NCBI GenBank assembly: GCA_031285105.1
Contig: JAITWV010000169.1
Coordinates: forward strand, 1 to 25,197
Reading direction: 5' to 3'
From: Streptococcaceae bacterium
GTDB lineage: Bacteria > Bacillota > Bacilli > Lactobacillales > Streptococcaceae
Length of the DNA: 25,197 nucleotides
Shown here: positions 1-25,197 of the stretch, piece after piece
How the letters are laid out: each line of letters begins with the position of its first letter
Position numbering within the stretch: position 1 is the stretch's first letter
Notes under the pieces: model-generated
Told to the model about the DNA's origin: nothing
The model's database searches: none
The model's input: only the letters and a program-made list of their open reading frames with translations
Made by a program: the position numbers and the translations under genes

Positions 1-126
1 AAATATCCTGAATACACCGTGGCATCGTACTCAAAAGACAATTTCAAACTGACGAAACTTTGGATTGTTAACTGGGTGAAGGATGAATTTGAAGAAGTGG
101 ATTTAGAAAGATTATTAAGGAGATAG
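1..126 (+). CDS. 3' end of hypothetical phage protein (partial)
   Basis: Open frame from base 1 (KYPEYTVASYSKDNFKLTKLWIVNWVKDEFEEVDLERLLRR) to TAG at 124-126; next ATG follows at 128. Confidence 0.55.
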   Translation, partial: KYPEYTVASYSKDNFKLTKLWIVNWVKDEFEEVDLERLLRR

Positions 127-127
127 T

Positions 128-292
128 ATGTTGACATCAATAATAGCACTTATTCTATTAATTATTTACATAGTTTTAGAAGTTGTAAGAATTAAAGAAG
201 CTAAGAGGGCACATGTTTTCGTGGAAGAATTGAACGAAAAACTTCAAAAATTTATAGAGCTTTTGGAAGGAGAGGATGATCATGAGAATTAG
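128..292 (+). CDS. small protein with N-terminal transmembrane helix (54 aa), not in ORF track
   Basis: Manual translation MLTSIIALILLIIYIVLEVVRIKEAKRAHVFVEELNEKLQKFIELLEGEDDHEN. Its 3' end carries the SD (GGAGAGG) of the next gene. Confidence 0.65.
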   Translation: MLTSIIALILLIIYIVLEVVRIKEAKRAHVFVEELNEKLQKFIELLEGEDDHEN

Positions 293-503
293 ACCAAAAA
301 TGACCATTAATGCTTGGGAAGTAAAACCAGGTGTGATTGAAGAAATTGAAAAAGAGGGGTTCTATGATGTTGCTGAGTTTGTTAAAAAGCAGAATTTAAC
401 TCACGGGGATTATATTATTCGTTATTTAGGCAAGTCATTAAAAGTGATTTCTAAAGAACAATTTGAAGAACTTTATATGATTGTGGGTGATGGCGATGAT
501 TAA
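282..503 (+). CDS. conserved phage hypothetical protein (GDYII...FEE.Y motif)
   Basis: SD GGAGAGG favours ATG 282 over 276. GDYIIRYLGKSLKVISKEQFEELY resembles a common small-phage-protein motif. Confidence 0.7.
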   Translation: MRIRPKMTINAWEVKPGVIEEIEKEGFYDVAEFVKKQNLTHGDYIIRYLGKSLKVISKEQFEELYMIVGDGDD

Positions 504-804
504 CAAATATCCAGCAAGTGGTTTAGCGGTTGTAAATACTGAAGGTGAAGTGGAGTATCAATATCACAAGAATGCGTTTGAATTTAATTTGGCAACCGAT
601 AAAGAAATTACCACATTTGAAGAATTAAAGGTGCATCAAGGAATCAGATTTCCACATGAAAAGACGGAGTTGACCTATACGCATTCACAAGTTGTGGCGA
701 TGTTTCATGATTTTGCGAGTTTGCATGAGAATTCATATATGTTGGTGCAGAGTTTTGTTGCTAACGTATGGACGAAGAATGGGAAAGTAGAGGGGACAGA
801 ATGA
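496..804 (+). CDS. hypothetical phage protein
   Basis: Track ORF 481..804. Likely start ATG 496 (or 490), overlapping the upstream stop; ATGA-coupled to the next ORF at 801. Confidence 0.7.
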   Translation: MINKYPASGLAVVNTEGEVEYQYHKNAFEFNLATDKEITTFEELKVHQGIRFPHEKTELTYTHSQVVAMFHDFASLHENSYMLVQSFVANVWTKNGKVEGTE

Positions 805-950
805 GTAAGAAAATAGCGGTTATACATTCACACGGAAAATCGTATTATCCTATGCAATTCAAGGTTGGCGACGTAATTGTAGTTGATGGCGTGAAGTATG
901 AAGTTGTTAGCACACCGATTGAAGATTATTTTGTGGAGGTAGCAGAATGA
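801..950 (+). CDS. small hypothetical protein (49 aa), paralog of 1399..1554
   Basis: ATGA overlap at 801-804. Sequence MSKKIAVIHSHGKSYYPMQFKVGDVIVVDGVKYEVVSTPIEDYFVEVAE. Confidence 0.7.
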   Translation: MSKKIAVIHSHGKSYYPMQFKVGDVIVVDGVKYEVVSTPIEDYFVEVAE

Positions 951-1090
951 GCAAAAAGTGGGCTTTAGTTTTAAGCGTATTCCAAGCAGTTTGTTTGGTC
1001 GTCGGTATGTGGATGATTAGGAATGGACGTAATGATGGATTTGTAATTAGCGCAATTGGATTAATAATATTTAATCGTATGTTGAAATGA
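947..1090 (+). CDS. small two-helix membrane protein (47 aa), not in ORF track
   Basis: ATGA overlap at 947-950 and SD GGAGG upstream. Sequence MSKKWALVLSVFQAVCLVVGMWMIRNGRNDGFVISAIGLIIFNRMLK. Confidence 0.7.
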   Translation: MSKKWALVLSVFQAVCLVVGMWMIRNGRNDGFVISAIGLIIFNRMLK

Positions 1091-1105
1091 TAGGTGTGGC
1101 GATGA

Positions 1106-1354
1106 ATGGAAAAGTATAAAGGTGGTTTTTGGATAAGTTTTGATAATCCATGGGAAACGATTGAATTTTTACTAGACGAGCCAAAAAGTAATGACAAAGA
1201 ATTATGTTTTTTGACCTATGATGCCAACTTGTATGGATTACCTAATTTTCATACTTGGGATAAGGAATATCAAGAAAAGATAAAGGGAATGGTTTTGGCT
1301 CGATTCAAAGATTATGATGGTTCAATCTATCTTGATGGTATAAAGATTAAGTAG
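1106..1354 (+). CDS. hypothetical phage protein (82 aa)
   Basis: Track ORF, AGGTG SD-like element upstream, fits the gene chain. Confidence 0.7.
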   Translation: MEKYKGGFWISFDNPWETIEFLLDEPKSNDKELCFLTYDANLYGLPNFHTWDKEYQEKIKGMVLARFKDYDGSIYLDGIKIK

Positions 1355-1398
1355 AATAAATTTGAACTCTTAAATTGCAGAGTCTAGGAGGTTGGCGA

Positions 1399-1554
1399 AT
1401 GTTTGAAAAGATAGGCATAGTAGTTTCGGGCGGAAAAGAATACAAACCAATTCAATTTAGAGATGGGGAAATCATTGTTGTTGATGGAATGAAGCTTCAA
1501 GTCACTGGTTCATCTGGGAAGAACTATTTTAGGGAGATTAAGAAAATAGCATGA
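1399..1554 (+). CDS. small hypothetical protein (51 aa), paralog of 801..950, not in ORF track
   Basis: Strong SD AGGAGG. Sequence MFEKIGIVVSGGKEYKPIQFRDGEIIVVDGMKLQVTGSSGKNYFREIKKIA. Its stop overlaps ATG 1551 (ATGA). Confidence 0.75.
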   Translation: MFEKIGIVVSGGKEYKPIQFRDGEIIVVDGMKLQVTGSSGKNYFREIKKIA

Positions 1555-2594
1555 GTAATAAAGTTAAAAAAGTCATTGTCCCTGGTCAAACAATAAAGCT
1601 TTTGGATGGCGATGAAGTTTTTGTTGTGAATGTGTATGAAAATATTGCCACAATTATTACTAACGGTATTGGGAGAGTAATGCATCTAAAATCAAGAAAA
1701 TTGGTGCCTTACAATCCAAAAATAAAAACTATAGCTATTAAGCAAGGAGAAAAAATGGAGAAGAAAAACATTATTAAAATTGCAGTTGCTGGCGGAGTAG
1801 TACTTGTAGGCGGAATTATTGCTGCATTTACCTTTGTTGAAATGATTGATAACGGTCAAGTGGGTATTCGTTATTCAATCAATGGCGGCGTGCGTGATGA
1901 AGCATTAGGGCAAGGGGTGCATTTTGTAGGAATTGACAGAGTGACACAATTTCCAATCCACTTGCAATCTGTTCATGCAACAGGGTTAAATGTTTCAACT
2001 AGCGATGGTCGCTCAACAAACGTATCATTCCGCTATACATATCGTATTGACCCAACCAAAGCGAGTTTGATTTTTCGTGAGTTCGGTTCGTTACCCGTTG
2101 AAGATATTGAAGAAGGATGGATGACTGCTGAATTATTACGCGCTGCACGTCAAGTAATCTCGCAACATAATTTATTACAATTAGCTGGAGAAGAATCTGT
2201 CGCAATCCAAAATGAAATCAAAGCATTGTTTGAAGAATCAATTGCCCGCTTAGGTTTTGTTCTGGATAATTTAACACTTGGAGCACCACAACTAGACGAT
2301 GATACACAAGCGATGATTAATGGCATTATTCAAGCCGGACAAGCGCAAGAACGTGCACGATTAGAAGCAGAAACAGCTCGAATTAATGCCGATAGAGATG
2401 CCGATGTGGCTAGAACAAATGCCGATGCAGAAGCTTATGTCACTGAACGTAACGCTACAGCACAAGCACAAGCCAACAGAGAACTTGCCGAATCAATTAC
2501 ACCAGATTTAATTAGAATGGCAGAAGCTGAAGCACGAAAGTTACATGGTTGGGTGACAGTGAACGGTGCAGATGCGGTTGTTGTAGGTGATTAG
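1551..2594 (+). CDS. SPFH/band 7/prohibitin-domain membrane protein; second in-frame start at 1755 gives a 279-aa form
   Basis: TM segment IIKIAVAGGVVLVGGIIAAFTFV, then GQVGIRYSINGGVRDEALGQGVHF (SPFH N-terminus) and an Ala/Glu-rich C-terminal coiled coil. SD AAGGAG precedes ATG 1755. Confidence 0.85.
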   Translation: MSNKVKKVIVPGQTIKLLDGDEVFVVNVYENIATIITNGIGRVMHLKSRKLVPYNPKIKTIAIKQGEKMEKKNIIKIAVAGGVVLVGGIIAAFTFVEMIDNGQVGIRYSINGGVRDEALGQGVHFVGIDRVTQFPIHLQSVHATGLNVSTSDGRSTNVSFRYTYRIDPTKASLIFREFGSLPVEDIEEGWMTAELLRAARQVISQHNLLQLAGEESVAIQNEIKALFEESIARLGFVLDNLTLGAPQLDDDTQAMINGIIQAGQAQERARLEAETARINADRDADVARTNADAEAYVTERNATAQAQANRELAESITPDLIRMAEAEARKLHGWVTVNGADAVVVGD

Positions 2595-2610
2595 TTATTT
2601 AGGAGAAAAA

Positions 2611-2787
2611 ATGGACTTTAAAAAATTACATGTTTATTTATTCGTAGCAAGTTTCATTGTTGGGTTGACAGGAAGTATCGCATTGCTCTTTGTGAATGTT
2701 GCATTTGGAGTAGTCGTTCTTTTCTTCTTTTTAGCTATAACAGGATTGATAGCATGGTTTGTTAGCGAAGATGGTTATTTAGGATAA
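2611..2787 (+). CDS. small two-TM membrane protein (58 aa)
   Basis: SD AGGAG before ATG 2611, internal to track ORF 2587. Two hydrophobic stretches. Confidence 0.75.
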   Translation: MDFKKLHVYLFVASFIVGLTGSIALLFVNVAFGVVVLFFFLAITGLIAWFVSEDGYLG

Positions 2788-2912
2788 TGGCAGGGTTTGT
2801 AGGAAAAGGATTAGTGATTATCCTTATTGTAGGATTGCTAATTTTGGTAACGTATTTGGTCTTTAAAGTATTAGATGCGATTGAAAAAAATGATGATGAG
2901 TGGGATTTTTAG
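2787..2912 (+). CDS. small single-TM protein (41 aa), not in ORF track
   Basis: TAATG overlap at 2785-2789. Sequence MAGFVGKGLVIILIVGLLILVTYLVFKVLDAIEKNDDEWDF. Confidence 0.65.
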   Translation: MAGFVGKGLVIILIVGLLILVTYLVFKVLDAIEKNDDEWDF

Positions 2913-2922
2913 GTAAAAAAAT

Positions 2923-3063
2923 ATGCTAACTGAAATCATTAAAATATTTCTTGAAACGTGGGGTATTACAATAATCATTGCTGCAATAGCTCTTGTGATG
3001 GTATATGTAATAAAAAAATCGTTTAAAAAACAGGAGGGAGACGATGGCGAAAAAATTGAGTGA
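2923..3063 (+). CDS. small single-TM protein (46 aa), not in ORF track
   Basis: Sequence MLTEIIKIFLETWGITIIIAAIALVMVYVIKKSFKKQEGDDGEKIE. Its 3' end contains the SD of the next gene. Confidence 0.65.
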   Translation: MLTEIIKIFLETWGITIIIAAIALVMVYVIKKSFKKQEGDDGEKIE

Positions 3064-3442
3064 AATTGATCTAAAAAATTTGGAAGATCAATTTCGCAAT
3101 AAAAAAATTTGGAAAAATAATTTAGCTAGAATCGAGTTTTTTATACGAAAAAAAAATCCTGAAGCATCCGAAAATGAGATAAAAAAAATAATTGGAATGC
3201 ATAGTGGATTTGCATATTACACTAGACTTGTAAAAAATATCGAAGAAGCGTATGAAGAACTGCCTATGGATTTGAAAAAAATAGTTGATAAGTATTTTTG
3301 GGGTGAGTACCACTATTTGAACTGGAAAGAAATAGCAGACGTAGAAATCATTTCAGAATCAACTTCTTACAAACGTAGACGATATCCAATACTCGAAAAA
3401 CTAGCATACAAGAAAGGCGAGTTGTACGATGAGAATCACTAG
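3044..3442 (+). CDS. RinA/ArpU-like late transcriptional activator
   Basis: 132 aa with a sigma region-4-like C-terminal HTH (LPMDLKKIVDKYFW...WKEIADVEIISESTSYKRRRYPILEK), at the canonical position just before the packaging genes. Confidence 0.75.
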   Translation: MAKKLSEIDLKNLEDQFRNKKIWKNNLARIEFFIRKKNPEASENEIKKIIGMHSGFAYYTRLVKNIEEAYEELPMDLKKIVDKYFWGEYHYLNWKEIADVEIISESTSYKRRRYPILEKLAYKKGELYDENH

Positions 3443-3767
3443 ACCATGTAGGCAACCGCTCTGTAGCGACTTGACTGAAAAAACATACTGCGAAAATCAT
3501 GATGCGCACGATACTAGACACCGAAAAAAGCAGTATAACCAGCGGTGGCGACAAGAAAGCAAGCTGTTTTTGCTGCACAATCCATTGTGTGCCGATCCCT
3601 TTGGTTTACATGCTGCTGCAGGTGTCAGAGTGGTTGCGCGTGAGGTAGACCACAAAACCCCATGGAAAGGCAATACGCGGCTATTTTGGGAGCGGTCAAA
3701 CTGGCAATCATTATGCGAAAGCTGCCATTCAAAAAAGACAGCAAAATTTGACCGTCTGGAATACTAA
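3429..3767 (+). CDS. HNH endonuclease, HK97 gp74-like packaging accessory
   Basis: N-terminal PCRQPLC...YCENH zinc motif; YNQRWRQES; EVDHKTP...NWQSLCESCHSKKT HNH core; located upstream of terS. Confidence 0.92.
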   Translation: MRITRPCRQPLCSDLTEKTYCENHDAHDTRHRKKQYNQRWRQESKLFLLHNPLCADPFGLHAAAGVRVVAREVDHKTPWKGNTRLFWERSNWQSLCESCHSKKTAKFDRLEY

Positions 3768-3788
3768 TATATAGTGTTTGAAAACAGC

Positions 3789-3820
3789 AAAAAAACAAGG
3801 TCAACCGCCTTGTTTTTTTT
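3789..3820. terminator. bidirectional intrinsic terminator
   Basis: A7-CAAGG / loop TCAACCG / CCTTG-T8, lying between the convergent HNH gene (+) and the 412-aa gene (-). Confidence 0.85.
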
Positions 3821-3836
3821 GGCTTATATAATGCTG

Positions 3837-5075
3837 TTAAAAAAATGCCATTTGCTTGTCTTTTTTGCGTGTATAAATTTTGTGCTCTTTCGTTTGGTCC
3901 TGGTATTCTTTTTTAGTGATTTCACCAGCCCAATATTTTTCTAATAAAGCAACTTCAGGGCTTTTCACTTGTGGCGCTGGTTCGGTGGGTTTGGGCGGTT
4001 CTGGTTCGCCTGCAGGTGCAGAAAAATCAAATTTTTTTCTTTTTCTCTCTAAAAATTTTTCGTCGCTGATCCATTCTATTTCAATTTCATTGCTCCATTG
4101 TTTTTTGGTGATTTTTTTAATGCCTAAACTTTCCAAAGTCACAAGGTCATTTGTTGAAAAATTAAACTTTTTAGCGATGATTTCCTTTCCTGCATCGTCC
4201 TTTTTAATCATGATTTGATCAGCGTAACAAATATTTCTAGACTCTGGATCAAATGGGATTGCCTTCATGCTTTTTTGCGTCCGGCTTAAAATATAATAAG
4301 CCAATTTATTTTCAGGGTTGCGGTAAATTTTACCAACTTCAAAGAGGCCGCCAGCGTCAATGCTTTTATCAATTTCAGATTTTAAATGATCCGGGATAGG
4401 TAGCGCATCCGCATCAAGTTCTAAAAATTTAATTGTTTTAATAACGGCGTTCCTTGTTAGTTGACGGCCCCAGCACTTGCCACGAGGAGACCAGCGGAAA
4501 CCATTCTTTTTTATTTCTTGAATTTCTTCACGCTCGGGCTTTTCATCGTGATAGATTTCAATATAGCCGGGTGCATTCGCATCTTGTTTGATGCGTGTAT
4601 AGTTATATTTGATAGTGATGCCCTTTTCATCAAATCGGAACTCAGTACAAAACTTTTTTTGTTCGTTTAAAAATTCTTGATGCGCATCTGTTAATTTTTC
4701 AAGTTCTTTTTTGGTATTAGTAAAAAAATTATCGCGTTTGGTTTCGTGATCGATTGCGTAATTTTGCGCTGCATTTTGAACCTTTTCAAATTTCCTTGCT
4801 GGAAATTTTGCAGGACCAGCAACCGCCGCGCCGGGCATTGAATAAGCTTTCAGTTGAAAATTGAGAAAATAAGTCTTGTTTAAGTCGCTAAAAGCTAAAA
4901 AACGTTGATCAAGATAGTTGCGTTGTTTTTCGTTGTAAAATTCTTGTGGTGAAAAATGGTCAAAAAACAGGCGATCAAGAAAATAAAGTTGATTTTCAAA
5001 ATATGCCTCATCTTTTTGAAACATGCGATTATTATTCGTTGCCATCAAGGCCATTAAATCCATTTTATCTAACAT
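3837..5075 (-). CDS. multidomain hypothetical protein (412 aa); motifs resemble DUF3560-associated/polyvalent-type mobile-element proteins
   Basis: The protein is read from the reverse complement (CAT at 5088-5090 and 5073-5075, TTA at 3837-3839), so the track's + label is wrong. SD GGAGG 8 nt before ATG 5075 favours MLDK as the start. Motifs AGPAKFPARK, KKNGFRWSPRGKCW and FEVGKIY...SRTQKS. Confidence 0.85.
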   Translation of the reverse strand: MLDKMDLMALMATNNNRMFQKDEAYFENQLYFLDRLFFDHFSPQEFYNEKQRNYLDQRFLAFSDLNKTYFLNFQLKAYSMPGAAVAGPAKFPARKFEKVQNAAQNYAIDHETKRDNFFTNTKKELEKLTDAHQEFLNEQKKFCTEFRFDEKGITIKYNYTRIKQDANAPGYIEIYHDEKPEREEIQEIKKNGFRWSPRGKCWGRQLTRNAVIKTIKFLELDADALPIPDHLKSEIDKSIDAGGLFEVGKIYRNPENKLAYYILSRTQKSMKAIPFDPESRNICYADQIMIKKDDAGKEIIAKKFNFSTNDLVTLESLGIKKITKKQWSNEIEIEWISDEKFLERKRKKFDFSAPAGEPEPPKPTEPAPQVKSPEVALLEKYWAGEITKKEYQDQTKEHKIYTRKKDKQMAFF

Positions 5076-5096
5076 TTTCTTATCCTCCATTTTTTA

Positions 5097-5609
5097 TTAT
5101 GCTGCAGGTTGTAACGCCTGCAGCTGGTTAAATTCATTAATTGCGAATTGCATATAATGCGTTGGGTCGGTATCGCTTGGGATCATTTCATAATTGACGG
5201 CGGCGGTAATTAATTTTTGCATCAAGTCAAAAGCTGCTTCAATCGTTTCAACTTTTGGCGCTTCAGCTCGCACGCTTTCAACTTCAAGCGGGTCAAGATG
5301 CAATGATCCAATTTCAACAACTTGATAGTAGCAGCGACCGAACGGCCCGAGCATGAAGAATAGTTCGGATCCTTTTGAATAGGTGCCAGCGCTAAAAGCT
5401 TTCTTTTGTGACATGTAAACGCCACCAGCTGGCAAGAGTATCAAGTTAGCGCCACCGTATGCCTTGCCTGAAGCGTAAGAAGTTGGGTAACCCTTTTCTA
5501 AAATATCCAGGTAAACGGCTTCAATACACAAGTCTTTCATCTGATTCATTGCGATGCGCTTAACTTTTGGCGTGGTGTCTAATGTGGTTTGTAATTGTTG
5601 TTTTTTCAT
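5097..5609 (-). CDS. hypothetical protein (170 aa)
   Basis: SD GGAGG 9 nt before ATG 5609 (MKKQQLQTT). Ends a short distance upstream of the next gene's SD, an operon-like spacing. Confidence 0.8.
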   Translation of the reverse strand: MKKQQLQTTLDTTPKVKRIAMNQMKDLCIEAVYLDILEKGYPTSYASGKAYGGANLILLPAGGVYMSQKKAFSAGTYSKGSELFFMLGPFGRCYYQVVEIGSLHLDPLEVESVRAEAPKVETIEAAFDLMQKLITAAVNYEMIPSDTDPTHYMQFAINEFNQLQALQPAA

Positions 5610-5662
5610 GATTTTCAACCTCCATTTTTAAAGCCTTTTTAGTAACGAGCAACTAGAAAACG

Positions 5663-5671
5663 TGGTATAAT
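5663..5671 (+). promoter_or_regulatory. extended -10 promoter (TGGTATAAT) for antisense RNA
   Basis: Perfect TGnTATAAT pointing into the 3' end of the minus-strand small ORF. No good -35 seen. Confidence 0.7.
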
Positions 5672-5677
5672 AAACAC

Positions 5678-5806
5678 AATAGGAAGGGGGGCGAACCCCC
5701 ACTATTAAGCGAACAATTTGGATAAGATCCAAGCAATTGATGCTTCAAGTAAAGCCGTTAGCATTAATTGACCTAAAGCGATGAGTTTGAGCCTCGTCGC
5801 TTTTTT
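5678..5806 (+). ncRNA. putative ~130-nt antisense RNA (type I antitoxin-like)
   Basis: Starts just after the extended -10, has a 5' hairpin GGGGG-CGAA-CCCCC (5687-5700), and ends in a terminator at 5775-5806. Fully complementary to the 3' part of ORF 5705..5854. Confidence 0.55.
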
Positions 5807-5854
5807 GCGTGCCTCCTTTCGTTTTTTCGCTTTTCCTATTCGTGTTTCCTGCAT
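5705..5854 (-). CDS. small basic/hydrophobic peptide (49 aa), type I toxin-like, not in ORF track
   Basis: SD AAGGGAGGTG 8 nt upstream of ATG 5854. Sequence MQETRIGKAKKRKEARKKATRLKLIALGQLMLTALLEASIAWILSKLFA: Lys/Arg-rich N-terminus and a C-terminal TM-length helix. Confidence 0.75.
   Translation of the reverse strand: MQETRIGKAKKRKEARKKATRLKLIALGQLMLTALLEASIAWILSKLFA
5775..5806 (+). terminator. intrinsic terminator of the putative antisense RNA
   Basis: 11-bp stem AAAGCGATGAG / CTCGTCGCTTT (one G-U pair), 7-nt loop, T6 tract at 5801-5806. Confidence 0.65.
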
Positions 5855-5882
5855 GTGCATCACCTCCCTTCTTTTCGTCCAC

Positions 5883-5912
5883 AGTTTAAAACCTATTTAG
5901 CTAAATTGTAAA
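5883..5912 (-). promoter_or_regulatory. candidate sigmaA promoter of the minus-strand cassette, with palindromic operator
   Basis: -35 TTTACA (5912-5907), 18-bp spacer, -10 TAAACT (5888-5883). Perfect 12-bp palindrome ATTTAGCTAAAT at 5895-5906 in the spacer. Confidence 0.4.
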
Positions 5913-5999
5913 AGCAAAACTAAAACAACTTTTTAAAACGTTTACATTTTTTGTTGCGCTATATAGATATAAAGTTATTAAGAATTTCTTAAGATGATT

Positions 6000-6480
6000 T
6001 CAACGAACCGACAACAAGACACCAAAGGTATAGACCTATACACGATGAACGGTAACGCTTGCAGCATGAAAGCAAGCGAACCAATACGCCGCCCAAAAGG
6101 CTTGAAGCGATGCAAGCAATCAAGCAAGGCGAACGAACACGCACCGCAGGCAGCGGGTGGCGTGTGACGTTTGAACGAATCGAAAAGCAATTTGAAAATT
6201 AAAAATTAAAATTTAAAATTGATTTTCAAAATTGAAAAAATGATTGATTTTAAAGGCTATATATTAGTGATGCGCAAGCCTTGCATCTGCATCAAGCGCC
6301 GGCATGAAAGCACACGAACCAACCAGCGACCAACGCGGGCACAGGATCCCAAGCCATTAACGCGCCGGCAAGGCACCAGCAGCGACACGACCGCGCAAGC
6401 ACTGGTAGCAGCTGCCAAGCATCAAGGCGCACGCAATGGATGCAAGCAAATCAAAATAAATTAAAACTGCTGCAAAAAAA
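6000..6480. repeat. noncoding GC-rich/T-poor blocks with direct and inverted repeats flanking an A-tract core
   Basis: 21-bp direct repeat at 6064-6084 / 6302-6322 (19/21 identical); GATGCAAGCAA(A)TCAA at 6109-6123 / 6439-6454; AT-rich core at 6190-6255. Confidence 0.6.
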
Positions 6481-6543
6481 ACACTTAAAAGCGCCCAAAA
6501 ATCACGCAAAAAAGAAAATAAATTGAGTCACTCTATTTATTTC

Positions 6544-6630
6544 ATACCCCCACCCTCTAAATGTTATTTAATACCCATCTTCACAGAACGCCCCCCTCAA
6601 CAAAACACAAAACTCCCTTTTTGAAAAATC
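6544..6630. other. putative cos/packaging initiation region
   Basis: TACCCCCACCC...CAGAACGCCCCCCTC...AAAACTCCCTTTTTGAAAA just upstream of terS resembles the pattern I recognise at cos sites of P27-TerS/HNH Firmicute phages. The exact cut site is not determinable here. Confidence 0.55.
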
Positions 6631-6866
6631 AAAAATGAAAACAAAAGGTTGATTTAACAACGTTTGTTATAGCGAAAGTCTATTTTAACCACTCAATTCA
6701 CCCCCATTCTATATGACAGGAAAAACCACAATGTTATTTAATTGTCAATGGATTTTTTGCAACTAAATAAAATTGTGCTGAGAATTGTATATTTCAGTAC
6801 CCTAAATTTGAAATATCCTATGGGTAACATAACTAAGCGGCAATCGCATCCAAGGAGGTGTGAGTC

Positions 6867-7343
6867 ATGGGAGGTAGAAAAGCACAACCAACTGACTTGT
6901 TACTAGCTAAAGGAAAGAAGCATTTAACGAAAGAAGAAATTCAAGCTCGTAAAAATTCTGAAATCAAAATGCCAAAAATTAGTAAAGTAACAAACCCAAG
7001 CTATTTGAGCAGAAAACAAAAATTAAAATTTTCAACTATTTCAAAACAACTGATAGATTTAGATATTTTTGCACAACTAGATAGAGATCATTTGGCGATG
7101 TACGTTATCGCTCATGAGAAATATTTAGAAGCAACAAAGGCATTAGATGAGTTGGATATTATTAAAGACTTAGGCAATTACACCAAAATTCAGATTATCC
7201 AGGATAAGTTCTTTAAGCAGTGTAAAGGGTTAGCAAGTGATTTAGGGTTAAACATTACCTCACGATGCAAGCTTGTAATTCCTAAACCGCTAGAAAATCC
7301 GAATAAGTCTGAAGAAGAAGAATTGTTTGGAGACGATTTGTAA
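6867..7343 (+). CDS. terS: terminase small subunit, P27 family
   Basis: MGGRKAQP...GKKHLTKEEI N-terminus, LGLNITSRCKL C-terminal motif, SD AAGGAGGTG, TAATG overlap with terL. Confidence 0.92.
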   Translation: MGGRKAQPTDLLLAKGKKHLTKEEIQARKNSEIKMPKISKVTNPSYLSRKQKLKFSTISKQLIDLDIFAQLDRDHLAMYVIAHEKYLEATKALDELDIIKDLGNYTKIQIIQDKFFKQCKGLASDLGLNITSRCKLVIPKPLENPNKSEEEELFGDDL

Positions 7344-9082
7344 TGGTTCAACTAGAAACAGCCAAAGTCTTTGAAATGCGAGATGTTGTCTTAGGTTACT
7401 GTGATGACATTTTAGACGGAACAATTAACGCTGGTGTAAAAGCAAAACAAGCCATTAAACGCTTTTTGAATGATTATGAAAAGTCACTATCTGATGAAAG
7501 TTATCCATATTATATGGACTGGGGAGAACTATACAGGTTTGAAAGATGGTCAAATATGTTCCGGCATACAAAAGGAGTATTAGTTGGCCAAAGAATAAAA
7601 CTTGTTCCTTTCCAATTATGGGTAGCAGGTAATGTCATTGCCTTTAAGAAAAAAGATGATGATACCAGAAGATACGATGAAGCATACATTCAAATCGGAC
7701 GTAAAAATGCGAAGTCTCAATTAATTGCAACAATTGCCTCATATATTGCCTTTTTATCTAAAGAAATAGAAGAAATATACGTTTCGTGCTGGTCAAAGGA
7801 TCAATCAAAACTGGTCTATCAAGAAGTGATCAATCAAGTTAGAAGCGTAAAGATTTTAAAAAATAAATGGAAAGACACGTATTCCACATTCACGGTTCAT
7901 AAAAATGGTTCTATCATTAAGCCGTTATCAAGAGAAGCCAAAAAGACTGGAGAAGGAACGAATCCTTCCGTTGCGATTTTGGATGAGTATAAGGACAACC
8001 AAACGGATGAATTATACGAAGTGCAAAAAACCGGAATGATGGCACGTAAAAACCCACTGTTAATGATTATCACTACAGCTGGGCAATATTTATCTTATCC
8101 ATGCTACCAAACGTATTTAGCTGCAAGTCGCATTCTTGATCCTGAACTAGATGATGAAGATGAAAACATGTTTGTAGCCATATGGGAAGTGGACAAAGGC
8201 GATGACATTAAAGATGAAAAAAACTTCATTAAAGCAAATCCGATTTTGGCCACTTATGAAAAAGGGTTGGAAGCCTTAAGAAGATACTTACGTAAAGCCA
8301 TTTTGCAGCCTGAAAAAATGCGTGGATTCATGACGAAAAATCTAAACATGTGGGTGGATATGGCTCGTGAAGGTTTTATGAACATGAATAAGTGGAATCA
8401 AAGCATGTTTGAGTCAGACAAACCATTCATTGAAATTTTAAAGGAGTTAGTGATTGACGGATGGAAAATCTTCATTGGTGCCGACCTTTCAATGACGACA
8501 GACTTAACTTCTTTAGGCATTGTAGCGGTAAAAGATAAGAAGTATCAAGTATTCCAACACTCATTCATTCCTGAAGAACGTTTTGAAGAAAGAATGAACA
8601 CAGATAAAGTACGGTTTGATTTATGGAAAGAAGAAGGCTATTTGACGGTAACGCCAGGTAGCACGGTGGATTATTTCTACATTCTTAAATTCATTGAAGA
8701 CATTTTCAAAGTTATTCCGGTACGTGAATTTATTTATGACAAGATGAATGCGACTATGCTTGCTTCAGCTGTCACAAAGTTAGGGATTCCAGCCATTGAA
8801 ATGCCACAAAATTACTCACACTTATCTCTTCCTACCAAGGAATTTAGAGATTGTGTCTATAACGGACTGCTCACCTGGTTGAAGGATAGTCTACTGAAAT
8901 GGGCTATAGGTAATGCAGTCTTAAAAACGGATGAGTATGAAAATATTCAATTAAGCAAACGCATCAGTCGTGAACGAATCGACCCGGCCGCTGCAGTAAT
9001 TTTCGCTTTTGCACGTGCAATGGTGGTGGATCAAAACCTAGATATTAACGAAAGAATACTAAGTGAAGGGTTTGGTTTTTAA
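7343..9082 (+). CDS. terL: terminase large subunit (Terminase_1, cos-type)
   Basis: Walker A GRKNAKS, Walker B AILDEY, nuclease GADLSMTTDLTS and RIDPAAA; 579 aa. Confidence 0.96.
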   Translation: MVQLETAKVFEMRDVVLGYCDDILDGTINAGVKAKQAIKRFLNDYEKSLSDESYPYYMDWGELYRFERWSNMFRHTKGVLVGQRIKLVPFQLWVAGNVIAFKKKDDDTRRYDEAYIQIGRKNAKSQLIATIASYIAFLSKEIEEIYVSCWSKDQSKLVYQEVINQVRSVKILKNKWKDTYSTFTVHKNGSIIKPLSREAKKTGEGTNPSVAILDEYKDNQTDELYEVQKTGMMARKNPLLMIITTAGQYLSYPCYQTYLAASRILDPELDDEDENMFVAIWEVDKGDDIKDEKNFIKANPILATYEKGLEALRRYLRKAILQPEKMRGFMTKNLNMWVDMAREGFMNMNKWNQSMFESDKPFIEILKELVIDGWKIFIGADLSMTTDLTSLGIVAVKDKKYQVFQHSFIPEERFEERMNTDKVRFDLWKEEGYLTVTPGSTVDYFYILKFIEDIFKVIPVREFIYDKMNATMLASAVTKLGIPAIEMPQNYSHLSLPTKEFRDCVYNGLLTWLKDSLLKWAIGNAVLKTDEYENIQLSKRISRERIDPAAAVIFAFARAMVVDQNLDINERILSEGFGF

Positions 9083-9083
9083 A

Positions 9084-9419
9084 ATGGAATTTATTTATTT
9101 ACCTGATAAAAAAATTGGGGTTGTGGCAATGCCTTGGGAGATTTATCAAACACAAGAACCGATGATAAAAAACCTCAAAGCAGATTGGGAGGAAACGTTT
9201 GGATGCAAAGTAACCGTTGTTCCAGGTGATTTCAAAATTGCTCCTAAGACAACAGATGAGATTTCTGCTACAGAATTACCGAAAGGAGAATCGTTTGAAT
9301 ATGAAGACTACTACCGTCAAGGAAAAATCGTCGAAAGAGAAATCTATATTCCGAAAGAAATTTTGGGAGAAATCTACAACAAAGAAATCTCAACGACGCT
9401 CATTCTTAAGGAAAATTGA
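9084..9419 (+). CDS. hypothetical protein (111 aa) inserted between terL and portal
   Basis: ATG 9084 directly after the terL stop; protein-like composition; overlaps the next ORF in another frame. Confidence 0.6.
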   Translation: MEFIYLPDKKIGVVAMPWEIYQTQEPMIKNLKADWEETFGCKVTVVPGDFKIAPKTTDEISATELPKGESFEYEDYYRQGKIVEREIYIPKEILGEIYNKEISTTLILKEN

Positions 9420-9579
9420 TCCTCCTGATTTTTTATTAACTGTAGGAATCGTCTTAGTATCAATCGCTTCTTTCTTACTGCATACAATTGCTGGCTTATA
9501 TATTACTGGGGGCATGTTTATTGTCCTGGCACTTATCCTAGCAAGTATTCCAACACAAAAAGAAGAAGGTGATGAATAA
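9295..9579 (+). CDS. small two-TM protein of the kind commonly found upstream of HK97-type portals; start uncertain
   Basis: C-terminal PDFLLTVGIVLVSIASFLLHTIAGLYITGGMFIVLALILA hairpin; TAATG-coupled to portal. SD AAAGGAG 6 nt before TTG 9295, ATG at 9301. Confidence 0.65.
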   Translation: MNMKTTTVKEKSSKEKSIFRKKFWEKSTTKKSQRRSFLRKIDPPDFLLTVGIVLVSIASFLLHTIAGLYITGGMFIVLALILASIPTQKEEGDE

Positions 9580-10835
9580 TGCTACGACAAGCAATGAATA
9601 AAGCAACAGTAACTTTAAGTATTAACGATGAAAAAGGCTGGTTGAAAATTTTAGGCAACCCAAAAAATCGCAAAAAGAACATAACAAAAAGTAATGCACA
9701 TATTTTTGAAGATGTTTATGCGTGTGTAAATATCCTCTCAGATGATTTTTCTAAGCTTCCATTACGTGTTTTTGAAAGGAAAGAAGATGAAGTTTCTAGG
9801 CTACGTCGTAAAAGCCATGAGATTGTTTATCTTTTATCTAAACGGCCAAACCAAAATATGACTTCAATTGTTTGGCGCAAGCTGATTGAAGTGGATCTTT
9901 GCTTTATGGGTAATCACTTCACAGAAATTGTGCGCGATAAAAATGGCGATATTTTAAGTCTTGAACCAAAAACTGAAGCTGTAACGATGAAAATAACTGA
10001 AGAAGGGTTAGTGCTTTATGAGGTAACAGAACAAGGAAAAATCAGAACGATTCCTGGCTTTAACATGCTACATTTCAAAGGATTTACTCGTGATGGTTTG
10101 ATTGGAAGAACGCCACTTCAAGTATTTAAAGAACGCGCTGAGGCAAATCAGTTGGCATCAGACCACAATACAAAAATGTTAGAAAATGGCGGAACGCCTC
10201 ATGGTTTACTTACCGTAGAAGGTCAAGTAAATGCGCAAGCTCGTGAAATTGTTAAAGAAGAGTGGAAAAAAGTCCAGGGCACAGACAACATTGCTGTAAT
10301 TGATAGTGGCTTAAAATTCCAAAACTTAGGTATCACCCATCAAGACATGCAATTTATTGAAAGTCAAAAATTCAACTTACAAATGATTGCCGCCATCTAT
10401 AAGGTGCCACTTCATAAATTAAATGAAATGGGACGTGCAACTTATGCCAACGTAGAACAACAGTCATTAGATTATGTAAAAAATACACTCTTACCAAAGG
10501 CGACAAATTTTGAACAAGAAATTGACATCAAAATACTAGAACCTTTAGCCCAAATCAACAGAAGAGAAGAATGGTATTGCAAGTTAAACATGGACGTCGA
10601 GTTGCGTGCAGACAGCAAGACCAGAGCAGAAGTAGAAGAAATTCAGATTCGCTCAAGCACCTTAACGATTAATGAGGCAAGGATTGCAAATGAACGCTCG
10701 CCGCTTGAAGGCGATATTGGTAAACGTGCATTAGTAACCAAAAATTACACGTACCTAGATTTATTAGATGCTCTTGCTGAAGCGCAAATAAAACGAGCGG
10801 AAAAAGGAGGAGTCAACATTGTCGAAAAAGATTAA
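9579..10835 (+). CDS. portal protein, HK97 family
   Basis: VYACVNILSDDFSKLPL, MLHFKGFTRDGLIGRTPL, IAAIYKVPLHKL, ATYANVEQQ, TINEARIANE motifs. Confidence 0.95.
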   Translation: MLRQAMNKATVTLSINDEKGWLKILGNPKNRKKNITKSNAHIFEDVYACVNILSDDFSKLPLRVFERKEDEVSRLRRKSHEIVYLLSKRPNQNMTSIVWRKLIEVDLCFMGNHFTEIVRDKNGDILSLEPKTEAVTMKITEEGLVLYEVTEQGKIRTIPGFNMLHFKGFTRDGLIGRTPLQVFKERAEANQLASDHNTKMLENGGTPHGLLTVEGQVNAQAREIVKEEWKKVQGTDNIAVIDSGLKFQNLGITHQDMQFIESQKFNLQMIAAIYKVPLHKLNEMGRATYANVEQQSLDYVKNTLLPKATNFEQEIDIKILEPLAQINRREEWYCKLNMDVELRADSKTRAEVEEIQIRSSTLTINEARIANERSPLEGDIGKRALVTKNYTYLDLLDALAEAQIKRAEKGGVNIVEKD

Positions 10836-11580
10836 ACAAACGTCAAAAAACAAACGATTTTACCGTATGCAAGCGACAACAAAAAATACAGCAGAAATCT
10901 ATATTTACGACCAAGTAGTTACAGCTGGTTGGGAATGGGGTGCAGAACAGTCTGCTGTAACCTTTCAAGAAGATTTAGCAAGACTTGGCGATGAAGTAGA
11001 AACGATTCACCTTCATATTAATTCACCAGGTGGTGCTGTATTTGAAGGAATCACAATCGCTAATTTATTAAAAGCGCATGATGCCAAAGTAATTGCCTAC
11101 ATCGACGGATTAGCCGCAAGTATTGCAAGTGTCATTGCTGTATGTGCAGATGAAGTCATTATGGGCGAAGGAACATTTTTCATGATTCACCATCCATGGT
11201 TGTTTACATGGGGGGATGCAAATGCCTTAAGAAAAGATGCCGACATGTTAGATAAAGTCTCAAGTCAAATGCAAGCACTGTATTTGGCCAAGACGGGTGA
11301 AAAATGTTCTTCAGAAAGGCTTGTGGAAATGCTAGATGAAGAAACATGGCTCACCGCTACAGAAGCATTAGAGTTAGGTTTCGTTGATAGCATTGTTGAA
11401 ACTTCTCAAGTAGCTGCAAGCGTCAATGATATTGCCTTTGCTCGATTTAAAAATATTCCAGAAGCTTTAAAACAAAGTGGAGAACCAAAAGCAGAACCAT
11501 TACAACCCAAAGCTACTCCAGCAGATTCTTCAAAAAATCTACTGAAAGCAAAAATAAAAATTATGAAAGAAGGTACCTGA
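10819..11580 (+). CDS. ClpP-like (S14) head maturation protease
   Basis: HINSPGGAVFEG, AASIASVI (catalytic Ser), MIHHPW, DEETWLTATEALELGFVD. TTG start with SD AAGGAGG. Confidence 0.95.
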   Translation: MSKKIKQTSKNKRFYRMQATTKNTAEIYIYDQVVTAGWEWGAEQSAVTFQEDLARLGDEVETIHLHINSPGGAVFEGITIANLLKAHDAKVIAYIDGLAASIASVIAVCADEVIMGEGTFFMIHHPWLFTWGDANALRKDADMLDKVSSQMQALYLAKTGEKCSSERLVEMLDEETWLTATEALELGFVDSIVETSQVAASVNDIAFARFKNIPEALKQSGEPKAEPLQPKATPADSSKNLLKAKIKIMKEGT

Positions 11581-11581
11581 T

Positions 11582-12805
11582 ATGCCATTAATGAACTCGC
11601 AACAAGCGCACGATAATTGGATTACTCAAGGTCAAAAAGTAAGTGATCAACAAGCAAATTTGCAAACAATGCTTCTTGATGATGAAACAACCAAGGAACA
11701 AATTAATTCAGAAAATGAAAAATTAAAGGATCTGACAGCCAAACGTGACATTGCTAAAGAAGTGTATGAAACAACTTTAGCAGATGAATTAGCAAATGCT
11801 CAAAAGCAAAACGGAGCAAAAGCTAAAAATATCGACCCTGAAGGCGAAGATGAAAGTTTGATGTTTGCCAAAAACTTCTTAGCCTATGTGAATGATCCAA
11901 TCGGATTTAAGCAATCACCAAACGCTTTAGTATCCGGTGAAGAAGACGATGAAGGCAATTGGTCTTTGACTATTCCAGAAGACATTCGCACAGCCATTAA
12001 TCTTTTGCGTCGACGCTTTGATACGATTGAACGCTTGGTACGAACGGAAACAACATCAGTTAGAGCTGGTTCACGCGTATGGGAAAAACTTTCGGATGTT
12101 ACGCCGTTGATTGAATTAGACACTGAAGATGCAACGATTCCAGAAATGGACACACCAGAACTTGCAGTCATTAAATATTTAATCAAGCGTTACGGTGGCA
12201 TTTTAACTCTAACAAATACGCTGTTAAAAGATACAGCTGAAAACTTAATTAGTTATTTGAACAGATGGATTTCAAGAAAAGTATCTGTTACACGCAACGC
12301 AAAAATCTTAGCAACCATCGACAAATTACCAACGAAACAAAAGAAAGTAATTTCTACTGTGGATGAGATCAAAACAATTACGAATATCAATTTAGATCCA
12401 GCATTAGCAGAAACAGCTATTTATCTGACGAATCAGTCTGGATTTGATGTATTAGACCGTGTGAAACGCTCAGATGGTTCTTACTTATTGCAACCAGATA
12501 TCAAAGAACCAACACAAATGCGTTTACGTGGGAAGTCAGTGGTTGTTGTTACGGATAAAGCCTTGCCATCAAAAGAAGGAAAACACCCATTAATTATTGG
12601 TGACTTACAAGAAGCTATTACATTATTTGACCGTGAGCATATGTCTATCTTAGCAACAAATATTGGTGCGGGTGCATTTGAAACGGATACAACGAAAATT
12701 CGAGTAATTGATCGTTTTGACGTCGTAATGGTAGATGATGAAGCAATTTTCCGCGCAGAATTTAGTGCAATTGAAGATGAAACACCAGTAACACCTGAAC
12801 CTTAG
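11582..12805 (+). CDS. major capsid protein, HK97 fold, with N-terminal coiled-coil delta domain
   Basis: TIPEDIRTAI, GGILTLTNTLLKDTAENL, NQSGFDVLDRVKRSDGSYLLQPD, IGDLQEA, RVIDRFDV motifs; follows the protease. Confidence 0.95.
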   Translation: MPLMNSQQAHDNWITQGQKVSDQQANLQTMLLDDETTKEQINSENEKLKDLTAKRDIAKEVYETTLADELANAQKQNGAKAKNIDPEGEDESLMFAKNFLAYVNDPIGFKQSPNALVSGEEDDEGNWSLTIPEDIRTAINLLRRRFDTIERLVRTETTSVRAGSRVWEKLSDVTPLIELDTEDATIPEMDTPELAVIKYLIKRYGGILTLTNTLLKDTAENLISYLNRWISRKVSVTRNAKILATIDKLPTKQKKVISTVDEIKTITNINLDPALAETAIYLTNQSGFDVLDRVKRSDGSYLLQPDIKEPTQMRLRGKSVVVVTDKALPSKEGKHPLIIGDLQEAITLFDREHMSILATNIGAGAFETDTTKIRVIDRFDVVMVDDEAIFRAEFSAIEDETPVTPEP

Positions 12806-12824
12806 AACCAAGGAGGCGTAAACC

Positions 12825-13163
12825 ATGTCTAATAATTTAGCAAACAAGCTCGCTGAAAAAGAAGCACAAAAACAATTTGACGACATGGTTGCAGCTGCCA
12901 TGTTTGATTTAAAAGTCGATGAAGATGCACAACCAACTATCGAGCGTTATGTAAAAACAGCAATTGCGATGTTAAAAGAGGTCAATGCGTATTACCCTAA
13001 AAATGACATTTTCCTCACGACCGTCATTATGATTGTTGGCTTATTGCACGATAACCGAGACGGCGTTTTCTCTAAAGACCCTTCCATGCACACAGCCCCA
13101 TTTTCTTTAAAGGCAATGATTAATATCTTGCGCTACAAACCAAAGGAGGTGCCGGATGTCTGA
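12825..13163 (+). CDS. head-tail connector, HK97 gp6/SPP1 gp15-like
   Basis: LKVDED...I..YVKTA...LLHDNR...SLKAMINILR pattern; directly after the capsid gene. Confidence 0.8.
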   Translation: MSNNLANKLAEKEAQKQFDDMVAAAMFDLKVDEDAQPTIERYVKTAIAMLKEVNAYYPKNDIFLTTVIMIVGLLHDNRDGVFSKDPSMHTAPFSLKAMINILRYKPKEVPDV

Positions 13164-13521
13164 TTATAAACGAGTCAGAATTGGTGAATTGAACAAGCAT
13201 ATTCAATTTCTCATGATTGATCCCGAAAATCCATTAATTGAAACAGATAGCGGAATGAACACTAGAAATTACATTCCAGCATTCAGACGTTGGTGCAAAG
13301 TAAAAGATGTGGTTAATTTATACGGACTAGATGAAAGCATGGAAAATGATGCGATTCGTTCAAGGAAAAAAGTCCGATTGTATTGTCGCTACACAGAAAA
13401 AATCACACACGATATGCAATTTATCTACAAAGGGGAAACGTATGAAATTTCTCTTTTGGGTGATAAGCATGGCGATGGTTGGGAGTTACAAATCATGGGT
13501 GTGGTGTTTGCGAATGGGTGA
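13156..13521 (+). CDS. head closure/head-tail adaptor, SPP1 gp16-like
   Basis: RIGELNKHIQF, WCKV, RYTEKITHDMQFIYKGETYEI motifs; synteny. Confidence 0.8.
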   Translation: MSDYKRVRIGELNKHIQFLMIDPENPLIETDSGMNTRNYIPAFRRWCKVKDVVNLYGLDESMENDAIRSRKKVRLYCRYTEKITHDMQFIYKGETYEISLLGDKHGDGWELQIMGVVFANG

Positions 13522-13951
13522 TGTATTCGAGTTAGACGTGCATCCTTGGATAAAAGAGCTAGAAAGGTTTGGAAAAGTAACGCCAGGTGCTGAAAGAGAA
13601 GCCATCCAAGCTGGAGGAGAACGATTCAAGGACAGACTTCAAAGAAATACACCCATTGGTAATGACTACCGTTCGAGTATGAATGGATTGAAAATGCACC
13701 AAGATATCGACTTATCTAATATTTTAAAAGATGGCGCAGGTCTAGCATTAGGAGACTTGGCCGTAAAGGTTGGTTATGTAAAAGGGGGAAGACAGCATAC
13801 CGCATGGCGTGCGCATTTTCCAGAATTTGGCACCAGCTATCAAAGACCCCAAGGATTTACTCAACGGACTGTTCAACAAGCCGAAAAGGAAATCTTACAA
13901 ATCATGGGGGAAGTATGGCTTGAAAAAATGGCAATAAAGGGGCATTTATAA
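13514..13951 (+). CDS. HK97 gp10-family tail completion protein
   Basis: Likely start ATG 13514 (MGDVFELD), internal to track ORF 13331. WRAHFPEFGTSYQRPQGF motif. Confidence 0.85.
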   Translation: MGDVFELDVHPWIKELERFGKVTPGAEREAIQAGGERFKDRLQRNTPIGNDYRSSMNGLKMHQDIDLSNILKDGAGLALGDLAVKVGYVKGGRQHTAWRAHFPEFGTSYQRPQGFTQRTVQQAEKEILQIMGEVWLEKMAIKGHL

Positions 13952-14320
13952 ATGATTATCTCAGAAGCAAAAAAAATTAAGAGTAACTTCTTAGCAAACG
14001 AATTATTAAAAAACTGGGTAGCAAAATTTAAAGGGATCCCAAATATTGCCATTGAAATGGCCGAGGGAGAACTTCCTCACATTGTTATAAAAGAAATTGA
14101 AAATTATCCAGATTTACATGCAGACGATGAGGAATATTCAACTATTCTCACGTATCAAATTAATCTGACTTCAAAAAATGGCGATCATTTCAATGCAATG
14201 CAAGCCGTTCATGAAGAAATGATTGCACTAGGTTATACACGCCTAGCAATTTCACCAGCAATCCCAAACACCAAAACCAAAGAAATAGAAAAACAATTAG
14301 TCTATTCGCAATGTTTATAG
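13952..14320 (+). CDS. putative tail terminator protein
   Basis: Position before the major tail gene. PHIVIKEIEN.PD.HADDEE...YQINL pattern; 122 aa. Confidence 0.7.
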   Translation: MIISEAKKIKSNFLANELLKNWVAKFKGIPNIAIEMAEGELPHIVIKEIENYPDLHADDEEYSTILTYQINLTSKNGDHFNAMQAVHEEMIALGYTRLAISPAIPNTKTKEIEKQLVYSQCL

Positions 14321-14359
14321 ATTAGTAAAAACAAAAATTGTAGAAAGAGGTAAAAAACC

Positions 14360-14950
14360 ATGCCAAGAATTGGAGTACGTGATTTATTTGTAGCCAAAGT
14401 TACTGCAGATACACCGCTAACTTATACGACAGCAACCGCGCCAAAGCGTTTAGCCAAAGCGATTCAATTGGATATTAATCCAACAACTGTCACCGCTGAA
14501 TTATATGCAGATGATGGTTTGGATGAAAAAGAATCATCTCTTGTAGGAATGGATATTTCATTAAATGCAAATGACATCGCACCAGGGATGGATGCCTATT
14601 TACTAGGGAAAAAACAAGATGAAAACGGTGCAGTTATTGATAGTAAAGATGATCAAGCGCCTGTAGTAGCGTTAATGTTTAAAGCGCCTCTATCTGAAAA
14701 AGCTGGTGGAGGTTTTGAGTATCGAGTTTTATATTGCATGAAGTTTGAACCATACTCAGAGACTTTCCAAAGCAAAGGGGAGAATCTTACTTTCCAAACA
14801 CCAACAATCACAGGAAAAGCAATTGCTCGTGAAAAAGACGGTGCTTTCCAAAACAAGTTGCGCATTCCAAATGATGCGGAAAATGATTTGAAATCAATCG
14901 CTGAGACATGGTTCACGAAACCTTATGAACCAACTGGAAGCAGCACATAA
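14360..14950 (+). CDS. major tail protein, phi13 family
   Basis: IGVRDLFVAK, AELYADDG, VALMFKA, TFQTPTITGKA motifs. No Ig extension or slippery end seen. Confidence 0.9.
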   Translation: MPRIGVRDLFVAKVTADTPLTYTTATAPKRLAKAIQLDINPTTVTAELYADDGLDEKESSLVGMDISLNANDIAPGMDAYLLGKKQDENGAVIDSKDDQAPVVALMFKAPLSEKAGGGFEYRVLYCMKFEPYSETFQSKGENLTFQTPTITGKAIAREKDGAFQNKLRIPNDAENDLKSIAETWFTKPYEPTGSST

Positions 14951-14963
14951 ACACACGTTTTTT

Positions 14964-14996
14964 AAGAAAGCGACGTTTGATCGCCGCTTTCTTTTT
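14964..14996 (+). terminator. intrinsic terminator after the major tail gene
   Basis: AAGAAAGCG (14964-14972) / CGCTTTCTT (14985-14993) followed by a T-run. Confidence 0.7.
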
Positions 14997-15024
14997 GTAC
15001 ATATACCAGAAAGGAAGAGTGATT

Positions 15025-15333
15025 ATGGAACTCATTTTAAAAATTAATGGCAAGAAAAAAACATTTAAAAATAAAAAAATTAGCATTGGATTGTTCCGAC
15101 GTGCGTTAGAAATCACCGAAAAAATTAACTCAAAAAAAATCGAAAATGATTTATCTGTTTTGGAAGAGTACCACGAGATATCAGGGCTTATTTGTGAATA
15201 TTTTGGTGTCACAAAGGAAGAATTTGAGGATGGTTATTTTGTCGAGGATGGCAATGAGTTTTACACTTTCTTCTTTTCTGTCTTAGGGAATATCCAAAGC
15301 AACAACGGAAAAAATAGCGCTGAAAAAAAATAG
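15025..15333 (+). CDS. tail assembly chaperone (gpG-like, 102 aa)
   Basis: SD before ATG 15025 (MELILKING); lies between MTP and TMP; ends in GAA AAA AAA TAG. Confidence 0.85.
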   Translation: MELILKINGKKKTFKNKKISIGLFRRALEITEKINSKKIENDLSVLEEYHEISGLICEYFGVTKEEFEDGYFVEDGNEFYTFFFSVLGNIQSNNGKNSAEKK

Positions 15334-15515
15334 ATGGCCCAGCTGAAGAAAGCATAAATGGGCTAACGTATTTGAAGCAACTCTACAAATATCTCATGGA
15401 AAAATACAAATGGACGCCCGAACAAATCGATGAACAGGACTTTTTTGTCTTGAAAGAAGTGGAGTTTGCATCTGGTGGCGAGGAAGTCGAGTATGCCGAT
15501 GAATTAGATTTCTAG
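15324..15515 (+). CDS. gpT-like extension reached by -1 frameshift (gpGT about 163 aa), not in ORF track
   Basis: Slippery A AAA AAA at 15324-15330. The -1 frame reads IDGPAEESINGLTYLKQLYKYLMEKYKWTPEQIDEQDFF...YADELDF to TAG 15513-15515. Confidence 0.8.
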   Translation, partial: KKIDGPAEESINGLTYLKQLYKYLMEKYKWTPEQIDEQDFFVLKEVEFASGGEEVEYADELDF

Positions 15516-15533
15516 TAAGGGAGGGCATTACAA

Positions 15534-18500
15534 ATGGCAACAATTGGGAAAATATCTGCAAAGATTACACTAAATAGTTCAGATTTTGAAAAAGACTTAA
15601 CTTCCTTACGTCGAGGAATTAAAGCGTTTGGCGATGAAGCGAAGATTATTGGCCAAGGTTTTAATATTTACCGTGATGGTCAAAAAACGTTGCAAGGTCA
15701 GATTAAAGCAACAAGCGAACAAATGGAAATGCAAAAAAAAGTTTTAGCCGAATTGTCAAAACAGTATGAAGCAAATGTGAATTCAACCGGAACAGATGGA
15801 GCAGGTGCTCAACGGAAAATGGTTGATATTCAAAAGCTGCGCCTAGACATGGCACAAACTGCTAAAGAATTTGAAGATTTAAATTTGAAATTACAAAACC
15901 TCCAGCATGATATGAATATTGAAACTGGCGAGCGCATGATTGAAAAAGGTCAATCTATTATGCAGTTTGGATATGGGTTGCGTGAAGGTGGTACTCAAGT
16001 TTATGAGGGGGCAAAATTTGTCGCAAATGGCTTGAAGAGTGTTATCGATGAAGCGGTTCGTTTTGAAGATAACTTTGCCAACGTCCGAAAAACAGTGGAT
16101 GCCTCGCCTGCTGAGTTTGAAGCCCTCTCTCGAAGCATTCGCGACTTGTCCACAGAGATACCCGTTGGAACAGAAGAATTAACCAATTTGGCGACGGTTG
16201 CCGGCCAACTCGGCATTGAAACGCCTAATATATTGTCTTTCACAGAAGTTATAGCAAAAATGGGAGTTTCGACAAATTTAGCTGGCGAAGAAGGAGCAAC
16301 TTCAATGGCTAAATTTGCGAATATTACTAGAATGAACCAAGAAGAGTTTGAAAATTTAGGATCTACTTTAGTTTACCTTGGGAACAATTACGCAACAACA
16401 GAGCGTGATGTATTGAATTTAGCTGAACGAATGGCTGCAGCAGGTACACAAGCGGGCATGACTGAGGCGGAAATTTTAGGGATCGCAGCTGGAATGTCTT
16501 CTGTTGGTATTGAAGCAGAATCTGGCGGAACAGCTATGTCTAAAATGTTTACAAATCTACAATTAGCAGCTTCTAACGGCGTGACCCGAATGAAGGAACT
16601 ACATGAAAAAACAGGATTAAGCGCGCGCGAATTAGAATTAATGGCTTCAAATACACCAAAAGAATTTAAAGATTTAGCAGATTCAATTGGTATGACGACA
16701 AAAGAAATTAATAATATCACTAAGTCTGCTCGTGATATGGAGAAATTTTCTGAAACAGTTGGTATGACTACAGATGAATTTGCAAAATTAATCCAAACAG
16801 ATCCAGCACAAGCATTTGTTACATTTTCTGAAGCGCTTGGAAAGATGGATGCAGATGAAGCTGTTACCGAACTTCAAAAATTAGAAATTACAGAAGTTCG
16901 ATTACGAGATGCCGTATTACGCTCTGCAAGTGCGCATGAAGATATGCAGAGTGCTTTAGATGGGGCAAAACAAGCATGGGGTGATAATAATTCTTTGCAA
17001 ACAGAAGCCGAAAGAAAGTTTGATACAACCGCAAGCAAAATGACAATGGCAAAAAACAAATTAACTGATTTAAAAGTTGAAATGGGCAATGCTTTCTTGC
17101 CAGCGGTCGCAGATTTACTTGAAAACATGCAGCCTTTAGTTGGAACTTTAGAAAATTTTGCTAATTGGTTAAACAAAATGCCTAAAGGTTTCACTTCTTC
17201 AATTATTGGTATCACTGGAATTACAATGGGGCTCGGGAAATTAGGGCAAATTGCCGGGAATATAAGTTTGCTATATGGTGGAACGTTAGTAAAAGTTGGC
17301 AGTAAAATAAAGGATGTTGCAGCAGCTTCAAAGGCTATGAATGCAGGTGCCGAAGCATTTCAAGCAACAACCCCTGGTTTGATTGGAGGACTAAAAAAAT
17401 TAATATCTGCTAAATCGGGGCTTGCTACACAAGCCGGGAATGTAAGCAAGGATCTTTATGGTTTAAAAAATGTTGCGACTCAAAATGCCGATGAATTAAT
17501 GAGCATGGCTGGCGCAGCTTCTAAGGCTGGAGGGGCAATTGGTTTAAAAGCTGGATTAGGAGCAAAGGTAGTTGCGCTCGGTACTACAACTGGCGGAGCG
17601 CTCGCAATCGGCGCTTTAGCAATCGGTGCTGTGGCAACAGCTATCTGGGGAATCAAAGAAGCAAGTGATCATATTAATCTTGAAGGCGGCAGAAAATGGG
17701 GTGTCCCAGTTACTGATGAACAAGATCGCATAATTACAAATACTGAAAAAATGCAAACTGAAACATCGGTAAGTCTTGGACAAGTTCGGGATGGATTCGA
17801 GGACACAGCAGAAGTTGCTAGGGCCAATATGGAAACATTAGCTACTAAAGTAGAAGACGATTCTAAAAGAATTAACACAGCATTAAGCAAAGCGTTTAAC
17901 GAACTACCAGAATGGATGCAAACACAGCTTCAAAGCATGGTTAAATCTCAGCAAAGTTTGAATGAAATTTTGGCAGAACAAACAAAAGCAGGAGCTGAAG
18001 AAGTAAATACGATTGTTTCCAATGCAAAAAAAGAAAATCGAAATTTAACAATTGCTGAAGAAGCAAAAATTTTGGAAATTCAAACTAGGGGCGTTGAAGC
18101 ACAGCTTAGACTTGCAGGGTTTTCTGCAGCTGAAGCGAAAAAAATAGCTGAGGCGGCAACTGTTGACATTCGCAATATGAACCAACGGCAATTAAATGAA
18201 ACAGCTAATTACCTCGAAAATAGTCTTTCTAAAAGTAATGAAGCATATAAAAAACAAGCAGATAAAGTCAAAGAAATATCCAAAACCTTAAACCTTACGA
18301 AAGAGCAAGAAGCCGAATTAATTGGGCAATTAAAAAAACAATACGATGATCATTCAATCAACACAGTTAGAAAATTAAAAGAAGTTGGAGAAGCTTTAGG
18401 GATAACTTCCGATCAGATGCGAACATATCTACATGCCAATGGTGCTACTTCAGAACAAATAGAACAAGTCATGAAAGAGACAACCATCACGACAATTAAT

Positions 18501-19547
18501 GAAGCTGAAAAATTGCGAGAAGCAATCAATAGAATTGGTGGGAATTGGAATGAATTAAAGTTTGACCCTAAAACTGGTGAAATAACGATTGACAATGAAA
18601 CTTTCACTATTAAAGCATGGATGGCTACTGATATGTGGAAGAATCTAACATTTGATGAAAAAGTGTTACTGATGAATAATGACCCGGTGCAAGTTGCTTT
18701 GCTTGAGAGTGTACATGCATCAGGGCAATGGGAAGATTATGAGATAGTAGCAAAAGAAATTGATGGAGATAATGCGGAACTTATCATGTCGATTCTAAGT
18801 TCAAAAGAATCGCTTGAAAATTGGAAAAAAATACCAGATCCAATAAAAAAAGTCTTAGCAGAAAATGTTGATTTATTAAAAAAGGTAAATGATGGTACAG
18901 CTACAATTAGAGAGTTTAATTTGTATGAAGTTTTAAAAAAAGAAGTAGGTGCAACAGACGAGACTTGGAATGCAGTTAAGTCAGCAATTGACAATATATC
19001 AAAAGTTCGTGATAAAACAGTTTACATTGATAGTATATACAGGTCTTATCAACAATACTCGGGAGTTGATAGTAGAGCTTATGCAGATAGATACGAAAAA
19101 GGAACAAATTATTTCCAAGGTGGATTAGCAATGGTCAATGATCAAACATTGGGTTCATTGTATAGAGAAGCAATCCAATTACCAACAGGAGAAACCTTCA
19201 TCCCACAAGGCAGAAACGTTCTTTTAGACTTACCACGTGGGTCAAGAGTTATTCCAGCTGGTTTGACCAAAGCTATGTTCCCGCATTTTGAAAAAGGGTT
19301 AAACATCAATATGCCTAGATTTAAAAACGACTTTAAAAATGCGCAACCTAATATATCGGGTTCTTCAGATGGGAAAATGACTGAACTAATCAACATGTTC
19401 AAACAGTTCATGAGTCAACCAGCTGTGAACAACTCACCAACTATCGTTTTAGAAAATGTTACTTGGCAAAACGAAAAAGACATTCGGCAAACGCTACAAG
19501 ATATATTATGGCAAACACAAATAAATGAAAGAGGTGCATTGACATGA
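15534..19547 (+). CDS. tail tape measure protein, TP901 family (1337 aa)
   Basis: FEDNFANVRKTV...AGQLGI TP901 core, Gly/Ala-rich hydrophobic middle, C-terminal YEKGTNYFQGGLAMVNDQ motif. No lytic domain recognised. Confidence 0.95.
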   Translation: MATIGKISAKITLNSSDFEKDLTSLRRGIKAFGDEAKIIGQGFNIYRDGQKTLQGQIKATSEQMEMQKKVLAELSKQYEANVNSTGTDGAGAQRKMVDIQKLRLDMAQTAKEFEDLNLKLQNLQHDMNIETGERMIEKGQSIMQFGYGLREGGTQVYEGAKFVANGLKSVIDEAVRFEDNFANVRKTVDASPAEFEALSRSIRDLSTEIPVGTEELTNLATVAGQLGIETPNILSFTEVIAKMGVSTNLAGEEGATSMAKFANITRMNQEEFENLGSTLVYLGNNYATTERDVLNLAERMAAAGTQAGMTEAEILGIAAGMSSVGIEAESGGTAMSKMFTNLQLAASNGVTRMKELHEKTGLSARELELMASNTPKEFKDLADSIGMTTKEINNITKSARDMEKFSETVGMTTDEFAKLIQTDPAQAFVTFSEALGKMDADEAVTELQKLEITEVRLRDAVLRSASAHEDMQSALDGAKQAWGDNNSLQTEAERKFDTTASKMTMAKNKLTDLKVEMGNAFLPAVADLLENMQPLVGTLENFANWLNKMPKGFTSSIIGITGITMGLGKLGQIAGNISLLYGGTLVKVGSKIKDVAAASKAMNAGAEAFQATTPGLIGGLKKLISAKSGLATQAGNVSKDLYGLKNVATQNADELMSMAGAASKAGGAIGLKAGLGAKVVALGTTTGGALAIGALAIGAVATAIWGIKEASDHINLEGGRKWGVPVTDEQDRIITNTEKMQTETSVSLGQVRDGFEDTAEVARANMETLATKVEDDSKRINTALSKAFNELPEWMQTQLQSMVKSQQSLNEILAEQTKAGAEEVNTIVSNAKKENRNLTIAEEAKILEIQTRGVEAQLRLAGFSAAEAKKIAEAATVDIRNMNQRQLNETANYLENSLSKSNEAYKKQADKVKEISKTLNLTKEQEAELIGQLKKQYDDHSINTVRKLKEVGEALGITSDQMRTYLHANGATSEQIEQVMKETTITTINEAEKLREAINRIGGNWNELKFDPKTGEITIDNETFTIKAWMATDMWKNLTFDEKVLLMNNDPVQVALLESVHASGQWEDYEIVAKEIDGDNAELIMSILSSKESLENWKKIPDPIKKVLAENVDLLKKVNDGTATIREFNLYEVLKKEVGATDETWNAVKSAIDNISKVRDKTVYIDSIYRSYQQYSGVDSRAYADRYEKGTNYFQGGLAMVNDQTLGSLYREAIQLPTGETFIPQGRNVLLDLPRGSRVIPAGLTKAMFPHFEKGLNINMPRFKNDFKNAQPNISGSSDGKMTELINMFKQFMSQPAVNNSPTIVLENVTWQNEKDIRQTLQDILWQTQINERGALT

Positions 19548-20290
19548 GTTTAGTAACATTCAGATTTAATGAGAAAAATTCTGATGAGATGCACTTAAAA
19601 ATTGAAAGCGGACTTGCCATTCCCTCAGCTGCAGCAAGCGTTGATCATATCAAAGTAGATGGAATGGACGGAGAAAAAACACTAAGCGATGGAACCTACC
19701 ACGCTGTACCTTTCAACGTTCCGGTTGTTCTCATTCGTCCGCCGAAGTCAGATTTAGGCGGTAGATTGTTTCAAAAAGTGCATGAAATTTCCAATTGGTT
19801 AAAATCCACTAATGGAAGATACCAGGAGTTTTATCTTTCTTCTGATCCAGGATATTACTATTTAGCTTCAATTTCAGAAAGTTATGATTTTACAAAGTTT
19901 GGCATTGACTATGGTCGAGGAATTTTGCCATTCAAATTACATCCAATCAAATATTCAATCGATGGGAAAAACGCTTTGGCAATTTCAAGCACTAACCCAA
20001 CTTTACAAAATAGAACAACTAGACCGGCAAAACCAATTATTGAAATTGCCGGTTCAGGAAATATCACATTAACTATCGGTTCAAGTAAATTGCAGCTAGT
20101 CAATGTATCAAGTCCATTAATTATTAACAGTCAATTACAGACCATTACATTAGCAAGCAACGGACAAGGAGCGTATGACAAAATGACGACTTATCCGTTT
20201 CCAATCATCCATCCAGGAAGGCAGTCAATCACTTGGGCCGGTAATGTAACGAGTTTAAAAATCACACCAAATTGGGAGGAGTTGATCTAA
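19544..20290 (+). CDS. distal tail protein (Dit)
   Basis: ATGA overlap with TMP. FRFNEKNS, DPGYYYLA, FKLHPIKY, NRTTRPAKPIIEIAGSGNITL motifs; classical 248-aa size. Confidence 0.9.
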   Translation: MSLVTFRFNEKNSDEMHLKIESGLAIPSAAASVDHIKVDGMDGEKTLSDGTYHAVPFNVPVVLIRPPKSDLGGRLFQKVHEISNWLKSTNGRYQEFYLSSDPGYYYLASISESYDFTKFGIDYGRGILPFKLHPIKYSIDGKNALAISSTNPTLQNRTTRPAKPIIEIAGSGNITLTIGSSKLQLVNVSSPLIINSQLQTITLASNGQGAYDKMTTYPFPIIHPGRQSITWAGNVTSLKITPNWEELI

Positions 20291-23200
20291 TTGAGTTTCG
20301 CCATTTTGCACAGTGAAAACGAAACAAATTTTAGCACTCTTGGTTTAGGGGTATTGAGGGATGCAACTAGGGGTGTAGTACATGAAAAAAGAAACGGTGA
20401 ATTTTTTCTTGAAATGGAATATCCAATTGATGGACTTCATGCGGAAAAAATAAAAGAAAATCGAATTTTGCGTGTGGATGCCGGACATCGATTAAAAGCA
20501 CAGCGATTTGATATTAAACGCATTAACAAAACCTCAGACAAGAAGCTACAAATTTACGCAGAACACGTCAGGTATAGAGCGCAAGGTTTGCCCTTAAACC
20601 ATGATATTTATATTGAGGGAACCGCACAAACCGCTTTAAATCGCTGGAAGTCGGAAATCATTGGCTCTCATCCATTCACAGTTTATTCAGATGTTACAAC
20701 GAATGCAAGCACGCATTGGAAAATTCCAGATGTAGCAGATGCTGGCGATGCGTTAGGCGGAGTTGAAGGGTCAATTTTAGATCGATGGCACGGGGAGTAT
20801 TTGTTTGATAATTTCCATATTCAGTTGCTGAGTCAACGAGGACGATATGCAAACACGATTCTTGCTTATGGGCGCAATATCACTAGCCTTGAACAAGAAA
20901 AAAATATTGCTAATACCTATACTTCAATTTATCCGTATGCAACATTTCATGAAGACGAAAAAGAAATAATCAAACTTCTACCAGAAAAAATTATTGATGG
21001 CAAATATATTAATAATTATCCGAGTAGAAAAGTTCAAGTTGTCAATTTGTCTGATAAGTTCAAAGACATTAAAGATTTTACAGATGCCAAATTGAGGCAA
21101 TATGCTAATGCGTATTTGACTGAAAACAACGTTGGTCTACCTAGTTTTTCTCTTACTGTAAAAGCAATTGATTTATCTAAAGTTTTGGAATATCAAGAGG
21201 CTATTTCACAAAGAGAAGAATTGGAATTATGCGATACCGTACCTTTATATTATCCATCGCTTGGTATTAACGATACAGCGCAGGTTACTGGGGTTGTATG
21301 GAATTTTATTAGCGAACGCTACGATGAGTATGAGTTCGGTAATTTTCAAACGGGCTTAAAATCGTGGTTGAATGGAAATATAGAACATATCAAACAACAA
21401 GCTTCATTAGCCAACCAAAAAGCTATCATCGCTGTTATTTCAGCAAACGGAAAAAACACCAACTTCTACGGAAACAGCTCTCAAGGCAAACCAGCCAATG
21501 CCAAAGATGGTGATTTATACTTTGAAGTCGATGGGGATAAAATCAATATTTATCAATTTATCGATGGTGTGTGGGTAGATCTTCTTGTAGGAATACCAAC
21601 CAAAGATTTTCCAACCAAAGAACAAATCACGCAAGAAATATTAGAAGAAATCGAAAAAGAACGTGTAAAAATTGATCAAGAAATCGCTGAAGCTGAAAAT
21701 CGAGCGAAGGAAAAAGCACAAAATTTAGTAGATCAATTAACCAACGAGTTTGACGAAAACAAAAAACAAGTCACTCAAAACATTAATGAAGCCACCCAAC
21801 AAGCACAAGAAAAAGCCAAACAGCTTGTTGATCAATTAACGCAAGATTTTGAAGATGAAAAAGGTATCACCAAACAAGCAATCGACAAAGCCAAAAATGA
21901 AGCGATTGCCGCCTCTTCCAAAATGGTAAATGATTTAGAAAATGAGTTCAATCAAGAAAAGGTTCTTGTTGGCCAAAAAATTACCGATGCGGAAACTCGT
22001 GCCAAAAATCAAGCCGGTGCCCTTGTTGCCTCTTTGGAATCAGATTTTAATCAAAACAAAACAGCGGTGAGTAATGCTATTGGTCAAGCGAAAACGCAAG
22101 CCATCACCGAAGCAAATAACTTCACTCAAACCTTGATGACCAACTTACTCAATGACGAACAAACCTTCGCTTCTATTGTGACAGAGGCGGTGAACTTAGC
22201 CGCGCAACAATCACAAGAATTGATTGGTACGATATCGTCTCAAGTGGCGGATCATCACTCAAAGTTAACCGCTGGAAGTTTGGCAGCAATCAATGCAAAT
22301 TTAGGAACGATTACAGCTGGAACCATCAATGCGAATTTGGTCACCATCACTAACTTAAATGCCTCGAATATTTCTTCAGGCACGCTTTCTGCTGATCGAT
22401 TAGCCGCTGGTTCCATCACAGCCCAAAAATTAAATGTTGCCCAACTTTCCGCCATTACCAGTGATTTAGGCACACTAACTGCGGGAACGATTAATGCAAG
22501 CTTGGTCAACATTACTAATTTAAATGCGAGTGCACTTACTACAGGAACACTTGCCGCCGCACGATTAGGTGCCGGTTCGATTACCGCAGATAAATTAAGC
22601 GTGTCGCAATTGTCGGCGATTAGTTCCAACTTAGGCACCTTAACCGCTGGAGTTATCGATGCGAGTTTGGTGACGATTACTAAATTAGATGCCTCGGCCA
22701 TTACAGTAGGAACACTCGCCGCTGCACGATTAGGCGCTGCTTCCATTACTGCAGATAAATTAAGCGTGTCACAATTGTCCGCCATCTCCTCGCACATTGG
22801 AACGATTACTGCGGGAACGATTAACGCATTAAACATGACCATCACCAATTTAAGTGGAACAGCGATTACGGTCAATTCATTAAATGGGGATCGCTTACTG
22901 GCCAACACCATTGCCGCGAACAAATTAAGCGTGTCGCAATTGTCGGCGATTAGTTCCAACTTAGGGACGTTAACCGCTGGAGTTATCGATGCGAGTTTGG
23001 TGACGATTACTAAATTAGATGCCTCGGCTATTACAGTAGGAACCCTCGCCGCTGCACGATTAGGCGCTGCGTCCATTACTGCAGATAAATTAAGCGTGTC
23101 GCAATTGTCAGCAATCAGTTCCAACTTAGGCACCTTAACCGCTGGAAGTATCAATGCGGCATTGGTCACCATCACCAACCTAAGTGCGGATGCACTCACA

Positions 23201-24133
23201 TCAGGGACAATAGCCGCTGCACGCATTGGGGCAAACACTATCACTTCAGATAAAATCAACGTTACAAGTCTTGCCGCAATCACAGGTGTATTAGGCACTC
23301 TCACCTCAGGAACCATCAATGGCAATGTGATTAATATTAACAACATCAACGCAAACAACATTGTGGCTGGCACATTAAATGCTTCATTGGTGAATGTGGC
23401 GAACTTAAACGCAGCAAACATTAGCACAGGTACTTTAAACGCTGCACGAATTGGTGCTGGAACGATTACTGCAGATAAAGTCAGCGCCAACTTCTTACAA
23501 GCAGTAACCGCCAACGCTTCTGTGCGAATCACCGGAACAGAAATTGCCTATTATCAAAGTGGCGTCAAAACCACCGCCATGAACTCTGTTGGTGCGCAAT
23601 GGTGGCGTGATGGGGTGAACATTGGACGAATCGGAACGAATAACCTTACGACTTCCACCGCTCATCGAGGATTGGTGTTTGATTTAGAATTTGGTGCACA
23701 GTATATGACGTGGGCGGCGAAACTCACCTCTACCGCTAGTCAATACACCACAAGATTTACCTGGTATCGTTCCAATTTAGGAGGCAATAATTTTGCCGGT
23801 TTCCATTTCGACGATGCAGTTTATTTCAACGGGCGCATTGGAACGGTTGCGGGCAATGGTACTTCACAAGCACAATTTGCACGGATGGTCATTGCCGGAG
23901 GAACACACTTAAGTTTACAAACGGTTCAAGGTGCTGCAGGAATTGTTTTTGCTTCCAGCAATTTATTTATTGGGGATGATGGTGTGTGGGTCGATTTTGG
24001 TATCATTCGTGAAATTTGCAAAAAACTAGCCGGACGAACCATCGCTCTACCAACCAGTTTCCATGCAGATGGACGTGCAGCTGGATGGTACAACCCACAA
24101 GCATTCAACACCTGGATGGAATACGCTTCTTAG
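20291..24133 (+). CDS. Tal/tail spike-fibre protein (1280 aa): hub domain, helical repeats, beta repeats, probable receptor-binding C-terminus
   Basis: TTG start. N-terminal GLGVLRDA...EKRNGEFFLEMEYP, GSILDRWHGEYLFDNF, YGRNITSLEQE Tal signature; repeat arrays at 21680-23476. Confidence 0.93.
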   Translation: MSFAILHSENETNFSTLGLGVLRDATRGVVHEKRNGEFFLEMEYPIDGLHAEKIKENRILRVDAGHRLKAQRFDIKRINKTSDKKLQIYAEHVRYRAQGLPLNHDIYIEGTAQTALNRWKSEIIGSHPFTVYSDVTTNASTHWKIPDVADAGDALGGVEGSILDRWHGEYLFDNFHIQLLSQRGRYANTILAYGRNITSLEQEKNIANTYTSIYPYATFHEDEKEIIKLLPEKIIDGKYINNYPSRKVQVVNLSDKFKDIKDFTDAKLRQYANAYLTENNVGLPSFSLTVKAIDLSKVLEYQEAISQREELELCDTVPLYYPSLGINDTAQVTGVVWNFISERYDEYEFGNFQTGLKSWLNGNIEHIKQQASLANQKAIIAVISANGKNTNFYGNSSQGKPANAKDGDLYFEVDGDKINIYQFIDGVWVDLLVGIPTKDFPTKEQITQEILEEIEKERVKIDQEIAEAENRAKEKAQNLVDQLTNEFDENKKQVTQNINEATQQAQEKAKQLVDQLTQDFEDEKGITKQAIDKAKNEAIAASSKMVNDLENEFNQEKVLVGQKITDAETRAKNQAGALVASLESDFNQNKTAVSNAIGQAKTQAITEANNFTQTLMTNLLNDEQTFASIVTEAVNLAAQQSQELIGTISSQVADHHSKLTAGSLAAINANLGTITAGTINANLVTITNLNASNISSGTLSADRLAAGSITAQKLNVAQLSAITSDLGTLTAGTINASLVNITNLNASALTTGTLAAARLGAGSITADKLSVSQLSAISSNLGTLTAGVIDASLVTITKLDASAITVGTLAAARLGAASITADKLSVSQLSAISSHIGTITAGTINALNMTITNLSGTAITVNSLNGDRLLANTIAANKLSVSQLSAISSNLGTLTAGVIDASLVTITKLDASAITVGTLAAARLGAASITADKLSVSQLSAISSNLGTLTAGSINAALVTITNLSADALTSGTIAAARIGANTITSDKINVTSLAAITGVLGTLTSGTINGNVININNINANNIVAGTLNASLVNVANLNAANISTGTLNAARIGAGTITADKVSANFLQAVTANASVRITGTEIAYYQSGVKTTAMNSVGAQWWRDGVNIGRIGTNNLTTSTAHRGLVFDLEFGAQYMTWAAKLTSTASQYTTRFTWYRSNLGGNNFAGFHFDDAVYFNGRIGTVAGNGTSQAQFARMVIAGGTHLSLQTVQGAAGIVFASSNLFIGDDGVWVDFGIIREICKKLAGRTIALPTSFHADGRAAGWYNPQAFNTWMEYAS
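21680..22261 (+). repeat. about six tandem 33-aa helical (hendecad) repeats in Tal
   Basis: EIAEAENRAKEKAQNLVDQLTNEFDENKKQVTQ / NINEATQQAQEKAKQLVDQLTQDFEDEKGITKQ and so on, 99-bp period. Confidence 0.8.
22262..23476 (+). repeat. seven tandem 55-aa repeats in Tal (165-bp period; last unit 75 aa)
   Basis: Units start at 22262, 22427, 22592, 22757, 22922, 23087 and 23252. Units 3 and 5 are identical in protein. Confidence 0.95.
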
Positions 24134-24142
24134 GAGGAACGG

Positions 24143-24361
24143 ATGGAAAGAATAGAGTTACCAAACGTGATTACAGGATTGACGCGTTCAAAAGTCATTC
24201 CTGAAGAACCGGTTTTCGCAAAAAATGATAGCACCACCAACGAAGAATTATTAAAAGAACTAATTGCACTGAAACAATTAGTTCTTCAACAAAATCAAAC
24301 AATTGAAAATTTAACCGAAGAAATTCAAGAATTTAAAGGAGAAATGACCCATGCAAATTAG
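24143..24361 (+). CDS. small hypothetical protein with coiled-coil C-terminus (72 aa)
   Basis: SD AGGAGG; overlaps the next gene. Confidence 0.75.
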   Translation: MERIELPNVITGLTRSKVIPEEPVFAKNDSTTNEELLKELIALKQLVLQQNQTIENLTEEIQEFKGEMTHAN

Positions 24362-24779
24362 AAAGCAGGATATCCCGATGATTGTACATGTATTAAATAA
24401 AATTGAACTGAAGGCAAAAATCAGTCGGATCAATTACCGCGTCAAGAAAAAATTAATCGCCAAAACCGAAGACATGGCCAACGATGAGAAAGATTTATTA
24501 GACCGTTATTGTCAAAAAGACGCAGACGGAAAATTAGTTGAAGCCGAAACTCCAGGTACTTGGAAATTGGTCGAAGAAACCAAAGAAGAATACATTCGTG
24601 AAAAAATCGAATTGTTGAACGAAGAAGAAACCGTTGATTTGTCTGAGTTTGGCAAAGGGACTCAGATGAAAATCTATTTTAAAGCATTAGAAAACTCAGA
24701 GACCAAACTCTCCGGGGAACAAGCTGATGCATTCAATTTATTTTTAGACAAGCTGGAGGAAGAAATCAATGGAAATTAA
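24351..24779 (+). CDS. DUF1617-like phage protein
   Basis: VLNKIELKAKISRINYRVKKKL...DEKDLLDRYCQKDADGKLV pattern and post-tail position recall DUF1617. Not verified by search. Confidence 0.6.
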   Translation: MQIRKQDIPMIVHVLNKIELKAKISRINYRVKKKLIAKTEDMANDEKDLLDRYCQKDADGKLVEAETPGTWKLVEETKEEYIREKIELLNEEETVDLSEFGKGTQMKIYFKALENSETKLSGEQADAFNLFLDKLEEEINGN

Positions 24780-24975
24780 AATGCGCAACCACAGTTTTGA
24801 GTACGATGAAAACGAAAAACCTACCGCTGCTTTGATTTATTTATCTGGAGAAAATGGACGTGAACATTTCAATTCTTGCATGGTGATTACCAATGAAGAT
24901 GTCGAATTGGCCAAAACACCGTTGCACCAGATTAAATCTTTAGCGGTTGCAAAATTAAGGCAAGCCATCAACTAA
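24769..24975 (+). CDS. hypothetical protein (68 aa)
   Basis: SD GGAGG; overlaps the upstream gene. Confidence 0.7.
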   Translation: MEIKMRNHSFEYDENEKPTAALIYLSGENGREHFNSCMVITNEDVELAKTPLHQIKSLAVAKLRQAIN

Positions 24976-24990
24976 AGGAGGGGTAAGCAA

Positions 24991-25197
24991 ATGTCTGAAG
25001 AACTTTTGAACCAGGAAGAAAATGAACAGCTAGCACCTTCAGAAGAGGATTTGGTGGAATCAGAAGAGGTTTCGATTGAAAATGAAGAAGAAAGCGATGC
25101 GCCTTTAGATGAACCTTTACTGGAAGTAGTTGAAGAACCCATGCCTGAACTGCATCCAAACTTACTCGCACCAGAGGTAGAAGAATCAATGGAAGAA
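24991..25197 (+). CDS. 5' part of a highly acidic protein (partial), not in ORF track
   Basis: SD AAGGAGG, ATG 24991, open to the window end: MSEELLNQEENEQLAPSEEDLVESEEVSIENEEESDAPLDEPLLEVVEEPMPELHPNLLAPEVEESMEE. Confidence 0.75.
   Translation, partial: MSEELLNQEENEQLAPSEEDLVESEEVSIENEEESDAPLDEPLLEVVEEPMPELHPNLLAPEVEESMEE

Follow-up and report, generated by a model that had tools for sequence, protein, structure and literature searches.

A probable counter-defence cassette of plasmid-establishment-type genes beside the predicted cos site of a phi105/Gamma-like phage

Results

Three minus-strand genes lie between HNH and terS

We examined a 25,197-nucleotide contig (JAITWV010000169.1, "the window") from the assembly GCA_031285105.1. 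Between the genes for the HNH endonuclease (3429-3767) and the small terminase (terS, 6867-7343), there are three open reading frames on the minus strand, which encode proteins of 412, 170, and 49 amino acids (Table 1). These genes were part of the original prediction, and the sequence and its translations bear them out. We took the starts at 5075, 5609, and 5854 as the real ones (so that the genes run 5075..3837, 5609..5097, and 5854..5705); the longer variants in the list of open reading frames start within the Shine-Dalgarno sequence (SD) or at TTG or GTG. Homologues elsewhere show that the 412-aa and 170-aa reading frames are real genes. We found no second copy of either one in the MAG, and none of the three proteins had a match in NCBIfam or PADLOC.

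The two larger genes do have a common 11-nt SD context, as predicted. The 11-mer AAAAATGGAGG has just two exact copies in the whole window, both on the minus strand (5084-5094 and 5619-5629), and these end 8-9 nt ahead of the ATGs of the 412-aa and 170-aa genes. By their spacing (21 nt) and their identical SD context, the 170-aa and 412-aa genes form a tightly coupled two-gene unit. In our reading, the 49-aa gene heads this unit, and its product would be a membrane peptide. The bidirectional terminator that was proposed for the far end of the cassette is also well supported (Table 1). The proposed promoter is not above chance: the region contains 11 promoter-like sites with this type of match (9/12), compared to 8.6 +/- 2.8 in shuffled sequences.

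The three genes were also described as one operon. They do share an orientation, but the 49-aa and 170-aa genes are parted by a 95-nt gap and a GC hairpin (5686-5700), and the gap holds a perfect extended -10 element on the opposite strand (TGGTATAAT, 5663-5671). Since the internal hairpin splits the "operon," the three genes may belong to more than one transcription unit.

The extended -10 element could belong to a candidate antisense RNA of ~130 nt (5678-5806) that converges on the 3' half of the 49-aa gene. The predicted fold of this RNA (-46.7 kcal/mol) has a z-score of -4.3, and none of 200 shuffled sequences was as stable. The 49-aa peptide has a net charge of +8 at its N-terminus and a C-terminal hydrophobic helix (maximum hydropathy of 1.67 over 19 residues). 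At the sequence level, this arrangement resembles type I toxin-antitoxin pairs that overlap at their 3' ends, such as TxpA/RatA and BsrG/SR4, which also combine a small hydrophobic peptide with a convergent antisense RNA that has a promoter-like box and a terminator. A difference is that the 49-aa peptide has no homology to any known toxin family; it had no match in Pfam, NCBIfam, PHROG, or PADLOC.

Outside the cassette, all of the genes with family support are on the plus strand (SPFH, an ArpU-like regulator, HNH, terS, terL, portal, protease, capsid, tape measure, Dit, and Tal). This agrees with the original statement that all other genes are on that strand, except that small minus-strand open reading frames without family support reach the contig end (24968-25196). 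A 425-aa minus-strand reading frame within Tal has no family match, and we classed it as a shadow ORF.

Table 1. Features of the cassette and its surroundings (window coordinates; a dot means no strand is assigned)
Feature	Position	Strand	Evidence or remark
ArpU/RinA-like late transcriptional regulator	3044..3442	+	phrog_36, E 4e-7; backbone, upstream of HNH
HNH endonuclease, packaging machinery	3429..3767	+	Pfam HNH, E 3e-8; phrog_144, E 1.5e-21; left border of the insertion
Bidirectional intrinsic terminator	3789..3820	both	Hairpin flanked by A7 and T8; terminator scan; closes the HNH transcript and the minus-strand cassette
412-aa protein	3837..5075	-	Homologues and alignment; residues 1-220 DUF3560-related module, 225-412 orphan extension
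170-aa divergent ArdC-N-like domain protein	5097..5609	-	hhalign and reciprocal HMMER; without zincin protease domain
Candidate ~130-nt antisense RNA	5663..5806	+	Extended -10 at 5663-5671; 11-bp stem and T-run at 5775-5806
GC hairpin (GGGGG-loop-CCCCC)	5686..5700	.	3' of the 49-aa gene; terminator-like on minus, 5' hairpin of the antisense RNA on plus
49-aa peptide	5705..5854	-	Translation; strong SD (GGGAGG)
Candidate sigma-70 promoter of the cassette (TTTACA-18-TAAACT)	5883..5912	-	9/12 consensus match
Non-coding element in the insertion	5990..6480	.	Two GC-rich, T-poor blocks around an A/T core; GCAAGC x5
Conserved C-rich box, cosQ-like position	6547..6562	+	Unique in the window; right border of the insertion
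Predicted cohesive-end site (cos)	6588..6601	.	Alignment to the terminal 9-mer of Gamma and to CTCAAC...TCCnTTTTT after it
Small terminase (Terminase_4 / P27 type)	6867..7343	+	Pfam, E 1e-11; phrog_83, E 2e-33
Large terminase	7343..9082	+	Pfam TerL_ATPase and TerL_nuclease

The cassette is near a predicted genome end

The carrier is a phi105/Gamma-like cos siphophage, and the assembly is a Bacillota MAG from a termite gut, so the host is an uncultured bacterium. The nearest known relatives of the large terminase (TerL) are from the cos phages phi105, Gamma/Fah, Geobacillus E2, and PK5.1 (46-48% identity by tblastn). The HNH protein is 40% identical to gp51 of phi105 and 43-48% identical to the HNH proteins of prophage relatives, and the late regulator occupies the position of the phi105 activator and of RinA in PK5.1. 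Scans of viral and genome contigs for similar loci, based on TerL, returned no matches.

We predict that cos lies at about 6588-6600, based on homology to the cos regions of phi105, Gamma, and two prophage relatives (G437 and G507, in which the cos segment aligns in the same way). The C-rich box matches a box that precedes the annotated phi105 cos by 25 nt, as well as a box in G507, and the conserved cos-region boxes of the relatives recur at 6547-6623. Lambda and HK97 package their genomes terS-first. If this phage does so as well, then a cos near 6590 would put the cassette at the last-packaged (right) end, 0.7-2.8 kb inside it and reading away from it. This geometry supports the original placement of the cassette between HNH and cos, near a genome end. 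Read data mapped to the contig, from the sole run that contained the sequence (Logan contigs, ~5x), showed no termini, joints, or variants. None of the RNA runs contained the sequence.

The gap between HNH and cos holds an acquired insertion

The distance between HNH and terS is 3099 bp in the window. In 11 of 14 related prophages it is 107-533 bp, and in the phages Gamma, PK5.1, and phi105 it is 109-390 bp. Because the gap is so short in these relatives, we consider the block at 3768-6540 to be an insertion of ~2.8 kb. By this comparison, it is a horizontally acquired accessory insertion in the short gap between HNH and cos, with the two-gene unit as its core. A comparison of this interval across relatives was suggested along with the original prediction, and it did turn up variable cargo: the cassette is absent from most relatives, and three of them have other, unrelated cargo there (GNAT, RecU, and unknowns). 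The site acts as a general cargo hot spot. DNA searches with the region and with the insertion, for close or distant matches among phages and plasmids, found none. As was originally noted, there is no integrase, transposase, or convincing flanking repeat.

The insertion also includes a non-coding element that is missing from the relatives. It had no match in Rfam at a permissive threshold, and its predicted fold is not unusual (z of about -1.6 on either strand). We considered whether its blocks could be host Chi sites and rejected this idea: known Chi words do not cluster in them, and coding bias overwhelmed a skew screen of the whole genome.

The cassette might be a moron that is expressed from the prophage. 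Its products would then benefit the lysogen (by excluding or aborting phages or plasmids, or by type I toxin-antitoxin stabilization), and convergent lytic transcription would silence it. Like the morons near cos (lambda bor, the HK97 morons, and HicAB of phi105), the cassette is an autonomous opposite-strand unit near the right cohesive end and varies among relatives: it is present here and absent from the same site in the 11 prophages and three phages with short gaps. Its insertion point follows the early/middle operon and precedes the late operon. GC3 is elevated in the 170-aa gene (0.42) and the 49-aa gene (0.38), compared to 0.25-0.34 in most backbone genes, and the 49-aa gene with its antisense RNA resembles a toxin-antitoxin module. 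Of the promoter and terminator that a moron should have, the terminator is clear and the promoter is a chance-level consensus match. There are precedents: lambda bor is antisense and adjoins cos; phi105, a relative by its TerL, has an antisense two-gene HicAB toxin-antitoxin cassette 1.5-2.2 kb from cos, near the same end; Gamma has an antisense FosB; and staphylococcal prophages have antisense genes whose expression switches between the lysogenic and the lytic state (PMC11087260). But typical morons serve the lysogen, while the gene families in this cassette are those of invading DNA: as described below, ArdC-N-like and DUF3560-like proteins are known from the establishment regulons of invaders, not from host-protective systems, and PADLOC gave no matches. 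Also, the window lacks an integrase or a repressor, and the insertion is after HNH, inside an HNH-cos gap that is normally 0.1-0.5 kb. We view a lysogen-expressed moron as possible, if rather unlikely.

The 412-aa protein is a member of a DUF3560-related family

The DUF3560-related module of the 412-aa protein has the motifs GPAKFP and GFRWSP..W.RQLT.NA. In an alignment of eight sequences from its family, 15 positions are invariant, and the motifs are FSP, GPAKFP, and KxNGFRWxP..W.RQLTxN. The HMM of this family matches proteins from the plasmids pLS20 (E 1e-34) and NRS6107 (E 3e-29), and hhalign aligned the family to the pLS20-family plasmid protein with 99.2% probability (E 2.8e-19). Its structural neighbours in AFDB and BFVD are DUF3560, DUF4316, LPD, and ArdC-containing polyvalent proteins. 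The 412-aa protein itself did not match the Pfam model for DUF3560 (PF12083), and a relative (P0006) scored 26.0 bits, versus a cut-off of 27.2. Based on these comparisons, the protein belongs to a DUF3560-related family, without passing the Pfam DUF3560 model itself. We know of no DUF3560-type protein with a demonstrated function.

The rest of the protein (residues 225-412) includes a proline-rich linker and a confident C-terminal helix. We found no relatives of residues 222-412; a short FEVGKIY-type match between the C-terminal half and the N-terminus of another protein (P0009) is weak (E 0.008). The AF2 model (from eight sequences) is confident only at ~165-225 and 373-405, and Foldseek searches of the PDB with the model found nothing significant. 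The top hit from VIA-align was the C-terminal DNA-binding domain of T4 MotA (Z of 6.6-7.1); Z ~7 is within the background of this tool, and we regard the match as no more than a lead.

The original prediction linked the cassette to genome ends and named genomic contexts without such a link as a ground for refutation; the locations of homologues of both larger genes partly go this way. One prophage has its homologue of the 412-aa protein right behind cro, with the first genes there, and other homologues of this protein are in phage early operons. Further contexts for the two families are a replication module, the inside of a head module, and an integrase/FtsK island. Some homologues of the 412-aa protein are beside SSB, ERF, RecT, or metallo-beta-lactamase-fold nucleases. 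These neighbours would suit another role for the two proteins: instead of countering defences, they might assist the phage's replication, recombination, or handling of cos ends. A PHROG match that is annotated as "primase," the ssDNA-binding fold of ArdC-N (see below), and the RecU at the same site in one relative are consistent with this. Conversely, none of the relatives that we examined needs the cassette, its antisense genes are insulated from the replication operon, and the plasmid homologues are in establishment operons, not replication operons. A role in DNA metabolism is improbable.

The 170-aa protein is a divergent ArdC-N-like protein

Among 1.8 billion cluster representatives, the 170-aa protein has one homologue (P0012, 48% identity), whose gene adjoins RadC, an FtsK-like translocase, and an integrase. 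We compared this family to a profile of five pLS20-type ArdC-N sequences with hhalign, and found a match with 94.6% probability (E 7e-8; score 53.9 over 106 columns). Controls with shuffled columns scored 12.7 +/- 2.4 (maximum 25.4), and the reversed sequence scored 17. The match to pLS20 ArdC alone had E 2.5e-5, and HMMER matches between the family and ArdC-N are reciprocal. A caveat is that neither the 170-aa protein nor P0012 matched the Pfam model ArdcN (PF08401), even at E up to 10, whereas pLS20 ArdC scored 54 bits. A second ArdC-N profile, in which ICE-type sequences from Lactobacillales were the majority and pLS20 was included, gave no match either (probability 1.9%); of the two profiles, only the pLS20-type one matched. 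The 170-aa protein also lacks MPTase-PolyVal, the zincin-like metalloprotease domain, which pLS20 ArdC matches at E 1e-36. At the profile level, then, we class the 170-aa protein as a divergent member of the ArdC-N-like domain proteins (a ssDNA-binding, anti-restriction-type family), without the protease domain of ArdC.

ArdC from the IncW plasmid R388/pSa has the same signature of the N-terminal ssDNA-binding domain in hhalign alignments (the segments Y-x-G-x-N-x-x-L and K-K-G/YY-x-V). It differs from the 170-aa protein in having the metalloprotease domain, and the 170-aa protein is so divergent that it falls under Pfam detection. ArdC-N is a ssDNA-binding fold, and in at least one studied case, the function of ArdC requires the protease domain. 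An AlphaFold model of the 170-aa protein from its single sequence was unusable (pLDDT 39). Atlas searches returned nothing but unnamed phage clusters, and sequence searches of the PDB with the profiles of both families, the 170-aa and the 412-aa, gave nothing meaningful.

The insertion might instead be an inert passenger, derived from part of a conjugative or integrative element through illegitimate recombination and without any role for the phage. Homologues are in plasmids and in the integrase/FtsK island, and the insertion has no close relatives in the collections that we searched. But none of the three reading frames is disrupted, their SDs are strong, and they have a terminator. Moreover, a size-limited capsid makes space near cos costly, and an integrase, a transposase, and convincing flanking repeats are all absent. 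We think that an inert passenger is very improbable.

Discussion

The closest parallel that we found is the establishment regulon of pLS20. There, the member of the 412-aa family (NC_015148.1, 47597-48391) is in operon C, directly downstream of an EGeRS1 repeat, and ardC is in the operon next to it (Val-Calvo et al. 2021, PMC8708921). The establishment genes are proposed to protect DNA rapidly and transiently just after its entry (PMC8708921). Both systems have an ArdC-N domain protein and a DUF3560-related protein, and in both, long and GC-richer non-coding DNA precedes the gene sets. The differences are that the carrier here is a dsDNA cos phage rather than a plasmid transferred as ssDNA, that the ArdC-like protein lacks the zincin protease, and that the two genes form one coupled unit (in pLS20, they are in the neighbouring operons B and C). 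Also, the non-coding element is neither related in sequence to EGeRS1 nor unusually structured, so we rejected it as an equivalent of EGeRS1.

The two main genes of the insertion are similar to genes of the establishment (anti-restriction) type from conjugative plasmids, so it is probably a counter-defence cargo cassette. An ArdC-N-like protein and a member of the DUF3560-related family of the pLS20 regulon fit the original idea of anti-defence or host takeover as far as gene content goes.

The original prediction also viewed the cassette as a candidate immediate-early leading region that would be ejected first. Plasmid leading regions have anti-defence islands (PMC11541004), and DUF3560/YdbA is named in their family tables (Samuel et al. 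2024, PMC11541004). As in those islands, the genes occupy the proposed first-entering end, from which they are read, and the contents are alike (DUF3560/YdbA-type proteins, ArdC-type proteins, and small toxin-antitoxin loci), except that the 412-aa protein is not a member of Pfam's DUF3560. In plasmid leading regions, the slow entry of ssDNA and its ssDNA promoters make the order of entry matter. To our knowledge, the whole genome of a cos siphophage enters within minutes, and we know of no demonstrated benefit from position. The first-step-transfer genes of T5 and gene 0.3 (Ocr) of T7 are another parallel, with counter-defence functions at the leading genome end that are read inward. They have no sequence relation to the cassette, and their position is decisive because entry is staged, slow, or driven by transcription; we know of no such mechanism for phi105-like phages. 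We regard the first-ejected logic as a plausible hypothesis.

Our preferred explanation, which we hold tentatively and at somewhat less than even confidence, is that the cassette was acquired into the gap between HNH and cos and that its two main proteins bind phage DNA soon after it enters, and so blunt restriction or help the DNA to settle. We infer the timing and the steps as follows. The 170-aa and 412-aa proteins would act soon after entry of the genome. They would bind the phage's own DNA, or intermediates of its replication or recombination, and this would blunt host restriction or aid settling. The antisense orientation and the terminator would insulate the two-gene unit from early and late phage transcription.

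Several observations count against this explanation: the failure to match Pfam's ArdcN and DUF3560, the absent protease domain, and the chance-level promoter. Further points are the unrelated cargo at the same site and the homologues of the 412-aa protein in replication or recombination modules.

A broader idea is that cos siphophages have a counterpart of the leading region. The HNH-cos gap, at the last-packaged and first-ejected end, would be a preferred landing site for inward-reading establishment and counter-defence genes, which would be exchanged with conjugative elements and would gain a head start over restriction from their position beside the entering end. We consider this broader idea to be unlikely. 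The gap is short, easily recognized, and occasionally loaded with cargo, so it would make a concrete target for a survey.

If the counter-defence explanation is correct, then the families of ArdC-N and of DUF3560/pLS20 operon C, which have so far been linked to the establishment of conjugative plasmids, would also be used by a temperate-type cos phage, in a compact and exchangeable cassette beside the genome end. The ArdC-N domain family would then gain a very divergent branch without the protease, and the DUF3560-type family would gain a second, simpler genetic context in which its function can be tested.

A minus-strand cassette between HNH and terS

The window, which is the complete contig C89 of a MAG (83% complete, 433 contigs), is a phage or prophage segment; the only public run containing its sequence is a termite-gut metagenome. 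Its TerL is 46-48% identical to those of the cos phages phi105, Gamma/Fah, Geobacillus E2, and PK5.1. As in the original prediction, three genes lie on the minus strand, while the family-supported genes outside this cassette are all on the plus strand. (One early gene encodes a 347-aa SPFH/Band-7 protein (1551-2594; Pfam E = 1e-20; phrog_200), which is uncommon among phage genes.)

Features of the window discussed in the text
Feature	Position	Strand	Remark
Small early genes and SPFH protein	early region	+	
ArpU/RinA-like regulator	3044-3442	+	
HNH	3429-3767	+	
Terminator hairpin	3789-3820	both	A7 and T8 flanks
412-aa gene	5075..3837	-	SD-proximal ATG
170-aa gene	5609..5097	-	SD-proximal ATG
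Extended -10	5663-5671	+	perfect
GC hairpin	5686-5700		
49-aa gene	5854..5705	-	SD-proximal ATG
Stem and T-run	5775-5806	+	11-bp stem
Non-coding element	5990-6480		~490 bp
C-rich box	6547-6562		single occurrence in window
Predicted cos	about 6588-6600		
terS	6867-7343	+	
terL	7343-9082	+	
Portal, ClpP-type protease, HK97-type capsid		+	
Tape measure, Dit, Tal		+	

Only 21 nt separate the 412-aa and 170-aa genes, so we regard them as a coupled pair. The SD context said to be common to both, AAAAATGGAGG, occurs exactly only at their two ribosome-binding sites, and the proposed two-way terminator is credible. A promoter had also been proposed at 5883-5912, but it is only a 9/12 match, and such matches are equally frequent in shuffles of the region. 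The 49-aa gene is isolated by the GC hairpin and a 95-nt gap. Inside this gap, on the opposite strand, is the extended -10, from which a candidate RNA of ~130 nt would run to the stem and T-run. Such an RNA would pair, as an antisense RNA, with the 3' half of the gene for the peptide, and its fold is much more stable than those of shuffles (z = -4.3). The peptide has an N-terminus of charge +8 and a borderline transmembrane helix. Given the hairpin, the gap, and the candidate opposite-strand promoter, the single self-contained operon first proposed is better seen as a peptide/antisense-RNA module with a two-gene unit behind it.

In the non-coding element, two GC-rich (about 50%), T-poor blocks flank an A/T core and have 21-nt and 11-nt repeats in common. 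GCAAGC occurs five times in the element (0.08 expected); across the window, it occurs 20 times on the plus strand versus 3 on the minus strand. The element has no Rfam match, its fold is not unusual, and no relatives were found.

Both coupled genes are related to plasmid-establishment families

Both coupled genes belong to families that are deployed in the establishment regulons of conjugative plasmids. First, residues 1-220 of the 412-aa protein resemble a group of 265-572-aa proteins in architecture and have 15 invariant positions in common with them; one of these homologues scores slightly below the Pfam threshold for DUF3560. Structure-based comparison gave as neighbours of the 412-aa protein DUF3560, DUF4316, and "large polyvalent protein-associated" proteins, along with polyvalent proteins that also bear ArdC-N, ArdA, and M78 peptidase domains. 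Within the N-terminal half, only a small alpha/beta domain bearing the GFRW motif is predicted with confidence; its best solved match is the DNA-binding domain of T4 MotA, at a level that may be no more than background. For residues 225-412, no relatives were detected.

Full-length plasmid relatives were found by tblastn in pLS20-family Bacillus plasmids (hhalign: 99.2%, E = 2.8e-19). Immediately upstream of the homologue in pLS20 itself is a GC-rich repeat; over 462 nt, it aligns with the sequence ahead of ardC, the EGeRS1 element of Val-Calvo et al. (PMC8708921). This position places the homologue in their operon C, adjoining the ardC operon. The leading-region supplementary table of Samuel et al. 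(PMC11541004) likewise names DUF3560/YdbA, as part of the annotation of a family with 1,913 members.

Homologues in phages have varied contexts. One comes early in the gene order that starts after cI/cro, among the first genes there. Another adjoins ERF, SSB, and a nuclease; that the cassette is a DNA-metabolism helper seems improbable to us, set against the plasmid relatives. A third belongs to an islet of seven genes on the opposite strand within the head module of another phage (L009 7331-10036). The islet separates the portal/minor-head genes from the rest of the head genes, so this family moves in antisense islets elsewhere as well.

Second, a word-based search with the 170-aa protein returned only itself, while an exhaustive HMMER search gave one real homologue, P0012 (48% identity), likewise from a termite gut. 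(A third listed match was a repeat protein and was rejected as not meaningful.) We recognised an ArdC-N pattern by eye in the alignment and then tested it with hhalign. The family matched pLS20 ArdC alone (E = 2.5e-5) and a five-sequence profile of pLS20-type ArdC-N (probability 94.6%, E = 7e-8, 106 columns aligned). The score was 53.9, versus 12.7 +/- 2.4 for 60 column-shuffled controls (maximum 25.4) and 17 for the reversed alignment. Plain HMMER found the relation reciprocally in a small ORF set. Neither the Pfam ArdcN model nor a profile made up largely of another, ICE-type branch of ArdC-N matched the 170-aa protein, and the protease domain is absent. With moderate to good confidence, we conclude that it is an ArdC-N-like protein that has diverged very far and lacks the protease.

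Genes for RadC, an FtsK/SpoIIIE-like translocase (ATPase), and a tyrosine integrase come directly after the P0012 gene. The ~7-kb opposite-strand island with these genes is immediately upstream of terS/terL in an unrelated pac-type prophage (L011 8103-15328, a JGI termite-gut contig), and it resembles an integrative mobilisable element inside a prophage, at the equivalent position. (A canonical ArdcN-domain protein, which passes the Pfam cut-off with 44 bits, is encoded at the start of a different contig of the window's MAG (G000:C92:189-434); it is presumably part of a conjugative element.)

The cassette lies beside the predicted cos

In phi105, Gamma, and PK5.1, HNH stops 47-330 bp short of the record end, and terS begins 19-63 bp from the record start. 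The right end of phi105 has a C-rich box 25 nt ahead of the annotated cos, and the same box is present in the window. About 27 nt beyond it, 6590-6623 aligns with the cohesive-end 9-mer of Gamma and the sequence that follows. Each of these pairwise alignments is modest in score (z about 3). Among the prophages, the nearest relatives found are G437 and G507 (TerL 54-56%, HNH 43-48%, terS 43-45%, portal 46-47% identity); both have the three boxes, in unchanged order, inside an HNH-terS gap of just ~250 bp. From these shared boxes, we place cos at about 6588-6600, and we read 3768-6540 as an insertion of ~2.8 kb made up of the terminator, the three genes, and non-coding DNA of ~630 bp.

The HNH stop codon region and the A/T core of the element share a perfect inverted repeat of 12 nt (ACTAATATATAG and its complement; 3763-3774 and 6257-6268), which may be a relic of the insertion or a chance match in AT-rich DNA. 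Separately, a promoter-like site (TTCAAA-17-TACAAT, 6784-6812, minus strand) between cos and terS faces left, across cos. Transcription from this site, if it is genuine, could enter the insertion only once the cohesive ends have joined.

The original prediction called for a comparison of this interval among relatives, and variable cargo was indeed found. The HNH-terS gap is 107-533 bp in 11 of 14 prophage relatives and 1.6-2.7 kb in the other three, whose cargo is unrelated to the genes of the window. One has a GNAT acetyltransferase and an antisense ORF, and another has RecU and unknowns. The third, a distant TerL relative with a 2.7-kb gap (L076 1135-3217, G1123:C38), has its own antisense cassette here, the second of its kind and unrelated to that of the window, with three ORFs (347, 73, and 167 aa) that have no Pfam or PADLOC assignment. 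Because most gaps are short and the three loads differ, this is an occasional cargo site with heterogeneous content. That the cassette is an inert passenger there is, in our view, the least probable reading.

Possible role of the cassette

Packaging polarity and last-in-first-out ejection are established for lambda and SPP1. By analogy with lambda-type packaging, genes at the last-packaged end would be expressed first and would benefit from their position. The cassette lies at the predicted last-packaged end. Since relatives' cargo is heterogeneous and the homologues' contexts are end-independent, we argue that the HNH-cos site is above all a place where insertions are tolerated, with the early/middle terminator on one side and the late promoter on the other. 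Precedents for cargo at such a point are lambda bor and, in phi105, an antisense HicAB pair. A moron expressed in the lysogen would suit such a site, but we think this rather unlikely given the establishment families.

These families, together with the insulated, inward-reading layout beside cos, make a role in counter-defence or establishment the best single explanation for the cassette, albeit a tentative one. Anti-restriction homologues and morons are already known kinds of phage gene. What is new is the pairing of plasmid-establishment families as a cassette within the HNH-cos gap, and the extreme ArdC-N variant that it includes.

Follow-up and report, generated by a model that had tools for sequence, protein, structure and literature searches.

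A small membrane-peptide gene and a predicted convergent antisense RNA at the head of an accessory operon in a phi105-like phage contig from termite gut

Results

Gene content of the locus

The stretch of DNA analysed here (the window) is a complete contig of 25.2 kb, the largest of a MAG that is 83% complete and derives from an uncultured termite-gut organism. Its genes include those for the small and the large terminase; the latter is about 48% identical to those of Geobacillus/Bacillus phi105-like phages. The terminase genes are followed by a long row of plus-strand genes at the position expected for head and tail genes, an assignment made by position only. To judge from this gene content, the window is phage DNA and belongs to a phi105-like cos phage or prophage. 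The GC content is 38.1% as compared with 34.8 ± 1.7% for the MAG, and by this measure membership of the contig in the MAG is not certain. One of the plus-strand phage genes (1551–2594) encodes a 347-residue SPFH/Band-7 protein (Pfam E-value 1e-20; phrog_200, ‘lipoprotein’).

Between the HNH endonuclease gene and terS lies a cassette of three minus-strand genes (Table 1). Their order is that of an operon: promoter, gene for a 49-residue peptide, gene for a 170-residue protein, gene for a 412-residue protein, bidirectional terminator. The candidate promoter would place the transcription start at about position 5876 and leave a 5′ untranslated region of about 22 nt. No other good promoter upstream of the peptide gene was seen when the sequence was read by eye.

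The cassette was found in none of 80 terS-related phage loci, most of which have plus-strand genes only in that place, and thus looks like a self-contained accessory insert. A few of these loci contain different minus-strand inserts upstream of terS. The DNA of the locus had no match in phage records, in either the near or the distant search mode, and a search of 300 genomes from the same family retrieved just two 33-nt hits, which is chance level. Among sequencing runs, the locus was contained in one termite-gut DNA run and in no RNA run. Positions 5990–6480, between the cassette and terS, are non-coding and on the plus strand GC-richer and T-poor, with a 21-nt word occurring three times (6064, 6302 and 6434) in addition to other short repeats. 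This may be the cos or terminase-recognition region.

Table 1. Positions of the features discussed in the text. Positions are those of the window, except for the last two rows (contig C33 of the same MAG, positions of locus L095).
Feature	Position	Strand	Evidence and remarks
HNH endonuclease gene	3429–3767	+	left flank of cassette
Bidirectional terminator, ends HNH gene (+) and minus-strand operon	3789–3820	both	terminator scan
412-aa gene, third in operon	3837–5075	−	ATG 5075, 8 nt after GGAGG; agrees with public gene call
170-aa gene, second in operon	5097–5609	−	SD context AAAAATGGAGG
Extended −10 element TGGTATAAT	5663–5671	+	motif scan; no usable −35
Predicted antisense RNA, about 129 nt	5678–5806	+	fold: four perfect stem-loops
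Stem-loops of predicted antisense RNA	SL1 5678–5706; SL2 5717–5733; SL3 5734–5770; then terminator	+	
GC hairpin GGGGG(G)-CGAA-CCCCC	5686–5700	both	outer stem extends to 5678–5706
Intrinsic terminator	5775–5806	+	11-bp stem 5775–5785/5793–5803, one G.U, 7-nt loop, T6
49-aa peptide gene	5705–5854	−	SD, codon usage, public gene call
Shine–Dalgarno (SD) region AGAAGGGAGGTGA	5860–5872	−	GGAGG 8 nt before ATG at 5854
Candidate sigma-70 promoter of peptide operon, TTTACA-18-TAAACT	5883–5912	−	consensus scan, 9/12, weak match
terS	starts at 6867	+	right flank of cassette
C33 toxin gene, 31 aa	1771–1866	−	Pfam Hol_Tox PF16935, E-value 5e-10
C33 antisense promoter TGTTATAAT	1673–1681	+	drives convergent RNA of about 95 nt

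The 49-residue peptide

The ORF, its SD, the extended −10 element, the GC hairpin and the 11-bp stem followed by T6 had been described in an earlier note on this DNA, and all of them were recovered at the same positions. The ORF had been called unannotated there, which holds only in part as the 49-residue product is already present in a public protein collection as a gene-caller call.

Residues 1–23 have a net charge of +9, and the C-terminal half has a net charge of 0. Residues 24–44, approximately, form a hydrophobic stretch (Kyte–Doolittle mean 1.88) with a low hydrophobic moment, that is, a non-amphipathic one. This bears out the polybasic amino terminus and the C-terminal hydrophobic helix of the earlier description. 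With Q, T, E and S among its residues, the helix reaches only a moderate hydrophobicity. The +9 head is predicted to be cytoplasmic, with the C-terminal helix as anchor.

We found no homologue of the peptide other than the query itself, either in viral contigs or in a protein collection of 5.8 billion clusters, and the ESM Atlas search returned sub-threshold look-alikes only. By tblastn, the peptide retrieved only itself from 88 fetched loci and from the window's own genome, and the search for relatives in metagenome and genome contigs likewise returned only the query. There was no family match in Pfam, PHROG, NCBIfam or PADLOC. The lack of homologues among billions of proteins would agree with the alternative that only a small RNA on the plus strand is functional and the 49-codon ORF is untranslated, particularly as a highly structured RNA on the opposite strand could by itself impose an open frame. 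However, 13 of 15 positions of the SD region are complementary to the anti-SD consensus, which is that of a Bacillus subtilis-type 16S 3′ end, and the spacing is ideal. The codon-usage score of the ORF, 0.203 per codon, corresponds to the 22nd percentile among true in-frame windows of 49 codons and is attained by only 0.1% of off-frame or antisense windows, with both halves of the ORF behaving alike. The ORF also runs 48 nt past the predicted RNA. This makes an untranslated ORF improbable, and we consider it likely that the peptide is real, translated and tail-anchored in the membrane.

With fewer than 60 residues and one potential transmembrane helix, the peptide resembles type I toxins. The charged residues of such toxins are usually, though not universally, C-terminal, and the +9 cluster is N-terminal here. 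The C-terminal helix, which the earlier note had regarded as unusual, is indeed the reverse of the usual order (PMC6563280), but a cationic amino terminus has precedents in HokB and SprG1-44 (PMC8309996).

The downstream genes

The protein of 170 residues has one homologue, P0013 (211 aa, 43–48% identity). In its locus (L006:6001–7291), the gene for P0013 is located directly upstream of a RadC-family gene, within a row of small genes after which come genes for an FtsK/SpoIIIE translocase and an integrase. As this context is mobile-element-like, the family may be carried along with genes of an early or anti-restriction type. No peptide similar to that of the window is encoded upstream of P0013. 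The 170-residue protein had no plasmid match, no PDB relative and no family match in Pfam, PHROG, NCBIfam or PADLOC, and its structure models are unusable (Atlas pLDDT 0.40, AlphaFold 38.5). A resemblance to the N-terminal domain of ArdC was considered and dropped, Pfam giving no match to it even at E-values up to 10.

The likely start of the 412-residue protein is ATG 5075, since the ATG at 5090 falls within the SD (AAAAATGGAGG). Only about 50 residues (roughly 161–219) have similarity to other proteins, namely to phage early proteins and to one DUF3560 (PF12083) protein. An anti-defence role of the operon is a guess.

Geometry of the predicted antisense RNA

Starting downstream of the extended −10 element, whose TATAAT (5666–5671) falls in the intergenic spacer, and ending at the intrinsic terminator, the predicted RNA would be convergent to the peptide gene. 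It would span codons 17–49, the stop codon and 27 nt of the 3′ untranslated region, giving an RNA–mRNA overlap of 129 nt, 102 nt of which are coding. The GC hairpin would be read on both strands: as the 5′ stem-loop of the predicted RNA on the plus strand, and on the minus strand as the 3′ hairpin of the peptide cistron, where it amounts to a weak terminator, with a tail poor in U. The plus-strand terminator (−14.1 kcal/mol) is among the best in the window and sits within codons 17–27 of the peptide; read on the minus strand, its stem is followed by just UUU. No match to the predicted RNA was found in Rfam at the gathering threshold, and none that was meaningful at E-values up to 10. By the family searches with peptide and RNA, membership in any named type I toxin or antitoxin family fails.

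The start of the predicted RNA (5678) is 69 nt from the ATG of the 170-aa gene (5609), so that the 5′ end of the next gene is not overlapped. The same ATG is 76 nt beyond the minus-strand hairpin with its U-poor tail, in agreement with the earlier figure of about 75 nt. No convincing internal promoter was seen by eye between 5705 and 5610 on the minus strand. With a hairpin that has no good U-tract and no such promoter, transcriptional read-through from the peptide cistron into the 170-aa gene is plausible, as the earlier note had proposed.

Statistics of promoter, terminator and RNA structure

The motif TGNTATAAT occurs once in the window, at the extended −10 element, and about 1.3 occurrences are expected by chance. 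In the MAG, it is 5.8 times denser in intergenic than in intragenic DNA, compared with 1.3–2.7 times for control motifs, and the intergenic excess sits in sites facing a gene (86, versus 11–21 for controls). Thus, TGNTATAAT is a genuine promoter element of the MAG. Sites which do not face a gene, as is the case for 5663–5671, showed no clear MAG-wide enrichment over scrambled motifs. A terminator 50–250 nt past the motif was found at 12 of 217 sites (5.5%), which is the background rate, scrambled motifs giving 3.3–8.5%. There are about three canonical plus-strand terminators in the window; the other two are located at gene ends (3813 and 14992).

The predicted RNA is strongly folded. Its minimum free energy is −43.8 to −45.5 kcal/mol (z-score −4.6 to −5.0), and no dinucleotide shuffle was as good. 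The same interval read on the minus strand gave −36.6 kcal/mol (z-score −2.8). The plus strand is about 9 kcal/mol more stable because two G.U pairs turn into mismatches on the minus strand.

The structure was further analysed by synonymous recoding. The peptide sequence was kept fixed while its codons were redrawn 1000 times from the phage's own codon usage. On the plus strand, one of the 1000 versions was as stable as the natural sequence (z-score −3.4), and on the minus strand 43 were (z-score −1.8). In a calibration on 100 windows taken as controls from genes of the phage itself, the scores were centred at 0 with a standard deviation of 1.1, and one window was at or below −3. This points to selection on the structure of the plus-strand RNA. 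By the same result, the codon choice of the peptide gene appears to be constrained by a structure that is at its best on the opposite strand. Synonymous recoding of a single sequence may help with other orphan candidates, where covariation analysis is precluded by a lack of homologues. Above chance, then, is the RNA structure; the pairing of promoter and terminator alone is not.

These data bear on the possibility that the peptide gene is real and the antisense signals are fortuitous, the hairpins serving the sense mRNA (stability, partial termination) with no discrete plus-strand RNA being made. About one TGNTATAAT per window arises by chance alone, this one is not accompanied by a −35 element, a terminator 50–250 nt further on is as common with scrambled motifs, and sites not facing genes are not clearly enriched. 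The minus strand is somewhat structured as well, both against shuffles and in the recoding analysis, where 4% of the versions were as stable. On the other hand, the plus strand gives the clearly stronger structure signal, T6 makes a terminator in the plus direction only, and motif, folded stretch and terminator are correctly ordered and spaced opposite one small gene. We therefore regard fortuitous signals as unlikely, and the plus-strand RNA as probably made, although with limited confidence.

A short terminated RNA is also leader-like, and the plus-strand promoter, leader and terminator might be a regulated read-through module comparable to lambda PR′-6S RNA-tR′, in which antitermination would feed the cos region and the late genes. 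The strand is shared with terS and all late genes, and a candidate late-gene regulator is present at 3044–3442 (phrog_36, annotated just as ‘transcriptional regulator’). Yet terS is 1.2 kb away from the promoter, which lies within the minus-strand insert; another plus-strand promoter-like site, at 6192–6219, is better placed; and such a cassette is mostly absent from terS-related phages. A read-through module is hence very improbable.

Discussion

Interpretation and possible mechanism

The best explanation, which we hold tentatively and with slightly less than even confidence, is that a cis-antisense RNA represses a small membrane-peptide gene in a manner similar to type I toxin–antitoxin systems, and that this pair heads an accessory operon of three genes. 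In favour of it are the layout, the plus-strand fold, the recoding result, the canonical terminator and the codon usage of the ORF. Counting against it are the orphan nature of the peptide, the missing −35 element, the background rate of promoter–terminator pairing, the reversed order of charge and helix, the open SD and the fact that the sole homologue of the 170-residue protein has no such peptide gene upstream.

In this mechanism, the RNA would be transcribed constitutively from about position 5678 and be stable, as we propose, because of protection by its 5′ stem-loop. Contact with the peptide mRNA would be made from loop to loop between mirrored hairpins, in codons 17–49 and in the 3′ hairpin. 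The duplex would then be cut by RNase III and the peptide mRNA would decay as a consequence. Because the 3′ hairpin of the peptide terminates poorly and the 170-aa gene is not preceded by a convincing promoter, such a cut would fall within the operon transcript and might reduce expression of the two downstream genes as well. Excess peptide would damage the membrane. This toxicity is the least secure step of the explanation, and we consider it doubtful. A gene for RNase III is present in all 20 relatives searched. The search of the window's own MAG (83% complete) did not find it, which is no indication of absence, as 20 of 20 relatives have the gene.

The antisense RNA could be real and the peptide not a toxin, the RNA then tuning or timing the accessory operon. 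In that case the peptide would simply be a small membrane protein of an ordinary kind, such as an anchor or an exclusion factor. Lambda OOP is a short RNA with its own promoter and terminator, is antisense to the 3′ end of the cII mRNA and causes RNase III-dependent cleavage of that mRNA. The predicted RNA would likewise be a short phage RNA with promoter and terminator opposite the 3′ end of a phage gene; the target of OOP, however, is a soluble regulator in a Gram-negative host, and OOP has no sequence relation to the RNA in the window. All evidence for the RNA is identical for the toxin and the non-toxin reading. The peptide gene is co-oriented and probably co-transcribed with two larger genes having the same style of strong SD, its own SD is exposed rather than sequestered, and the order of charge and helix is atypical among type I toxins (PMC6563280). 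Against this, a length below 60 residues, one membrane helix, a cationic end and a prophage setting are hallmarks of type I toxins (PMC6563280, PMC8309996). We think a non-toxic peptide under antisense control rather unlikely.

The earlier note had gone further and suggested that the RNA gates the downstream operon loosely like P1 c4/icd-ant. P1 c4 RNA is cut from the same transcript as its target and pairs in trans at the ribosome-binding region of the target. The likeness is that of a phage RNA possibly controlling a downstream operon, but the RNA predicted here is convergent. Trans control of the c4 type is not supported: the energies of RNA duplexes with the ribosome-binding regions of the peptide gene, the 412-aa gene and terS were within those of shuffled controls. 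The region of the 170-aa gene gave a z-score of −2.4, due solely to an A-rich stretch pairing with the U tail of the RNA. That the peptide founds a new type I toxin family of inverted polarity, and that the RNA also gates a cos-proximal and possibly anti-defence accessory operon by way of a cut in the polycistronic mRNA, is a long shot. If it were true, one small RNA would set both the level of a toxin and the expression of two ORFan proteins.

Comparison with known systems

The layout itself agrees, as the earlier note had pointed out, with type I toxin–antitoxin systems of Firmicutes, in which a small membrane-peptide gene in phage DNA is overlapped at its 3′ end by a convergent RNA (PMC6562991, PMC6563280). 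By comparison of the arrangement, yonT-yoyJ/SR6 of the Bacillus subtilis prophage SPbeta appears to be the closest precedent (PMC5848175). There, the prophage toxin gene yonT is the first on a polycistronic mRNA, and SR6, about 100 nt long and convergent, overlaps the toxin gene at its 3′ end; SR6 is transcribed from a promoter of its own, located downstream of the toxin ORF, and acts via RNase III-dependent mRNA decay, and the level of the downstream mRNA is unaffected (PMC5848175). A toxin gene heading an operon is thus not new in kind (PMC5848175).

The window shares with yonT/SR6 the prophage-type setting, a peptide gene that is the first of several co-oriented genes, and a convergent RNA, predicted in this case, that overlaps its 3′ end. 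SR6 extends over the 5′ end and the ribosome-binding site of the gene that follows; the predicted RNA would instead begin 69 nt from the ATG of the next gene and has no convincing complementarity to its ribosome-binding site. The overlap is longer (129 nt, 102 nt coding), and there is no demonstrated sequence relation. In YonT, the membrane helix comes first and a basic tail last. This order is reversed in the 49-residue peptide, with a basic head first and the helix last.

The pairs txpA/RatA of the skin element and bsrG/SR4 of SPbeta are likewise convergent with a 3′-end overlap and reside in prophage-like DNA (PMC6562991, PMC3834814). Their toxins are shorter than 60 residues with one membrane helix, and their antitoxin RNAs consist of several stem-loops, binding beginning at loops including that of the terminator (PMC6562991, PMC3834814). 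SR4 and bsrG mRNA pair loop to loop (PMC6562991). In contrast to the 49-aa peptide gene, which heads an operon, the txpA and bsrG toxin genes stand alone, and the bsrG mRNA partly sequesters its SD, whereas that of the peptide is predicted to be open in the mRNA fold. Rfam and Pfam searches gave no homology to either pair.

If real, the pair would join the many RNA-controlled membrane toxins borne by prophages with one further, unrelated peptide, and after yonT/SR6 it would be the second case in which such a pair heads a phage operon. The layout is a familiar one. The candidate is well formed but ordinary; it raises no new question.

A recognised type I pair in the same MAG

Another contig of this MAG (L095:1673–1990; contig C33 of genome G000) carries a canonical type I pair of the Hol-Tox/rli28 kind. 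The toxin mRNA matches Rfam family rli28 with 57 bits (threshold 45), and the antisense RNA shares a bidirectional terminator with it. Both RNAs are driven by TGNTATAAT-type promoters, and both came out among the 12 motif-plus-terminator units of the genome-wide scan. As the antisense RNA starts from TGTTATAAT, this type of promoter serves a recognised antitoxin RNA in the bin to which the window is assigned.

The two loci are alike in having a TGNTATAAT promoter and a short folded antisense RNA (predicted for the window) that ends in a terminator and is convergent to the gene of a small membrane peptide. The RNA of the window is the more strongly structured, with a z-score of about −5 versus −2.7 for the C33 antisense RNA. 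In the C33 toxin, the helix comes first and is followed by a KKK tail, whereas the helix of the window peptide comes last; the C33 toxin has a 5′ untranslated region of about 107 nt and an overlap of only about 40 nt, through the shared terminator. The C33 pair matches Pfam and Rfam families, and the peptide and RNA of the window match none.

A further small protein is encoded on contig C238 of the same MAG (L096:3706–3849, minus strand). It has 47 residues with two hydrophobic stretches, and its gene is preceded by an AGGAGG SD. The gene forms its own unit of about 186 nt with a TGTTATAAT promoter and a terminator.
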